Of a stretch of DNA of 64,000 nucleotides, positions 1 to 64,000 are shown in pieces. How positions within the stretch are numbered: the stretch's first letter is position 1; the number at the start of each line of letters is the position of its first letter. This DNA comes from an uncultured Cytophagales bacterium (GTDB lineage Bacteria > Bacteroidota > Bacteroidia > Cytophagales > Cyclobacteriaceae): positions 1,291,746-1,355,745 of the forward strand of contig CAWBZE010000005.1 in assembly GCA_963793215.1 (NCBI GenBank), given 5' to 3'. The notes below the pieces were generated by a model. The model worked only from the letters and a program-made list of their open reading frames with translations, did no database searches and was not told where the DNA came from. The position numbers and the translations under genes are program-made.

Positions 1-350
1 AGTTTCTCCACGTTCTGTCCGTAGTGCTTGTAGCGCGCCGACGTTTTGTTGTACGACATGCGCTCGGGCTTCTTGGTGAGGATGTCCGCGGCCGGAGGGG
101 GAAAAGGAGCCTCCACGTCGAGCGTGAAGTTGGTCATGATGAACAGATCGTCCCAGGTTTTCTGCGTAGTTTCCTCGGGGTCAAGGCCCGCGGTGGGGTT
201 GAGTTGCCGCATGAGGTTGACGAGGGTGTAGGCGTATTTGGTGCGCTTTTCCCGGTCTTCAACCGTGCCGAGGTGGTCGGCCAGCATTTGGATATTACGT
301 CCGTATTCGCGCAGCGTTAGCGGGGGAAGGACTGAATTGTAGTGGTGCAT
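1..350 (-). CDS. DUF4290 domain-containing protein (N-terminal part; gene runs off the left edge)
   Basis: My own minus-strand translation from ATG 350-348 gives MHHYNSVLPPLTLREYGRNIQMLADHLGTVEDREKRTKYAYTLVNLMRQLNP...TWDDLFIMTNFTLDVEAPFP. The PEYGRNIQ-like and WDxLFIM motifs match my memory of Bacteroidota DUF4290. It is absent from the ORF track because no stop codon lies in the window. Confidence 0.7.
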   Translation of the reverse strand, partial: MHHYNSVLPPLTLREYGRNIQMLADHLGTVEDREKRTKYAYTLVNLMRQLNPTAGLDPEETTQKTWDDLFIMTNFTLDVEAPFPPPAADILTKKPERMSYNKTSARYKHYGQNVEK

Positions 351-390
351 GGGGATTTGTGTTGGTGGCTAGGGTTTTAGGAATTGGATT

Positions 391-430
391 TTGGGGATTA
401 GGTGTTGGAAGCAAAACACCTAATCCCCAA
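391..430. repeat. 16-bp inverted repeat (hairpin) between the helicase stop and the DUF4290 start
   Basis: ttggggattaggtgtt / aacacctaatccccaa, separated by an 8-nt loop and embedded in a longer imperfect G/T-rich versus C/A-rich palindrome (361-452). Neither strand has a U-tract, so a terminator function is not assured. Confidence 0.6.
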
Positions 431-452
431 TCCCTAACACCAAAAACCTAGC

Positions 453-2705
<2,253 letters not shown>

Positions 2706-2862
2706 AAAGGCAGTTAGGTTAATGGGGGAAGCGAAGGTACAATAAAATCAACGAAAAGGAAGATGGAGAATGGAGGACGGGGAACGGAAAATGCACATCC
2801 GTTCTCCGTTTTCCGCTCTCCCTTTTTTCCCTTCTTCCTTTTGTTTCTTAACAGAATTCGCT

Positions 2863-2870
2863 TAATTTTG
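2863..2870 (+). promoter_or_regulatory. Bacteroidota sigma-A -7 box (TAnnTTTG) upstream of rpsT
   Basis: TAATTTTG at 2863-2870 with a TTG at 2841-2843 (19-nt spacer), 60 nt upstream of the rpsT ATG. This is a consensus match only. Confidence 0.4.
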
Positions 2871-2929
2871 CCACTCGTTAAACCAAAATGGGCAATCGTT
2901 CGTTCTTTTGCCAACCGAATCAGTAGCAC

Positions 2930-3184
2930 ATGGCCAATCATAAATCATCTCTCAAGCGCATCCGATCCAGCGAAACCCGCCGCCTGCGCAATCGTTATCA
3001 GTTGAAGACCACGCGTACCTACGTGCGTCGTCTGCGTGAAACCACTGATAAGTCGGAAGCCGAGAAGCTGTTTCAAGACGTGTCGGGCATGCTCGATAAG
3101 TTAGCGAAGAAAAATATTATCCATAAGCACAACGCAGCTAACAAAAAATCGCAACTTGCTAAGTACGTCAACGAATTGGCCTAG
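2930..3184 (+). CDS. rpsT: 30S ribosomal protein S20
   Basis: 84-aa basic protein starting [22 protein letters not shown], a typical S20 N-terminus. Confidence 0.95.
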
Positions 3185-3208
3185 ATTCTTACGCACGAAA
3201 TACTCTCG

Positions 3209-3242
3209 AGCCCTACGCTGAATAAGTGCAGGGCTTTTTTGG
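3209..3242 (+). terminator. Rho-independent terminator after rpsT
   Basis: agccctac...gcagggct stem followed by TTTTTT, 25 nt after the rpsT stop. Confidence 0.7.
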
Positions 3243-3284
3243 TTTATTGGGGAGACTCATCTTGTCTTCACCAACTATTTCCTA

Positions 3285-3986
3285 ATGTCTTTCAAAATTC
3301 TGCGTGAAACTGGTATTCTTAGTTGGGACGAAGCCGATCGCCCCCGCGAAAAACTGTTGCTTAAAGGACGCGCCGCCCTGTCGGATGCCGAACTGATTGC
3401 GATCTTGATCGGTTCGGGCACTCCTAAGCAGAGCGCGGTCGATCTGAGCAAAGACATTCTGAAGTCGGCGCAGCACAACCTGCACGAGTTGGCTAAACTG
3501 TCGGTCGATGAGCTGAAAAAGTTTCCGGGCATCGGCGAGGCCAAGGCGATTAGCATCGTGAGCGCCCTGGAGCTGGGGCGACGGCGCAAGGCCAGCGAAC
3601 CCACCAAGCGCGACAAGATCACCTGCTCGGACGATGCCTACGGAGTGATGCAGCCCTACCTGCTCGACCAGCCGCTGGAGCAGTTCTGGATCATTTTGCT
3701 CAATCGGGCCAACGAGGTGATCAAACCGCACTGCGTGAGCCAGGGAGGAGTGGCGGGTACCGTGGCCGACCCGAAAACGATCTTCAAGGCCGCACTTGAT
3801 AAACTGGCCAGTTCGATCATCCTGGTACACAACCACCCGTCGGGCAATTTAACCGCGAGCGAAGCGGATATGCGGCTCACCCAGAAGCTTAAGGAAGCTG
3901 GACAGATGCTGGATTTGCCGGTGCTGGATCACGTGATTTTTACTGATCACGGGTTTTACAGCTTTGCGGATGAGGGGGTGTTGTAG
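3285..3986 (+). CDS. radC: RadC-family JAB/MPN domain protein
   Basis: 233 aa with an HhH-like GIGEAKA and the JAMM motif HNHPSGNLTAS. The N-terminus has RPREKLL, typical of RadC. Confidence 0.9.
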   Translation: MSFKILRETGILSWDEADRPREKLLLKGRAALSDAELIAILIGSGTPKQSAVDLSKDILKSAQHNLHELAKLSVDELKKFPGIGEAKAISIVSALELGRRRKASEPTKRDKITCSDDAYGVMQPYLLDQPLEQFWIILLNRANEVIKPHCVSQGGVAGTVADPKTIFKAALDKLASSIILVHNHPSGNLTASEADMRLTQKLKEAGQMLDLPVLDHVIFTDHGFYSFADEGVL

Positions 3987-4104
3987 CACACGGAGACCGC
4001 ACACAGATAGCACAGATTACGCGGATGATGGCGTAGATTACACGAATGGAATAGGGAGAGAGGAACGAATTTTATCTATATTAACGGGCATAAAATAATC
4101 TACT

Positions 4105-4602
4105 ATGATTGACCGTCACATCCGTCTGAGTACTCGTTTTCTTCCGCTTTTTAAAGGACTGTGCTATGTGTTGCTAATGGCCTTTCTCGCCTTGTCAATT
4201 CCAGCACTTACAGAAGGAGACTGGCGGGCGCTATTACTCCTACTCAGCAGTGGGAGTATGGTAATCGCTGCTTTGCGGAGTATGCAAAAGCTACGCACGG
4301 TTATTTGGGAGGATAACTAACTGCGGGTGAAGGATCAGCAAACGGTTCTTCTCTTGCCCGAAGAAATCAAAAACATAGAACTCAAAGTACTTATTGGAGT
4401 ACACGAGGTCACGCTGCACGAGCCGCATCCCTACCTGGGCGAGTCGTTTTTGTTCTTGGCTTCCATGACTTATTTGTTTAACTACGATAAGATTGACGAG
4501 CAGATGCGCGAACTTTGGCAACATATTTCCCAGTCGAAACGCGGACTAGTCACGGCGCAACGATCCCACGCACGTTCTGATAACCAGCATCTCACCCAGT
4601 AG
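4105..4602 (+). pseudogene. Small membrane protein ORF interrupted by one in-frame TAA (4318-4320)
   Basis: ORFs 4105-4320 and 4327-4602 are in the same frame (both = 1 mod 3) and are separated only by TAA-CTG-CGG. The N-terminal part has 2 predicted TM helices. The sequence reads through smoothly: ...TVIWEDN*LRVKDQQTVLLLPEE... Confidence 0.4.
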
Positions 4603-4922
4603 CCGTTCCTCTAGTGTCCAGCATCCTAGCCGTTCAGAAGATCAGCCTCCCGCTCCCCCTACAATCACCATCTGCCGCATAAGTTGGTATCTAGGGTGAC
4701 GTACGTTGCGGAGATCCTCTTCCGTGATCTCGATATCATAATCTTCCCGAAGAGTCCGTAGTTTGTCCAACGATTGCCAATTAAAGCGGCAACGAGTTCG
4801 CCTCCGCAAAATCTTGGCGGGGCGGTTGTTCCTTTCCGTTATAAATTAGTTCTTTGGCGAAGGTCACCCGGCACATCGTTCTTCTTGGCGACTCCGTTCA
4901 CTATTTCTAATCCCCCCAACGC

Positions 4923-6959
4923 ATGCACAGCTCTTTGTCAACCAACCTAGGCGTGGTATTGGGCGCTTCCGTAGAAATTCCCCTGCTCACGGATATCGTC
5001 ATCATTCTGGGCGCTTCGGTACTGGTCATCTACGTGTTCCAAAAGCTAAAACTGCCCACCATTTTAGGGTATCTGATGACGGGCATTCTGGCGGGGCCCT
5101 ACGCGTTGGGACTGATCACCGCTTCGCAGGAAGTGGAAGTGATGGCTGAGATTGGCGTGATTCTGCTGCTGTTTATCATCGGGATGGAGTTTTCGCTGAA
5201 GAGCCTGGCGGCCATCAAGAAGAGCGTTTTTATCGGCGGAGCGGCCCAGGTGGGGCTCACTACCGTGGTCACCGCCCTGGTTGCCGGGTGGTTTGGCTTT
5301 GAGCTGAATGCCGCCGTATTCTTGGGCTTCGTGTTTTCGCTGAGCAGCACCGCCATCGTCCTCAAACTGCTCCAGGAGCGCAGCGAGGTGAACAGTCCGC
5401 ACGGCAAAATTGCGCTGGCCATTCTCATCTTTCAGGATATCATTGTGGTACCGATGATGCTACTCACCCCTATCATGTCGGGGCAGGGCGGTGACGTTGG
5501 CACCGTGGTGGTTACGCTGCTGCTGAAGGTGGGCGTGGTGATTGTCGTGGTACTGGTGGGGGCGCGCTATCTGGTGCCAATCTTGCTACACGAAGTGGCT
5601 AAGACCAAGAACCGTGAGTTATTTATCCTGTTTGTGGTGGTGATCTGCTTTGCGATTGCCTGGGGAACGTCCGAAATGGGCTTGTCGCTGGCGCTGGGAG
5701 CTTTTCTGGCCGGTTTGGTGATTTCGGAGTCGGACTATAGCTACCAGGCCACCGGTTTTATTATCCCCTTTCGCGAGATTTTCACCAGCTTCTTCTTCGT
5801 TTCCATCGGCATGTTGCTCAACGTTTCGTTTCTGATTGATCATTTTCTGATTATTATGGGACTGCTGCTACTGGTTAGCGTCGCCAAGGCGGGCATCGCT
5901 GGGGTGGCCGCGCTGCTGCTTAAGTATCCGGTGCGCACCGCCATTCTCACCGGACTTACCCTGTTTCAGGTAGGCGAATTTGCCTTTATCTTATCGGAGG
6001 TGGGCATCGAGTACCAGTTGCTTTCCGAGGCTACTTATCAGTATTTTTTGTCGGTTTCTATACTGTCGATGGCCATCACACCTTTTGTGATTCAGCGTTC
6101 CGAATCGATCACCCGATCGCTTACTACCTCCAGAACGTTGCGCACTCTGCCTATTCCTCGCTCAAAGAGCAACGGCGTGCCCAAGGCTCAGGCTGAAGAC
6201 AATTTTAAAGACCACACCATCATTATTGGCTTCGGCGTAAATGGGCAGAACGTGGCGCGGGCGGCTAAATTTGCTAAAATTCCCTACGTGATCATCGAGA
6301 TGAACGCCGATGTGGTACAGCGTGAGAAAGCCCAGGGCGAACCTATTTTGTTCGGGGACGCTACCAACCACTTCATTCTGGAGCACGTGAAGGTGTTCAG
6401 CGCCCGGGTGGCGGTAGTGGCCATCTCCGACCCGGTGGCTACCCGCGCGGTCATCACCAGCATCCGATCCATCTGCCCCACCGTGCACATGATCGTCCGC
6501 ACCCGCTTTATGAACGAGGTGGCCGAGCAATTGCGCCTGGGTGCCAGCGAGGTGGTGCCCGAAGAGTTTGAAACCTCCATTGAGATCTTTTCTCGCTTGT
6601 TGCACAAGTATCTGGTTCCGCAGGACGAGGTGGATCATTTTATTACCGACATCCGGGCCGAGAGCCACGAGGTGCTTCCTCCCCGCGAGATTAACTACCG
6701 AAGGGCCGCGCAACTCACCGTGCCTAATCTGAATATTTCGTCGCTACGGGTGCAGAACGGCAACCGGGAGGTGGTGGGCAAGACGATGAACGAGGCGGGC
6801 ATTCGCGCGCGCTACGGCGTCAACGTGCTGGCCATCCAACGCAACGAAGACTACCTGTCGCACATCGAGGCCGACACCCGGATTGAGCAAGACGATATCT
6901 TGTTCTTGGCGGGCAAGCCCGAGGACGTGTCCCGCTTTCACGAGGTGATCAAGATTTAG
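4923..6959 (+). CDS. Monovalent cation:proton antiporter-2 (CPA2, Kef-type) with RCK/TrkA-N and TrkA-C domains
   Basis: 678 aa. The N-terminal ~400 aa are multi-TM. A Rossmann-like IIIGFGVNGQNVA follows, then a C-terminal TrkA-C-like segment (GKTMNEAGIRARYGVNVLAIQR). Confidence 0.85.
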   Translation: MHSSLSTNLGVVLGASVEIPLLTDIVIILGASVLVIYVFQKLKLPTILGYLMTGILAGPYALGLITASQEVEVMAEIGVILLLFIIGMEFSLKSLAAIKKSVFIGGAAQVGLTTVVTALVAGWFGFELNAAVFLGFVFSLSSTAIVLKLLQERSEVNSPHGKIALAILIFQDIIVVPMMLLTPIMSGQGGDVGTVVVTLLLKVGVVIVVVLVGARYLVPILLHEVAKTKNRELFILFVVVICFAIAWGTSEMGLSLALGAFLAGLVISESDYSYQATGFIIPFREIFTSFFFVSIGMLLNVSFLIDHFLIIMGLLLLVSVAKAGIAGVAALLLKYPVRTAILTGLTLFQVGEFAFILSEVGIEYQLLSEATYQYFLSVSILSMAITPFVIQRSESITRSLTTSRTLRTLPIPRSKSNGVPKAQAEDNFKDHTIIIGFGVNGQNVARAAKFAKIPYVIIEMNADVVQREKAQGEPILFGDATNHFILEHVKVFSARVAVVAISDPVATRAVITSIRSICPTVHMIVRTRFMNEVAEQLRLGASEVVPEEFETSIEIFSRLLHKYLVPQDEVDHFITDIRAESHEVLPPREINYRRAAQLTVPNLNISSLRVQNGNREVVGKTMNEAGIRARYGVNVLAIQRNEDYLSHIEADTRIEQDDILFLAGKPEDVSRFHEVIKI

Positions 6960-7480
6960 CGCCGCACGCCCTGAGTGGTGAACGACAGCCCCTGCTGTCC
7001 GTTAGTAGAGATCATCACCGCCTCAAAGAGCGGTTCGTGCACGCGGGGCCGGGTGGCCCACTCGAAGATAAAGTTGGCGCCGGTGCCTCCGGTTTGGTCT
7101 GACTCGTCGATCACAATCTCGATGGTTTCAAGCGGTCGCAGGTACACCGGATCGTCCACGTAGGTGCGCAGGCGATCGCCCTGGGTATTGTAATAATCAG
7201 CGTGCAGGATGAATACCGAATCGGTGGTGCTGATGTTGCGGATGCTCACCGTGGAGGTGAGGTTATACGTCAATTGGTCGCTGCGCTGGTAGATCTCGGA
7301 ATACACTGACAGGTACGAGCTACCTTGGGTTAAGGAGTTGAGAGTGGTAAGTTGCACTTTCCGTTTGGCCCAGTCCACCGGACCAATGATACCTTGTTCT
7401 TCGTTGGGAGAGGTGGTACAAGAAAACAGGCTAAGCAGTGCGATTATGGTTAACAAGTTTTTCATAGCGAGCGGATTCAT
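6956..7480 (-). CDS. DUF3124 domain-containing lipoprotein
   Basis: Signal/lipobox LLSLFSC. The mature part (SSYLSVYSEIY...LRPLETIEIVIDE...GANFIFEW) matches my memory of DUF3124. I prefer ATG 7480 to the GTG at 7495 given in the track. Confidence 0.6.
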   Translation of the reverse strand: MNPLAMKNLLTIIALLSLFSCTTSPNEEQGIIGPVDWAKRKVQLTTLNSLTQGSSYLSVYSEIYQRSDQLTYNLTSTVSIRNISTTDSVFILHADYYNTQGDRLRTYVDDPVYLRPLETIEIVIDESDQTGGTGANFIFEWATRPRVHEPLFEAVMISTNGQQGLSFTTQGVRR

Positions 7481-7642
7481 CCGCGAAAGGTACACAATTG
7501 AACTGCGCTTTTCTGTTTAACAAAATGTTCTTATCGGTTAGACAAAATTCTCTGATTCCGCTAACACTTCGCCGCACGCCCGGTTATACTGCCGCAACGC
7601 TGAAGCGCTTGCTTATTTTTATCTGTTAAAATACAAACTTTT

Positions 7643-8459
7643 ATGAACTTAGGAATCAAAGGAAAATCGGCCGTGGTAACCGGGGCCGATTCGGGACTCG
7701 GAAAAGCCACCGCCCGCATACTCGTCAGCGAAGGAGCCAGCGTGTTATTAACCGATTTGAAAGAAGAAGGACTGGAGGAAGCCGCCGAAGAAGTGCGCCA
7801 GCACGTGGCCGACGGAGCCAAGGTGACTATCAAGGCCACTAACCTAACTGATAATGAAGACGTGAAGGCCCTGGCCGAAGCGGCGCAGCAGCAGTTTGGC
7901 GGAGCCGACATCTTAGCCCACTGCGCCGGTGCCCGCGGAGCGGCCGGAGAGTTTCTGGAGCTCAGCGACGACGACTGGATGGAAACTATCGACATCGATC
8001 TGATGGGGTCGGTGCGTGTGTGTCGGGCGTTTATTCCACAAATGCAAAAGAAAGGTTGGGGTCGTATTGTCCTCATTTCGTCCGAAAACGCACTGCAACC
8101 CTACGTGGAAGAAAGCCCCTACAACGCCTGTAAGGCCGCGATTATTAACCTCTCAAAGTGTTTGTCTCGTGCCTATGGCCCGGATGGAATTCTCATCAAT
8201 ACCGTATCCCCGGCTTACATCGCTACGCCCATGACCGACGCCATGATGGAAGAAGTAGCCGAAGAGCAAGGCACCGATATGGACGGGGCCGTGCAGTGGT
8301 TCCTGAAGAACAAGCGTCCGCACATTGTGGTAGATCGCCGCGGCAAGCCCGAAGAAGTGGCTGCCGTAATCGCCTTCCTATGCTCCGAACTGTTCGAGCT
8401 ACGTCAACGGCAGCAACTACCGGGTGGATGCGGGTGCGGTGGAATCGGCCTTTGGATAA
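7643..8459 (+). pseudogene. SDR-family oxidoreductase with an apparent 1-nt insertion (frameshift near 8393)
   Basis: It has TGADSGLGKA (TGxxxGxG) and YNACK (YxxxK). The canonical SDR C-terminus SYVNGSNYRVDAGAVESAFG* is encoded in the +1 frame from 8400 to the stop at 8457-8459. The total length is 817 nt (3n+1). The as-read ORF runs on to 8641, across a hairpin and into the next gene. Confidence 0.65.
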
Positions 8460-8549
8460 TGGTTCGATTGTTCAATTGCTTCATTGCTCGGTTGTTGAAA
8501 CAGCGACGTCCAACAATTGAGCAATTGAACCATACAAAAACTGAAGAAT

Positions 8550-9287
8550 ATGTCTACCGGTTTACCCATAATCGTTTTTTTGCATTACTTCGGCGGCGCG
8601 GCCCGCAGTTGGCATTGGGTCATCGAGCATTTGGAGGATGACTATCACTGTGTGGCGCTCGATCTGCCCGGTTTTGGCAACACTCCGCCTCTTGATGAAC
8701 CGTCGATCGGGGGAATGGCCGATTACATCCGTCAGGAAACTGAGCGCTTAGGGCTCACTGAGTTTACTTTGTTGGGCCATTCGATGAGCGGAAAGATTGC
8801 TCTGCAAGTAGCGGCGGATGATACCAGACAGCGCGTCCGGCAGTTGGTGCTGATCGCGCCGTCGCCGCCCACCGTAGAGCGCATGCCCGACGAAGAAAAA
8901 GAGCGAATGCTACACCACCCCAACCGTGCCGAAGCGGAAACTACGGTGAAGAACGCTACGAAAAAACCCTTGTCCGCTGAGCGTCGGAAACTAGCAGTGG
9001 AAACCCAACTGGAAATAGACGAAGCCACCTGGCGCTGGTGGTTGCAGCAGGGCATGAACCACCCAATCGCTGATCAGGTAGACAAGATCAAAGTTCCCAT
9101 CACCGTGCTGGCCTCCGATGATGATCCGGTGATCGATCAGGAAACAATTCAGCAGGAGGTGATGAAAGTGCTTCCCCGTGCTCTTCTGGTTCGTACCCAA
9201 GGGATCGGCCATTTGTTACCGCTGGAAGATCCGGAGTGGGTAGCGCAGCAGATCAGGCAGGTTGTCAGTGCCGCTAGGGGGGAATGA
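8550..9287 (+). CDS. Alpha/beta hydrolase
   Basis: 245 aa with the HYFGG oxyanion region, the nucleophile elbow GHSMSG (GxSxG) and a C-terminal GIGHL His. Confidence 0.85.
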   Translation: MSTGLPIIVFLHYFGGAARSWHWVIEHLEDDYHCVALDLPGFGNTPPLDEPSIGGMADYIRQETERLGLTEFTLLGHSMSGKIALQVAADDTRQRVRQLVLIAPSPPTVERMPDEEKERMLHHPNRAEAETTVKNATKKPLSAERRKLAVETQLEIDEATWRWWLQQGMNHPIADQVDKIKVPITVLASDDDPVIDQETIQQEVMKVLPRALLVRTQGIGHLLPLEDPEWVAQQIRQVVSAARGE

Positions 9288-9401
9288 TAATCACCGGCCG
9301 GTGGAGATCACCCTAGCCTTTGGCTAACTGCCAAAAATTGCTTACTTTTTCCTCACTTCTAGCGAAGAAAACATCTCCGCTGTCTCTCCAATCAATAACC
9401 T

Positions 9402-11258
9402 ATGATCTACCGCATCTGCCTACTGAGCTTCCTGCTGGGATTATCCCTGCTGGCGAACGGACAAACGGATTCCCTGCCGCCGCCCAACATTCTGTGGATT
9501 GTGAGCGAAGACAACAGTCCGCTCATCGGAGCCTACGGCGATACTTTTGCGATCACTCCCAACATCGACCGCCTGGCCACCGAGGGCGTATTATACGAAA
9601 ATGCGTTCGCCTCGGCCCCCGTCTGCGCTCCCACCCGCTCAACCCTGATCACCGGCATGTACGCCAACTCGATGGGCACCCAGCACATGCGCAGTGGCAA
9701 CGCGATTCCGGCGTTCATCAAGTTCTTTCCTCGCTACCTGCGGGAGGTCGGCTACTACTGCACCAACAACGTGAAGAAGGATTATAACACCGATGACCAG
9801 GAAGAAGCCTGGGACGAATCCAGTGGCAAAGCCACCTATCAAAACCGACCGACCGAAAAGCCCTTCTTCTCAGTGTTCAATTTCACCACCTCGCACGAGA
9901 GCTCCGTTCACGAACCCATTCAGCGACTGGTGCACGACCGCGAGATGGTGCCCATCCCGCCCTACCATCCGCGCACCGAGGAGATGAAGCACGACTGGGC
10001 GCAGTACTACGACCAGGTGACGATGATGGACGCGCAGGTGGGCAAGGTCTTGCAGGATTTGGAAGCGAGCGGGCTGGCCGATAATACCATTGTGTTTTAC
10101 TACAGCGACCACGGGGGTGTGCTGGGCCGCAGCAAGCGCTTTCTGTTCGAGTCGGGCCTGCGGGTGCCGCTTGTCATCCGCTTTCCTGAGAAGTATAAAC
10201 ATTTGGCCCCCAGCGCTGCCAACACGCGCACCGACCGCTTGGTCACGTTCGTGGATTTTGCTCCCACCGTGCTTAGTCTGGCGGGCGTTTCGGTACCCGA
10301 GTATATGCAAGGGAGTGCCTTTCTAGGTAAGCAAGAGCAAGCTCCTAGTGAGTACGCTTTTGCCTTTCGGGGGCGGATGGACGAGGTGTACGATATGTCG
10401 CGCTCGGTGCGGGACAAGCAGTTTCGCTACACCCGCAATTATATGCCCCACCGCATCTACGGGCAGTATCTGGGCTACCTGTGGCGGGCTCCGTCAATGG
10501 CTTCTTGGGAGTCGGCCTATCGCGCGGGCGAGCTTAACGCGGTGCAGTCGGCCTTCTGGGAGCCAAAGCCGCCGGAAGAACTCTACGACGTGACCACCGA
10601 CCCGCACAACGTGCGCAACCTGGCCACCGATCCGCAGTACCAAGCCGATCTAGAACGCCTTCGCGCGGCCGAAGCCGCGTGGGTACGCCGCATCCGCGAC
10701 GCGGGCTTCTTGCCCGAAGCCGAGATGATGGCTCGCGCTCAGGAGAAGGGAAAAACAATCTACGAGATGATGCAACCGCCCGGCCTGCCACTCGAGCGCA
10801 TCATCGAGACTGCCGAACTGGCTAGCACCAGCGACCCGGCTCATCTGAACGAATTTATCATCCGGCTTAGCGACGACGAACCGGCGGTGCGCTACTGGGC
10901 CGCCACCGGGTGCGCTATTCTGGGCAAGCAGTCCAAACCGGCGCAGCAAATGCTAGAAGCCCATCTGAATGATCCCTTGCCCAGCGTGGCCATCGCTTCG
11001 GCGGAAGCTTTGTACTACCTGGGCGAAACCGAAAAGCCGTTAAACACGCTTACCCAGGTGCTGGAAACCGGCGAAGCGATGGCCCGGGTGCACGCGGTAA
11101 ACGTGCTTAAGCTGATGGGTGAAGATGCCCGTCCCGCCCTCAAAGCTGCGCAGGAAATTCTGGATCGAGGGAAGCCCGAGGACGAAACTTATGATAAGGG
11201 CTATGACATACGGGCCGCGCGCAACCTGATAGACCAACTAGAAAAACCCGGTAGATAA
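9402..11258 (+). CDS. Sulfatase (formylglycine-dependent) with C-terminal HEAT-like repeats
   Basis: It has a signal peptide and the C-x-P-x-R motif CAPTRSTLITGMY, plus YYSDHGG. The last ~170 aa look like HEAT/PBS-lyase repeats (PAVRYWAATGCAILG..., PSVAIASAEALYYLG..., ARVHAVNVLKLMG). Confidence 0.9.
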   Translation: MIYRICLLSFLLGLSLLANGQTDSLPPPNILWIVSEDNSPLIGAYGDTFAITPNIDRLATEGVLYENAFASAPVCAPTRSTLITGMYANSMGTQHMRSGNAIPAFIKFFPRYLREVGYYCTNNVKKDYNTDDQEEAWDESSGKATYQNRPTEKPFFSVFNFTTSHESSVHEPIQRLVHDREMVPIPPYHPRTEEMKHDWAQYYDQVTMMDAQVGKVLQDLEASGLADNTIVFYYSDHGGVLGRSKRFLFESGLRVPLVIRFPEKYKHLAPSAANTRTDRLVTFVDFAPTVLSLAGVSVPEYMQGSAFLGKQEQAPSEYAFAFRGRMDEVYDMSRSVRDKQFRYTRNYMPHRIYGQYLGYLWRAPSMASWESAYRAGELNAVQSAFWEPKPPEELYDVTTDPHNVRNLATDPQYQADLERLRAAEAAWVRRIRDAGFLPEAEMMARAQEKGKTIYEMMQPPGLPLERIIETAELASTSDPAHLNEFIIRLSDDEPAVRYWAATGCAILGKQSKPAQQMLEAHLNDPLPSVAIASAEALYYLGETEKPLNTLTQVLETGEAMARVHAVNVLKLMGEDARPALKAAQEILDRGKPEDETYDKGYDIRAARNLIDQLEKPGR

Positions 11259-11264
11259 CTTCTC

Positions 11265-12173
11265 ATGATAAATATTGATCAAGACACCACCGTCGGCTGG
11301 ATCGGCACCGGCGTGATGGGCGCGGCCATGCTGGCCCGCCTGCAAGAAGCCGGATACGCGAGTATCGTCTACACCCGCACCAAAGAACGAGCGCAGCCGT
11401 TGCTAGAGGCCGGAGTGCAGTGGGCCAAATCGCCCCGGGCGGTGGCCGAGCAGTGCCCTGTGGTGTTCACCATCGTGGGTTTCCCCAACGACGTGCGCGA
11501 GGTATACTTTGAAGACGACGGATTGCTGGCCGGAGCGCAAGAAGGAGCTATTCTAGTAGATATGACTACCACTGAACCCAGCTTGGCGCAGGAGATTTAT
11601 CAGAAAGCTCAAACTCAGTTAGTGCACACCGTAGATGCCCCGGTGTCGGGCGGCGACGTGGGAGCGAAAAACGGTACGCTGTCGATCATGGTCGGTGGCG
11701 ATAAACCAGCGGTAGAAACGGTGATGCCGCTGCTGGAGGTGATGGGAAAGAATATCGTGCATCAGGGCGAAGCCGGATCGGGGCAGCATACCAAAATGGG
11801 CAACCAGATTGTCATTGCGGGCACCATGATTGGCGTGTGCGAAAGTTTGCTCTACGGCCACCGGGCCGGACTCGATCTACCCACCATGCTGCGGTCCATC
11901 AGCGGTGGGGCGGCGGCCTGCTGGACGTTAGACCAACTGGCTCCCCGCATGGTGCAGCGCAATTTCGATCCCGGCTTCTACGTCGAGCACTTTATCAAAG
12001 ACATGGGCATCGCCCTGCAAGAAGCCAACCGCCTGGGGCTATCCATGCCCGGCTTGGCGCTGGCCAAACAACTTTACGAAGCCACCCAGGCGCAGGGACA
12101 CGGAAAACTAGGTACCCACGCGCTTCTACTGGCCCTGGAGCAACTGTCAGGAACAGAGAGACGGGAGCCATAG
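11265..12173 (+). CDS. NAD(P)-dependent oxidoreductase, 3-hydroxyisobutyrate dehydrogenase family
   Basis: The Rossmann motif is [12 protein letters not shown]. The 302-aa length and MVGGD...GxGQ..K.NQ pattern are typical of the HIBADH/GarR family. Confidence 0.85.
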
Positions 12174-12238
12174 ACAAACAATGTCTGAACGGATCGGGTT
12201 GTTAAAAAAATTATAATCAGTTAGTCAGTTTAGTCGGT

Positions 12239-12820
12239 ATGGAACCAACGCAAGACCCCGAAAAGTCGGTATCGGTATCGAGGCTTTCTTCGGCTCGCAA
12301 ACTTTTGTTAGTTGCCCTGGTGGGGGGAATTATCTTTTTAATCATTTACTTCTTCGTTCTAGGCGACGATTCGGCGGAGACGGTTGACGTTCCGGTGACC
12401 TCCGAAACCGCTACCGAACCGCCCTTTGTGAAGGAAGGCGAACTGGTGTTTCTGGACGCCGAAACGCAGGACACCCTGCAAAAAATTGATATTGAGGTGG
12501 CCACGGGCGAAGCCGAGCAGCAACAAGGGCTGATGTATCGCACCGCGATGGATGAAGACCACGGCATGCTGTTCCCCTACACCAGCGCCCGGCCGCGCTC
12601 GTTCTACATGAAGAACACCAAGATCTCGCTAGATATTATGTACGCCGACGCCGAGCGCCGCATTATCACTGTCCACCAGGGAGTGATGCCCTACTCCGAA
12701 AAATCACTTCCGTCGGGCGAACCGGCCCAGTACGTGGTGGAGGTGAATGCTGGGTTTGCTGCCCGCCACGGCATCGAGGAGGGCGACTTCATCTCCTTTG
12801 AGGAACTTCCGGTCAATTAA
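12239..12820 (+). CDS. DUF192 domain-containing protein
   Basis: It has an N-terminal TM anchor and a core GLMYRTAMDEDHGMLF...MKNTKISLDIMY, typical of DUF192. Confidence 0.75.
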   Translation: MEPTQDPEKSVSVSRLSSARKLLLVALVGGIIFLIIYFFVLGDDSAETVDVPVTSETATEPPFVKEGELVFLDAETQDTLQKIDIEVATGEAEQQQGLMYRTAMDEDHGMLFPYTSARPRSFYMKNTKISLDIMYADAERRIITVHQGVMPYSEKSLPSGEPAQYVVEVNAGFAARHGIEEGDFISFEELPVN

Positions 12821-15284
12821 ATCCGCACCGGTTCCAGTATTCCGCTTCGTCTTGTCCAATGGGCGAACCGTTGGGAGCAGGCAAGGGCGAAACCATTTCT
12901 ATCTCCTCGGGATGATTCTCGAAGCGCCGGATTTGATCGCGGGCGAACTGGTATTGTGCCTTCCACTGGTTATCTAAGCCTGAAAAGCCCTCAGTCAGTC
13001 CTTTGAGCTTGGCGATTTCTAGCGCAGCCAACGCCCGCACCTGTCCGGAGGTCTCCTCATCCGCAGCCAATTTGATAAGATGGTTCAGGACGAGCCGCTG
13101 CACCAAACGCTGTAATTCTCCTTCGTAACCCGAACGACGGTCCGTTTCCCAAGTCGCTTCCATCAGTTGATCGGCAAGTTCCGTGAAGCCCGGCGCTTGG
13201 TCGTAGCGCGCGTGATAGTCGACCATGCGGGTAAGCCGTTCCGGATTGAGCAAAAAACTAAGGGTGAAATCAGTCGCCGTCTCGGCGGCGGCCACGGGAT
13301 CGAAGGTGATGCCGGTGCGCGAGGGAAACAGTTCGCGCTCGTTTTCTTCGTAGCCCAACGGATACGGAGGCAGCAGCGCCAGCACCGACTCGGGAATCGC
13401 CAAAGCTTCGGGGGTGATGGTGCTGAGCAACGCCTGAATGGCGGCCCGTTGTTGATCGCCCGGCACCATTTCCAGCACCGGTTGCCTGTCGCCCCGAAGC
13501 GCGTAGGTATAGCTGAGACCGCCCGGTAGTTTGGCCACCGCCTCGGTTTGGTAGCGGTGAAACAAGTACATCGGCACCAGCACTTCCTCTAGCGTAGCCA
13601 CCGGCTGTCCGAACGGAATTTTCTTTTCCGATAGGTTTTGTAAGGCAATTTTGCGTACCTGCATCACCCGCTTTAGTTCAGCCACCGCGTCGGAGCCGTT
13701 GTCCCACAGGTGGGCCGTAGGATGCGCTCCGCTCACCGCCCGGGCGTCCCGATCCGAAATAAACAACAGCTTATCGCTAATTGCGCCTTGCAAAATACTA
13801 TCCAGCGCCGGAGCTTCATCTACTCCCGCAGGAAAGTCCTGATAACCGTAGGTGATCGCCACCTTATCCCACGCTCCGATTTCGTTGGTGTAAGCATCGG
13901 ACAAATCCAGCCGGTCCCCTGTCATTTTAACGTAAGGATGCGGATAATCCATCACCGAAGCGCGCGCGTTACCGCTGGCAGCGTAGTTGTGCACCAGGCC
14001 CAGGGTGTGGCCCACCTCGTGCGCGGCCAACTGCCGCAGCCGTTGCAGCGACATGCGCATCATCGGGCTATTTTTTGATGAGTCAGAGCCCCGCTCAACT
14101 GCTTCGTAGTTGGCCACTAGGCCCGCGGCGATCAGGAAATCCTGGCGCACGCGCAGCGAACCGAGTGTCACTTTTCCCTTGATGATCTCGCCGGTGCGCG
14201 GGTCGTAGATGCTGCCGCCGTACGACCAGCCACGGGTGGAGCGGTGCACCCACTGCACCACGTTGTAGCGGATGTCCATCGGATCGGCATCGGCGGGTAG
14301 CAGCTTCACCTGAAAGGCATTACGGTAGCCCGCCGTCTCGAAGGCTTGGTTCCACCAGCGCATCCCATCCATCAGCGCCGAGCGGATGGGTTCCGGCGCG
14401 CCGGGGTCGAGGTAGTACACGATCGGGTCCACGGCTTCGCTCACCGCAGCGGTGGGATCCTTCTTGCGCAACCGATGGCGGCGGATCAGGCGCTGGGTCA
14501 GCGGTTGATTCACCGGGGTGGCGTAGTCCTGGTAGGTGAGCGGGATGTAGCCCGAGCGTGGATCAAAGCGGCGTGGCGTATAATCGCTATCCGGCAACTC
14601 GACGAACGAGTGGTGCTGTCGCACAGTGACGGCTTTGGCGTTGGGCGATACCGACCGCAGATATTCTCCGGCATCGGAGCCGGTGAAGGTCAAGGTGAGT
14701 TCAACTTCGGTGTTTTTCGGGAAATTCTTGGTGCGGGGCAGATAAAAGGCGCTGCGCGACCGGTCCAGGCTAAAGTTGCCCTGCTGCGTCCGCTTGATCA
14801 TATCAGTCACACCAAACGCATCGCTGAGCAGGAAGTCTGAGGCATCCACCAGTACGCGCCCGCCTGCTTCGGCGGCCACGGTGAAGCCCGCCAGCACCGA
14901 CTCGGCAAACGACTCGGCCACCGCCGCCCGCTCGTTCGCGTCGTCGGTGCTGGCGCGGTACTGTTGGTTGAGGGCGACCAGCAATATTTTCGGGCCGCTG
15001 CGCCGAAACTCCACCACCTGCGGTTCGCCCAGCCGCCCGCGGTCGAGCCCGATGTCGTTCGAGCCAGCTCCGGCGGCTAGGGTGGTGTAGTACAAAAATT
15101 CGGTGCCCAAGCGGGGGATTTCCAGCCACAATTTGCCCGCTTTGGTGTCCCAGTAGAAAGGAAAGTAGCCCGGATATGCCTGCCAAGACTGGGTCTTCTC
15201 TTGGATTGTAGAAATTGTGTCTTGCGCCCGGAGTGACCAAGACACTGTACAGATGGCCAAAACGAGGAATAATCTATTTGTCAT
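12813..15284 (-). CDS. Secreted zinc-dependent metalloprotease (DUF5117/DUF4953-type)
   Basis: 823 aa with a signal peptide and the HExxH motif AAHEVGHTLGLVHNY. The architecture is as I remember for the Bacteroidota zinc-dependent metalloprotease family. Confidence 0.8.
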   Translation of the reverse strand: MTNRLFLVLAICTVSWSLRAQDTISTIQEKTQSWQAYPGYFPFYWDTKAGKLWLEIPRLGTEFLYYTTLAAGAGSNDIGLDRGRLGEPQVVEFRRSGPKILLVALNQQYRASTDDANERAAVAESFAESVLAGFTVAAEAGGRVLVDASDFLLSDAFGVTDMIKRTQQGNFSLDRSRSAFYLPRTKNFPKNTEVELTLTFTGSDAGEYLRSVSPNAKAVTVRQHHSFVELPDSDYTPRRFDPRSGYIPLTYQDYATPVNQPLTQRLIRRHRLRKKDPTAAVSEAVDPIVYYLDPGAPEPIRSALMDGMRWWNQAFETAGYRNAFQVKLLPADADPMDIRYNVVQWVHRSTRGWSYGGSIYDPRTGEIIKGKVTLGSLRVRQDFLIAAGLVANYEAVERGSDSSKNSPMMRMSLQRLRQLAAHEVGHTLGLVHNYAASGNARASVMDYPHPYVKMTGDRLDLSDAYTNEIGAWDKVAITYGYQDFPAGVDEAPALDSILQGAISDKLLFISDRDARAVSGAHPTAHLWDNGSDAVAELKRVMQVRKIALQNLSEKKIPFGQPVATLEEVLVPMYLFHRYQTEAVAKLPGGLSYTYALRGDRQPVLEMVPGDQQRAAIQALLSTITPEALAIPESVLALLPPYPLGYEENERELFPSRTGITFDPVAAAETATDFTLSFLLNPERLTRMVDYHARYDQAPGFTELADQLMEATWETDRRSGYEGELQRLVQRLVLNHLIKLAADEETSGQVRALAALEIAKLKGLTEGFSGLDNQWKAQYQFARDQIRRFENHPEEIEMVSPLPAPNGSPIGQDEAEYWNRCGFN

Positions 15285-15425
15285 AAACCAGTGATGAAAA
15301 TTTTACGTATTATTAAGAAACTCATATCAACCTTTTCGTTTCTTTCGGTGTCTACTAAATAGAACAGCCGGAAGGGGACAATATACCATTCCTGCTCGTA
15401 TGATAGCACCATAGTCAGCACGCGT

Positions 15426-16547
15426 ATGAAACATTGTATTCGCTTTTTCTCGATAGTGTTAAGTGTATTGTTCCTCTTAGGTGCCTGGCAAACGGCCCAC
15501 GCTACGCACATTATCGGTGGCGAGATTCGGGCAGAGGTGGTTTCTTGCCAGGGATTTACCTATAAAGTGACGGTGGTGCTTTACGGAGACTCCGACAGTG
15601 ACGTTACCCTTGAAACCGGAGAGCTTTCACTGGGCTTCGGCGATCCCATTGACGTGAGTACTGAGACTGACTTCGTAATCGGTAGCGTCACCGACGGTGG
15701 AGTATCGGTGAAAACGCTAGTATTTGAGCGCTCCTTCCCGGGCCCCGGCACTTATTTGATCAATTTCAAATCATTCAACCGCACTGATGGGGTAATTAAT
15801 ATCGCTAGCTCCGTAAACACGCCTTTTTACGTGGAAACAAAGCTGGTGATTACTCCCCGGGCGTGTAACAGCACCCCGGTACTGAGCGAAGCACTGAATG
15901 CGCGGGCCTACGTCGGGTCGCCCTACGAAATGCCTATTGATGCCACCGACTCTGACGGCGATAGCCTGTCGGTGGAGCTCGTCACTCCCCAGGAAGGCCC
16001 CGACCAATCCGTGCGTGGCTACCGCTTGCCCATTGAATACGACTTAGGACTGCTGCGCAATCCGGTGGCCTCTGACAGGATGAGCCGCCCCACCCTCAGC
16101 GTGTCGCCGGAGGCTTTGGTGTGGGACGCGCCGAACCTGGGAGGTAGTTTTGTGATCAACCTGCGAGTAACCGAGTGGCGAAAGGTGAGCGACGCATGGG
16201 TGGCGCTGGGCTACGTGACCCGCGATTTGCTTATCGAGGTGCAAGATACGGTGAACCAAACCAACGTGCGGGATCTTATTGTGACCGATACCGAAGAAGC
16301 CTTTGCCAAACCCGACGTGTATTTGTACCCCAACCCCACGAGTGGTCCTCTCTCGCTGGAGGTGAACCGGGATTTTTGGGTAGGAGGAACGGCTACTTTG
16401 TATAATATCATCGGAGATGCCTTGGCCGAGCGGGTGGTGGTTCCGGGCAGCAACGCCTACGATGTGACCAACTTCACTAGTGGCATCTACTTTATCAACC
16501 TGCGGCAGGGTGAGATGCAGAAAACCCTTCGCTTCATGAAGCGGTGA
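15426..16547 (+). CDS. T9SS type A sorting (Por_Secre_tail) domain-containing secreted protein
   Basis: It has a signal peptide and Ig/cadherin-like repeats (DATDSDGDSLS). The C-terminal ~80 aa are YLYPNPTSGPLSLEV...SGIYFINLRQGEMQKTLRFMKR, the typical T9SS CTD. Confidence 0.85.
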   Translation: MKHCIRFFSIVLSVLFLLGAWQTAHATHIIGGEIRAEVVSCQGFTYKVTVVLYGDSDSDVTLETGELSLGFGDPIDVSTETDFVIGSVTDGGVSVKTLVFERSFPGPGTYLINFKSFNRTDGVINIASSVNTPFYVETKLVITPRACNSTPVLSEALNARAYVGSPYEMPIDATDSDGDSLSVELVTPQEGPDQSVRGYRLPIEYDLGLLRNPVASDRMSRPTLSVSPEALVWDAPNLGGSFVINLRVTEWRKVSDAWVALGYVTRDLLIEVQDTVNQTNVRDLIVTDTEEAFAKPDVYLYPNPTSGPLSLEVNRDFWVGGTATLYNIIGDALAERVVVPGSNAYDVTNFTSGIYFINLRQGEMQKTLRFMKR

Positions 16548-16782
16548 TCAGCACTTTGCCAAATTTAAATACTCACCTTTCGTCCCTCGAAGTTTTATTG
16601 GGATCAGCCAAGGGGAGATAAGTAGGGCAACCGGCTAGCTTCTATTGCGTAGCTGAGAGGAATTAGCGTATTTAGCGTTCATGAGACCCCACTACCTCCT
16701 ACCGCTGCTCGTGTTCACCGCGGGGATGCGCTACGCTCCTCCCGCTGAGGTTCTGGAGGCTTTATCAACCGAACTATGATTC

Positions 16783-16805
16783 ACTGCGCGCGCCGCAGTT
16801 TTATT
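16783..16805 (+). terminator. Hairpin plus T-tract, candidate intrinsic terminator
   Basis: actgcg-cgcgc-cgcagt followed by TTTTATT. It lies 236 nt after the previous stop and 24 nt before the next start. Confidence 0.4.
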
Positions 16806-16828
16806 CCTTTTGAACCTAAATCAAACCA

Positions 16829-17170
16829 ATGTCAATTCTCGTAAAATGGGTGCTCTCTGCCGCAGCGGTGCTCATCGCCGCTTACATTCTGCCGGGCGTG
16901 GCGGTGGCCAGCTTCTGGTCGGCCCTGATCGTGGCGGCTATTTTGGCCATTCTGAACGCTATTCTTCGTCCCATCCTGGTGGTGCTCACTATTCCGATCA
17001 CCATTGTCACGCTGGGCTTGTTTCTGCTGGTGATCAATGCGCTCATCATATTGCTTACCGACTCGCTGATTTCGGGCTTCGAGGTCAGCAACTTCTGGTG
17101 GGCGTTGCTATTCAGCCTGCTAATTTCAGTATTGGGAGCGCTGTTTGATGACGTTGCCGAGCGTATTTAA
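16829..17170 (+). CDS. Phage holin family 4 / DUF360 membrane protein
   Basis: 113 aa with 4 TM helices. The N-terminus ILVKWVLSAAAVLIAAYILPGV and the segment AILNAILRPILVVLTIPITIVTLGLF are typical of DUF360. Confidence 0.8.
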   Translation: MSILVKWVLSAAAVLIAAYILPGVAVASFWSALIVAAILAILNAILRPILVVLTIPITIVTLGLFLLVINALIILLTDSLISGFEVSNFWWALLFSLLISVLGALFDDVAERI

Positions 17171-17238
17171 CAGCCAAGGGGAGAAAGGAAAACGGAGGGT
17201 GGACACACAATCTTCCGTATTCCGTTCTTCCGTTTCCG

Positions 17239-18126
17239 TTAAAAGAAAGCCATACTCAAAATACCGCTTAGCATCAGCAGCTTGCAAAAATTGCTTAGAT
17301 AACTGAAGTCGCGTTTGGTATCAGCGTACACCAGCCGGGTGATGAAATACGATAAGGGAATGATCAGTACCAGAAAATAGATGACCAATGTGCGGTTGCC
17401 CAGGGTGCCGGACATCAGGAAGAGCAAGAAGATAAAGAAGCCCGATAGGGCGTACAGCAATAGCTTCGTGCGGCCAATGCCCCACACAATGGGCAGGGTG
17501 CGGCAGCCAAAGGTTTCGTCGCCACGCACGTCTTCCATGTCTTTGATGATTTCCCGCATCAGCGAAATAGAAAAGGCAAACAGCGCGTAGGTGAACACCA
17601 GAAACTGCTGCTGCTTGTAGTATAGTCCGATCACCGCAATGGCCAGGCCCGACAGCAGGGCAATGCTGATGTTGCCCACCAACGGATAGCGCTTCAGCTG
17701 GTTAGAGTACCACCAGAGCAGAAATGCCGCCGCCGCGTAGATGAGTCCGGCCTTCCACGACAGATACGTGCTGATGAGCACTCCCAGCAGCGTGAGCGTG
17801 ATGTGGGCGGCAATCACCACACGACGGCGCAACACTGTGCCCACCACCACCGTGCGCGGGCGGTTGATAAAATCGATCTTCACATCGTAATAATCATTGA
17901 TAATGTAGCCTGCCGCGGCAATCATCACCGTGGAGGCCACCAGCAAGAACAGGCGACCATCCAGCAAGTAGGCTTGGTGCGTGGCGTGGACATCTACCAG
18001 AAAGTAGGCGGTGAAGTACTGCGTCAGCGCCAGCATCACCAGATTTTGCGCCCGCGTGATGCGCAGCAGTCCCCGTATCCACCCCGGGGGACGGTATGAT
18101 CTTTGAGCAAATTCTCTAGTCATCAT
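17239..18126 (-). CDS. UbiA-family prenyltransferase
   Basis: 295 aa and multi-TM, with the Asp-rich motifs NDYYDVKID and KDMEDVRGD. Confidence 0.85.
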   Translation of the reverse strand: MMTREFAQRSYRPPGWIRGLLRITRAQNLVMLALTQYFTAYFLVDVHATHQAYLLDGRLFLLVASTVMIAAAGYIINDYYDVKIDFINRPRTVVVGTVLRRRVVIAAHITLTLLGVLISTYLSWKAGLIYAAAAFLLWWYSNQLKRYPLVGNISIALLSGLAIAVIGLYYKQQQFLVFTYALFAFSISLMREIIKDMEDVRGDETFGCRTLPIVWGIGRTKLLLYALSGFFIFLLFLMSGTLGNRTLVIYFLVLIIPLSYFITRLVYADTKRDFSYLSNFCKLLMLSGILSMAFF

Positions 18127-18280
18127 TGTCCGGATAAGAAAGCAGCCTTCTCAGTAGTAATGAATCAAAGATGGTATCGAACTAAATTGAGGCCCACTGG
18201 ATTATACTGGATTGACCATCATCGAACCTATAGTGCGATTTACCAAGTAAACGCGTAGATAGTTTACAAATTCTGCATAA

Positions 18281-19587
18281 ATTTGACAATTTACTAGCAA
18301 CCGAAGAAGGTAATAACCATCCCCACCCCTAAAGGGGAAGGGCCACCGTGGCGCGGTTTTAAACCTCACGCACTAGCGATATGCAGATATTCACATACCA
18401 ACGCGGGTTCTTCGGGGAGGGCTATAAATCTCCCCCAGCTACGGATATTCTGTGCCGCATTATGGTCGGCATGGAATACTCCGCAGTTTATGCATTTAAA
18501 TACGTCGCCCGAACGCTTACCAATATGCTTGCACTGGTGGCAAGTCTGAGAGGTGTAGGGGGCTGGAACAAGATGGACAGCAACCCCGGCGCGTTTAGAC
18601 TTGTACTCAATAAAGCTTCTGAGTTGGTAGAAGCTCCAACGGTTATGCAATCCTCTTTGTCTCTTACGCAGCCGTTTGTTCGTACGTGTACGAATGCCTT
18701 CCAGAGATTCCAAAGCGATTGCCTTGCCTTCGCGTTTAGCCTTATCAACAAGGGTTTTGGCGATGGTGTGATTGATAATTTTCGTAGTGGTGCGCTCCCG
18801 ACCCGAGATACGTTTGAGCACTTTTTTGGCCCCACGGGTGCCTTTGGACTGCAAGGAAGCACGGGTTATTTCTCGTTTCTTCCGAAGCGCGTTCAGGTCT
18901 TTACCCTCGTAAATGTCCCCGTCCGAATCAGTAAGGATGTTTTTGATGCCAAGATCGGCCCCAATCACATCGTCAAAAGATTCCTCCTCAGTATCAGGAA
19001 TATCCACAGTTGCCAGCAGGTAGAACTTGCCTTTGATGTAAGCCAAATCAGACTCCCCTTGCTGATACGCCAACAGCTTGGCGTGATGCTTTCCGGTGAG
19101 GTAGTCAATCTTTTGCCGCCCTCCTGTAGTCCAGATAGAGACTTGACGTTTGTCAAAAAGATAACGAAGAATGCGGGAATCGTAGGCCGTTGCCCCATAC
19201 TTGCGGTAAGTACGCTGAACCTTTTTGTCCAGTTTGTAGGAATCGGCCACTTTGCTAATTGCCCGAACGACCACCTGGGCACTCAGATTAAACGAGCCTT
19301 TGATGCGGTGGTAGCACCCTTTGTGAATGGCGAATTGCCGAAACGTTTTAGTTTCAAAGGCCCAAGCGGAAATATCATTGCAAGCCGCATTCGCTTCCTG
19401 CAAGGTGTCAAGGAGCAATTTAGCCTGTTCATCGGTAGGCTTCAAACGTACTTTGGCCGTGAGTTTCATCACTCCAAAGATACACAAATCTTCTCGTACT
19501 TGAAAGAAATTATTCACTTGGAGTGCCCTGTTGCGCTATCGCGCACGTCATTCCTCCCCCGTGTGAACGCCGGGGGTTTCCTGACTT
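18281..19587 (-). mobile_element. tnpB-only IS200/IS605-family (IS1341-like) element; boundaries are approximate
   Basis: It contains only tnpB; no Y1 tnpA is present. The 8-mer ATTTGACA occurs at 18281-18288 and at 19588-19595, about 1.3 kb apart. A subterminal hairpin cccccg-N9-cggggg lies at about 19556-19576. The element separates the otherwise divergent ubiA and metH. Confidence 0.5.
18366..19469 (-). CDS. tnpB: RNA-guided endonuclease TnpB (IS200/IS605 OrfB)
   Basis: The N-terminus [15 protein letters not shown] is typical. The RuvC triad is intact: GADLG (D), ALESL (E), [10 protein letters not shown] (D). The zinc finger is CHQCKH...CINCG. I prefer ATG 19469 over 19517. A TATCTTTG box lies at 19482-19475. 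Confidence 0.9.
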
Positions 19588-19594
19588 ATTTGAC

Positions 19595-20620
19595 ATGATC
19601 GATACGAAAGAAATACTCACCCGTCTGGCCCAGGAGCGTATTCTGCTGCTGGACGGAGCGATGGGCACCATGATTCAGCAGCACAAGCTAGGCGAAGCGG
19701 ACTTTCGCAATGCCGCCTTGGAAAACCACTCCCACCCCTTGCAGGGCAACAACGACCTGCTGTCGATCACCCGGCCAGGCATTATCCGGGGCATTCATCA
19801 GATGTACTTTGAGGCGGGGGCCGATATTGCTGAAACCAACACCTTTAGCTCTACCCGCATCGCCCAGGCCGACTACGGACTGGAGCACTTGGTCTACGAC
19901 CTGAACTACGAATCGGCCCGGCTGGCCCGCGAGGTGGCCGATGCCTTCACCGCCCGCGATCCCGCCAAGCCCCGCTTCGTGGCCGGTTCGCTGGGGCCCA
20001 CCAACAAAACCGCTTCGCTGTCACCCGACGTAAACGATCCCGGCTTCCGGGGCGTCACCTTCGATGAACTGGTGGAAGCCTACACTGAGCAAACCCACGG
20101 CCTGGTCGAGGGCGGGGTAGACATTCTCTTGATAGAGACCGTGTTTGATACTCTCAACGCCAAGGCCGCCCTGTTTGCCGTCAACAACTACCTGGAAGAT
20201 AACCAGCTCAACCTTCCGGTGATGGTATCGGGCACGATCACCGATGCCAGCGGGCGCACGCTGTCGGGGCAAACCACCGAAGCATTCTGGACCTCGGTGA
20301 TGCACGGCGAGCTGTTTAGCGTGGGCCTCAACTGCGCGCTAGGTGCCAAAGACCTCACTCCGTACCTGAAAGAACTATCGCAGCACGCTACGTGCTTGGT
20401 GTCGGCCCACCCCAACGCGGGCTTGCCCAACGAGTTCGGCGAATATGACCAAACTCCGCAGCAGATGGCCGCCGAAATGGAGGAGTTTGTTGGCCGCGGG
20501 TTAGTCAACATTATTGGAGGCTGCTGCGGCACCACCGCTGACCACTTGCGCGCCCTGGCCGCCCTGGCCGAGAAATACGCGCCCCGCCAGCCAAAGGGTG
20601 AGCTAGTGGAGATGGCGTAG
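19595..20620 (+). CDS. Methionine synthase, homocysteine S-methyltransferase domain protein (N-terminal cistron of split MetH)
   Basis: [13 protein letters not shown] near the N-terminus and the Zn-binding GGCCGTT near the C-terminus. It ends in the MetH Hcy-to-folate linker (APRQPKG...). I prefer ATG 19595 (MIDTKEIL) over 19523. Confidence 0.9.
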
Positions 20621-20657
20621 CTTTTTGTAAGAATATAGAATTAGGTCTCGTCGTCTG

Positions 20658-20701
20658 CCCATGCTGTAGCCCATGATTTAAATCATGGGCTACAGCATGG
20701 G
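20658..20701. repeat. Perfect 44-nt palindrome in the metH intercistronic spacer
   Basis: cccatgctgtagcccatgattt|aaatcatgggctacagcatggg, with 22-nt arms, no mismatch and no loop. Confidence 0.95.
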
Positions 20702-20735
20702 GCAAACCGATGGCAAGATCGCGAAACCGTCAACT

Positions 20736-23486
<2,751 letters not shown>

Positions 23487-23598
23487 ACGAAGATCTCGCC
23501 AGCGTCATCAGGATTCTCCACTATTCCCGCTGGATTTTAAACACCCGGCCGAGGCCGCCGTTTAGTCAGTAGTACAAACCCCACCAACCCGCACTCTT

Positions 23599-25029
23599 AT
23601 GGCTGTCATCGACGATGCTACCGAATATACAACCCACGACCGCAAACTAGCCAGCCAGCTACCTGACACTGGGCAACCGCGGCTAGTAGTAATCGGCGGA
23701 GGCTTTGGCGGTATTCAACTCCTCAAAAACTTCAACCTCAAGAACGTGCAGGTGGTAATGATCGACCGGCACAACTACCATACGTTTCAGCCTTTGCTTT
23801 ACCAAGTGGCCACCGCTGGTCTGGAACCGGACTCCATTGCGGCCCCTTTGCGCAAGGTCTTTGAAGACCGCAAGAATTTTTTCTTTCGCATGGCGAAGGT
23901 GGAGTCGATCAGTCCCGATGAGATGATGATCAATACCAACATCGGCCGTATTCGCTACGACTTTTTGGTTATTTCCACCGGCACCCATACCAACTATTTT
24001 GGTAACGAGAAAATCCGTAACCTAGCATTTCCGCTCAAGCAGGTGCCGCAGGCCCTGAACCTGCGCAGCCAGATTCTGCAAAACTTTGAAAAGGCCGTCA
24101 CGTCCGATGATCCCGAGGAGATTGATCGTCTCACCAATTTTGTGGTAGTGGGGGGCGGCCCCACCGGAGTAGAACTGGCCGGAGCGCTGGGCGAACTTAA
24201 AAAGTACGTGCTTCCCCGCGACTATCCCGACCTGGATTTCAAGACGATGAAAGTCTTTCTGGTAGAGGGTTTAGACCGTTTGCTCCCGCCCATGTCCGAA
24301 GAATCGGGCCGCCGCGCCCTCAAAGATCTGGAAGAGCGCTTTGAAACCAATGTATTGCTCAATACGATGGTCGAGGACTACGATGGCTACGAAGTGACTT
24401 TAAGTACTGGCGAGAAAATAATTGCCGAAACCCTAATCTGGGCCGCCGGAGTCACCGGCCGCATTGTGAAGGGACTGGACAAGGCTAAAACCGAGAAGAG
24501 CCGCTACGTGGTGGATAATTATAGTCGGGTGAAGGGATACACTGATATCTTCGCTATTGGCGACATCGCGTATATGGAGTGCGAAGCTTACCCGAAAGGA
24601 CATCCACAAGTAGCCCCGGTGGCCATGCAGCAGGGCGAGCGCCTGGCCAAGAACCTCAAAGCGCTCTTTGAAGATAAGGCGTTAAAACCATTTGACTACT
24701 TTGATAAAGGAACGATGGCTACTATTGGCCGCAACCGCGCCGTGGCCGACTTGCCCAACGGCATGAAATTTTGGGGTTTACCTGCCTGGCTGGCCTGGAT
24801 GTTTATCCACTTACTCTACTTAGTTAGTTTCCGCCAAAAACTGATCACTTTAGGCAACTGGACGTGGAACTACTTTACTTACGATCGCGGTACGCGCCTG
24901 ATTATCCGTCCCTTTAATTATCGAAAAGCAGTGGCCGAGAAAAAATCGTACTTCGACCAAGACGAAGAGGTGACCGGACAGAAAGAGGGCGAGGCTAAAG
25001 AGGCAGAAGAAGGCTCCTGGTCGTCCTAA
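23599..25029 (+). CDS. ndh: Type II NADH dehydrogenase (NDH-2) / NAD(P)/FAD-dependent oxidoreductase
   Basis: Two dinucleotide folds are present, VVIGGGFGG and VVVGGGPTGVELAG. The length and the C-terminal membrane-anchoring helix region are typical of NDH-2. Confidence 0.85.
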   Translation: MAVIDDATEYTTHDRKLASQLPDTGQPRLVVIGGGFGGIQLLKNFNLKNVQVVMIDRHNYHTFQPLLYQVATAGLEPDSIAAPLRKVFEDRKNFFFRMAKVESISPDEMMINTNIGRIRYDFLVISTGTHTNYFGNEKIRNLAFPLKQVPQALNLRSQILQNFEKAVTSDDPEEIDRLTNFVVVGGGPTGVELAGALGELKKYVLPRDYPDLDFKTMKVFLVEGLDRLLPPMSEESGRRALKDLEERFETNVLLNTMVEDYDGYEVTLSTGEKIIAETLIWAAGVTGRIVKGLDKAKTEKSRYVVDNYSRVKGYTDIFAIGDIAYMECEAYPKGHPQVAPVAMQQGERLAKNLKALFEDKALKPFDYFDKGTMATIGRNRAVADLPNGMKFWGLPAWLAWMFIHLLYLVSFRQKLITLGNWTWNYFTYDRGTRLIIRPFNYRKAVAEKKSYFDQDEEVTGQKEGEAKEAEEGSWSS

Positions 25030-25093
25030 CCTAAAAACCCGCCTGAGCACGGCTCAAGCAGGTTAGTTGGTTGACTGTATTAGTATTAGCTTT

Positions 25094-25651
25094 CTAAAAC
25101 TTAAACGAAACGCCTATATTAATTGGAATGTAGGACACGTTTTGATCAAAGGCCAGTTCGGTGAAAGGAATTGACTCGTTCACGAACACGGTATGATACT
25201 CGGCGTTCGCATGGATGGCGATTTGAGAGTTAATTGGGTAACGCACCCCTACCGTTGGAGCCAGCCCAAAATAGCTGCGCGTGATGCTCAAGAAGGTATT
25301 GACACGAACGTTGTATACTCCGCCGCTCAGACCAATGTAGGGCTGCACTCCCGCCACGGCGGGCGAGAACTCCACCGAAGCGGTAATCGGAGTCATGGTG
25401 AAGTCTAGTCCGGGAATGCTGACCCCAGCGGCGTTAGCGCCGAAGCGGTAGTGCTGGAAAGACACTCCCGCTCGCACGTGCTCACTGATTGCATAAGCGC
25501 CTTGCAAGCCAAATCCGTAGCCCATTTCCGCAAAGTTGGCAAAATTACCGGTAGGAAAGGCCGGTCCCGCTGAGGGAATTAGTATAAGTTGCGCCTGGCT
25601 GATGGTCCAGGTGCCAATGCTCAATACCAGGGTTGAGAAGATCGTTTTCAT
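25094..25651 (-). CDS. Small outer-membrane beta-barrel protein
   Basis: 185 aa with a signal peptide ending AQ, an alternating hydrophobic beta-strand pattern and a C-terminal aromatic residue (...GVSFKF). Confidence 0.65.
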   Translation of the reverse strand: MKTIFSTLVLSIGTWTISQAQLILIPSAGPAFPTGNFANFAEMGYGFGLQGAYAISEHVRAGVSFQHYRFGANAAGVSIPGLDFTMTPITASVEFSPAVAGVQPYIGLSGGVYNVRVNTFLSITRSYFGLAPTVGVRYPINSQIAIHANAEYHTVFVNESIPFTELAFDQNVSYIPINIGVSFKF

Positions 25652-25796
25652 TGTATCGTAAGGTTAAGATGAAACATCGTTGATACCTTACGTAGGCAAG
25701 TTTTGTGCTACTTGCGCCAAAAAACGAATAGCTAGCACAATTTCTGATAAATATAAAATATAACATACTGACTGTCAGATGATTACACTTTATGAT

Positions 25797-26939
25797 TTAT
25801 TCTGAACTGATCAGAAAAAGAGCTTCAGCAATACCATCGGCAATTATTTTGCCGCTATTTGTTAATATAAGTCGGTTTTCTTGCACCACTGCTTTGCCTT
25901 CCTCAGCAAGTCGATTGACGTAAGCTGAATGTTCCTGATAAAGGTCGTACTCAAAGTGGTTTTTGAGTTCTTCTAAATCACATCCCCACTTGGTACGTAG
26001 TCCGGTCATCACCCGTTCGTTGATCTGATCGTAGCGCGACAAAACTTCTCGCTCAAAAGGAACCACTCCTTCTGTCAATGCCTGTTGGTACTTCGCGTTG
26101 TGCGCCACATTATACTGTCGGCTCTCTCCGTCGTACGAATGAGCACTCGGGCCAATCCCCAGGTATTTCTGGTTTTGCCAGTAGCTTGTGTTGTGCTGGG
26201 CGTAATAGTCTGCTTGGCAAAAGTTAGATACCTCGTAGGGATCAAAACCCGCCGTGACAAGCGTGGTATTTAGTAGCTCAAACTGTTCGGCGGCGAAGGC
26301 ATCGCTCACCGCCCGCAACTTGCCCTGCTGCTGCCATCGACCAAACACCGTCTTTTCTTCAATCGTTAGGCAGTACGAGGAAATATGTTGCGGATGCAGA
26401 GCCACCGCCTGGGCCAAGTCGCGTTCCCAAATGCGGTGGTCTTCGGCAGGAATGGCGTAGATCAGATCAATGCTGATGTTGTCAAAACCTACATCTTGGG
26501 CCTGCTGCACGCACCGAACGGCTTCATCGGCCCGGTGTGCCCGGTTTAAATACCGCAGGTGCGGTTCGTGAAACGACTGAATGCCAATGCTCAAGCGGTT
26601 GATTCCTACCGTGCGCAAATCCTTTAGTTTAGCAAGATTTAGATCATCAGGATTGGCCTCGAGCGTAATCTCTGGTTGGGCAACCACGGGATAGTGCTGA
26701 TAAACCGTAGCCAGTAACTGATCCAACTCGGCAGCCGTGAGCAACGAGGGGGTACCACCGCCTAAGTAGATCGTCTGCACCGCCTCCCCACCCAGGTAGT
26801 TGCGCTGAAGAGTCAGCTCCTCGGCCAAAGCACGTGCCATTTCCTCCCGATGCCGCGTATTCGTGCTAAAGTGAAAATCGCAGTAGTGACACGCCTGCTT
26901 GCAAAATGGAATGTGTAGGTAAATTCCGGCCATAGGCAT
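25797..26939 (-). CDS. hemW: Radical SAM heme chaperone HemW (coproporphyrinogen III oxidase-like)
   Basis: YLHIPFCKQACHYCDF (CxxxCxxC) followed by an HemN_C-like C-terminus. I prefer ATG 26939 or 26933 over 27032. Confidence 0.85.
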   Translation of the reverse strand: MPMAGIYLHIPFCKQACHYCDFHFSTNTRHREEMARALAEELTLQRNYLGGEAVQTIYLGGGTPSLLTAAELDQLLATVYQHYPVVAQPEITLEANPDDLNLAKLKDLRTVGINRLSIGIQSFHEPHLRYLNRAHRADEAVRCVQQAQDVGFDNISIDLIYAIPAEDHRIWERDLAQAVALHPQHISSYCLTIEEKTVFGRWQQQGKLRAVSDAFAAEQFELLNTTLVTAGFDPYEVSNFCQADYYAQHNTSYWQNQKYLGIGPSAHSYDGESRQYNVAHNAKYQQALTEGVVPFEREVLSRYDQINERVMTGLRTKWGCDLEELKNHFEYDLYQEHSAYVNRLAEEGKAVVQENRLILTNSGKIIADGIAEALFLISSE

Positions 26940-27053
26940 TCTAACGTGCGCTCCTCTTCCCCCGTTCCTAAAATCCAGCCATTCGAACCGCTGTCTCTGC
27001 TCATTCAATTTTTCTTCCTTGAATCCTGACAATTTCCTGCTTAACCTTGTTCG

Positions 27054-27620
27054 ATGGAAATCAATTGGATAGAAGCGCTGGCCCTGGTGTTCGGACTAGT
27101 TGCGGTATACCTCAACACCCGCGAGATTGTGTGGGGCTGGCCGGTGGGCATCGTAGGGGTGGTGCTCAGCGGCATGCTGTTCTACGAAGTTCGACTCTAC
27201 TCAGATTTGATTTTGCACGTAGTTTACGTTGTGCTAGGTTTCTACGGGTGGTATGAATGGCTGTACGGCGGCCGGAACAACGCTGCGTTGCGCGTGAACA
27301 CGCTTTCGTCGGCTGCGATTTTGACGCTGCTGGCGCTGGGTGCCGTCGGAATGGGTGCTATTGGTTACGCCTTCGATCACTATACGGATGCCGACCTGGC
27401 CTACTGGGACGCCTTCACCACCTCGTTCAGCTTGGTGGGGCAGTATATGCTGGCGAAGAAAAAGCTGGAGAACTGGCTGCTGTGGATTGGGGTGGATGCG
27501 GTAGCGACGGGCATCTACGCCTACAAAGAACTTTACTTACTGTCGCTGCTCTACTTTTTGTACCTCGGACTAGCCGCTTACGGATACCAGCAGTGGAAAA
27601 AAACGCTGGCTCATGCTTAA
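27054..27620 (+). CDS. pnuC: PnuC-family nicotinamide riboside (or related vitamin) transporter
   Basis: 188 aa with 7 TM helices. WIEALALVFGLVAVYLNTRE...WGWPVG and YGWYEW resemble PnuC. Confidence 0.8.
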   Translation: MEINWIEALALVFGLVAVYLNTREIVWGWPVGIVGVVLSGMLFYEVRLYSDLILHVVYVVLGFYGWYEWLYGGRNNAALRVNTLSSAAILTLLALGAVGMGAIGYAFDHYTDADLAYWDAFTTSFSLVGQYMLAKKKLENWLLWIGVDAVATGIYAYKELYLLSLLYFLYLGLAAYGYQQWKKTLAHA

Positions 27621-28122
27621 GATAGTGGTCACCGGTCCCGAGTCCAGCGGAAAAACCACCTTGGCCCAAGCGCTGGCGGCGCACTACCAAGTGCCCTGGG
27701 TGGCCGAATACGCCCGATCCTACATTGAACAGCTTGCGCAACCCTACCAAGAGGAAGATTTGCTGGCGATTGCTCAAGGGCAGGTGCAGCGCGAAGATGA
27801 GCAAGCGCAAACGAATCCGCACTTGCTCATCTGCGACACCAGCTTGCTGGTGATTTACGTGTGGAGCCACTACCGCTACGGCCGCTGCCACCCCTGGATT
27901 GCGAGACAACTCGCCCGCCGCCCCGTGGATCATTACCTACTCTGCTCCCCCGACCTCCCCTGGCAGCCCGACCCCCAGCGCGAAAACCCGACCGACCGCC
28001 CCGAACTGTTTGCCCAATACGAAGCAGCACTGCGCGAAAAATCCTACACCGTTGTAGCCGGTCAGGGAAAGATTCGGCTTGAAACCGCGATCAACGTAAG
28101 CGACCGTTTGCTCAAGCCGTAG
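27613..28122 (+). CDS. AAA-family ATPase, NadR-type ribosylnicotinamide kinase-like
   Basis: Walker A GPESSGKTTLAQAL followed by WVAEYAR.Y. It overlaps the pnuC stop by 8 nt. Confidence 0.7.
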   Translation: MLKIVVTGPESSGKTTLAQALAAHYQVPWVAEYARSYIEQLAQPYQEEDLLAIAQGQVQREDEQAQTNPHLLICDTSLLVIYVWSHYRYGRCHPWIARQLARRPVDHYLLCSPDLPWQPDPQRENPTDRPELFAQYEAALREKSYTVVAGQGKIRLETAINVSDRLLKP

Positions 28123-28130
28123 TTTCTGAA

Positions 28131-28138
28131 TACATTTG
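28131..28138 (+). promoter_or_regulatory. TAnnTTTG -7 box immediately upstream of the TPP riboswitch
   Basis: TACATTTG at 28131-28138 with a TTG at 28108-28110 (20-nt spacer). The riboswitch aptamer starts a few nt downstream. Confidence 0.5.
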
Positions 28139-28140
28139 TC

Positions 28141-28220
28141 GCACAGGGGTGCCCTATAACAGCGGGCTGAGATTATACCCATTGAACCTGATCCGGGTAA
28201 TGCCGGCGAAGGGATACGGT
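28141..28220 (+). ncRNA. TPP (THI-box) riboswitch aptamer
   Basis: aGGGGTGCcc...gGGCTGAGAttatACCCattgAACCTGATCcGGgTAATGCCgGCGaAGGGA. It contains the invariant CUGAGA and ACCUGAUC.GG.UAAUGCC.GCG..GGGA blocks of RF00059 in the correct order and spacing. Confidence 0.9.
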
Positions 28221-28286
28221 ATGGTAATTATACGTGGGGCGTTCATTCCCCTAGCTCCCGATTTATTTACCAAATTACAACTCAAT

Positions 28287-30623
28287 ATGCGATCTTTTTT
28301 CATTGGTCTGGCCGCCAGCGTGATGCTCTCCGCCAGCGGGTGGGCTCAGCGGGTGGTGCAAGGCAAAATAACCGACCGTCAGCAACAGCCTTTGATAGGA
28401 GCCACCGTCGTAGTGCCCCAAACCACCCAGGGAACGGTAACCGATTCCCGGGGATTTTATCAATTGAGTGGGAAGGCAGCGTCTCTAGAAATTCAGGTGA
28501 GCTATGTGGGCTATCAAACCCAAACAATATCGCTCACCGCTACCGAAGACACCCTCATTCAAAGTGTAGTACTCCGCGAAAAAGCTTCGCTAGAGGAAGT
28601 GGTGATCCGGGCCGTTCGGGCCGATGAACGAGCACCGGTGACCCAAACCACCGTTGATCAGCAGGGCATCGAGGCCGTTTATGTCGGACAAGACGCCTTG
28701 TTTGCCCTGGAAGAATTGACTCCCGCTATCCTGGCTTACTCTGAATCGGGCACTAATTTTGGCAACTACGGGCAGATGCGCCTGCGTGGAATAGACCAAA
28801 CCCGCATCAACATCACCCTCGATGGGGTGCCGCTCAACGATATGATCGACCAGGGTGTGTTCTTCTCCAATTTCACCGATTTTGGCAACAGCATCGCCTC
28901 GGTGCAGGTGCAGCGCGGGGTGGGCACCAGCACCAACGGCACCGCTTCCTACGCCGGTTCGATCAATTTCGAGTCAGTTAACCTCAACGACAGCGTGCCG
29001 AGCGTGGAGGTGCAACTGCTGGGTGGCTCGTTCGATACCTACCGCGCCAGCGGCGAAGTAAAAACCGGACTGCTCGACAACCAAACCGCCTTCTACGGCC
29101 GCTTCACCCGCACCCTTTCCGACGGTTACCGCGACCACACCAGCACCAATTCCTACTCCTTCTTCTTCTCCGGAGGCTACTTCGGAAGGAAAGATCTGCT
29201 AAAAATAACCGGCTTCACGGGGCGCAGCCAGAACGGCTTGGCCTACTTGCCGGTGGCCCTGCCTGATATTCAGTGCCGTCCCGAAACCAACTACGTGTCG
29301 GAGAACGACATTGACGACTTTGGGCAGTCGCTGGTGCAGTTGCGGTACACGCGCTTCGTGGGGGTGAATACTTCCTGGACTTCAACGCTGTACTACGGCG
29401 CGGCCGGAGGGGACTTCCCCGCCGGATTCTCGGAGCCAGCGAATACTTTTTCGGTCAATGGATTGGATACAACTTTCGCCACCACCGACCGGTTCACGCA
29501 GCTCAATTATCCTTTATTTAATGATCACTACGGGCTGACGTCTTCGGTGGGTCATACCTCCAACAATGGCCGCTGGGAGCTGAACGGGGGAGTGCATGCC
29601 TATACTTTTCGGAGGAAAAACATAGAAACGATCATTCCGGATGATGCTAGCCCGTATTACCAGGATCGTTCGCACAAGGATGAATTCAGCTCCTTCTCCA
29701 AACTTAGCTATTCGCAGAATCACTGGTTGCTGTTTGCCGATTTGCAACTGCGCACTGTGACGCTAGGTCTGCAAACCGATCCAATGTTTTTGGGGCAACC
29801 CGCGCCCATTCCTGACCGGCAGTGGTTTTTCGTGAACCCAAAAGTGGGCGTAACCTACTCGGTAAGCTCTCAGACTAACCTGTACGCCTCCTACGGCCGC
29901 AGTGGTCGCGAACCAACCCGCTTCGATATTTTAGGCTCTACGCAGATCAATACGTTCAATCTGGCGAGTGTGCAGAATATTGATGCCGTGAAAGCCGAGT
30001 ACGTCAACGATTTTGAGGCGGGGGTGCGATTTCGCACTGAGCGATTGAGCGGACAGGCGAACCTGTTCTACATGCAGTTCACCAATGAGATTGCCCCCAT
30101 TGGTCAGGCGATCCCCGAAGGGTTTGTGCAACTGCGGAAAAACATTGCGAGCAGCTACCGCCGTGGTCTGGAACTAGAGTGGCAATATCGTCTTTTTCCG
30201 GTACTATCGTTTGTAGGCAATTTGGCCTACTTGCAGAGCAATATCGACACCTTCAATCCGGAAGACGAAGAGCGAGTTTACTACGACGTGGAACCAATTA
30301 TTAGCCCGTCCTGGATCGCCAACGGCGCGCTTCAGTACCAAACCGAGCTATTTTCGGTGGCTTTGAACGCTCGCTACGTGAGTGAGTCGTTTCTAGAACC
30401 GACCAACCGCCCGGACCTTACCCTCCCGGCTTTCTTCGTGCTGGATGCCCAGGCTTCGGTGCGCTTTCTGAAGGATCAGGAGCTTAGTCTGCACGCCAAC
30501 AATTTGCTTAATCAGCCTTACTATACCTTCGGGCAGCCGGTAACCGTCGGCGAAACCACCGTACCGGGCTACTTTGTGCAAGCTCCGCTCAGTGTGTATG
30601 CCCTCTTACGCCTTAAATTTTAG
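28287..30623 (+). CDS. TonB-dependent receptor (riboswitch-controlled; candidate thiamine/thiamine-moiety receptor)
   Basis: Signal peptide MRSFFIGLAASVMLSASGWAQ, a CarboxypepD_reg-like N-domain (VVQGKITD...PLIGATVVV), then plug and barrel with a terminal ...LLRLKF. The track start at 28149 overlaps the riboswitch, so I reject it. Confidence 0.9.
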   Translation: MRSFFIGLAASVMLSASGWAQRVVQGKITDRQQQPLIGATVVVPQTTQGTVTDSRGFYQLSGKAASLEIQVSYVGYQTQTISLTATEDTLIQSVVLREKASLEEVVIRAVRADERAPVTQTTVDQQGIEAVYVGQDALFALEELTPAILAYSESGTNFGNYGQMRLRGIDQTRINITLDGVPLNDMIDQGVFFSNFTDFGNSIASVQVQRGVGTSTNGTASYAGSINFESVNLNDSVPSVEVQLLGGSFDTYRASGEVKTGLLDNQTAFYGRFTRTLSDGYRDHTSTNSYSFFFSGGYFGRKDLLKITGFTGRSQNGLAYLPVALPDIQCRPETNYVSENDIDDFGQSLVQLRYTRFVGVNTSWTSTLYYGAAGGDFPAGFSEPANTFSVNGLDTTFATTDRFTQLNYPLFNDHYGLTSSVGHTSNNGRWELNGGVHAYTFRRKNIETIIPDDASPYYQDRSHKDEFSSFSKLSYSQNHWLLFADLQLRTVTLGLQTDPMFLGQPAPIPDRQWFFVNPKVGVTYSVSSQTNLYASYGRSGREPTRFDILGSTQINTFNLASVQNIDAVKAEYVNDFEAGVRFRTERLSGQANLFYMQFTNEIAPIGQAIPEGFVQLRKNIASSYRRGLELEWQYRLFPVLSFVGNLAYLQSNIDTFNPEDEERVYYDVEPIISPSWIANGALQYQTELFSVALNARYVSESFLEPTNRPDLTLPAFFVLDAQASVRFLKDQELSLHANNLLNQPYYTFGQPVTVGETTVPGYFVQAPLSVYALLRLKF

Positions 30624-30704
30624 ATCAACCTTACGTTGTTGCTCCAATAATTCGTTTACCTCTTCATTGACTCATTCTTTCACTCATTCCTCTCCCCCCA
30701 ACCT

Positions 30705-31649
30705 ATGAAAATCACGCTCGCCCTTGATTGGTCTCCCAATACCCTACACGCCGGTTATTTCATTGCTGAAGCCGAAGGCTACTTTAAAGACAATCAGCTG
30801 GACGTAACGTTTGTTAGCCCGGAAGAAGACAACTACGCCACCACTCCGGCCAAAAAAGTTGCTGATCGACAGGCGCACGTAGCGGTGGCCCCTTCCGAAA
30901 GTGTCATCAGCTTCAACACGCTGCCCGATGCGGTGCCCCTGGTCGCGATCGCCGCCGTGTTACAAGAAGATGCCAGCGCCATTGTGACCCGGAGCGACAG
31001 TGGCATCACCCGCCCGGCGCAGCTCGACGGAAAAACTTTTGCTTCATACCAAGCCCGGTTTGAGGATGATATCGTCCGTCAACTCGTGCAGGCCGATGGC
31101 GGACAGGGTAATTTGACGATATCAAGTCCCGATAAACTGGAAATGTGGCGCACGGTAGCCGAAGGAACGGCCGATGCTACCTGGGTTTTCTTGCCGTGGG
31201 AAGGACCTAAAGCCCGCCACGAAGCGCAGATTACCTTTAACGCCTTCCACCTGAGCGATTATCGTATTCCGTACGGTTATTCGCCGCTTCTGGTCACCTA
31301 CGAGGAGCTTATTGAACAAGAACCTGAGCGGCTGCGAGCGTTCGTTCGGGCGGTGGAGAAGGGCTGGCACTTTGTCCACGATCACCCGGGTCGGGCTGCT
31401 GATATTTTATGCGACCATATCCGCCATCCTGACTTCCGGAATCGGAAGATGATCAAAGAATCGCTAAATTTGCTGCAACCTGCTATCCTGGGAGGTGGTA
31501 ACCGCTGGGGCTTTATGGACGGGACGCGCTGGCTCACTTGGGTAGAGTGGATGATCAACACAAAAGTGCTCAAAGATACTTCCGGTAATCCCATCAACTT
31601 CGGGCAAATCGACACCTCGATGCTTTACACCAACGACTTCTTTAAATGA
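30705..31649 (+). CDS. NMT1/THI5-like domain protein (no signal peptide)
   Basis: The N-terminus KITLALDWSPNTLHAGYFIAEAEGYFKDNQLDV parallels the yeast THI5 / bacterial ThiY fold start (KITFLLNWQPTPYH...GYFKEQGLD), as I recall it. Confidence 0.7.
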   Translation: MKITLALDWSPNTLHAGYFIAEAEGYFKDNQLDVTFVSPEEDNYATTPAKKVADRQAHVAVAPSESVISFNTLPDAVPLVAIAAVLQEDASAIVTRSDSGITRPAQLDGKTFASYQARFEDDIVRQLVQADGGQGNLTISSPDKLEMWRTVAEGTADATWVFLPWEGPKARHEAQITFNAFHLSDYRIPYGYSPLLVTYEELIEQEPERLRAFVRAVEKGWHFVHDHPGRAADILCDHIRHPDFRNRKMIKESLNLLQPAILGGGNRWGFMDGTRWLTWVEWMINTKVLKDTSGNPINFGQIDTSMLYTNDFFK

Positions 31650-31653
31650 CAGT

Positions 31654-33030
31654 ATGCTTGACGTCTTAAATCCTCAGAAGATTCCGGTGCTGGCCACCAC
31701 CGATATTTTGGTGATCGGCGCCGGGTCAGCCGGTTGCGCGGCGGCACTGGCGGCAGCCCAATCGAAGAAGTATAGAGTGATGCTGGTAGAACGCTACGGT
31801 TTCGCCGGGGGCACCTCTACCCAAATGCTGGATACTTTCTACGGTTTCTTCACCCCGGGGGATGCGCCTCGTAAAGTGGTGGGCGGCGTACCCGACCAAG
31901 TAGTTAACCGCCTTAAGCAAACGGGCGATATGTTTCTGCGCCCCAATACCTACGGAGCGGGCACGGGCGTTAATTACAACCCGGAACGTCTGAAACTGGT
32001 GTGGGACCAGATGATCCTGGAAGCGGGTATTAACTACTGGCTGCACACCCATCTGGTAGCGGTGGCCGAACGGGAAGAGGGTTTTACGGTCTGTATTTTC
32101 TGGAATAAAAACGGGTTTCACAGGGTGCGCGCCCGACGGGTTATCGATGCCTCGGGCGACGCTGACTTTTGCTGCCACGCGGGCTACGACTTCGAGTTGG
32201 CGGGCGAAGCGGAACCAGCGCAGAGCATGACGACCACCTTTCGAATGAGCAACGTTGATCTGGAACGATACGAGGCGGCGGGCGGCAAAAAGATGCTGCA
32301 GGAGAAGATGATCGGGGCGGTGGAACAAGAAACCCATCCCCTACCCCGAAAAAAAGGGTCGGCGCACGCCATGTGCCAGGAAAAGTGCATCGCCACCGTC
32401 GCGGTGAAGGTGGCCAATCTCCAGGCCATGAACGTGTCAGAACTCACCCAGGCCGAAATAGAGGGGCGGCGGCAGACATTCATCTACGAACGCTTTTTCC
32501 AGCAAGCAGTGCCCGGCTACGAACGGGCCAGCGTCATCGGTATGTCGCACCACATCGGAGTGCGAGAAACCCGGCGCGTGTACGGCGAGGAGCGCCTCAC
32601 CAAAGAACAGTGCATGGCGGGGTTCATCCCCAATGATCGCATACTGCTGTGCGGTGCCCCAATAGAAGACCACCGCCTGGGAAAAGACGGTGAAGAAGAA
32701 ACCATCTGGGAATACGTGCCGAATGCCGGAGTGTACGGTGTCTCCTACGGAGCCATCGTGCCAAGGAGAAGTGATACCGCCTGGGTAGTGGGCCGCTGCT
32801 TCTCGGCCACCCACGATGCCCACGCTTCGTGCCGCTCGATGGGCCAGACCATGTCGATGGGCCAGGCCGCGGGGATTGCCGCCGTGCTTTCGCTAGATGC
32901 TGATACCAATGCGACTGGTGTTGCTATCAACGATCTGCAAGAATCGCTGCTGAAGCTAGGAGCCGTGCTGGAGTTTCCGGCTCATCTAGCCGATACTTCG
33001 CCCGACGGATGGGGAAAGACCGTATCCTAA
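31654..33030 (+). CDS. FAD-dependent oxidoreductase (FAD_oxidored-type)
   Basis: The dinucleotide fold is DILVIGAGSAGCAAALAAA...VERYGFAGG. The protein is 458 aa and starts 5 nt after the upstream stop. Confidence 0.75.
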   Translation: MLDVLNPQKIPVLATTDILVIGAGSAGCAAALAAAQSKKYRVMLVERYGFAGGTSTQMLDTFYGFFTPGDAPRKVVGGVPDQVVNRLKQTGDMFLRPNTYGAGTGVNYNPERLKLVWDQMILEAGINYWLHTHLVAVAEREEGFTVCIFWNKNGFHRVRARRVIDASGDADFCCHAGYDFELAGEAEPAQSMTTTFRMSNVDLERYEAAGGKKMLQEKMIGAVEQETHPLPRKKGSAHAMCQEKCIATVAVKVANLQAMNVSELTQAEIEGRRQTFIYERFFQQAVPGYERASVIGMSHHIGVRETRRVYGEERLTKEQCMAGFIPNDRILLCGAPIEDHRLGKDGEEETIWEYVPNAGVYGVSYGAIVPRRSDTAWVVGRCFSATHDAHASCRSMGQTMSMGQAAGIAAVLSLDADTNATGVAINDLQESLLKLGAVLEFPAHLADTSPDGWGKTVS

Positions 33031-33055
33031 AGAATGCAAGCACTAACCAAATGTT

Positions 33056-34006
33056 ATGACTGGTTTTGTCAGAACGGTACTGGGCGATATTGCTCCCGAA
33101 AGCATGGGGCTCACCTACGCGCACGAGCATATCATTATTGAGGCGAGCTTTCCCACCGTCCAAAATCCCGAATTTTTACTAAACGACGTCGACAAAGTAA
33201 GCCAGGAGCTCGAAGCCGTCTACCGGGGCGGCGGCCGCACAATGGTAGACACCATGCCCGCCAACTGCGGCCGCAACGTACTAAAATTGGCCGAGGTGTC
33301 GCGGCGAAGCGGGATTCATATCATCGTTCCCACTGGAATTCACCTTGAGCAGTACTACCCACCCCACCACTGGCGCTATCAATACAACGAAGACCAACTC
33401 ACCCGCCTGTTTATCGCTGATGTAGAAGAAGGGATTGATCAATACGATTACGCGGGTCCGATCATCGAGCGGACGCCCCACCGGGCGGGCATGATTAAGT
33501 TGGCTACCGGCGATGAAAAGTTTACTCCGCACCAAGAGATGATCTTTCGGGCGGTGGTGAACGCCCACCGGGAAACCGGGGTACCCATTCTTACCCACAC
33601 TAATTACGGACGCTGGGCGCTGGAACAGGCTTTGCTGTTCGACAAACTGGGGGCGGACCTTGGTCACGTGGTTCTCTCTCACGTCGACCGGTACGTAGAC
33701 GTGGATTACCACCGCGAGGTGCTGCAAACCGGCGTGCGGGTAGAGTATGATAGTGCCTTTCGCTGGAAGGAGGGGCAAGAAAACGGCACTTATCACTTAT
33801 TGAAAGCGTTGCTACCCCAGTACGCAGCGCAAATAACCATAGGAATGGACGCCGCCAAATACACCTATTGGCGCTCGTACGGTGGAACGCCAGGATTGGA
33901 TTTCCTACTCACTACCTTTAGGCAGGACCTTGAAACAATGGAGCTAAGCGCTTACTATAGCGAAATTATGTACGACACTCCCCAGAAGTTGTACACCTTC
34001 TTATAA
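33056..34006 (+). CDS. Phosphotriesterase-family (PTE/Php-like) amidohydrolase-fold protein
   Basis: The metal-binding HxH is in GLTYAHEHIII. The 316-aa length and the TIM-barrel pattern (...IVPTGIH..., ...ILTHT..., ...SHVD...) are typical of the family. Confidence 0.75.
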   Translation: MTGFVRTVLGDIAPESMGLTYAHEHIIIEASFPTVQNPEFLLNDVDKVSQELEAVYRGGGRTMVDTMPANCGRNVLKLAEVSRRSGIHIIVPTGIHLEQYYPPHHWRYQYNEDQLTRLFIADVEEGIDQYDYAGPIIERTPHRAGMIKLATGDEKFTPHQEMIFRAVVNAHRETGVPILTHTNYGRWALEQALLFDKLGADLGHVVLSHVDRYVDVDYHREVLQTGVRVEYDSAFRWKEGQENGTYHLLKALLPQYAAQITIGMDAAKYTYWRSYGGTPGLDFLLTTFRQDLETMELSAYYSEIMYDTPQKLYTFL

Positions 34007-34188
34007 GCAAAGTAGATTGCATCTAGAACTTCATAAAATCACTCCGATAGTTCTTTTATTTGTATTTTATCTAAAAAATTCTTGTTAAGATGTCATTTTT
34101 TCTCCTAGGTTCAGTTCCTTCCGTGAAACGTTTCAGAGGACTGTATTAAATTATGCTCAAAATAGTACTTCATCCACGCAGCAGGTAG

Positions 34189-34196
34189 TACCTTTG
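34189..34196 (+). promoter_or_regulatory. TAnnTTTG -7 box upstream of the DUF4271 gene
   Basis: TACCTTTG lies 46 nt upstream of ATG 34242 in an AT-rich 235-nt spacer. Confidence 0.4.
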
Positions 34197-34241
34197 CGGT
34201 ATAATTCGTGCACTAGGTACGGTAGCTATTACCAATCATCT

Positions 34242-35366
34242 ATGGGCAAATTGTTTGTCATCGCACTCTTACTGGCGCTGGGTTCTCCATCGATGGCTCA
34301 GTCCGACGACCAATCGTATCATTTGGTTGAGGACCTTCGCCCTGAATGGCTCACCATTGACCAGCACAATCAATACGTGCCGTTTGTCGCGCGCGACCGC
34401 GCCAATCCTTCTATTATCGGCGTTCGTCTGGATCTGAAAAAGTACGCGGGCAATCAGTTACGTTGCTGCCTGCCAGCCTACACTTCGTTGTTGATTGAAA
34501 AAGAAATCCTCACCAGTGTTGAGCGTTCTCGCTGCCTTATCTATTCAATTGATAGCCTCCGTAGCGTCTATCAGCAATCAACGTTGCTGCTAACGGTCTA
34601 TCAACCCGCCAGTCAACTCGCTCAAGTTGATCTACAGGTCGTAAACAACACAAGCGCTCCACTGGCACAACCCCACCCTATTCTGCCCCGGCTATTGTCA
34701 GCTAAAGAAAATTTCTTCGTCCTGGGTCTGGTGTTTATACTAATGTTATACGCCACCTTGATCAATTACTATCCAAAGACTTTTCGGAACATTTTCAACC
34801 TTCCGAGGATACTAGCGCTACGCTCTCGAGAAGAAGACCTGCGGGTACGACTGATCAGCGAGCCGCATACACTTTTTTTAATTCAGCACTGCTTGGTAGT
34901 TGCTTTTCTCTTCATCGTGCTGGTTCCTGACGTAGATCAATGGTTATCTTCCAACTGGTTCACTTTATCCGGCGTAGGAAGCTACCTGTGGCTATGGTTG
35001 TTGTTGAGCCTGATAGTATTGATTACCATTTGGGCCAAGTATCTTATTGTAGTCCTGTTCGGCTCACTCTTCAAACTAAAGCAGCTTACGTATTTGCACA
35101 TGTTTGATTTCATGCGCCTATCAATGATGTTCTGGGGGATCGTATTTCTACTCGCAACTTGCACTCATTATAACTTCACCGTCGACGAGCAGACTTACGT
35201 GCGTGTGCTGACGTACCTGTTCATGGCATTCGCGCTAGCCCGGATATTGATTCTTTATCTGCGCCTCTTCAGAAATAGCACTCTCAAAAATATGTATTTA
35301 TTTTCCTACATTTGCACCGCCGAAATAATACCCTTGTCAGTAGGACTAGAGTTATTAATCGGTTAA
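34242..35366 (+). CDS. DUF4271 domain-containing membrane protein
   Basis: It has a signal peptide (MGKLFVIALLLALGSPSMAQ) and a C-terminal multi-TM half. The position directly upstream of hemD matches the usual Bacteroidota synteny as I remember it. Confidence 0.6.
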   Translation: MGKLFVIALLLALGSPSMAQSDDQSYHLVEDLRPEWLTIDQHNQYVPFVARDRANPSIIGVRLDLKKYAGNQLRCCLPAYTSLLIEKEILTSVERSRCLIYSIDSLRSVYQQSTLLLTVYQPASQLAQVDLQVVNNTSAPLAQPHPILPRLLSAKENFFVLGLVFILMLYATLINYYPKTFRNIFNLPRILALRSREEDLRVRLISEPHTLFLIQHCLVVAFLFIVLVPDVDQWLSSNWFTLSGVGSYLWLWLLLSLIVLITIWAKYLIVVLFGSLFKLKQLTYLHMFDFMRLSMMFWGIVFLLATCTHYNFTVDEQTYVRVLTYLFMAFALARILILYLRLFRNSTLKNMYLFSYICTAEIIPLSVGLELLIG

Positions 35367-35512
35367 TAGTTTTGCAAGAGAGAATTCCGTCTTTCTTTTT
35401 TACGTTGATGGTTTAGCCCAGAGCGTAATTTACTTCACGCGTGACGCAGAAACCAGAATGCCCGTCTTTTGTGAAGATAAATATCCATTAATTGTTAACA
35501 TTAGGTTTACGT

Positions 35513-36301
35513 ATGAATAGTAGTGCCGTGAATATTCCACCAGAACGACTATTAAGAGTAAAGAGCATCCTTGTCTCTCAACCAGCGCCTCAGAACGGCC
35601 AATCACCCTACTTTGATCTCGCTAAGAAGCACAATCTTCAGGTGGATTTCAGGCCATTTATCGAGGTGAAACCCGTAGGTCTGAAAGAGTTTAGGAAACA
35701 GAAAGTTGACATCCTTCAGCATACGGCGATCATCTTCACCAGCCGCAATGCGGTGGATCATTTCTTTGGCATCTGCAACGAGATGAATATTGAGATGCCT
35801 GCGGATATGAAGTACTTCTGTATCTCTGAGCAAACGGCCAACTACCTCCAGAAGTACATTATCATTCGCAAGCGCAAGATCTTCACGGGCTTCCGAACCG
35901 CACAAGACCTGCTCGAGATTCTCAAAAAGCACAAGGACGAAACCTATCTCTTCCCCTGCTCCAGCATCCGCAAAAACGATATACCCGATTTCTTAGAGAA
36001 TAACCAGTATCGGCATACAGAAGCAGTGATGTATGAAACCGTCGCCGCCGACCTATCCGATTTGGCCGATGTCAACTACGACGTTATCGCTTTTTTCAGT
36101 CCCTCGGGTATCAATTCGCTGTTCGTAAATTTTCCTGATTTCGAGCAAAACAATACCCGTATTGCTGCTTTTGGCCCCACCACCGCCCAAGCAGTGCTTG
36201 AAGCCGGATTGATCCTAGACATTGAAGCACCGCTTCCCAATGCTCCTTCCATGACGGGCGCCATTGAAATATACATGAAGGAAGCGAACAAAAAGCGGTA
36301 G
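35513..36301 (+). CDS. hemD: Uroporphyrinogen-III synthase
   Basis: The 262 aa form a HEM4-type two-lobe pattern (ILVSQP...IFTSRNAVDHFF...IAFFSPSGINSL...IAAFGPTTA). Confidence 0.8.
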   Translation: MNSSAVNIPPERLLRVKSILVSQPAPQNGQSPYFDLAKKHNLQVDFRPFIEVKPVGLKEFRKQKVDILQHTAIIFTSRNAVDHFFGICNEMNIEMPADMKYFCISEQTANYLQKYIIIRKRKIFTGFRTAQDLLEILKKHKDETYLFPCSSIRKNDIPDFLENNQYRHTEAVMYETVAADLSDLADVNYDVIAFFSPSGINSLFVNFPDFEQNNTRIAAFGPTTAQAVLEAGLILDIEAPLPNAPSMTGAIEIYMKEANKKR

Positions 36302-36393
36302 CCTTCTGATTTTGCCCAGATACAATTAGAATGATAAGTATACGTTGTATGGAAAGGGCTGAAATCAGAAAAAAAATGTCATTCGCAAAACTA

Positions 36394-36401
36394 TACCTTT
36401 G
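36394..36401 (+). promoter_or_regulatory. TAnnTTTG -7 box upstream of porP/sprF
   Basis: TACCTTTG lies 22 nt upstream of ATG 36423. Confidence 0.4.
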
Positions 36402-36422
36402 GTCGCGTTAGTGCCTCGCTCT

Positions 36423-37382
36423 ATGAAAGTAAAACTACTGTCTATTCTCTCTGGATTTATGCTGTTGGGCAGTTTAGGTGCGCATGCCCAACAAAGCGCG
36501 CAGTTCAGCCAGTATATGTTTAACACCTTATTCTACAACCCGGCCTACGCTGGGGTAGAAGGAGTAACAACTTTCACCGCTTTTCATCGCACCCAGTGGG
36601 CGGGCTACCAACCCACCAACGGCGACTTAGCGGGCGGCATCAGCACCCAGGTGATCAGTCTCAATACCCCAATTTTGGGTTTGAGAAGTGGCTTTGGAGT
36701 GCACGTGGTTAATGACCGTATTGGCCCACTCACCAACCAAGAAGCACAGCTTTCTTTTGCGTATCATTTGGGAGTAGGCAATGGCAAATTAAGCTTAGGT
36801 ATCCGTGCCGGAGCGTTTTCCCAGACCATCGATTTTGATGAATACCTATGGGTCGACCAGCTTGACCCGCTTCGGCAAGCCGGAAAAGACTCCCAAATGC
36901 GCCCCGATTTTTCCGCTGGCATCTTCTATCGGGCCCGACAGTACTACGGAGGCATTAGTTTTCAACATTTATTAGATACTCAGTTCAGTTTTGGAATTGA
37001 TACCCTTAATAATCCGTTGGAGAAACTGATGGTAGTCACTGGCGGATTTGATTACGAACCCACTTACAAAGTGCGTCTCACTCCATCATTTTTGGTGCAA
37101 TCCGACTTAAATACTTTTTCGTTCGATGTCGGAATACTTGCTACTTATGACGATACCATGTGGGCCGGACTGTCATATCGACAACAAGAAGCCTTGGTTG
37201 GAATGGTCGGGTACAGCTTCTTCAAGGAAAAATCGCTTAAGTTAGGGTATGCCTTTGATTATACGATCATCGCCCAGGAAGCAAAAGCTACGGCATCTCA
37301 CGAGATAATGTTACGGTATAGCCTGCCTTTTGCTTCGCAAAGTAATAAGAAGATCGTTCGGACGCCTCGTTTCAGACAATAA
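36423..37382 (+). CDS. Type IX secretion system membrane protein PorP/SprF
   Basis: Signal peptide followed by QQSAQFSQYMFNTLFYNPAYAG, the family signature N-terminus. It lies directly upstream of gldK. Confidence 0.9.
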   Translation: MKVKLLSILSGFMLLGSLGAHAQQSAQFSQYMFNTLFYNPAYAGVEGVTTFTAFHRTQWAGYQPTNGDLAGGISTQVISLNTPILGLRSGFGVHVVNDRIGPLTNQEAQLSFAYHLGVGNGKLSLGIRAGAFSQTIDFDEYLWVDQLDPLRQAGKDSQMRPDFSAGIFYRARQYYGGISFQHLLDTQFSFGIDTLNNPLEKLMVVTGGFDYEPTYKVRLTPSFLVQSDLNTFSFDVGILATYDDTMWAGLSYRQQEALVGMVGYSFFKEKSLKLGYAFDYTIIAQEAKATASHEIMLRYSLPFASQSNKKIVRTPRFRQ

Positions 37383-37530
37383 GCCCTATTTAAAGTAAAA
37401 TTATAACATTTATTAAATAAATTATAAAATGTTACAACGCAGTGAATTGCCAGAAAACGAGTAGTTCATTTGCTAGACTATCGCAATATTTGTGTTCGTG
37501 TTTACGTGTATGTATAAAACAATGTGTGTT

Positions 37531-38580
37531 ATGTGTAAAATTTTTCGCTACAGTAGTGCCGTCCTTTCGATGGCCGTACTGTTCGCTCTGCAAGGATGCG
37601 GCCTGTTTGGCGGCAAGGGCGATGATTTCGGTCAACTCGTAGGAGTTTCTGGAAGAGAGTACGACGGGATGCCTACTCCCTACGGCATGGTAAGAATCCC
37701 TGCCGGAACGTTCCACATGGGGCAAGCCGACGAGGATCCCGTGGCTACGCAGGTGAGCTTTAACAAGCAAATCACCATCGGGGCGTTCTTTATGGACGAT
37801 ACCGAGATCACCAACAATGAGTACCGACAATTTATCTACGAACTGCAAGAAGGCGAGGGTGAATACGACTTTCTCGTAGGCAAAGGCGCCAACTTCGTCA
37901 TGGATGAATTGTATCCCGACACCGCCGTGTGGCAGCGTAATTACACGCACCACATGGGCGATCCTCTGGTAACCTATTACTACTCTCACCCCGCTTTTGA
38001 TAATTATCCGGTGGTGGGTATAAACTGGGAAGCCGCTCAGGTATTCTGTCAGTGGCGCACCTCTTACCTCAATAGCTACCGCGAAAGCAACGGCATGTTC
38101 ATTATGCCTAATTTTCGACTACCCTCGGAGGCCGAGTGGGAATATGCCGCTCGCGGTGGACGCAAAATTGCTAAATACCCCTGGGGTGGCCCCTACATCC
38201 GTAACTCAAAGGGATGTATGCTGGCGAACTTCAAACCCGGTCGCGGCAACTACTTCGACGATGGCTTTGCCTACACCGCCCCCGTCAACTCTTATTTTGC
38301 CAACGACTTCGGTCTCTATGATATGTCGGGCAACGTGGGCGAATGGTGCGAAGACGCCTGGAATCCCGCCGCTACCGCCATTGTGTGGGACTTGAACCCA
38401 ACTTACAACGACCCCAACGAACCCCAAAAAGTGGTCCGTGGCGGCTCTTGGAAGGATATTTCTTACTTCTTACAAACCGGAACCCGAGGCTACGAGCACA
38501 AAGACTCTACCACGGCCTACACCGGATTCCGATGTGCTATGACCTACATCGGTCGCTCTGGCGGAAACGAACTCAATTAA
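37531..38580 (+). CDS. gldK: Gliding motility / T9SS lipoprotein GldK (PorK)
   Basis: It has the lipobox LFALQGC and an FGE-sulfatase fold (EAEWEYAARGG...RGGSWKD...GFRC). The start is uncertain within 37492-37531. Confidence 0.9.
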   Translation: MCKIFRYSSAVLSMAVLFALQGCGLFGGKGDDFGQLVGVSGREYDGMPTPYGMVRIPAGTFHMGQADEDPVATQVSFNKQITIGAFFMDDTEITNNEYRQFIYELQEGEGEYDFLVGKGANFVMDELYPDTAVWQRNYTHHMGDPLVTYYYSHPAFDNYPVVGINWEAAQVFCQWRTSYLNSYRESNGMFIMPNFRLPSEAEWEYAARGGRKIAKYPWGGPYIRNSKGCMLANFKPGRGNYFDDGFAYTAPVNSYFANDFGLYDMSGNVGEWCEDAWNPAATAIVWDLNPTYNDPNEPQKVVRGGSWKDISYFLQTGTRGYEHKDSTTAYTGFRCAMTYIGRSGGNELN

Positions 38581-38626
38581 ATCAAACAAATAAATCAAAC
38601 TCTAAATCAATTAAATCTCGACAAAC

Positions 38627-39418
38627 ATGAGCAAGAAAAAAGGTGGATTCACAGATCTTCTTTACGGATCAATTATGCCCAAAATCTACGGAATTGGGGC
38701 AGCAATCGTAATCGTTGGTGCAATGTTTAAAATCCTGCACTTAGAAGGCGGCGGACTGATGCTCGGTATCGGTTTGACCACAGAAGCAATTATCTTCTTC
38801 CTAAGTGCCTTTGAGCCGCGTCATCAGGAACCCGACTGGTCACTAGTTTACCCTGAATTAGCGGGTGGAGCGCAGGTTAGCCGCAAGGCGATCAGCAACG
38901 GTTCTACTTCTCAGAAGCTTGATGCGATGCTGGAAAGCGGTAAGGTAGGACCCGAACTGATCGATAGCCTTGGGCGCGGCATGAAAAACCTGTCTGAATC
39001 GGTAGGGAAAATGAGCGATCTAAGTAACGCCGCGGTAGCGACTAATGAGTACGCCACCAACGTGCAGCAGGCTTCTAAATCTATGGTAGACATGAATAAG
39101 TCGTATGCTACTACGGTATCTGCCATGAACGAAATGGCTGGTGCCAGTAAGGATGCTAAAGAGTATCATACGCAGGTACAAACTGTGACCAAGAACTTGG
39201 CTTCTCTGAACGCGGTATACGAAATGGAACTTCACGATGCCAACAGCCACTTGAAGTCTATGAACAAGTTCTATACGAACCTGAGCGGTGCTATGGAAAA
39301 CGTGGCCCAGGCAAGCAAAGATGCCGAGCAGTTCAAGAACAACTTCTCGTCGCTCAACGGCAACATCGCTTCGCTAAACAAGGTGTACGGCAATATGCTG
39401 ACCGCCATGCGTGCGTAA
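38627..39418 (+). CDS. gldL: Gliding motility / T9SS protein GldL (PorL)
   Basis: YGIGAAIVIVGAMFKILHLEGG...GLTTEAIIFFLSAFEP...DWSLVYPEL and a C-terminal ASLNKVYGNML. Confidence 0.92.
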   Translation: MSKKKGGFTDLLYGSIMPKIYGIGAAIVIVGAMFKILHLEGGGLMLGIGLTTEAIIFFLSAFEPRHQEPDWSLVYPELAGGAQVSRKAISNGSTSQKLDAMLESGKVGPELIDSLGRGMKNLSESVGKMSDLSNAAVATNEYATNVQQASKSMVDMNKSYATTVSAMNEMAGASKDAKEYHTQVQTVTKNLASLNAVYEMELHDANSHLKSMNKFYTNLSGAMENVAQASKDAEQFKNNFSSLNGNIASLNKVYGNMLTAMRA

Positions 39419-39455
39419 TCTTAAATTGATCGTAAACCACATAAGACAATAAATT

Positions 39456-41042
39456 ATGGCTGGAGGAAAAGAAACTCCCAGGCAGAAGATGATCGGGATG
39501 ATGTACCTGGTACTCACCGCACTTCTCGCCTTGCAAGTAAGCAACACGATTCTGGAGAAGTTTATCTTCATTGATCAGAGTCTGGAACAGTCGGCTGTCA
39601 ACACCAAGGTGAAGAACAGCGGCACCGTAGAGCGCATCCAGGCGGCCGTAGAGGACGCCGGTAACCGAGCTGAGGATGTAGCAGTACTCAAAGAAGCCCA
39701 GCAGGTTCGCGCTAAGACCACCGAAGTCCTGACCATGTTGGACAAGCTGAAGGAAGAGTTTGTGGTACTAACTGGTGGAATTGATGAAGACGGAAACTAC
39801 AAAGGTGGAAAAGAAGAAGCGAAGATCGCTGAACTAATGATTCGCGGCGGTCGTGGCGAGGAGTTGAAGGGACAACTAAACGGTTATACCTCTTTCCTTT
39901 CTTCAACGATTAAGAAGGATGTAGCTCCTATCGCGCTAGACGCTTCTGAAAACCCGGTGTTCATGGATGATCCCGAGCAGAAGGCCAAGAGCTTTTCGGA
40001 GATCACCTTTGAGAGCACGCCGATGGTAGCCGGTCGCGCTTCACTGACGCAATTCAAAACTGAGGTGCTAAACCGTGAAGCTGAGGCGCTAGACGCTTTG
40101 GCCCGCAAGGTAGGTGCTGCCGATATGAAGTTTGACAATATCGTAGCAATGGTTCGCCCGGAGTCTAACATCGTAGCTGCCGGCACCAAGTATAAGGCAG
40201 ACTTGTTCATCGCCGCCTCTTCTAGTATGGTGAATCCGGTGATGACCATCAATGGCAAAGCAATCCCTGTTGAGGGTGGTATGGGTAAGATTGAATTTCC
40301 GGCTTCGGCAACGAAGTACGACAAGGACAACCGCTCTGAGCAGAAGTTTAAAGCGTCAATCACCGTTGAGCAAGGCGGCAAGTCAGAAACCTACGAGAAC
40401 ACGGTCTCTTACTTCGTAACCAAGCCGGTGATTCAGGTGCAATCTCAGTCGGTGCAAGCGTTGTACTTGAACTGCGGTAACGAATTGCAGATCAACGTGC
40501 CTGCTTTAGGAACGATGTACAATCCGTCCTTCTCAGCCAATGGCGCTACCGCGATCAAGGGCAAGAAGACAGGAGAGGTAACCATTATTCCTCAGGCGAA
40601 AACGGTTTCACTCACGGTGAGCAGCGGTGGTAATCGCATCGGCACCGAGAAATTCTCGGTGAAGCGAATCCCTACTCCCACTATTGAAGTGTTCGGTCCG
40701 GGGAACAAGCCGATCAACCTGCGACAGGGTGAGGCAATTAACCGACTGCGCGCTATCACGGTAAAAGCAGTACCGGACGAAAGTTTCGCGACCTTCTTGC
40801 CGAAGGATGCTCGTTACAAAGTAACGGATGCTGAGGTGTTATTAGCCCGAGGAAGCCGTCCGCTAGGAAAAGCCAATCTGAGCAATCAGTCAGCGAATTT
40901 AAGTTCGCTGATGTCTCAAGCAAAGCCTGGCGACCGACTGGTAATCGATATCAAAAAAGTGCAGCGCATGAACTTTCAAGGGAAAACCGAGAACGTATCT
41001 ATCGGATCTAGCTCCTCGGTAGTTACCGTTCCGTTGAACTAG
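39456..41042 (+). CDS. gldM: Gliding motility / T9SS protein GldM (PorM)
   Basis: MAGGKETPRQKMIGMMYLVLTALLALQVS is the canonical GldM N-terminus; the protein is 528 aa. Confidence 0.92.
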   Translation: MAGGKETPRQKMIGMMYLVLTALLALQVSNTILEKFIFIDQSLEQSAVNTKVKNSGTVERIQAAVEDAGNRAEDVAVLKEAQQVRAKTTEVLTMLDKLKEEFVVLTGGIDEDGNYKGGKEEAKIAELMIRGGRGEELKGQLNGYTSFLSSTIKKDVAPIALDASENPVFMDDPEQKAKSFSEITFESTPMVAGRASLTQFKTEVLNREAEALDALARKVGAADMKFDNIVAMVRPESNIVAAGTKYKADLFIAASSSMVNPVMTINGKAIPVEGGMGKIEFPASATKYDKDNRSEQKFKASITVEQGGKSETYENTVSYFVTKPVIQVQSQSVQALYLNCGNELQINVPALGTMYNPSFSANGATAIKGKKTGEVTIIPQAKTVSLTVSSGGNRIGTEKFSVKRIPTPTIEVFGPGNKPINLRQGEAINRLRAITVKAVPDESFATFLPKDARYKVTDAEVLLARGSRPLGKANLSNQSANLSSLMSQAKPGDRLVIDIKKVQRMNFQGKTENVSIGSSSSVVTVPLN

Positions 41043-41106
41043 TAGACAATAGTTACCAGGCCAGGGATGTGTACCTGGCCTGCTTTTTACGATTAAAACA
41101 GGTGTT

Positions 41107-42015
41107 ATGAAGCATGTAAAAAAAATTGTGGGCGCGGCAATGATGATCTTTGCCAGTGGCACTCTGGTGCAGGCGCAGGTAGGCGACGTTGACGGTTTTA
41201 ATCCGAATTCGGTTCGCCCCATTCACGAATCTGACCAACTGTACAAGACCCGGGTGTGGCGCCGAATGGATCTGCGAGAAAAGCAGAACAAACCCTTTTT
41301 CTCCGAAAACCGCCGAATCACGCGGGTGCTTATCGAGTCGGTACTCAACGGCACGTTGTATCCCTACACCAACGACTCGTGCGTGACGCGTATGTCGAAG
41401 GAAAAGTTTGTCGAGAACATGAGTATTCCGATGGATGCCCCCATGCTGACCGAGGAAGAGAAGGCCATGGGCTTTGGTGAAGAAACTGCCGCCGACGATG
41501 GTTGGGGCGGCGGCTGGGGCGACGAACCCGCTAGCGCCGGACAAGGCGCCGAAGGCACGGCAGTGGCGGATGCCGCTCCGGCACAAGAAAGCTACCTGTT
41601 CACGCCGCGCGACGTGAGTGTTCTTGAGATTATGGAAGATATCATCTTTGACAAAGAGCGCGGTCGTCAGTACTACGACGTACAGTCGGTTACCATGATC
41701 TTGCCTCCGGAAAACTTTCCGAATACGGGCTTGCTGAAGGAAGTAGCTTCTTTTCGCTATAAGGATTTGATTCGGATATTCCAGGAAAATCCGGAAATCG
41801 CGGTGTGGGTAAACCCTAAGAACGACGCCATGCACCTTAACTTAGAGCATGCGTTTGACTTACGACTATACAGTGCGCACATCATTAAATATTCTAATCC
41901 CGACGATTCGCGAATCGTGGATATGGTAGAGGGCGACCGTCGTCAAGCACTTTTGAAGTCTTTGAACTATGAGTACAAACTACTAGAAAGAGAACACGAA
42001 GTCTGGGAATACTAA
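41107..42015 (+). CDS. gldN: Gliding motility / T9SS protein GldN (PorN)
   Basis: It has a signal peptide and RPIHESDQLYKTRVWRRMDLREKQNKPFF. It is the last gene of the gldKLMN block. Confidence 0.88.
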   Translation: MKHVKKIVGAAMMIFASGTLVQAQVGDVDGFNPNSVRPIHESDQLYKTRVWRRMDLREKQNKPFFSENRRITRVLIESVLNGTLYPYTNDSCVTRMSKEKFVENMSIPMDAPMLTEEEKAMGFGEETAADDGWGGGWGDEPASAGQGAEGTAVADAAPAQESYLFTPRDVSVLEIMEDIIFDKERGRQYYDVQSVTMILPPENFPNTGLLKEVASFRYKDLIRIFQENPEIAVWVNPKNDAMHLNLEHAFDLRLYSAHIIKYSNPDDSRIVDMVEGDRRQALLKSLNYEYKLLEREHEVWEY

Positions 42016-42040
42016 AAGTATCTCATAACACCATTGTTTG

Positions 42041-42068
42041 AAGCCAGCCGGTTAGGTTGGCTTTTTTT
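42041..42068 (+). terminator. Rho-independent terminator after gldN
   Basis: aagccagcc-ggtta-ggttggctt followed by TTTTT, 26 nt after the stop. Confidence 0.75.
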
Positions 42069-42178
42069 ACTCCTCAAATTGATCATTCATAATAGAGGAA
42101 AGTTGCCTTCGTTATACATTCGTTGGCATTTTTTGTTACCTTACTTTCGCTACCCAACCACAACCACTGCTTGCCCGT

Positions 42179-42907
42179 ATGAAATCTATCATCGAGACCC
42201 AAGCCATTGCTAAGACCTATCAAATGGGTGGAGAAACCGTGCACGCGCTCAAGAGTATCTCAATCCAGGTGCAGCGCGGGGAGTACGTTGCCTTTATGGG
42301 TCCGTCGGGTTCGGGCAAATCAACGCTAATGAATATCATAGGTTGCCTCGATACTCCTACCTCCGGCACCTACCACCTCAACGATAATGATGTAAGCGAT
42401 CTGTCGGAGAATGAATTGGCGACCATTCGTAACAAGGAAATTGGCTTCGTCTTCCAGACCTTTAACTTGCTGCCGCGCTCTACTTCGTTAGACAATGTGG
42501 CGTTGCCCCTCATCTACGCCGGAGTGAACCGCGCGGAACGACAAGGACGGGCCCGGCAGGTTTTGGCCAGCGTGGGTTTGGGCGACCGTGCCGACCACCG
42601 ACCCAACGAACTTTCCGGAGGGCAACGACAGCGCGTCGCCATTGCCCGGGCGTTAATTAACAACCCCAGCATCATTCTGGCTGACGAACCGACGGGAAAT
42701 TTGGATAGCAAAACCTCGTATGACGTCATGGAACTGTTTCAAGACCTGCATGATCAGGGCAATACCATTATTATGGTAACCCACGAAGATGACATTGCCC
42801 ATTACGCGCACCGTATCGTTCGGCTGAAGGATGGCCTCGTAGAAACGGACGAAATCAATACCGAAATTATGCGCCGCCCCGAAAAAATTCTGGACGCTAG
42901 CGCTTAG
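42179..42907 (+). CDS. ABC transporter ATP-binding protein (MacB/LolD-like)
   Basis: Walker [10 protein letters not shown], signature LSGGQRQR and Walker [13 protein letters not shown]. Confidence 0.92.
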
Positions 42908-42968
42908 CATGGAAGTTTATTTGCTTCCCCGTTACAATTATCACCTACGCAACCTAATCACCCCGCTC

Positions 42969-44249
42969 ATGGTAAAGAAAATTGCTATTTCATTAATAAT
43001 ACTCGCCGTACTGGCCGGGGGGTACTATTTTACCCAGAGTCAGGGGACCAAAGAAACTGCCGAAATCACTATTCGGGTTCGTCGGGATAATTTGAAGATT
43101 AACGTTACCGTATCGGGCGAGTTGGAGGCGAAAAATTCGGTTAACGTGATGGGACCAACCGGCTTGCAGTCAGCCCGCGTCTACCAAGTAAAGATTGATG
43201 ACATTGTGCCGGAGGGTAAGGTGGTGAAGAAAGGCGACTTTGTTGCTGCCCTTGATCGCTCGGAGTTGCTGGAAAAGATTCGGGAAGAAGAACTAGACTA
43301 CGAAGAGAGCCTCAACAAGTACGAGCAGACCCGTATCGACACCGCCATTGATCTGCGCGCGCAACGCGACAAGCTAGTGAATGCTGAATACGATGTGCAA
43401 GAGAAGCAGCTTATTCTGGAGCAATCTCAGTATGAGCCCCCCGCCACTATCAAACAAAACGAACTTGATCTGGAGAAAGCCAAACGAACGTTATCCCAGG
43501 GCAAGCAAGAATACGAACTACTCCGGCAAAAAAGCACCTCCCAAATGGCGCAGGCCTGGGCAAAATTCAAAGACGACAAAGGCGACCTGTCATTCTTACA
43601 AGAATTATCGCAGCGATTTACGATCAATGCTCCCGAGAATGGAATGGTGATTTATGATCGCGATTGGAACGGGCGCAAAAAGGAAAAAGGTTCGCAGATT
43701 CAGGCGTGGTCGCCGGTGGTTGCCACCCTGCCTGACCTATCAGCGATGGTATCTAAAACCTACGTGAACGAAGTAGACATTAGCCGCATCCAAGATGGAC
43801 AAACCGTGGAGCTAGGGCTAGATGCTTTTCCTGAAAAACAACTCAGCGGCACCGTCACGCACGTAGCCAATATTGGCGAGCAGCGCCCCAACTCGGATGC
43901 TAAGGTGTTTGAGGTCACGGTAGAGGTGCACGAGGCCGACACCACCCTACGCCCCGCCATGACCACCAGCAATATGATCATCACCGACTACGTTGAGGGG
44001 GTGCTTTTGGTGCCGCTGGAGGCGGTGCACAACCAGGGTGATTCGCTCACCTACGTTTTTCAGAAGAATGGTTTTTCTGCCCAAAGGCAGGAAGTAGCCC
44101 TTGGGGCGAAGGGAAACGACCTGGTGGTGGTCACCGATGGATTAGCAGAAGACGATGTGGTGTATTTATCCATCCCTAAAAGCGCCGAGGAGAAACCCAT
44201 TGCTTTGCTAGTGAAGTCTCAACCCCTTACCGCTCGGGGTAATGATTGA
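42969..44249 (+). CDS. Efflux transporter periplasmic adaptor (HlyD/MFP family)
   Basis: It has an N-terminal TM anchor, a long coiled-coil (ELDYEESLNKYEQTRID...) and a beta-barrel C-terminus. An alternative start is at 42909. Confidence 0.85.
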   Translation: MVKKIAISLIILAVLAGGYYFTQSQGTKETAEITIRVRRDNLKINVTVSGELEAKNSVNVMGPTGLQSARVYQVKIDDIVPEGKVVKKGDFVAALDRSELLEKIREEELDYEESLNKYEQTRIDTAIDLRAQRDKLVNAEYDVQEKQLILEQSQYEPPATIKQNELDLEKAKRTLSQGKQEYELLRQKSTSQMAQAWAKFKDDKGDLSFLQELSQRFTINAPENGMVIYDRDWNGRKKEKGSQIQAWSPVVATLPDLSAMVSKTYVNEVDISRIQDGQTVELGLDAFPEKQLSGTVTHVANIGEQRPNSDAKVFEVTVEVHEADTTLRPAMTTSNMIITDYVEGVLLVPLEAVHNQGDSLTYVFQKNGFSAQRQEVALGAKGNDLVVVTDGLAEDDVVYLSIPKSAEEKPIALLVKSQPLTARGND

Positions 44250-45591
44250 TCGGATTCTCTCTAACTTTTCACTAGCGCTAGAGGCAGTGCTCACCAATAA
44301 AATGCGCTCGGTGCTCACTGCGCTCGGAATAATTTTCGGAGTGGCCGCCGTGATCGCCATGCTGGGCATCGGAGCCGGTGCGCAGCAAGAAATTCTTGAT
44401 CAGATCAAGCTGGTTGGGGTCAATAATATTATCATCACCCCGGTGATTGAGCAAACCGAAGAAGCAGTAGAAGATGAGACTCCATTGACCGAAAAAACGA
44501 AGTTTTCACCGGGTTTGTCACTGCGCGATGCGGCGAGTATCCAACGCATCGTTCCGGGCATCGCCAAGGTGAGTCCGGAGGTGATTCTGGATAAATATAT
44601 CATCAAGGATGGCATTCGCCGCTCAGCCAAACTGGTGGGGATTGACAACCATTATTTTGACATTGCCAATTTTGAACTGGCCCAGGGCGTGTTATTCACC
44701 GAAAAGCAACGGCGGGATGGCGATTTGGTATGTATTATTGGCAAAGCAATTCAGAGCCGCTTCTTTGCCGAGGAAGAACCGCTCGACAAAATGATTAAAG
44801 TGGGCGACCAATGGTTGCGCGTGGTTGGGGTGCTTGAGCCGCGCATCATCACCGACGAGAATATCAACCGTCTGGGGATTCGCGACTACAACATGGACGT
44901 ATACGCACCCATTAATACGGTTCTTATTCGCTACCGGGATCGCTCGCTCATTACTAAGGCTCGGATTGAAGCGGCTAAGCAACGCTCGCGGGGCGATGAT
45001 GAAGAGCCTTCGGAAGATGCCTTTGCTGAGCAGCGTAACTATCACCAGATCGACCGTTTAGTGGTGCAAGCCGAAGAAACCGGTACGCTGGGTAAGATGG
45101 CCGAAGTGATGTCGCGTATGCTGGAACGGCGGCACTTCGGGGCGGTTGATTTTCAGGTAGCCATTCCGGAGCTGCTCATCAAACAGCAGCAGCGAACCAA
45201 TCAAATTTTCAACGTAGTGCTCGGAGCACTCGCGGGCATTTCGTTGTTGGTGGGCGGTATCGGCATTATGAACATCATGCTGGCCTCGGTACTCGAGCGC
45301 ATTAAGGAGATTGGACTGCGACTGGCGGTGGGTGCTCAGAAAATGGATATCATTTGGCAGTTTTTGCTGGAAGCCACCCTAATTAGTATCACCGGGGGGC
45401 TTATCGGTGTTTTGCTGGGGATGCTCATCGCGGTAGGCATCTCTCGACTGGCTGATATTCCTACGATTATCACGCTTTCTTCTATTCTGCTTTCCTTCGG
45501 AGTGGCGGCCACGGTGGGATTGATCTTCGGCATTGCTCCGGCGCGTAAAGCGGCCAATCAAGACCCCATTACCTCACTGCGCTATGAATAA
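44242..45591 (+). CDS. ABC transporter permease (MacB_PCD + FtsX domains)
   Basis: 449 aa with an N-terminal TM, a large periplasmic domain and a C-terminal FtsX 3-TM bundle (GGIGIMNIMLASVLERIKEIGLR...). It overlaps the adaptor stop by 8 nt. Confidence 0.88.
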   Translation: MIDRILSNFSLALEAVLTNKMRSVLTALGIIFGVAAVIAMLGIGAGAQQEILDQIKLVGVNNIIITPVIEQTEEAVEDETPLTEKTKFSPGLSLRDAASIQRIVPGIAKVSPEVILDKYIIKDGIRRSAKLVGIDNHYFDIANFELAQGVLFTEKQRRDGDLVCIIGKAIQSRFFAEEEPLDKMIKVGDQWLRVVGVLEPRIITDENINRLGIRDYNMDVYAPINTVLIRYRDRSLITKARIEAAKQRSRGDDEEPSEDAFAEQRNYHQIDRLVVQAEETGTLGKMAEVMSRMLERRHFGAVDFQVAIPELLIKQQQRTNQIFNVVLGALAGISLLVGGIGIMNIMLASVLERIKEIGLRLAVGAQKMDIIWQFLLEATLISITGGLIGVLLGMLIAVGISRLADIPTIITLSSILLSFGVAATVGLIFGIAPARKAANQDPITSLRYE

Positions 45592-47170
45592 TCGTTTCAA
45601 TCAACCAGCCTTAAGAGTTAGGAGAATATCGAGTGTAGAAATGCTTTTCAAATTTATCCGCGCAGCGGATCCCACTCGATATTCCTTCTTCCGTGCTGCC
45701 AAGGTTCCGGTTCGATATTTATTTTTCCTTCTGTTGGCTCTTCCTTCCTTCGCTCAAACCGATTCTCTAATAAACGTACAGCAGTTCACATTAGAAGAAA
45801 TTGTGCAACTAGCGCTGGATCGTTCGCCCCGAGCGTTACAGGCCGAAACGCGCAAGGAAGTAGCCTACTGGCGGTGGAGATCGTTTCGATCTAACTACCG
45901 TCCGCAGCTCGCGTTGCAAGGCACCTTGCCTAATTTTAGTCGTACTAACCAAACCGTGCAACAGCCTAATGGCTCTTATGCTTTTCGCCGGGTATCTAAT
46001 AATCTTACCGACTTGTATCTCACTGCTAGTCAATCAATTGGTATTACCGGCACTGAGTTTTTTGTGAGTACTGGTATAGAGCGTTTTGATGACTTTAGTA
46101 CCGACGAAACTACTTACAGTAGTCGTCCCGCGCGTATCGGTTTGCGGCAGTCGTTGTTTGGGTTTAACAAATTGCGGTGGGACCGACAAGTAGAGCCACT
46201 GTACTACGAAGAAGCAAACCGCGACTACGCCGTGCAGCGTGAGGAAATTGCTCAGAATGCCACCGAACGGTTCTTTGCGGTGCTATTGCAGCAGGTCAAT
46301 CTAGGTCTTGCGCAGAAAAATCTGGCCAATAACGATACAATATTTCAGATTGGACAAGGACGCTATAACCTGGGCCGGATCACCGAAGACCAATTGCTCA
46401 ATCTGGAACTCAACGTAATGAACTCGCGCCAAGAAGTGGCGCAGGCGCAACTAGAGTTAGAAACCAGTACGTTAGCGCTCAATTCGTTCGTTGGGCTCGG
46501 CGAAGGTCAATCGCTCACCGTAGCATCGCCTTCGGGGATTCCGCAGTTTGTTATTGACGCCCAGGTAGCTGTGCAGCAGGCACTCGCCAACAATCCTGAC
46601 ATGGTTAGCTTCCAGCGGCGGGTGCGGGAAGCCGAGTCGGAAGTGGCTCAAAGCCGGGCGCAGAATGGTTTCCGAGCCAATTTGGAGGCCACCTACGGCC
46701 TCACTGATCGGGGAAATTCCTTTGCTGATGTGTATAACGAGCCAGAGAACGAGCAGATTGTTGAGTTGGGGTTTCGCGTGCCGGTGTTAGACTGGGGCCG
46801 CTCGAAGTCGAGGATGAAACAGGCCGAAGCCATTCTGAAGCTGGAGCGGTATACCGTAGAGCAAGAGCAGGTTAACTTTCGGCAAGAAGTATACACCCAA
46901 GTACGCACTTTCGCCATGCAGCGCGACCAGGTGAAAATCACGGTGGTGGCCGATGATATCGCCCAGCGTCGCTATGATATTGCCAAGCAGCGCTATCTGA
47001 TCGGCAAAATTGATATCACTGATCTAAGCATCGCGCTGCGCGAAAAAGACGAGGCGCGCCGCCGCTACATTGAGTCGCTGCGCGATTTCTGGCTCAACTA
47101 CTACGAAGTGCGGATGCTAACGCTGTATGACTTTGCGGTTGGGAAGGCGCTGCTACCGCAGGAAGGATAA
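45584..47170 (+). CDS. TolC-family outer membrane efflux protein
   Basis: It has a signal-like segment (...LLLALPSFAQ) and two OEP repeats. ATG 45584 overlaps the permease stop (ATGA); an alternative ATG is at 45641. Confidence 0.85.
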   Translation: MNNRFNQPALRVRRISSVEMLFKFIRAADPTRYSFFRAAKVPVRYLFFLLLALPSFAQTDSLINVQQFTLEEIVQLALDRSPRALQAETRKEVAYWRWRSFRSNYRPQLALQGTLPNFSRTNQTVQQPNGSYAFRRVSNNLTDLYLTASQSIGITGTEFFVSTGIERFDDFSTDETTYSSRPARIGLRQSLFGFNKLRWDRQVEPLYYEEANRDYAVQREEIAQNATERFFAVLLQQVNLGLAQKNLANNDTIFQIGQGRYNLGRITEDQLLNLELNVMNSRQEVAQAQLELETSTLALNSFVGLGEGQSLTVASPSGIPQFVIDAQVAVQQALANNPDMVSFQRRVREAESEVAQSRAQNGFRANLEATYGLTDRGNSFADVYNEPENEQIVELGFRVPVLDWGRSKSRMKQAEAILKLERYTVEQEQVNFRQEVYTQVRTFAMQRDQVKITVVADDIAQRRYDIAKQRYLIGKIDITDLSIALREKDEARRRYIESLRDFWLNYYEVRMLTLYDFAVGKALLPQEG

Positions 47171-47210
47171 AATAATTCTATCATCCTCCCGGTTGCCCCA
47201 CCAAAATCCG

Positions 47211-47218
47211 TATTTTTG
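47211..47218 (+). promoter_or_regulatory. TAnnTTTG -7 box upstream of pheT
   Basis: TATTTTTG lies 24 nt upstream of ATG 47242. Confidence 0.35.
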
Positions 47219-47241
47219 CCGTCCCAAAACGGGAGGCAACT

Positions 47242-49665
47242 ATGAAAATATCCGTTAACTGGCTCCGCGATTTTATTGATCTACCCGATTCGGCAGAAGC
47301 TATTGCTGATAGCCTTACCTTATCTGGTTTGGAAGTGGAGGGCATCGAACGCTACGACCAAATCACCGGCGGACTAGCCGGATTACTGATCGGCGAGGTG
47401 CTATCGGTGCAGCCCCACCCCGACGCTGATCGTCTGCAACTTACCACAGTCGATGTTGGCGAAGACAAACCGTTGCCGATTGTCTGCGGGGCACCCAACG
47501 TGGCGGCGGGGCAGCGCGTGGTGGTGGCGGTGGTGGGAACTACCCTGTATCCAACCAAGGGTGAATCCTTTACTATCAAAAAGGCAAAGATTCGGGGCGA
47601 AGAATCGCGCGGGATGATCTGCGCCGAAGACGAAATCGGATTGGGCACCAGCCACAATGGTATTATGGTGCTGAATACCGATGTGTCTAACGGCACGCCT
47701 GCTGCTGATTACTTTCGCCCGGTGTCCGATACCGTGCTAGAAATTGGACTTACCCCCAACCGGGCCGACGCCGCCTCGCACCTGGGCGTCGCCCGTGACC
47801 TAAAAGCCCTGTATCGGAAGCCCCTCACCCTTCCGTCGGTGGACGAATTTCGCGTAGACAACCACGACCGCTCTATTCGGGTGACGCTAGAAAACCCAGA
47901 AGCTTGCCCGCGCTACAGCGGTGTCACGCTGAGCGGAGTGCAGGTCCAGCATTCGCCTGACTGGCTACAAAACCGACTGAAAGCCATCGGCCTGTCGCCT
48001 ATTAACAATGTCGTGGATGCTACCAATTACGTGATGCACGAACTGGGGCAACCGCTGCACGCTTTTGATGCCGATGCCATTGCGGGCAACGAGGTGGTCA
48101 TAAAGACGCTACCGGCAGGAAGCAAGTTTACTACACTGGACGGAAAAGATCGGAAGCTGCAAGCGAACGATTTGATGATTTGTAATGCCGAAGGAGGTAT
48201 GTGCATTGCCGGAGTATTTGGTGGAAACAAATCCGGCGTGAAGGCGGATACAAAGAATATTTTTTTGGAGAGCGCTTACTTCGCCCCCGAGTATATTCGG
48301 CGCACGGCGCAGCATCACAGCCTCAAAACCGACGCTTCGTTTCGTTACGAGCGCGGCACCGACCCAAACATGACGGTTTTTGCGCTGAAACGGGCTATTC
48401 TGCTTATTCAAGACTTGGCCGGAGGGCAAGTCTCTTCGGATATCGTCGATGAATTTCCGGTACCAATTGCCCCCTTCCGGGTAGCGGTGAAGTATGCGCA
48501 TGTGGATAGGCTGATCGGCAAAGTGATTGACCGATCGGAAATCAAGACGATTCTTACTAAATTAGATATTTCCGTAAGCGAAGAAAATGATGAAGGAATC
48601 ATCGTGCTAGTGCCGCCTTACCGGGTAGATGTACAGCGGGAAGCCGATGTCATTGAAGAAATTCTTCGGATTCACGGCTACGATCAGGTGCCTACGGCCG
48701 CCCACCTGAAGGCTGACTATCTGGCCAGCTTTCCGGAGTTAAACACGGCTACGCTGCGGGCAAAAGTTAGTGAAATGTTGATAGATAGCGGTTTCTACGA
48801 GATTGTTACGAACTCACTCACCAAACCAGCGTATGCCCAGGCCCTTCACCAGGCTGACGGCTCGGTTTCTATGGTGAACGCGCTCAGTGAAGATCTAAGC
48901 GTGATGCGCCAGAGTCTGCTGTTTTCAGGTTTGGAGGTGGTTGCTCATAACGTGAATCGTCAGCAGAAGAATCTGAAGCTTTTTGAGTTCGGGACTACCT
49001 ACCAAAAGCGCGAAGATAAGTATGTGGAAACAAATGAGTTATCCATTTTCATGACGGGCCAAGTCCAGTCCGAAAGCTGGATGACCACCGAAGACCCAGT
49101 ATCTTTTCATCATTTGTCCTCGCTAATCCGAAAAATTTTTAATAGGTTTGACATAGACGCCCCTGGTCAAATTATGGCAAATCTATCTGCTTTTGACTAT
49201 AGTTTGCAATATGTTTTCCAGGACAAAGTTCTTGCGAAGCTAGGTTTGGTGAGTGATTCTATCGCTAGCTTGGCCGGGGTTTATCAACCGGTTTTCTACG
49301 CTAGTGTGCATTGGCCCAAATTGGTAGCCAGCGTCCGCGCCGCTGGTCAAAAAAAACGATTGGTGTATCAGCCAATATCAAAATTCCCTGAGGTGCGTCG
49401 CGACTTGTCCTTGGTGCTCGATGAGCAAGTTCAGTTTAGTCAAGTAGAAGCAATTGCCAAACAAGCGAGCAACCAATTGGTTCGTCAGATTAACGTGTTT
49501 GATATTTACGAGGGTGAACAGTTGGCAGAAGGAAAGAAAGCGTACGCGCTTAGTTTCACTCTGCAAGATCAAGACAGAACATTGACCGATACGTTGATTG
49601 AAAAAACCATGAACAAGCTTATAAATGCTTTAGAACGTGAACTAAACGCTACTATCCGTAAATAG
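47242..49665 (+). CDS. pheT: Phenylalanine--tRNA ligase beta subunit
   Basis: 807 aa with the N-terminus MKISVNWLRDFIDL, a tRNA-binding domain (PHPDADRLQLTTVDVG), and B3/4, B5 and FDX-ACB domains. Confidence 0.95.
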   Translation: MKISVNWLRDFIDLPDSAEAIADSLTLSGLEVEGIERYDQITGGLAGLLIGEVLSVQPHPDADRLQLTTVDVGEDKPLPIVCGAPNVAAGQRVVVAVVGTTLYPTKGESFTIKKAKIRGEESRGMICAEDEIGLGTSHNGIMVLNTDVSNGTPAADYFRPVSDTVLEIGLTPNRADAASHLGVARDLKALYRKPLTLPSVDEFRVDNHDRSIRVTLENPEACPRYSGVTLSGVQVQHSPDWLQNRLKAIGLSPINNVVDATNYVMHELGQPLHAFDADAIAGNEVVIKTLPAGSKFTTLDGKDRKLQANDLMICNAEGGMCIAGVFGGNKSGVKADTKNIFLESAYFAPEYIRRTAQHHSLKTDASFRYERGTDPNMTVFALKRAILLIQDLAGGQVSSDIVDEFPVPIAPFRVAVKYAHVDRLIGKVIDRSEIKTILTKLDISVSEENDEGIIVLVPPYRVDVQREADVIEEILRIHGYDQVPTAAHLKADYLASFPELNTATLRAKVSEMLIDSGFYEIVTNSLTKPAYAQALHQADGSVSMVNALSEDLSVMRQSLLFSGLEVVAHNVNRQQKNLKLFEFGTTYQKREDKYVETNELSIFMTGQVQSESWMTTEDPVSFHHLSSLIRKIFNRFDIDAPGQIMANLSAFDYSLQYVFQDKVLAKLGLVSDSIASLAGVYQPVFYASVHWPKLVASVRAAGQKKRLVYQPISKFPEVRRDLSLVLDEQVQFSQVEAIAKQASNQLVRQINVFDIYEGEQLAEGKKAYALSFTLQDQDRTLTDTLIEKTMNKLINALERELNATIRK

Positions 49666-49801
49666 TCATCGCTACCAGAGGCTGGTTGCTTCACAGTCCG
49701 TCTCCCAGAATGCTCATCACCGTCCGTTAATACATTGAATCTACTAACAACCAACCATGCTAGTCGCCACTGAGGGCTCTATAAAGCACCAGAATTCTGT
49801 A

Positions 49802-50080
49802 ATGTCCGAAATTGTTGCGTTAGAGCGCAAGGTTGAGCTATTTATCCAGCAACAAAAGGATGCCCAGGCGGAGATTCAACAACTTAAAGAGGATAACATA
49901 CGCTTGGCGGCAGCGCTAAGCCAGAAGGATGAGCAAATCGCTCACTTTCAAAATACAATTAAAATCAATAAAATTGCGAATCAGACAGTAGCCGATAAAA
50001 GCGAAACTACTGAACTTAAGCGTACAATTAACGAGTATATAAAGAAGATTGACCGTTGCATCGCTCAGTTGAGCCAATAA
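49802..50080 (+). CDS. Coiled-coil protein (ZapB-like) upstream of zapA
   Basis: The 92 aa are an almost continuous heptad coiled coil (ALERKVELFIQQQKDAQAEIQQLKEDNIRL...). The function is inferred only from position. Confidence 0.45.
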   Translation: MSEIVALERKVELFIQQQKDAQAEIQQLKEDNIRLAAALSQKDEQIAHFQNTIKINKIANQTVADKSETTELKRTINEYIKKIDRCIAQLSQ

Positions 50081-50104
50081 TGCGTGAAACAGGATTACCT
50101 TACG

Positions 50105-50416
50105 ATGGGAGAGCTTTCCATAAAAATCAGAATTGCCGAACGGGAATATCCGATGCGGGTAGAAGCGGGGGAGGAAGAGCGCTTGCGCTTGGCTAGTCAA
50201 CTCATCAATGAGCAGGTCCGCCGCTACCGCGATCAGTATGGCACCACCGACAAGCAAGACCTACTGGCCATGGTTGCCTTTGATGCGCTGGTGCAGAAGT
50301 TGGAACACGATAAGTTGCAACAGGAAACAACGCAAGTGATCGCCGAACGCCTCAGCAAACTCAACCGTCAAGTTGGTAAAGCGATTTCTGCCGAAGAGCA
50401 GCACACCACGTACTAA
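50105..50416 (+). CDS. zapA: Cell division protein ZapA
   Basis: LSIKIRIAEREYPMRVEAGEEERLRLASQLINEQVRRYRDQY is a typical ZapA fold start followed by a coiled-coil tail. Confidence 0.75.
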   Translation: MGELSIKIRIAEREYPMRVEAGEEERLRLASQLINEQVRRYRDQYGTTDKQDLLAMVAFDALVQKLEHDKLQQETTQVIAERLSKLNRQVGKAISAEEQHTTY

Positions 50417-50490
50417 ACCATTACTCGTTGATTAACGCCCGTAGTTTCGTTAGGTAGGCTTCGCAACCAACCGTTTAACGAACTAACATC

Positions 50491-52101
50491 ATGGGTGAAA
50501 CAATAGTACTCCCCCTACTAGCTATCCTTGTGGCACTGGCCATCGGGTTCTTTGTCGGGAAAAGCCTCTCTAACAAAGCCGCTTCGCAGCAAGAAGATCA
50601 ACTCAACGCCCGCGAAGAAAGCCTCCGCCAACGCGAAGAAAAGTTGCAGGAGGAAGGCAAACTTATCATCAAGGAAGCCAAGATAAGCGCTGAAAACCTC
50701 AAGAAAGAAAAATTATACGAGGCCAAAGAAAACTTTTTACGCTTAAAAACTGACTTTGAGGAAGAATCCTCTCGCAAGAAAAACGTCTTAATCACTAACG
50801 AGAGCAAACTTAAGCAACGCGAAAGCCGAATCAACGAGCAGGCCGAAAAGGTTCGGGTTACCGAAGCGGCCCTGAAAGACAAAGAAGAGATGTTGGAGTC
50901 GCAGTTAGAAGCCAACCGCCGCAAGCAAGCTGAGTTAGAGCGGGTGAAGCAGCAACAGACCGCCGTGTTAGAAAAAGCAGCCAATCTTACTGAGGCTGAA
51001 GCCCGCCAGCATTTGCTAGAAAGTTTAGAGGCCGAAACCCACACGCAGGCCTCGGCCATGATCAAAGACATTATTGAAGAAGCGAAGCTCTCGGCGACCA
51101 AAGAAGCCAAAAAAGTGGTTATCGCCACCATTCAACGCACCGCCACCGAACATGCCATTGAAAACTGCGTCTCGGTATTTAACATCGAGAGCGACGATAT
51201 CAAGGGGAAGGTAATTGGTCGTGAGGGCCGAAACATTCGGGCTCTGGAAGCCGCCACGGGTGTGGAAATCATTGTGGACGACACCCCCGAAGCAATCATC
51301 ATCTCCGGCTTTGACCCAGTGCGCCGCGAGATCGCCCGCTTGTCATTGCACCGCCTGGTGGTGGACGGGCGCATTCATCCCGCTCGGATTGAGGAAGTGG
51401 TGGCCAAAACTACCAAAAATATTGAGGAAGAAATCGTAGAGATTGGCGAACGTACGGTCATCGATCTGGGCATCCACGGCGTGCACCCCGAACTCATCCG
51501 AATGGTGGGACGAATGCGGTTCCGATCGTCCTACGGACAAAATCTGCTGCAGCACTCGCGCGAGGTGGCCAACATGTGCGCCACAATGGCCTCGGAATTA
51601 GGCTTTAATCCTAAAATGGCCAAGCGAGCGGGTCTACTGCACGATATCGGTAAGGTATGGCCCGAAGAACCGGAGCTGCCGCACGCAATTTTGGGCATGA
51701 AACTGGCCGAAAAATACGGTGAGCAACCTGACGTGTGCAACGCCATTGGTGCTCACCATGACGAAATAGAAATGACGGCTCTCATCTCACCGATTATCCA
51801 AACCTGTGATGCGGTTTCGGGCTCGCGCCCCGGCGCCCGACGCGAGGTAGTTGACTCGTACATTCAGCGGCTGAAAGACTTGGAGGCGTTGGGCTTAGAC
51901 TTCGAGGGGGTTAGCAAGTGCTACGCTATTCAGGCAGGCCGCGAGTTGCGGGTGATTGTTGATGCCGAAGCCGTCACCGATGAGCAGGCCGGGTCGCTTT
52001 CTTTCAATATTTCTCGCAAGATTGAGAAGGATATGCAGTATCCTGGCCAGGTGAAGGTGACCGTTATCCGCGAGATGCGGGCGGTGAGCTTTGCCAAATA
52101 G
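50491..52101 (+). CDS. rny: Ribonuclease Y
   Basis: It has an N-terminal TM, a K/E-rich coiled coil, a KH domain ([11 protein letters not shown]) and an HD domain (LLHDIGK...GAHH). Confidence 0.95.
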
Positions 52102-52115
52102 TTCACGCTGAATAA

Positions 52116-52937
52116 CTAGTTTTCCTGCGGTTCGCTTAGTTCAGTTTGGCACTGCGGTGCAATACCATTTACGTACTTTTCAATAGCTCCGATTTCTTCC
52201 GCTACTGAACTCCCGTCAAAGTCCTTGATCTCAGCATAGCTTACGTGATTGTTGTACTGCTGTAAGAACTGCTGAGCGAGCGGCAAGTAACTCCAGTGCC
52301 ATTTCTCCTCGTGATAACCATTTGGACGGCTTGCGTCCTGCTCAGTATACACTTGGCAAAATCCGTAGCTGCTGGCGTATGCCACGAGCCACGCATATAC
52401 TTTCTGCCCCTCACCAGAGGCAAAATAGCTGTTACTCAGAGCGTTGAGGTCAATATCAGTGCCCCAATGGTGGCGCGAGGTACCAGGCATCGAGCTGTAT
52501 TCCAGTATCTTCAGGGCGCGCTGTTTAGGATCGGGTATGGTATCCTTCAGATTCTGTCCGCCTACTTTTCTCCGCCCATTCCATTTGGACTCCCATATCC
52601 ACCGCTGCACAGCGAAGTTGCGGGTAGCCGACTTTATTGTCAACCGAACGCTGTCTTCTTGGGCTGCCTGCGCCATACGCATAAAAGCTGCGTAGGCTGG
52701 CTTTCGCAAATAAATGGCTATAGTATCATTGGTATACTTGCGCGAGATAAGTGCAAATCCACTGTCCTGCGCCGGTCTGATCTTACCTAACAAGGCTTCC
52801 TTACTCAATTGCATTGTCGGTATGCTGTTGCTGATCAAGTAGGAAGGGACATTGGAAGTTGTCGGCGTTGCTTGCCCCCGGAGGGAATTATAACCCAACA
52901 AACTTGAGAACAGGACTAGCCAAGAATAATTTATCAT
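52116..52937 (-). CDS. M15-family metallopeptidase (D-alanyl-D-alanine carboxypeptidase / VanY-like)
   Basis: SMPGTSRHHWGTDIDLN (SxHxxGxAxD-type zinc motif) plus a signal peptide from MINYSWLVLFSS. ATG 52937 overlaps the mazG stop (ATGA). The longer track ORF overlaps mazG, so I reject it. Confidence 0.8.
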   Translation of the reverse strand: MINYSWLVLFSSLLGYNSLRGQATPTTSNVPSYLISNSIPTMQLSKEALLGKIRPAQDSGFALISRKYTNDTIAIYLRKPAYAAFMRMAQAAQEDSVRLTIKSATRNFAVQRWIWESKWNGRRKVGGQNLKDTIPDPKQRALKILEYSSMPGTSRHHWGTDIDLNALSNSYFASGEGQKVYAWLVAYASSYGFCQVYTEQDASRPNGYHEEKWHWSYLPLAQQFLQQYNNHVSYAEIKDFDGSSVAEEIGAIEKYVNGIAPQCQTELSEPQEN

Positions 52938-53269
52938 TGTAACTTTTTGTTCTGCCGATGGCGATCCTTGTCCCGTTGCGATTTTTTCTCCATGTTCTTT
53001 CGAAAAGCCTCGGTGAGATCGACCCCGGTTTGGTTGGCCAGGCAAATTACTATCCAAAGAACATCAGCGAGTTCGTCTCCCAGTTCTTTTCCTTCATCCG
53101 AAGCTTTAAACGACTGATCGCCGTACTGCCGCGCCACAAGCCTTGCCACCTCGCCCACCTCTTCGGTAAGAATAGCCATGTTGGTGAGTTCACTAAAATA
53201 TCGCACCCCGGTGGTAGTGATCCACGCGTCTACTCGCTTCTGCGCTTCTGCCAACGTAATCTCACCCAT
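52934..53269 (-). CDS. MazG-like nucleotide pyrophosphohydrolase
   Basis: The 111 aa contain EEVGEVARL...ELGDELADVLWIV, the EExxE/ExxD helix pattern of the MazG family. Confidence 0.8.
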   Translation of the reverse strand: MGEITLAEAQKRVDAWITTTGVRYFSELTNMAILTEEVGEVARLVARQYGDQSFKASDEGKELGDELADVLWIVICLANQTGVDLTEAFRKNMEKKSQRDKDRHRQNKKLQ

Positions 53270-53316
53270 CGCTAAACTTCTCTTTTTTTCATCCTGATCA
53301 TTCTTTTATATCCTGA

Positions 53317-53769
53317 TCACTTCTTGTTTTGCGTATCGATAATAATGGTCACTGGACCATCATTAGTAAGTGTCACTTGCATATCGGCACCAAACACGCC
53401 CGCGACTATTGCTTTTCCCAGCGACCGTTTGCAGGTGGCTAGGAACTTTTCGTACAGTGGTTCTGCTATTTCAGGTTTAGCCGCCTGAATGTAAGAAGGC
53501 CGGTTTCCCTTTTTGGTGCTGGCGTGCAGCGTAAATTGGCTTATCACCAGTAGTTCGCCATCTATGTCTAGCAAACTGCGGTTCATCACCCCCTGCTCGT
53601 CGTTGAAGATACGTAGATTAACTACCTTCCGGCTGAGCCACTCAATATCCTCATCGCCGTCGGCATTGGCAATGCCTAACAAAACCAGCAAGCCTTGGTC
53701 AATTGATCCTCGCTGAACGTCATTTACCGTTACTGATGCCTGAGAAACGCGCTGAAGGAGGGCAACCAT
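53317..53769 (-). CDS. dtd: D-aminoacyl-tRNA deacylase
   Basis: MVALLQRV...VSQFTL...NDGPVTIIID, 150 aa. Confidence 0.93.
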   Translation of the reverse strand: MVALLQRVSQASVTVNDVQRGSIDQGLLVLLGIANADGDEDIEWLSRKVVNLRIFNDEQGVMNRSLLDIDGELLVISQFTLHASTKKGNRPSYIQAAKPEIAEPLYEKFLATCKRSLGKAIVAGVFGADMQVTLTNDGPVTIIIDTQNKK

Positions 53770-53772
53770 TTG

Positions 53773-54438
53773 CTAAGCATTTTTTGCTAACTCCTGAATC
53801 TTGTCCGACTCAAAAATATACACTCCGTCCAACTCTTTTTTAGCCACGTGTACCATTGTCTCGGCCACCGTCTCGGCGGGGATTGCTTGATATTTCTTTA
53901 GAGCGCCCACCATCAGTGGGGCCACACCCTGCATCACCGCTTGCCCGATCTGCTCTCCAATGCGGGTTTCGGTGCGCTCACCGAGCAGCATCGACGGGCG
54001 GAAGACACAAAAGGAATCAAAACCTAGTTTGGCAATGGCGGCTTCTACCTCACCCTTCACCTGGTTATAAAAGATGTAGCTAGACTCGTCCGCTCCCATT
54101 GCCGACACCAGTAGGTACTGTTGGGCTCCCTTGCGACTGGTGATCTCGGCTACCCGAAGCGGATAGTCATAATCTACTTTGCGAAAAGCATTCTTAGAAC
54201 CGGCTTTGTTCATGGTGGTGCCCAAGCAACAAAAAACGTCGTCCACCTTAGGTATTTGCTTATCGGTAAGCTGGTCGTAGTCTACGATGATCGTTTCTAC
54301 CCGTTTACTGGTAGTCTCTACTTCGTGCCTGCTCAAGATGGAGATGGTGTGGTACTGGCGTCCGCGGATCAATTGCTGAAGCAGTTCGTTTCCGACTAAT
54401 CCTGTCGCTCCGGCGATAAGTGCGTGCTTTTGTGCCAT
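53773..54438 (-). CDS. NAD(P)H-binding (atypical SDR / NmrA-like) protein
   Basis: ALIAGATGLVGNELL (GxxGxxG) in a 221-aa protein. Confidence 0.7.
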   Translation of the reverse strand: MAQKHALIAGATGLVGNELLQQLIRGRQYHTISILSRHEVETTSKRVETIIVDYDQLTDKQIPKVDDVFCCLGTTMNKAGSKNAFRKVDYDYPLRVAEITSRKGAQQYLLVSAMGADESSYIFYNQVKGEVEAAIAKLGFDSFCVFRPSMLLGERTETRIGEQIGQAVMQGVAPLMVGALKKYQAIPAETVAETMVHVAKKELDGVYIFESDKIQELAKNA

Positions 54439-54554
54439 GTGGTTTTGGTGTAGATAGTGTTTATTGAGCCCCTAAAGTAGCAAAAAGGATTAATTTAGTT
54501 CGGAAAACGACGGGCAAAAGAGAGGTTACCTAGCACTTCCTCGTAAAAGGCAGC

Positions 54555-55165
54555 TCAATCCCACTCAGTTAGCAACTTTACAAACTCTTTTTGTATCGCT
54601 CGCGTGCGATCACGGGCGTACCACAATTGCATCTCTTTGGCCAGCGCTTGGTAGTCTTCATCCGGATGTTGCTGCTTGAAATCATTCATGAGTTGCTGCG
54701 CCTCGGCCGGTCGCGGTCCCCAGGTTCCAACCTCTTTCAAATCTTCAGTGAGACAGATTAGCTTCGGAATTGAACGACTGCCGTTAGTTAGATAGGCATC
54801 TATCACCTCGGGATACTCATCGCGCAACAATAGCTTTAGCGTTATCAGTGGCGATGCATCAGCCACTTTGGCCATCAGGGGGATAATTTGCGCCGCATCA
54901 CCGCACCACGCTTCGGTGAGCACCAGCCACGTCCAGGGGTGGATATCGACGTCAATTTTTTTTGAAGCGCATCGGTGAGTTGAGCCACCTTATCCAACCG
55001 GTGCATGCGCTGCTGGTTGAGTTCGGTATAGTGAATCATTTCCTCACTATGGTTGTCACCCGTTGTTTTGCCATCGGCCAGCAACGCAACGATCATCCGT
55101 TGATATTCTTCGTAGGACTGGCTGGCTGCTAAATGGTCCGGGGTGATCACTGATGCGTTGGTCAT
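54555..55165 (-). pseudogene. Thioredoxin-fold (DUF/thioredoxin family) protein split by a -1 nt lesion in an A8 run
   Basis: The upstream part (55165 to about 54957) and the downstream part (...IDVDIHPWTWLVLTEAWCGDAAQIIPLMAKV...) are in frames offset by 1 nt at the T8/A8 run 54956-54963. The total is 611 nt (3n+2). With A9 it would read ...DALQKKIDVDIHPWTWLVLTEAWCGD. Confidence 0.65.
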
Positions 55166-55581
55166 GCAGTTTCGGCGTAGGTTTCCTCCCACTCCTCAAA
55201 ATCCTCCAAATCGCTTTTGGCTGAGTTAGCAATCCACAACAACACCGAAATATCGTCGAGGTAGCCAAGCACCGGTATAAAGTCAGGAATCAAATCCAGC
55301 GGAGATACAAAGTAGATAAGGCCTGCTACGGCAAGCAACAGCGTTTTCCAGGGAGTTTTTTGGTATTCTTTGCTGGAATACGCTTTGATCATCCGATTAA
55401 AAGTGCCCACGTAATGCTGAAAGTCCTGCATCTCATCGCTGTTGTCGCGAAGGTCCTTGATTTTCTTTATCAACTTGTCAACCAGATTTCGCAGTCGCTC
55501 AGGGTCTTGCAAAATGCCCGAAGCCTGTCGTTTGGCTTTTTTGAAACTTGAACTGTCATTTGCTTTATCAAAAAGTCCCAT
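55162..55581 (-). CDS. DUF1232 (YkvA-like) membrane protein
   Basis: [30 protein letters not shown] is the DUF1232 signature. Its stop overlaps the next start (ATGA). Confidence 0.8.
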
Positions 55582-55644
55582 GTCAATGTTGAGTTTAGTA
55601 AAAATTAAACGAAGTAAAAACCCTCTTACCTACTACTAATTTTC

Positions 55645-56169
55645 TTAGAACATTGTTCGCACTTCCTGTTTTAAAACACTTAGGGCATGCTCAATAGGAT
55701 CTACTTGCTTGCCTCCCTGAATATCAAAAACCTGCTTGGCCAAGTCTATACCCCGGGCATCTTTTGGCAATGTATCAGCCCCCTGATTGATGGTCATCAC
55801 CACATCTTCCACCGCGCTGGCGGTAAGGTCCCACACCTGGTCGCTCACGTAGATCTGCTGTGATAGGTTATGGTTATACTCCTCTCGCACGTGACCCACC
55901 AAAATTTGCTGTAGTTCTTTGTGAGAATAATTGCTGTCGTTAAGCCGTAGGATCAGGTTATTGGGCGATATTCGCTGCAAAAGTAGGCTGAGTCGCTCAT
56001 AGGCTTGCAAGCGGATAGGTAAGATTTCTTTGGCATTGGTCGCCCGGATGTCCGTAAGGCGTTGCGCCATTTCTTTATCCAAAAATGATTTCACCACCAG
56101 ATACATGGCATAGAGCACGATGGCGGCCGGAATGATGAGTTTGGCGAACTCGATGATGATTGTATCCAT
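55645..56169 (-). CDS. Hypothetical protein with an N-terminal TM anchor
   Basis: This is a 174-aa clean ORF with one N-terminal TM helix. I recognise no motif. Confidence 0.5.
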   Translation of the reverse strand: MDTIIIEFAKLIIPAAIVLYAMYLVVKSFLDKEMAQRLTDIRATNAKEILPIRLQAYERLSLLLQRISPNNLILRLNDSNYSHKELQQILVGHVREEYNHNLSQQIYVSDQVWDLTASAVEDVVMTINQGADTLPKDARGIDLAKQVFDIQGGKQVDPIEHALSVLKQEVRTMF

Positions 56170-56285
56170 TGAGCGATTGAATCCGTAAGTTTTTGCTAAC
56201 TTATAAGAAACCTAGGTAGCTAAAAAATGATTTTTCACGTATTTCTGTTGTCACCGAGCGACACCGCCGTTAATTTATCCAGGAT

Positions 56286-56594
56286 ATGACTCCCGTTCAG
56301 ATTACCCCCCGCGCCCTGGCCGAGATCAAAGATACCATCGCTACAAAGAATATTCCGCCTAATTATGGTCTACGCGTGGGAGCTACCGGTGGGGGTTGTG
56401 CTGGCACGTCGTTCATCATCGGATTTGATCATCAGAAAGAAAGCGATTTAGTATATACCATTGCAGACCTGCCGATTTACGTAGAAAAGAAGGATATCCT
56501 GTTCTTGCTTGGTATGGTAGTTGACTTTTATGAAGGAAACGAAGCACGTGGCTTCACTTTCGTAAAAGCAAATGAAGAACAATCTGTCCCGTAG
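56286..56594 (+). CDS. HesB/IscA-like iron-sulfur cluster assembly accessory protein (atypical)
   Basis: ITPRALAEIK...GLRVGATGGGCAG.SF...DLPIYVEKKDILFL.G.VVDF follows the A-type carrier fold. The C-terminal CGCG motif is absent. Confidence 0.65.
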   Translation: MTPVQITPRALAEIKDTIATKNIPPNYGLRVGATGGGCAGTSFIIGFDHQKESDLVYTIADLPIYVEKKDILFLLGMVVDFYEGNEARGFTFVKANEEQSVP

Positions 56595-56802
56595 GCTCTA
56601 TAATAGTTCGCTCACGTTAGCAATCAGTTTTGGCTTCTACGCCTTAATTTTCGCGTTTACTCTCTCGTGCGATGCTGAGGAAGGCAAGTCTTCACCCACA
56701 AATTCTGCCACCGAAGAGGCTATTCCTTCGGTCAGCCCCACCGATATTGCGATTCCCCTCGCTGATGATGCGGTCTCGTATGTGGAAAATATCACCATTT
56801 AG
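56572..56802 (+). CDS. Small hypothetical secreted protein or lipoprotein
   Basis: The 76 aa have a hydrophobic N-terminus ending ...AFTLSC followed by a Ser/Thr/Glu-rich tail. The ORF overlaps the upstream stop by 23 nt. Coding status is uncertain. Confidence 0.3.
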   Translation: MKNNLSRRLYNSSLTLAISFGFYALIFAFTLSCDAEEGKSSPTNSATEEAIPSVSPTDIAIPLADDAVSYVENITI

Positions 56803-56875
56803 AGACACCATCCTGGGGAAATTTTGCACATTACCTTTCTTTTTTTAAACTAATGTATTTTTCTTTCGGTCAATC

Positions 56876-57763
56876 TTAATACGTTTTTGTCATATCGTTA
56901 GGCAACACGACGACAATATCGGCTACTCCTTTAGAGGTAGACGATAGCTGATTAATATCTTCCTGAGAGATACAGCTGATGGTTTTTACGATTGTTTCAG
57001 GGCTACTCTGTTGAATAAACCAGTAAATTCCCTCATAGTTATCGCTGTGATATGACCCATTCAGGTGTAGAAAAGTGGTCTGTTGGGTGCGGTTGAGCAG
57101 GATGAAGTGGGCCATAGTAGCATCTTTTAGGGCTTGTGCCTCGACCATGCTCTCCCCGCCCATCGTTCCGTGATTCGCGTTGCTTCCCATCATCTTCATC
57201 ATTGCTTGATAACCCGGTAGAGAAAAGTTTACCCTTAGTGGCAACGGCGTCATCAACTCCTTCGCCCTACTAGGTAAGCTGTCTAATGGTTCTAATCCTC
57301 CGCGGGCTACGAGGCTTGCGTAGCGGCGGGGCACGTTGGTAGCGATAACCGGTATCTGGTGCTGTTGCGCAAACCCCAGAATCGGAGCATAGTCGGTTGC
57401 GTAATTGTTCCACAGCTTTGCTTCCTGCTCAAAGTGACGTTCCTCAATGGTTCCGGCAATGAATTCGTCTAGCAACAATTGATTGTCGGTCTCAAACATC
57501 TCGGCGCCAATCATCAGGTTGCTGTCTTGGGCGTACAAGTCCTTAACTACCTGCAATTCTAACCAGTGAACGAGCGCGTCGTTGTGTAATTCACCGAATA
57601 GCACCACATCGGCTTGCGCCAGCTGTTCTATCATACGATCGTAGGGCAGTCTGTTTCCGGCAGAGTCGTAGAGTTCGTAGGCCGACTTTTGCGCCCTTGC
57701 CAATTGCGGGCCAAGGCTCATGCCAATTAATAGTAGGCTAGTCGCCAGTAGTAGTTTGTTCAT
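56876..57763 (-). CDS. ChaN-family (haem-binding uptake, DUF399) lipoprotein
   Basis: It has a signal peptide and ADVVLFGELHNDALVHWLELQV, the ChaN/Cofac_haem_bdg signature. Confidence 0.75.
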   Translation of the reverse strand: MNKLLLATSLLLIGMSLGPQLARAQKSAYELYDSAGNRLPYDRMIEQLAQADVVLFGELHNDALVHWLELQVVKDLYAQDSNLMIGAEMFETDNQLLLDEFIAGTIEERHFEQEAKLWNNYATDYAPILGFAQQHQIPVIATNVPRRYASLVARGGLEPLDSLPSRAKELMTPLPLRVNFSLPGYQAMMKMMGSNANHGTMGGESMVEAQALKDATMAHFILLNRTQQTTFLHLNGSYHSDNYEGIYWFIQQSSPETIVKTISCISQEDINQLSSTSKGVADIVVVLPNDMTKTY

Positions 57764-57773
57764 GCTAAGGTAG

Positions 57774-58133
57774 CTACGGGCGCGTTCGTCGGAGGGTGAC
57801 CACCGCCCGACGGCACACTCCGCCCACCGGGGGGTTAAATTTAGATACGCTCACTTCTACGGCGGAAATTTCCGGAAAATCACGAAACGTCTGCTCGATG
57901 AGCCGATGCCCAATGTGCTCGAGCAACTTCAATGGTTTTTGCATTTCTTCGCTCACCATGCGGTAGAGTTTCTCATAGTTCACGGTTTCCTTCAAGCTAT
58001 CTTCCTCAGCAGCTTGTTCCAGATCGGCCTCCACCGAAATATCAACGCTATAGCGGTTGCCCGTCTTCCGTTCTTCTTGGTAATACCCGTGGTAGGCAAA
58101 AAATTCTATTCCTTCTAGTGTGATTTTCTCCAT
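57774..58133 (-). CDS. folB: Dihydroneopterin aldolase
   Basis: ITLEGIEFFAYHGYYQEERKTGNRYSVDISV...NYEKLY, 119 aa. Confidence 0.9.
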   Translation of the reverse strand: MEKITLEGIEFFAYHGYYQEERKTGNRYSVDISVEADLEQAAEEDSLKETVNYEKLYRMVSEEMQKPLKLLEHIGHRLIEQTFRDFPEISAVEVSVSKFNPPVGGVCRRAVVTLRRTRP

Positions 58134-58139
58134 AACTAA

Positions 58140-58898
58140 TCAGTCTATTTCGTCGAAGAAAGACCGGCGCTTTAGCTCCGCCGCCCGGGTTCGTGCCTGG
58201 CTCGAGTCCATCTCGTCCGTGGCCCACACCGGTTCGTAGACTTCGGCCGATTCCTCTTGATAGGCCGTTTCCTTTTTGGAAGAATCGAATTCTTCCTCAA
58301 TGGGATTGGCTAAATGATCTAAACTTTGTCGCTCAGCAAGTTCGTCACTTGCCGACTTTTCGGTCGTTTCGAGCGGGGCGTCGGGCTGGCTTTCCGAAAC
58401 CGATTCAGTAGCCGAGACCGAGACATTATGTTCTCCTATCTGTTGAAGAATACCCTGTGCCACAGCTTGTAACTGGGCGAGAGCTTGTTGCCGATGGGTT
58501 TCTGCTTCCGCAGCTTCCTGTTTTAGCTGTTCAACCTGTTGATGGGCCTCTTCGATAATGCTGGCAGCCTGTCGGTGGGCCTCCTCAACAATTTCCTGCC
58601 GTTGCTGTTCTGCTTGCTGCTGAACTTCTTCGGCCTCTTTCTGCGCCTTGTTAACAATCCCCGCGCTGGTGTCTTCGGCGGTTCTCAGGGTTCTGAACAG
58701 CGACCCTTCTACTTCGCGCACTTTGTCAATATCTTTTTCGGCCTTCTCTAGCCGAGCCGTCTTCTCGCGGTTTTCCTGCAACAGCCGCTCCCAAGTCTGG
58801 GATAGCGTATGCAAGAACGCATTGACCTCATCTTTGTCGTAGCCACGAAAGTGCCGTTCAAACTCTTTTTGCCTTATTTCTATTGGAGTAATATTCAT
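58140..58898 (-). CDS. DivIVA domain-containing protein
   Basis: The N-terminus MNITPIEIRQKEFERHFRGYDKDEVNAFL is the DivIVA signature. A long Q/E/A-rich coiled coil follows. Confidence 0.85.
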   Translation of the reverse strand: MNITPIEIRQKEFERHFRGYDKDEVNAFLHTLSQTWERLLQENREKTARLEKAEKDIDKVREVEGSLFRTLRTAEDTSAGIVNKAQKEAEEVQQQAEQQRQEIVEEAHRQAASIIEEAHQQVEQLKQEAAEAETHRQQALAQLQAVAQGILQQIGEHNVSVSATESVSESQPDAPLETTEKSASDELAERQSLDHLANPIEEEFDSSKKETAYQEESAEVYEPVWATDEMDSSQARTRAAELKRRSFFDEID

Positions 58899-59848
58899 AA
58901 TGAGCGGTTGCTTTTATTCAATTCGGCCGAAGTGCCATCGGTTTTACCCCAACGCCACACGGAGATTGTTCGGTCGTCGCTGGCTGACAATAGGGTTTCG
59001 TTATCATTCATCCATAGCACTCGATTCACTGAGGTGCCGTGCCCAGCATGACGAGCTTTATCGAGTACTTTCAGTAACTTAAACGCGTGGGCATCCCAGA
59101 TTTTCACGGACTTATCCATGCTACCGGTGGCAAAATACCGCCCGTCGGGGCTAAAATCAAGATGATTGATAGCATACATATGGGCTACAATCGATTGTGT
59201 AAGTTGGTAATTTTTCTCAACATCCCAAATTCTTAGGTGAGCGTCTCTCCCGCCACTTACCAAATAACGTTGGTCAGGGGTGTATCTGACCACAAAAACC
59301 GAGTTGGTATGCCCACTTAGTGTTTGTTTCAGTTGGTAGTTCGTTGAATCGTAAATGCGTACGGTATGGTCACTGAAACCGATGGCCACCTCTTTCCTCG
59401 ATGTATTGACGGCAATAGACCGAGCACGCTGTGGTGTGGCGCGAAAACGATGGATGATTTCCAGCGTATCGCACGTTATCACCACTATTTCACCCTCTCC
59501 GGTGGCTACTAGCAGATTATTTTCTACTTCAAAAACATCAAACAAAGCGGCTTTGCCTATGCTTACTGTTCCTTCTTCTCGTCCGCTGTTCAAATCAATA
59601 ACGCGCAAGCCTTCATAGTTCTGTCCAACTACTAACCAGTTTTTTTGACTGTCATAATGCATCGCGTAGACGGAAGCAGGCACTTTTGCTACTACGGTCC
59701 CTTGGTCAGAATCTTTCAGATCCCACCGCACCACCAAACCATCACCTCCGGCCGAGAAAAACCGATGTTCCCGCTCTTGAGCCAGCGTATACACACAATC
59801 TCGGTGTCCCTGAAGCGTTTGTTGCTTACTAGCAAAAAATGTAGGCAT
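58895..59848 (-). CDS. WD40-repeat protein
   Basis: The 317 aa carry repeated GH...D(G)....WD units (GHRDCVYTL...VVRWDL; GHTNSVFVV...LRIWDV; AHMYAINHL...VKIWD; ...ISVWRW). The stop overlaps the divIVA-like start (ATGA). Confidence 0.85.
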   Translation of the reverse strand: MPTFFASKQQTLQGHRDCVYTLAQEREHRFFSAGGDGLVVRWDLKDSDQGTVVAKVPASVYAMHYDSQKNWLVVGQNYEGLRVIDLNSGREEGTVSIGKAALFDVFEVENNLLVATGEGEIVVITCDTLEIIHRFRATPQRARSIAVNTSRKEVAIGFSDHTVRIYDSTNYQLKQTLSGHTNSVFVVRYTPDQRYLVSGGRDAHLRIWDVEKNYQLTQSIVAHMYAINHLDFSPDGRYFATGSMDKSVKIWDAHAFKLLKVLDKARHAGHGTSVNRVLWMNDNETLLSASDDRTISVWRWGKTDGTSAELNKSNRSL

Positions 59849-59900
59849 TGGTGGTCAGATATTATAAACGTACTTTTGTTTGCGCAGAAGCACCCCCTTT

Positions 59901-60539
59901 ATGGCATTGGTAAAATTAGTCCGCATCAACAGCAGCTCTCTTTGGGCCGCTTGGAAAATTGAAGAGCCCCCAACTGTTTTAGTAAGCTCTGCCCAACTGT
60001 CAGCAACTGATTTAACGGAGTGGCACACGATTCGGCACCCACGCAAACGTTTAGAGTGGCTGGCCAGCCGTGCTGCCCTCACCGCTATTCTGAACGAAGT
60101 CGGGCTCTCTATGCCCGGCATCCACAAAGACGACAAAGGTAAACCTCATCTTAACAACGATGCTTATCACATTTCGTTAGCCAACTCCTTTCCGTACGGG
60201 ATAGCGATGGTACATGCCCATGCTTTGGTTGGGATAGATGTTGAGCGACCAAGTGACAAACTACTTCGAACTCAGCACAAGTTTCTTAGCCCGGCGGAGA
60301 TTGAAATCGTAGGAGACCGTCTTTCTTATCTTTGTGCTTATTGGTGCATCAAAGAAGCGTTATACAAACTCTACGGCCGCAAATTACTTAGTTTCAAAGA
60401 TCAAATTCGGGTTAACTCTTTGTGTTTTGCGGAGGGGCTTCGTGCTGAGGCCGAGATCATCAACTCCGACCAAAATACTCAACATCGCTTAGAGGGCACT
60501 ATTATTGACGGTTACTATGTTATGTACGTGGTGGCTTGA
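59901..60539 (+). CDS. 4'-phosphopantetheinyl transferase superfamily protein (Sfp-type)
   Basis: GKPHL, GIDVE and W.IKEALYK motifs are present. I prefer ATG 59901 over the TTG at 59880. Confidence 0.8.
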   Translation: MALVKLVRINSSSLWAAWKIEEPPTVLVSSAQLSATDLTEWHTIRHPRKRLEWLASRAALTAILNEVGLSMPGIHKDDKGKPHLNNDAYHISLANSFPYGIAMVHAHALVGIDVERPSDKLLRTQHKFLSPAEIEIVGDRLSYLCAYWCIKEALYKLYGRKLLSFKDQIRVNSLCFAEGLRAEAEIINSDQNTQHRLEGTIIDGYYVMYVVA

Positions 60540-60577
60540 TTTTATTAGCACTTCGTTCTGCCTTTCATCTAATCACT

Positions 60578-61168
60578 ATGCGACACCTATTGCTTTCTTT
60601 TTCTTTGGTAGTAACTTCTCTGACCCCTTCTTTAGCGCAACGGTCTGATTTCGTTGAAGATTTTACTTTGCCTAACTTGGTCACTGGAAACGAATTTTCT
60701 TTGAAAGACTATCCTTCTGCGCCAACGGTCGTGATCATTTTCACTAGTTTACACTGTCCCTACGCGCAATTATATAATCAGCGCATCACCAACCTCATTG
60801 AGGAGTTTGAAAGTGAAAAAGTCCGTTTTGTGCTAATCAACCCAACAAATTCTGCTAACCATCCTCAAGATGCTTCGGACAATCTCAAGCAGTCCATCAT
60901 GGATAATAAGTGGAGGGTTCCTTTTCTGGTTGATCCAAGTCAGCGCGTGGCGCGTCTTCTAGGCGCTGAAAAAACGCCTGAAGTGTTCGTTTTGTCTAAG
61001 GAACGGGCTTCTTTTAAAACAATCTATCAGGGGGCTATCGATGATAATCCGCAAGTGGCTAGCGACGTGCACCATCATTATTTGCGAGAGTTTTTAAGCG
61101 CTCAGCGCACGGATCAATCAGCGCCGTTACGCACCACTCCGGCTACCGGATGCCGGATAAGGCCTTAG
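60578..61168 (+). CDS. Thioredoxin-fold redoxin (TlpA/AhpC-TSA-like), secreted
   Basis: It has a signal peptide (MRHLLLSFSLVVTSLTPSLAQ). The segment VVIIFTSLHCPYAQ has a single Cys at the CxxC position, and EKTPEVFVL is redoxin-like. Confidence 0.7.
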   Translation: MRHLLLSFSLVVTSLTPSLAQRSDFVEDFTLPNLVTGNEFSLKDYPSAPTVVIIFTSLHCPYAQLYNQRITNLIEEFESEKVRFVLINPTNSANHPQDASDNLKQSIMDNKWRVPFLVDPSQRVARLLGAEKTPEVFVLSKERASFKTIYQGAIDDNPQVASDVHHHYLREFLSAQRTDQSAPLRTTPATGCRIRP

Positions 61169-62040
61169 CGGCGTTTTTGTTCTTCTAGCGTCTCCTTTAA
61201 GAAAGCTAAGAAATCAGCCGCAAATTCCTTTCTCTGTAGAGCAAACTCCACCGTCGTTTTCAGGAAGTCCAGTTTGTTTCCTATATCGTAGCGCTTTCCT
61301 TCGATGGTATTGGCAACTATTGTTTCCTTTTTCATCAGCAAATGCAGGGCGTCGGTTAGTTGCACCTCGCCGCCCTTGCCAGGGGCAGTCTGCTCCAGTG
61401 CCCTGAATATTTCGGCAGTCAGGATGTAACGACCAGCAATGGCTAGGTTTGAGGGTGCCTCCTCCATACTCGGTTTTTCTATGAGTTGGTGCACTTCCAT
61501 TAGTTTATCGCTAATTGTTTTTCCGCCCGCAATGCCGTAGCGCGATACCTTATCCTTTGGCACTTCTTCCACCGCGATCACCGTGCACCGATATTGTTCG
61601 TAGGTGTCGATCAGCTGCTGGGTTACCGGAATCACTGAGTTGACGATTGTATCGCCCAGCAACACCGCGAACGGTTCGTTACCTACGTGTTGCCGAGCGT
61701 GGTAAATGGCGTCTCCTAACCCGTTGGTTTCTTTTTGACGGATGAAGTGGATATTCGCCATATCCGCAATTCGGACCACTTCGTTGTAGAAGCTCTCGTC
61801 CTGTTTCTCGGTCAAACGAGATTCCAACTCAAAGTTTCGGTCAAAGTGGTCTTCGATGGTTCGTTTGCCCTTTCCCGAAATAATTAGAATGTCATCGATG
61901 CCTGAATCTACGGCTTCCTGCACCACGTATTGTATGGTTGGCGTATCGATGATTGGCAACATCTCTTTGGGTTGCGCCTTGGTAGCAGGCAAGAACCGGG
62001 TACCTAGTCCGGCGGCGGGAATCACTGCTTTTCGTATCAT
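61165..62040 (-). CDS. galU: UTP--glucose-1-phosphate uridylyltransferase
   Basis: KAVIPAAGLGTRFLPATKAQPKEMLPI...VLLGD, 291 aa. Confidence 0.92.
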   Translation of the reverse strand: MIRKAVIPAAGLGTRFLPATKAQPKEMLPIIDTPTIQYVVQEAVDSGIDDILIISGKGKRTIEDHFDRNFELESRLTEKQDESFYNEVVRIADMANIHFIRQKETNGLGDAIYHARQHVGNEPFAVLLGDTIVNSVIPVTQQLIDTYEQYRCTVIAVEEVPKDKVSRYGIAGGKTISDKLMEVHQLIEKPSMEEAPSNLAIAGRYILTAEIFRALEQTAPGKGGEVQLTDALHLLMKKETIVANTIEGKRYDIGNKLDFLKTTVEFALQRKEFAADFLAFLKETLEEQKRR

Positions 62041-62041
62041 A

Positions 62042-63046
62042 TTATAAGATATAGGGTTTAATGACCCGTGCGTTTATTTTCTTGAGCGCGATCACCAGCT
62101 TGTTAAGTACCTCATCATTTTTGTACGAACCAATGATAGACCCACCGGAACCGGTAAACTTCGCCGACGCACCGCAGGCGCGCGCCGTCTGTACTAATGT
62201 TTTGTTTTCTTCGGAGACATTCATGATCTGGCACCGTAAATCAAAATTTTGGTCAATCAGATGGTTAAGTTTTTCGTTATCCTGCTCTAGAATCGCTCGT
62301 TTTCCCGCTTCGGCAAGTTGAGCCATTTTTCCTAGTGTGTCAATCACTGCTTGGTCTCCTTTGTCGTAGCGCGAGCGGATATCGTTTAATACCGTTCCGG
62401 ACACCTTTCCCAAATCTATTTTATAGGCTAAATATAGGTTAGGCAGTAATTTAGGATCTATTGGCTCGTATGTGCCGTATCCTCTCGCTGCAACTAACGC
62501 TTCATCAAAGTCCATGTATACGCACCCTTCATACACCTGCGCGACTCGATCTTGCAACCCAGCATTGATTCCTAGTTCATCTTTTTCTGCTGATAGAATT
62601 ACGTTAGGCAACACCTCACGCGGAATGCTCACATCATAGTATCGCATCAGTGCCCGTATGGTTGCCGTTATGATAGCACTTGATCCGGCTAATCCTACCT
62701 GCCGTGGAATAGATGAGTGGTAGCGTATTGTAAAGTTTTTGTTGCTCAGTCGTATGCTCTGCTGATCGCAGTATTCGCTAAACTTTTTGATTGCTGCTTT
62801 CACCAACCGCGACCCGCCGTAGTAGCCGGTTAGACGAACGGAGTCCACCATGTGGTGGATATTTCGGTAGACATTGAGGTCTTGTTCTTGAAGCTCGATG
62901 CGTAGTTCGGGGGACGGATACAGTGAGATTCTCGCCCCGAAGTTACGCACAATGATAGAGATAGTCTTGCCGTGGTACCCATCGGTGGGGTTGCCCAACA
63001 AGCCCGCTCTGGCATAAGCGCTAGTTTCTATAATTGATGAATCCAT
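62042..63046 (-). CDS. GHMP kinase, glucuronokinase-like
   Basis: The GHMP motif II is PRQVGLAGSSAII. AGLLGNPTDGYHGKTIS, YYGGSRL, SAEKDELGINAGLQDRVAQVY and AKFTGSGGS closely track the plant glucuronokinase sequence as I remember it. Confidence 0.75.
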   Translation of the reverse strand: MDSSIIETSAYARAGLLGNPTDGYHGKTISIIVRNFGARISLYPSPELRIELQEQDLNVYRNIHHMVDSVRLTGYYGGSRLVKAAIKKFSEYCDQQSIRLSNKNFTIRYHSSIPRQVGLAGSSAIITATIRALMRYYDVSIPREVLPNVILSAEKDELGINAGLQDRVAQVYEGCVYMDFDEALVAARGYGTYEPIDPKLLPNLYLAYKIDLGKVSGTVLNDIRSRYDKGDQAVIDTLGKMAQLAEAGKRAILEQDNEKLNHLIDQNFDLRCQIMNVSEENKTLVQTARACGASAKFTGSGGSIIGSYKNDEVLNKLVIALKKINARVIKPYIL

Positions 63047-63124
63047 GAAGCCTCCTTCGAATTAAAGCTAATGTTACGGATCAATTTGTTCAAATCATTG
63101 TTTCAAAAGTGTTCAAGCATTTCT

Positions 63125-63598
63125 CTAGGAGGTGGGGGTTTGTTCCTCCGTTTTCTCATTATGCCTGAGCAGGAGAGCCGGAATGGAAAAAATGGTTTTA
63201 AATGGGGAGGCTAAAAACGTTCCTATTCTTACCGTAATTAGCTGGGCAACGTAAGCGCCAGTGAATTTCTCTACAGCATGGACGCCGATGTAAAACAGAA
63301 TTAACCCAATACTTAAGTAAACCACCCACAAAGTGTCGTCCTGGTTTTTGTGCAGAAACCATACGATAGCGATAGAAAAAAGAGCGTGCACTACAATGTT
63401 GAAGTAGCGGACGGCTACTTTTAGACTACGAAATGGCAGGCTAACAAGAAAATTCTCTAATTGGGGAGCGTTTTCATTAATAATTCCTATAAGAGAATCC
63501 TGAAATTGAAAATAGACAAACTGTAATAGAAACACAGCACAGGCAGTGTAAAAGCCTCTTTTATCATTCACCTCAAACGACAAACCCAATACTCTCAT
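63125..63598 (-). CDS. Exosortase F system-associated membrane protein (putative)
   Basis: The 157 aa form a 4-5 TM protein directly downstream of, and overlapping by 4 nt, an XrtF-like gene. The call is by synteny and my recollection of the family. Confidence 0.5.
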   Translation of the reverse strand: MRVLGLSFEVNDKRGFYTACAVFLLQFVYFQFQDSLIGIINENAPQLENFLVSLPFRSLKVAVRYFNIVVHALFSIAIVWFLHKNQDDTLWVVYLSIGLILFYIGVHAVEKFTGAYVAQLITVRIGTFLASPFKTIFSIPALLLRHNEKTEEQTPTS

Positions 63599-64000
63599 GA
63601 TTTTCCAGCAGGCTTCAGTTTACTCAGGCGGTTAGCCCACAGCATCCAGAAATAGAAGACGCACAAATAAATTGCTATGGTGAAGGTATACTTATGGTTG
63701 AAGTCGAAACTTGATTTTAAGAATAAGTAGTTAAATATTAAAAGTAGACATCGGATGAGGTTAAGGCCAAATATAACGAAGCTTCCTGCAGTAATAAAGG
63801 CCAATTTATACCAACTGTTGCCTGGATAGACGATAATGAATCCTGCGAACAATACAACCAGTGTTAGCGCGTTACAAGGATCTCCTATATTAAGTTGATC
63901 CTCACCGTCAATACGAATAGTGCTAAAGAACACTTCACCTTCTGTATGATTATGATAGTCAGCGTCGTATCCAAATGTTCGTAACACTCCAATACTTGCT
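63595..64000 (-). CDS. xrtF: Exosortase family protein XrtF (C-terminal part; gene extends beyond the right edge)
   Basis: It is multi-TM, with the exosortase catalytic-type Cys (IGDPCNAL), Arg (LNLIRCLL) and His (FNHKY). The frame stays open upstream of the GTG at 63987 to the window end. Confidence 0.6.
   Translation of the reverse strand, partial: ASIGVLRTFGYDADYHNHTEGEVFFSTIRIDGEDQLNIGDPCNALTLVVLFAGFIIVYPGNSWYKLAFITAGSFVIFGLNLIRCLLLIFNYLFLKSSFDFNHKYTFTIAIYLCVFYFWMLWANRLSKLKPAGKS

Follow-up and report, generated by a model that had tools for sequence, protein, structure and literature searches.

Between a UbiA-family gene (17239-18126, minus strand; Pfam UbiA) and the homocysteine-methyltransferase cistron of a split metH (plus strand, ATG at 19595; S-methyl_trans), the genome of an uncultured member of the Cyclobacteriaceae (NCBI GenBank assembly GCA_963793215.1) carries a tnpB gene. 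The question raised by this locus is what the gene belongs to: where the unit that contains it begins and ends, whether its product is still a guided nuclease, and what its arrival has meant for the host gene that it adjoins. The window analyzed here is a stretch of 64,000 nucleotides of contig CAWBZE010000005.1, and positions are counted from its first letter unless another contig or locus is named. An original prediction, made from this sequence without database searches, placed a tnpA-less TnpB element of the IS200/IS605 type between the divergent ubiA and metH genes; the neighbors are as it described them, and the assignment is borne out by family, fold and ends. We read the locus as a 1282-bp tnpA-less (IS1341-type) member of the IS200/IS605 group, on the minus strand at 18313-19594, which inserted at TCAT, encodes a nuclease-competent TnpB and an ωRNA, and would use them for its own homing; for this reading, taken jointly, we estimate a probability of about 0.85.

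The ubiA-metH arrangement is kept in 15 of 15 congeners, and the element was not found at this site in any of them. Homology to these empty sites extends to ~18312 and restarts at 19595, and in-silico removal of 18313-19594 yields a gap-free alignment with six congener empty sites, in which the spacing from a promoter-like block to the metH ATG is identical to theirs. The alignment leaves an ambiguity of two nucleotides (AT) in the boundary, which is settled by seven independent copies from one congener and from metagenomes: homology to these copies ends exactly at 18313 and 19594, and all seven have TCAT followed directly by G(A/T) at the left end and GATGGTTAY as the last bases of the right end. 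The element is thus 18313-19594, 1282 bp, made up of 125 nt of left end, the tnpB gene and, 3' of its stop codon, a further 53 nt, past which host DNA starts. The search of the genome for further copies that had been proposed as a means of fixing the ends was run, and the element proved to be single-copy in the 5.5-Mb genome by DNA, protein, Pfam model and RNA model alike, with no further copies, solo ends or orphan ωRNAs found there beyond the element itself; the ends could therefore not be defined from internal copies and were set instead by the empty sites and the seven homologous copies.

The ends have the organization of subterminal hairpins, with compensatory changes on both sides. No terminal inverted repeats were found on direct reading, the ends GTCAAATAAG... 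and ...GATGGTTAT being unrelated, and no target-site duplication was found either, as the in-silico excision regenerates the empty site exactly, save for the AT ambiguity. In the left end (19470-19594, minus strand), an alignment and consensus fold of seven left ends gives two conserved hairpins, at 19556-19576 and 19532-19545, with compensatory changes in 7 of 19 pairs; the first is the cccccg-N9-cggggg hairpin already seen in the original prediction, which had also pointed to the GC stem-loop after the stop codon, present as cccc-taaa-gggg at 18326-18337. A motif scan places a Bacteroidota-type -7 box, TATCTTTG, at 19482-19475 on the minus strand, directly 5' of the tnpB ATG.

Directly 5' of the left end, in host DNA outside the element, stands the motif TCAT (19595-19598; minus-strand 5'-TCAT-3' at 19598-19595), which on the plus strand reads ATGA, i.e., the metH start codon and one further base. 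In the IS200/IS605 group, the motif that precedes the left end serves as the TAM and the host sequence that follows the right end as the guide, and native flanking motifs have been found to equal experimentally determined TAMs (Meers et al. 2023, bioRxiv 10.1101/2023.03.14.532601). TCAT adjoins the left end in 7/7 close copies, and at 33 of 48 unique loci of the family it occurs 13-29 nt 5' of the left-end hairpin; one sub-branch appears to use TCAC in its place. The right end itself finishes in TTAT (18313-18316), one base off the TAM at 19595-19598, a resemblance that might permit weak self-targeting of the occupied site; most relatives finish in TTAC.

The tnpB frame runs, as originally stated, from 18366 to 19469 on the minus strand; it encodes 367 amino acids. 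The RuvC triad (D172, E254 and D335, in GADLG, ALESL and a third D motif) and the CHQC...CINC zinc finger (C310, C313, C326 and C329) are likewise as described, and all seven residues are invariant among 19 aligned homologs, the most distant of them 51% identical. The protein matches Pfam Cas12f1-like_TNB at 2.9e-20, OrfB_IS605 more weakly, and NCBIfam guided_TnpB with 173 bits against a cut-off of 100. In comparisons with the five closest homologs dN/dS is 0.06-0.11, a value that reflects the lineage and not this copy alone, and by such comparison of sequences TnpB is under purifying selection. An AlphaFold2 model (pLDDT 84.6) finds its best PDB matches in AsCas12f, ISFba1 TnpB and ISDra2 TnpB, and the modeled fold is that of Cas12f and TnpB. 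No named IS or characterized ortholog was found for the protein, which in the model is structurally nearest to Cas12f. The intact D/E/D triad and zinc finger point to a TnpB that is competent as a nuclease.

The ωRNA was expected to extend over the tnpB 3' end and into the right end, directed toward ubiA, and a fold or covariance model of this region had been suggested; the model that we built (R1, from a seed of 12 sequences) gives a five-helix scaffold with covariation in just this position and direction. It scores 108 bits at 18313-18445 (minus strand), a minimum extent of 133 nt for the predicted scaffold, of which 80 nt are shared with the tnpB 3' end and 53 nt are the right end, finishing in ...GGGGATGGTTAT. 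A closing helix pairs a conserved coding motif, CGTAGCTGG, with the terminal GGTTAY; the other parts are a short GC helix, a long two-part helix and a terminal hairpin, and the same architecture emerges from single-sequence folds of 14 relatives. The model has 19 instances, all at a tnpB 3' end and 7 of them outside the seed. In their alignment, which is fitted to the model and in which ~80 nt of the scaffold are also coding, 85.4% of cells are paired as compared to 29-47% with slid partners, 29 of 40 pairs show compensatory changes (7 of 8 in the terminal hairpin of the right end), and none of 500 shuffles reached the observed values. The structure of the ωRNA is thus conserved, with the support of covariation in 19 relatives. 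RNAalifold on a raw MAFFT alignment recovered the structure only in fragments, and single-sequence folds and the covariance model were therefore used instead. All five helices are kept in this copy, which also has, where the long helix gives way to the terminal hairpin, a private 13-nt insertion, CCGCGCCACGGTG (18345-18357, minus strand), absent from its closest relatives. At this junction a distant copy (L013) carries a GC hairpin of 15 nt unrelated to the insertion, and the site may be one where variation is tolerated.

The element has room for tnpB only and holds no Y1 tnpA; consistent with the original prediction, there is no Y1 transposase in the window, and the nearest Y1 matches in the genome are >350 kb off. 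PF01797 has six matches in the genome, all distant from the element. Five Y1 (HUH) transposase-like genes are intact and code for 150-225 aa (C5:1731535, C5:556786, C5:955259, C4:444285 and C5:608366; L004-L008), none of which adjoins a tnpB, and from a reading of their sequences these proteins look REP-associated (RAYT-type) and not like IS605 TnpA. When they were compared by tblastn with all TnpB loci, the only match was at L101, so that no cognate TnpA was identified. At that locus, a Y1 transposase-like frame (L101:1173-1394) lies just 3' of a truncated member of the TnpB family and is the sole TnpA-like neighbor among ~60 loci. The five closest TnpB homologs are likewise solo, without tnpA.

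The distribution of the family is patchy. It occurs in one of 15 congeners, with four copies there at 61-75% identity, and was not found in 25 further, more distant relatives that were searched (0/25). The closest TnpB protein, 95% identical, is encoded on a 71.6-kb metagenome contig (L041; ENA ERZ25039505 contig_29967), where its neighbors are small ORFs without assignment, DUF7168 and a phage-integrase gene; these surroundings may represent a prophage or integrative element that serves as a vehicle. The best annotated relatives, ~48% identical, reside on Bacteroides fragilis plasmids, and collections of phages and plasmids yielded only relatives of <50% identity, so that no vehicle was identified. 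With a single copy, no cognate tnpA and a family represented in 1/15 congeners, the element looks recently acquired and currently non-autonomous, and it was probably acquired recently and is probably unable to move alone at present.

An element that does not move might also no longer work, i.e., it might be an immobile relic in which the ORF is still open and TnpB and the ωRNA are inert in this host. The single copy, the missing TnpA partner and the private 13-nt insertion in the scaffold are what one could cite for such a state, but the ORF is intact with every catalytic residue kept, the low dN/dS against five relatives argues for selection (as a measure of the lineage, with the reservation made above), and the five helices of the scaffold are all preserved. 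We consider a relic improbable and retain the reading of an element equipped with a competent nuclease and a guide RNA.

A different question is what the insertion has done to metH. The native metH promoter block, TTTACAAATTCTGCATAAATTTGACAATTTAC (18255-18295, plus strand), is host DNA present in all congener empty sites, where it stands ~27 nt 5' of the metH ATG; here it is now 1.3 kb from metH. Within it a motif scan finds a Bacteroidota-type -7 box, TAAATTTG, at 18278-18285. The displaced promoter (18255-18312) now points into the right end, and any transcript that starts there would consequently be antisense to the ωRNA and tnpB. Since the element lies between metH and its promoter, expression of methionine synthase may depend on the transposon or be lost; a MetE-like gene is present elsewhere in the genome, by virtue of which loss of metH might be tolerated. 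A scan of the left end for an exact Bacteroidota -7 box (TAnnTTTG) facing metH found none. Scanning with a sigma-70 promoter and terminator model was uninformative, the model being unsuited to a Bacteroidota genome.

The division of metH into two cistrons is seen in 5/5 congeners checked, with spacers from ~118 bp to ~1.08 kb (L046-L053); the long spacer of one of them (G006) contains small ORFs, of which one matches HTH_3 weakly. The spacer in the window (20621-20735) includes a long, perfect palindrome at 20658-20701, which is the source of the spurious miRNA matches that were all that an Rfam search of 17000-21000 returned.

The position of the left end against the metH start codon recurs across the family. 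Of the 33 loci at which TCAT marks the left end, 21 have a divergent ORF (of at least 80 codons, or of at least 50 codons and still open at the end of the locus) whose ATG coincides with the CAT of the TAM, against a background of 21% for other ATGA sites in the same flanks and 24.5% in the element's own genome. Besides the window (19595-19598), such loci include L010, L042, L044, L045, L055, L070, L076, L078, L089, L092, L093, L096, L099 and L104, among others, and independent gene calls concur at L042, L044 and L045. Several of the docked ORFs have N-termini that are signal peptides, receiver domains or Rossmann starts, which indicates that they begin at real gene starts. The nominal p-value of ~1e-7 overstates the excess, as the loci are not fully independent, and the complementarity of the TAM to ATGA(A), together with the loss of intragenic insertions, may account for some of it. 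A literature search returned nothing specific on a TnpB with the TAM TCAT or on docking at start codons.

One could go further and suppose that TnpB elements of this clade, rather than being scattered over random TCAT sites, dock flush at divergent start codons because the placement is selected or mechanistically targeted, which would make the family a natural promoter-swapping, gene-start-seeking transposon. By docking at a start codon, each copy would replace the promoter and leader of the gene, and its guide would be antisense to the old 5' leader; this could come about through a promoter in the left end that faces outward, or through targeting of DNA that is single-stranded where promoters are open. 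We regard this proposal as speculative and rather doubtful. The excess at start codons gives a lead, cheap to test, on how targets are chosen or on how such insertions are tolerated.

For the window itself, the corresponding claim would be that the insertion is relevant to the host, with the element in control of metH and its placement at the start codon selected and not accidental. Control could be exerted by an outward promoter in the left end, by transcripts that start at the native metH promoter and read through tnpB and the ωRNA in antisense, or by pairing of the guide with the old 5' leader. What speaks for it is that the left end directly abuts the metH ATG, with neither metH cistron disrupted, that 21/33 copies are docked in this way against 21% in the background, and that signal-peptide or Rossmann N-termini mark real gene starts. 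However, the left end has no exact -7 box toward metH, the RuvC site is intact, unlike in known TnpB-derived repressors, the bias may stem simply from a TAM that complements ATGA(A), coupled with the loss of intragenic insertions, and the MetE-like gene might make the loss of metH tolerable. Control of metH by the element is very improbable in our estimation.

The placement of the right end determines what the guide would be. On the TnpB/ωRNA paradigm, the right-end boundary predicts a guide, TACCTTCTTCGGTTGCTAGT (18293-18312, minus strand), that is formed by the 20 nt of host DNA directly 3' of the right end, beginning with TACCTTCTTCGGTTGC (18312 downward). The guide is exactly antisense to what used to be the metH 5' leader, and its sole perfect match in the genome is its own flank, now without a TAM. 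No second target was found in the element's own genome, where the best TAM-adjacent near-match diverges past 12 nt. The original prediction had arrived at other boundaries through the 8-mer ATTTGACA, which does occur at both 18281-18288 and 19588-19595; its left end near 19594 holds, and its right end at 18281 has given way to 18313. The copy at 18281 falls inside the native metH promoter block, in host DNA that congeners have without the element, and the ~1307 bp that the repeat brackets are therefore not the element. With the right end at 18313, the guide that was to start TTATGCAGAATTTGTA (18280 downward) lies 32 nt too far out, in host promoter DNA. The TAM had been sought within ATGTCAAAT, a string that contains only the last two bases of TCAT, the remainder being the first 7 nt of the left end. 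Coincidence of the 8-mer had been given a chance of about 0.15, and when the two non-coding stretches are shuffled with dinucleotides preserved, 27% of the shuffles have an 8-mer in common; the repeat is a coincidence and has no role. An element at 18281-19595 bracketed by ATTTGACA, with the guide TTATGCAGAATTTGTA, thus has the occurrence of the 8-mer at both sites to recommend it and merits next to no credence, as congeners that lack the element conserve 18255-18312 as host DNA, family conservation and the RNA model both stop at 18313, and the empty sites refute its boundaries.

For the element at 18313-19594, the following course of events can be proposed. Insertion would have taken place by the single-strand "peel and paste" route of the family, 3' of a TCAT that in this case overlaps the metH start codon and reads ATGA on the opposite strand, and would have parted metH from its conserved promoter. 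A transcript from the tnpB 3' end would then pass through the right end (18445-18313) into the host flank and acquire the guide TACCTTCTTCGGTTGC..., and the complex of TnpB and ωRNA would cut a vacant site, i.e., TCAT followed by the guide sequence, so that recombination could restore the element. The exact ends, the TAM TCAT and the 20-nt guide given here for an uncharacterized Bacteroidota TnpB are what a bench test or a screen for compact editors needs.

Among known systems, the type V-F CRISPR effector Cas12f is the nearest by structure: AsCas12f (PDB 8J12, 7WJU) provides the best structural matches to the model, at TM 0.64-0.68, and the best PDB sequence matches as well. A Cas12f was rejected, as there is no CRISPR array, the score for NCBIfam Cas12f2 is 110 bits against a cut-off of 450, the protein has 367 aa as compared to 420-530 aa for Cas12f, and the entire 1282 bp are a transposon. 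The TldR proteins are TnpB-like, nuclease-dead repressors (Wiegand et al., PMC10705468). With these the locus shares a TnpB-family protein beside the promoter and 5' end of a host gene and a guide that matches that region; it differs in having transposon ends and an unbroken, invariant RuvC triad and zinc finger, and in that the target of the guide is now without a TAM. A TldR was rejected because the RuvC catalytic residues are not lost and the triad is invariant in 19 homologs.

Further parallels are found in ISGst2 TnpB2 and ISDra2 TnpB, experimentally characterized RNA-guided homing nucleases (Meers et al. 2023, bioRxiv 10.1101/2023.03.14.532601; PDB 8H1J, 8EXA) with which this element has in common a TAM 5' of the left end, a guide 3' of the right end, and the RuvC D-E-D triad with a zinc finger. 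The model superposes on these solved TnpBs with TM 0.57 (8h1j) and 0.46 (8exa), at only 15-18% identity. Unlike them, the element has TCAT as its TAM in place of TTTAT or TTGAT and is without a TnpA partner; TTCAT is the TAM of ISGst5 IscB (Meers et al. 2023, bioRxiv 10.1101/2023.03.14.532601).

It is among the IS1341-type elements that the locus finds its place, as an ordinary representative of a very large and well-understood class. The absence of a Y1 (HUH) tnpA separates IS1341-type from IS605-type elements. IS1341-type (tnpB-only) members of the IS200/IS605 group are described with non-coding RNAs that overlap the 3' end (Gomes-Filho et al. 2015, PMC4615843). Every defining feature of this type that can be tested was found here: one tnpB without tnpA, whose product has a split RuvC (D, E, D) and a CxxC...CxxC zinc finger, a predicted structured non-coding RNA that overlaps the tnpB 3' end and covers the right end, subterminal hairpins without inverted repeats or target duplication, and a position 3' of a fixed tetra- or pentanucleotide adjoining the left end. 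What sets the element apart from the known members is its lineage, a Bacteroidota host of the Cyclobacteriaceae, and its TAM, TCAT.

Follow-up and report, generated by a model that had tools for sequence, protein, structure and literature searches.

A TPP riboswitch ahead of a conserved Cytophagales receptor–NMT1 unit, and a flavoprotein–hydrolase pair that probably joined it recently

The TPP riboswitch in the window (the whole 64-kb stretch of DNA analysed here) would head a single transcription unit whose thiamine-related core consists of a TonB-dependent outer-membrane receptor (TBDR) and a cytoplasmic protein of the ThiY/NMT1 fold. The two genes that follow, encoding a PF12831 flavoprotein and a phosphotriesterase (PTE)-family hydrolase, are probably a phosphosugar pair that relocated to this position and is passively transcribed along with the core. 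Riboswitch context is among the strongest ways to assign gene functions, and this case exposes its limit: genes packed closely downstream of a textbook TPP riboswitch hint at two new thiamine enzymes, and comparison with about 170 related loci (labelled L001 onward) points to recent passengers from a sugar cluster. An earlier, sequence-only reading had proposed a four-gene operon for salvage of thiamine moieties; its association of riboswitch, TBDR and NMT1-like protein is conserved, but the flavoprotein and hydrolase are linked to them in only two close relatives. Coordinates of all features are given in Table 1.

Table 1. Genes and regulatory elements of the riboswitch locus, in window coordinates, with the matches on which each assignment is based.
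Feature	Position	Strand	Evidence
PnuC-family inner-membrane transporter gene	27054..27620	+	PF04973, E 1.4e-53; TIGR01528, 83 bits vs. cut-off 42
AAA_28 P-loop kinase gene, like the ribosylnicotinamide-kinase domain of NadR	27613..28122	+	PF13521, E 2e-37
Candidate Bacteroidota -7 promoter box, TACATTTG (TAnnTTTG)	28131..28138	+	Consensus match only
TPP riboswitch aptamer	28134..28231	+	RF00059, 66.4 bits vs. gathering score 54.3, E 7.6e-11
Putative expression platform	28236..28271	+	Hairpin GGGGC (28236-28240) / GCUCC (28254-28258), then CGAUUUAUUUACC
TBDR gene, conserved core	28287..30623	+	CarbopepD_reg_2, Plug and TonB_dep_Rec_b-barrel domains
Cytoplasmic NMT1/ThiY-fold protein gene, conserved core	30705..31649	+	PF09084, E 4e-45
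Candidate internal promoter box TAAATTTG, within NMT1 3' part	31465..31472	+	Pattern match, 189 nt before flavoprotein start
FAD-dependent oxidoreductase (FAD_oxidored) gene, first of pair	31654..33030	+	PF12831, E 3e-86
PTE-family (amidohydrolase) hydrolase gene, second of pair	33056..34006	+	PF02126, E 3e-39 (3.4e-39)
TACCTTTG box before next gene (DUF4271)	34189..34196	+	Pattern match

A covariance-model search of the 64-kb window against Rfam returned a sole match, at 28134-28231, which covers RF00059 in full (model positions 1-105) and, scoring 66.4 bits where the cut-off is 54.3, bears out the earlier description of a textbook THI box in this region. The aptamer is of the thiM-like type, missing the optional extra stem after CUGAGA. 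All blocks of the consensus are present (CUGAGA in J3-2; ACCUGAUC..GG.UAAUGCC..GCG.AGGGA in P4/P5; helices P1-P5), with one non-canonical pair in each of P1, P2, P3 and P4. Across six related loci the core is invariant and P5 shows compensatory changes; L081-L085 carry near-identical aptamers in an unchanged position. The promoter box that had been proposed at 28131-28138 likewise fits the Bacteroidota -7 consensus, and four of the six plus-strand matches to TAnnTTTG between 27.0 and 35.6 kb sit shortly 5' of gene starts.

The loop of the platform hairpin contains CCCCU (28248-28252), which is complementary to the aptamer P2 strand AGGGG. In a consensus fold of the leader these two segments pair, as do AUUAUACC and GGUAUGGU. 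The hairpin and the U-rich tract after it are kept in the window, L081-L085, L087 and L092, and the leaders of L086, L095 and L096 have another hairpin (7 bp) with a U-rich tract. From the layout of these leaders we infer a terminator/antiterminator-like design, and with it the level of regulation: without TPP, AGGGG of P2 would be free to pair with CCCCU in the downstream loop, and the riboswitch would probably act by attenuation. The leader hairpins are weak in minimum-free-energy folding (-6 to -10 kcal/mol), and the platform hairpins were not flagged by a consensus terminator scan. Single-sequence folding was rejected as a means of defining the platform because its z-scores were about 0; the definition came only from comparing loci.

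Behind this leader lies the TBDR gene, whose product has a signal peptide (MRSFFIGLAASVMLSASGWAQ) and whose dN/dS against L083 is 0.09. On the other side of the riboswitch, the kinase gene ends 12 nt before the RF00059 match; its product matches the C-terminal domain of TIGR01526, and its PDB matches are NadR proteins. Domain searches found no thiamine pyrophosphokinase (TPK) domain in this kinase or in the riboswitch-controlled unit. The PnuC-family protein has a single PDB match, PnuC itself (4qtn). Its gene is located upstream of the riboswitch and therefore escapes riboswitch control; as a neighbour of the module it is conserved, being present 5' of the riboswitch in all loci with sufficient upstream sequence.

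The same order of riboswitch, TBDR and NMT1, with PnuC and the NadR-type kinase just 5', occurs at 11 further loci in one Cytophagales clade. RF00059 scores above its cut-off before TBDR-NMT1 in L081-L087, L092, L095 and L096, across which NMT1 identity to the window protein ranges from 90% down to 56%; the link drawn by the sequence-only reading between the riboswitch and these two genes is retained throughout this set. One distant lineage, L137, is probably a further case of the module; its NMT1 is 39% identical, and its aptamer scores 31.9 bits and has P3 enlarged by a 67-nt insert. More remote NMT1 relatives are also associated with TPP riboswitches: the one in L171 lies behind the riboswitch in a canonical ThiXYZ-type ABC operon and has an export signal and adjacent ABC permease/ATPase genes, that in L166 follows a riboswitch directly, and L172 shows a like association.

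The window NMT1 protein covers the whole of PF09084 (profile positions 1-216 of 216, E 4.4e-45), and it matches 4nmy (E 7e-33) and ThiY (3ix1, E 9e-23) best among PDB entries, along almost its entire length. Where relatives have two paralogues in tandem, it is the orthologue of the second; it belongs to a distinct, highly conserved subfamily of cytoplasmic proteins of ~314 aa with the motifs ALDWxPNT, APSES, PWEG and PYGYSP. As had been claimed, it is a THI5-like protein that lacks a signal peptide, because its open reading frame begins (MKITLALDW...) at the first start codon past an in-frame stop and cannot be extended N-terminally. With the ThiY of ThiXYZ, a periplasmic formylaminopyrimidine-binding protein (3ix1), it has in common its fold, PF09084 and an association with TPP riboswitches; it differs in having neither a signal peptide nor adjacent ABC permease/ATPase genes, none of which were found at the window locus by domain search, and a periplasmic ThiY role was rejected on these two grounds.

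Yeast/Candida THI5p, a single-turnover HMP-P synthase, shares with the window protein its Pfam family, a cytoplasmic location and a link to thiamine regulation; in its active site Lys62 forms the PLP imine and His66 is the sacrificial substrate (PMC10848271). NMT1 and THI5 resemble each other only over the first 120 residues (E 5e-9), and where THI5 has Lys62 and His66, the HMMER and MAFFT alignments put either Ser/Ile or Ala/Ser, inside the invariant APSES. None of 22 subfamily members has a Lys or His in this stretch. Since both residues are missing, a THI5-type HMP-P synthase was rejected as well. The most likely role of the NMT1-like protein is to bind or process a cytoplasmic aminopyrimidine, and that of the TBDR is to take up thiamine or the pyrimidine part of it.

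Thiamine transport operons under TPP riboswitches have been described in gut Bacteroidetes, namely OMthi (BT2390) and pnuT-tnr3 (BT2396-97; PMC5613172). The window resembles the Bacteroides OMthi system in that a TPP riboswitch directly precedes a TonB-dependent receptor, a likeness of layout, and in that genes for an inner-membrane transporter of the Pnu family and for a kinase are adjacent (PMC5613172). However, in the window the riboswitch comes after the Pnu-family and kinase genes instead of preceding them, a P-loop kinase of NadR type (AAA_28) stands in place of the Bacteroides thiamine pyrophosphokinase, and the receptor is followed in the module by one or two cytoplasmic NMT1/ThiY-fold proteins that the Bacteroides operons lack. 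Riboswitch-TBDR-NMT1 is the predicted Cytophagales version of the Bacteroides riboswitch-controlled units for thiamine/pyrimidine uptake. The ThiY-fold module consistently adjoins the Pnu-family transporter and NadR-type kinase, in Cytophagales and probably in at least one other Bacteroidota lineage. We regard it as possible, without favouring the idea, that the riboswitch, the TBDR and one or two ThiY-fold proteins without the THI5 residues represent an undescribed route of pyrimidine acquisition or processing with a new biochemical step, in which the fold of a binding protein would serve inside the cell as an enzyme or a trap. A conserved Cytophagales uptake unit that joins a TonB receptor under predicted thiamine regulation to cytoplasmic ThiY-like proteins is of interest in itself.

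In the window this unit runs on into the pair. The receptor, NMT1, flavoprotein and hydrolase domains were all found, in four genes that are co-directional (+) and separated by gaps of 81, 4 and 25 nt, respectively, as the sequence-only reading had it. Its statement that no hairpin terminator separates them also held: a consensus scan showed no convincing intrinsic terminator, the terminator-like sites being fewer than expected by chance (4 vs. 9.4) and all within coding sequence. Because the gap between NMT1 and the flavoprotein gene is just 1-4 nt in all three genomes that carry this arrangement (the window, L081 and L082), the pair is likely to be co-transcribed with NMT1 in the window genome. 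Behind the PTE gene there is an AT-rich spacer of 187 nt, and the TACCTTTG box, conserved with its surroundings in L083, is probably where the next transcription unit starts and would mark the downstream limit of the operon.

Unlikely, by comparison with this co-transcription, is a reading in which the pair is transcribed from its own promoter in the NMT1 3' end, outside the riboswitch, so that its adjacency has no regulatory meaning. The candidate box TAAATTTG (31465) lies 189 nt before the flavoprotein start, but it falls in the coding sequence for a conserved ESLxLL motif, no -33 element was seen with it, and the whole window holds 22 plus-strand matches to the pattern, not far from the 15.6 expected by chance. 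It is kept in four loci that have or once had the pair (the window, L081, L082 and L083) and is missing in L084-L087; these four are close relatives, however, so that shared ancestry suffices to explain it. Its restriction to coding sequence and close relatives means that the box may reflect chance or common descent. This reading would also accord with the small changes of Bacteroides OMthi and pnuT transcripts with thiamine (PMC5613172), which suggest that in this phylum some TPP riboswitches control just the translation of the first gene.

The flavoprotein and PTE genes lie directly behind NMT1 only in the window, L081 and L082. At 80 other flavoprotein loci, a PTE homologue is found no more than 700 nt downstream in 66 and at 2-4.5 kb in 8, and SDR, ROK or SIS genes are present in 66/80; at most of these loci the pair comes after SDR, ROK-kinase and SIS genes. 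A five-gene cluster of SDR, ROK kinase, SIS, flavoprotein and PTE occurs in Bacteroidota, Verrucomicrobiota and Planctomycetota; so widespread a cluster, spanning three phyla and including an uncharacterised flavoprotein family, merits interest separately. Within 8 kb of the pair, none of the 80 other genomes has a TBDR, NMT1 or PnuC homologue, and none has a TPP riboswitch (covariance-model best match E = 2.5; regular expression; Rfam on 9 loci). The purpose-built covariance model picked up divergent TPP aptamers at other loci, with scores of 20-38 bits. Conversely, the pair is absent from all 87 further NMT1-homologue loci, and from the syntenic loci L083-L087, L092, L095 and L096. Catalimonadaceae bacterium JC749 has both systems apart from each other, the pair lying in an SDR-ROK-SIS cluster (L024, contig 1) and riboswitch-TBDR-NMT1-NMT1 on another contig (L087, contig 5). 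For these two genes, linkage to a riboswitch or TBDR in related genomes, on which the salvage proposal depended, was not found outside L081 and L082.

L083 retains the riboswitch module together with a decayed stub of ~65 nt from the flavoprotein 5' end, its ATG changed to ATA, which indicates that the pair was lost there secondarily; L092 has no such stub. We propose that the phosphosugar-type cluster would be the normal home of the pair, which would have moved directly behind NMT1 in a recent ancestor of this genus-level group and been lost again in one descendant lineage; in the window genome it would now be transcribed passively with the riboswitch operon. Horizontal acquisition is not supported, because the GC content of the pair matches that of the neighbouring genes and the closest homologue of the flavoprotein (83% identity, L001) comes from the same family.

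The proteins themselves are consistent with retained chemistry. Of more than 7,400 flavoprotein homologues, the best 120 are 67-91% identical; in L001 the gene follows SDR and SIS genes. The dN/dS of the flavoprotein is 0.05-0.07, and it has every invariant column of a 20-sequence alignment. A sequence search found no solved homologue, and its AlphaFold model has a mean pLDDT of 70; Foldseek comparison with the PDB, which returned generic two-domain flavoproteins at TM ~0.4, was discarded as a functional lead. The best NCBIfam match of the hydrolase is the phospho-furanose lactonase NF045706 (174.8 bits vs. cut-off 630), of which it is by this score a predicted relative and not an equivalog. 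Its best PDB matches are 3pnz and 3msr/3ovg, which are Lmo2620 and Mycoplasma Ms0025, respectively, both hydrolases of phosphorylated sugar lactones. With these PTE-family proteins it shares binuclear-metal motifs: YAHEH (HxH), KLATG, LTHT, LSHVD and GMDAA are intact, and the PTE ligand set (HxH, bridging Lys/Glu, two His, Asp), assigned by inspection, is present. The usual neighbours of this type of hydrolase (ROK kinase, SIS, SDR) fit the phosphosugar chemistry of those lactonases. Unlike the characterised phospho-sugar lactonase systems, it has an obligate PF12831 flavoprotein partner.

For the pair, dN/dS is 0.04-0.08, whether loci with the new context are compared with each other or with L001 and its classic one, a sign of purifying selection; with the invariant columns and intact PTE motifs, it predicts that the function of the pair is retained. 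That function is most likely phosphosugar-related, judging from the neighbour genes and the distant PTE relatives, and the ancestral chemistry would be a flavin-dependent oxidation and then the hydrolysis of an intermediate resembling a (phospho)sugar lactone. The five-gene cluster and the ThiY-like unit are both accessible to standard binding and enzyme assays. A literature search on the gene combination, PF12831 and phospho-sugar lactonases found no paper on the window operon or the five-gene cluster.

The salvage pathway of the sequence-only reading, in which the TBDR brings in an analogue or breakdown product of thiamine and the two enzymes make from it a precursor that NMT1 binds or makes, is very unlikely on this evidence. 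Four co-directional genes, spaced at 81, 4 and 25 nt downstream of a genuine TPP riboswitch, speak for it, as does their retention in two relatives, but the linkage is confined to one shallow clade (missing in 80/80 pair genomes and at 87 NMT1 loci), and in a sister lineage the riboswitch module has outlived a deletion of the pair. Purifying selection acts on the genes and both enzyme families are chemically versatile, yet neither a rate change nor a loss of invariant residues marks a new function, the conserved partners of the pair are SDR, ROK kinase and SIS proteins, and the nearest PTE relatives indicate phospho-sugar lactones. Since the pair moved recently, in one small lineage, its members are unlikely to be thiamine-salvage enzymes. 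There is likewise little chance of a regulatory co-option in which the sugar chemistry was kept and induction at low TPP was selected, e.g., to spare or bypass a TPP-dependent sugar-phosphate step: the conserved tight junction with NMT1 and a terminator-like platform that would put every downstream gene under TPP control fit it, but the pair was lost in L083 with no trace of compensation and is missing from all other relatives, and the bypass is speculative. More generally, we think it improbable that the captured pair in this genus has acquired a thiamine-linked role or thiamine-dependent regulation.

No SIS partner from the window genome was matched among the best 120 of 8,000 near-equal SIS homologues, and at L091 the SDR-ROK-SIS genes are present without the pair. 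The lineages of the window, L081 and L082 differ by dS ~0.7-1.6, and the NMT1-pair junction of 1-4 nt has been kept over this distance; this counts against a passive passenger, and a useful arrangement would predict the same.

The sole Rfam family found in the 64 kb window is a full-length TPP riboswitch (RF00059, E = 7.6e-11). Its score of 66.4 bits exceeds the gathering score of 54.3 and bears out the THI-box aptamer recognized in an earlier, sequence-only reading. This is a compact, thiM-type aptamer, with every conserved block present and the optional stem after CUGAGA missing, and it is accompanied by a match to the Bacteroidota -7 box TAnnTTTG. This box occurs six times on the plus strand between 27.0 and 35.6 kb; four matches (28131, 34189, 35307, and 35367) lie in short spacers immediately before the riboswitch, DUF4271, and HemD, a placement that fits a Bacteroidota -7 promoter element, and the remaining two are within coding sequence. 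The same reading had placed four co-directional genes with short gaps and no intervening hairpin terminator behind the riboswitch, and had described the NMT1/THI5-like product as lacking a signal peptide. ORFs and domain matches agree with the gene order and the gap lengths, and no convincing terminator turned up between the four genes in a consensus scan. The NMT1 ORF opens at the first start codon past an in-frame stop (N-terminus MKITLALDW...), which leaves no room for a signal peptide.

Features of the window and of the loci compared with it (coordinates are those of the sequence named in the second column).
Feature	Sequence	Position	Strand	Remarks
HemW-like radical-SAM gene	window	25797-27032	-	mechanical ORF, 411 aa
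PnuC-family transporter and NadR-type (AAA_28) kinase genes	window	27054-28122		directly upstream of riboswitch
TACATTTG	window	28131-28138	+	match to TAnnTTTG
TPP riboswitch	window	28134-28231	+	RF00059
Short leader hairpin GGRGC/GCUYC	window	28236-28258		CCCCU in loop
TonB-dependent receptor	window	28287-30623	+ (co-directional with riboswitch)	signal peptide; CarbopepD_reg_2, Plug, and barrel domains
NMT1/THI5-like protein	window	30705-31649	+	PF09084, E = 4e-45
Flavoprotein	window	31654-33030	+	PF12831, E = 3e-86
PTE-family hydrolase	window	33056-34006	+	PF02126, E = 3e-39
PorP/SprF, FGE-sulfatase-domain protein (GldK-like), GldL, GldM	window	36399-41042		gliding-motility/type IX secretion block
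Flavoprotein gene stub	L083	4581-4700		ATG changed to ATA, small indels
Tandem NMT1 paralogues	L084	6928-8945		
Tandem NMT1 paralogues	L085	6933-8942		
Tandem NMT1 paralogues	L086	5985-7945		
Tandem NMT1 paralogues	L087	5973-7945		
Tandem NMT1 paralogues	L095, L096			
Short Y1-transposase ORF	L084	9387-9596		PF01797
TPP aptamer	L137	3449-3605		67-nt insertion in P3 loop
AIRS/AIRS_C-domain gene and NMT1 homologue	L090	5265-7945		haloarchaeon
SDR/ROK/SIS_2/flavoprotein/PTE cluster	L003	5-10.7 kb		

The flavoprotein and the hydrolase have their usual home elsewhere. The flavoprotein comes from a very large, highly conserved family: more than 7,400 homologues were found, the best 120 of which are 67-91% identical. 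A one-genome-per-species scan gave 507 confirmed flavoprotein loci, and 80 of these, from Bacteroidota, Verrucomicrobiota, and Planctomycetota (L001-L080), were examined with 8 kb of flank on each side. A PTE homologue lies downstream of the flavoprotein gene within 700 nt in 66 of the 80 and at 2-4.5 kb in eight; in five the contig end was reached first, and one has no PTE homologue. According to ORF clustering (with crude ORF calling) and Pfam scans of representatives, the genes usually found upstream encode a short-chain dehydrogenase (SDR), a kinase of the ROK family, and a phosphosugar-binding protein (SIS_2), with at least one of them in 66 loci and all three in 46. Frequent company includes Gfo/Idh/MocA oxidoreductases, xylose-isomerase-like TIM barrels, a GntR/UTRA regulator, a MetE-like protein, and a metallo-beta-lactamase-fold protein. 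Together, SDR, ROK kinase, SIS_2, PF12831 flavoprotein, and PTE form a five-gene cluster that is conserved in three phyla (e.g., L003, L024, and L061), and we found no paper describing it.

None of these 80 loci contains a homologue of the window receptor, NMT1, PnuC, or kinase within the 8 kb flanks. TPP riboswitches were likewise absent by pattern search, by Rfam (on nine loci), and by a covariance model built on six aptamers, for which the best match in L001-L080 had E = 2.5; as this model picked up divergent TPP aptamers elsewhere, in unrelated loci and with scores of 20-38 bits, the negative result is meaningful. The linkage check set beforehand gave the same answer from the other side, as neither gene of the pair was found near NMT1 in any of 87 additional NMT1 loci. 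The gene arrangement observed in the sequence-only reading is real, but its proposal of two new thiamine-salvage enzymes is unsupported and failed the linkage test that the reading itself had set.

The core module of riboswitch, receptor, and NMT1-like gene recurs without the pair. Only the order in the two loci with the closest flavoprotein homologues (L081, 91%; L082, 88%) repeats that of the window exactly. Loci found through NMT1 homologues share a syntenic block of HemW (minus strand), PnuC, AAA_28 kinase, riboswitch, receptor, NMT1, DUF4271, HemD, and PorP, in which NMT1 is represented by one or two paralogues and the flavoprotein-hydrolase pair is missing. NMT1 identity to the window in these pair-less loci is 90% (L083), 82% (L084), 78% (L092), 72% (L085), 66% (L086), 63-64% (L095 and L096), and 56% (L087), and RF00059 scores above the Rfam cut-off in all of them. 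The more distant L137 (NMT1 39% and receptor 28% identical to the window proteins) has the order PnuC, AAA_28, TPP aptamer, receptor, and signal-less NMT1 protein, with a DUF4301 gene between kinase and aptamer. Its aptamer has all core motifs and a weak P1; at 31.9 bits (E = 1.5e-4 in a local search) it falls under the Rfam cut-off, and so would be missed by standard annotation.

The junction between NMT1 and the flavoprotein gene retains traces of its history. DNA alignment of the window with L083 continues for 65 nt after NMT1 ends at its stop codon, reaching into the 5′ end of the flavoprotein gene, and then jumps to the spacer before DUF4271, where L083 has a possible trace of the PTE 3′ end; together, the stub and this trace mark where the pair was cleanly deleted. 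L092 has no flavoprotein stub. Taken together, these loci place the arrival of the pair behind NMT1 in the common ancestor of the window, L081, L082, and L083, later than the split from lineages at 78-82% identity; the L083 lineage subsequently lost the pair by deletion, with riboswitch, receptor, and NMT1 kept intact. GC content gives no hint of foreign origin, and the closest flavoprotein homologue outside the clade (L001, annotated as Tunicatimonas sp., 83% identity) has the pair in its classic context. Catalimonadaceae bacterium JC749 carries both modules on separate contigs, with the pair in an SDR-ROK-SIS-flavoprotein-PTE cluster on contig 1 (L024) and riboswitch-receptor-NMT1-NMT1 on contig 5 (L087); another genome lacks the pair at both its SDR-ROK-SIS locus (L091) and its riboswitch locus (L092). 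Intragenomic relocation of the pair is the simplest reading of these sequences. The locus also illustrates how a functional operon can be mimicked by a recent rearrangement. In L084 a Y1-transposase ORF lies between the second NMT1 gene and DUF4271, at the spot of the pair's insertion in the window, a hint that rearrangements occur readily in this spacer.

Nothing in the sequences suggests a change of function in the relocated pair. Its dN/dS (0.05-0.07 for the flavoprotein, 0.04-0.08 for the hydrolase; compare 0.07-0.09 for NMT1 and 0.09 for the receptor) does not differ between comparisons within the three carriers of the new arrangement and comparisons with L001, which has the old one. In a 20-sequence alignment the window flavoprotein retains all invariant columns, including the five invariant cysteines of its family, and the hydrolase retains HxH and the other metal-ligand motifs. 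The solved structures closest to the hydrolase in sequence are 3pnz and 3msr/3ovg, the phosphorylated sugar-lactone hydrolases Lmo2620 and Ms0025, respectively; the hydrolase's best NCBIfam model is a phospho-furanose lactonase, at 175 bits, far under the equivalog cut-off of 630. A sequence search for a solved flavoprotein homologue returned nothing beyond the dinucleotide-binding motif, and the AlphaFold model (mean pLDDT 70) matches only generic flavoprotein folds, at a TM of ~0.4. Given the habitual partners (ROK kinase, SIS protein, and dehydrogenase), the most economical inference from gene context is a two-step route in which the flavoprotein would oxidize a phosphorylated sugar derivative in a flavin-dependent reaction and the hydrolase would cleave the resulting lactone-like product.

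Comparison of leaders revealed two conserved complementarities that compete with the aptamer: the P2 strand AGGGG with a downstream CCCCU, and AUUAUACC with GGUAUGGU, immediately past the 3′ end of the aptamer. The loop of the short GGRGC/GCUYC hairpin, which is followed by CGAUUUAUUU, contains CCCCU in eight loci; in three others the hairpin is a different one, with 7 perfect bp, and precedes a U-rich tract. Such an arrangement is that of a putative terminator/antiterminator switch, in which bound TPP would let P2 form and free the hairpin to fold, halting transcription, while in its absence AGGGG would take up the loop and transcription would continue through. The leader hairpins are weak, with single-sequence folding no better than for shuffled controls, and translational control in place of attenuation is a viable alternative, being the favored reading for Bacteroides transport operons (PMC5613172). 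Under the attenuation model, thiamine would repress all genes read from the 28131 promoter, including the relocated pair. The pair could instead have its own promoter, at a TAnnTTTG box inside NMT1 (31465), but that box is common only to four closely related loci and falls within a conserved coding motif.

The NMT1-like protein is nearer to solute-binding proteins than to THI5. Its best PDB matches are 4nmy (E = 7e-33) and the formylaminopyrimidine-binding protein ThiY (3ix1, E = 9e-23), and the THI5 match covers only the N-terminal 120 residues (E = 5e-9). The hallmarks of THI5p are a PLP-bearing Lys62 and a His66 that the reaction consumes (PMC10848271); at the corresponding stretch the window protein has APSES, a motif that is invariant across the 22 aligned subfamily members and contains neither residue, which rules out a THI5-type synthase. 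Unlike ThiY, the protein has no export signal and no ABC partners. Mean column identity in the subfamily is 58%, with motifs ALDWxPNT, TPAK, APSES, ARFE, PWEG, and PYGYSP, and such conservation fits a specific ligand site or active site. Its recurrent place behind TPP riboswitches points to a tie with the thiamine pyrimidine, most likely a cytoplasmic role in binding or trapping, or in converting, an imported aminopyrimidine. Distant family members also occur in a textbook riboswitch-ABC-permease-ThiY operon (L171; RF00059, 75 bits) and directly behind a riboswitch (L166). Members 46-49% identical, from Spirosoma, another bacterium, and a haloarchaeon, are free-standing; Rfam, run on the Spirosoma locus only, found no riboswitch there. 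In the haloarchaeon (L090, Salinirubrum litoreum record) the 48%-identical homologue is ~700 nt downstream of a ThiL- or PurM-like AIRS/AIRS_C-domain gene, and a narrower covariance model found no riboswitch. Several relatives have two tandem cytoplasmic NMT1 paralogues with a mutual identity of only 36-39%; of these, the second alone is kept in the window. In the first paralogue, a PSEH/PTEH motif contains a conserved His, aligned to THI5 His66 by MAFFT, but Lys62 has no Lys counterpart.

Established precedents are ABC systems in which a TPP riboswitch precedes the gene for a ThiY-type protein and, in gut Bacteroidetes, TPP-riboswitch-controlled TonB receptors with a Pnu-family transporter and kinase (PMC5613172). 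The window unit is a variant of both, and we found no paper describing it: its Pnu-family gene and NadR-type kinase lie upstream of the riboswitch, and its receptor is followed by cytoplasmic ThiY-fold proteins. The riboswitch-receptor part is ordinary, and the cytoplasmic ThiY-like proteins are mildly interesting. Wherever the sequence extends far enough upstream, PnuC and AAA_28 genes precede the riboswitch (L081-L087, L092, L095, L096, and L137), with no riboswitch in front of them in the window or its relatives. By sequence they look like a nicotinamide-riboside uptake pair; given their constant adjacency to the riboswitch, they could possibly serve the thiamine module in PnuT-like fashion, supplying its inner-membrane and trapping steps.

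Upstream of these genes, the HemW-like ORF as called lies 21 nt from pnuC. Its called orthologues in relatives have lengths of 344-378 aa, which probably puts the true start further inside the ORF and leaves a divergent spacer of about 100 nt or more. Downstream, the PorP/SprF-GldM block is syntenic in every relative examined.
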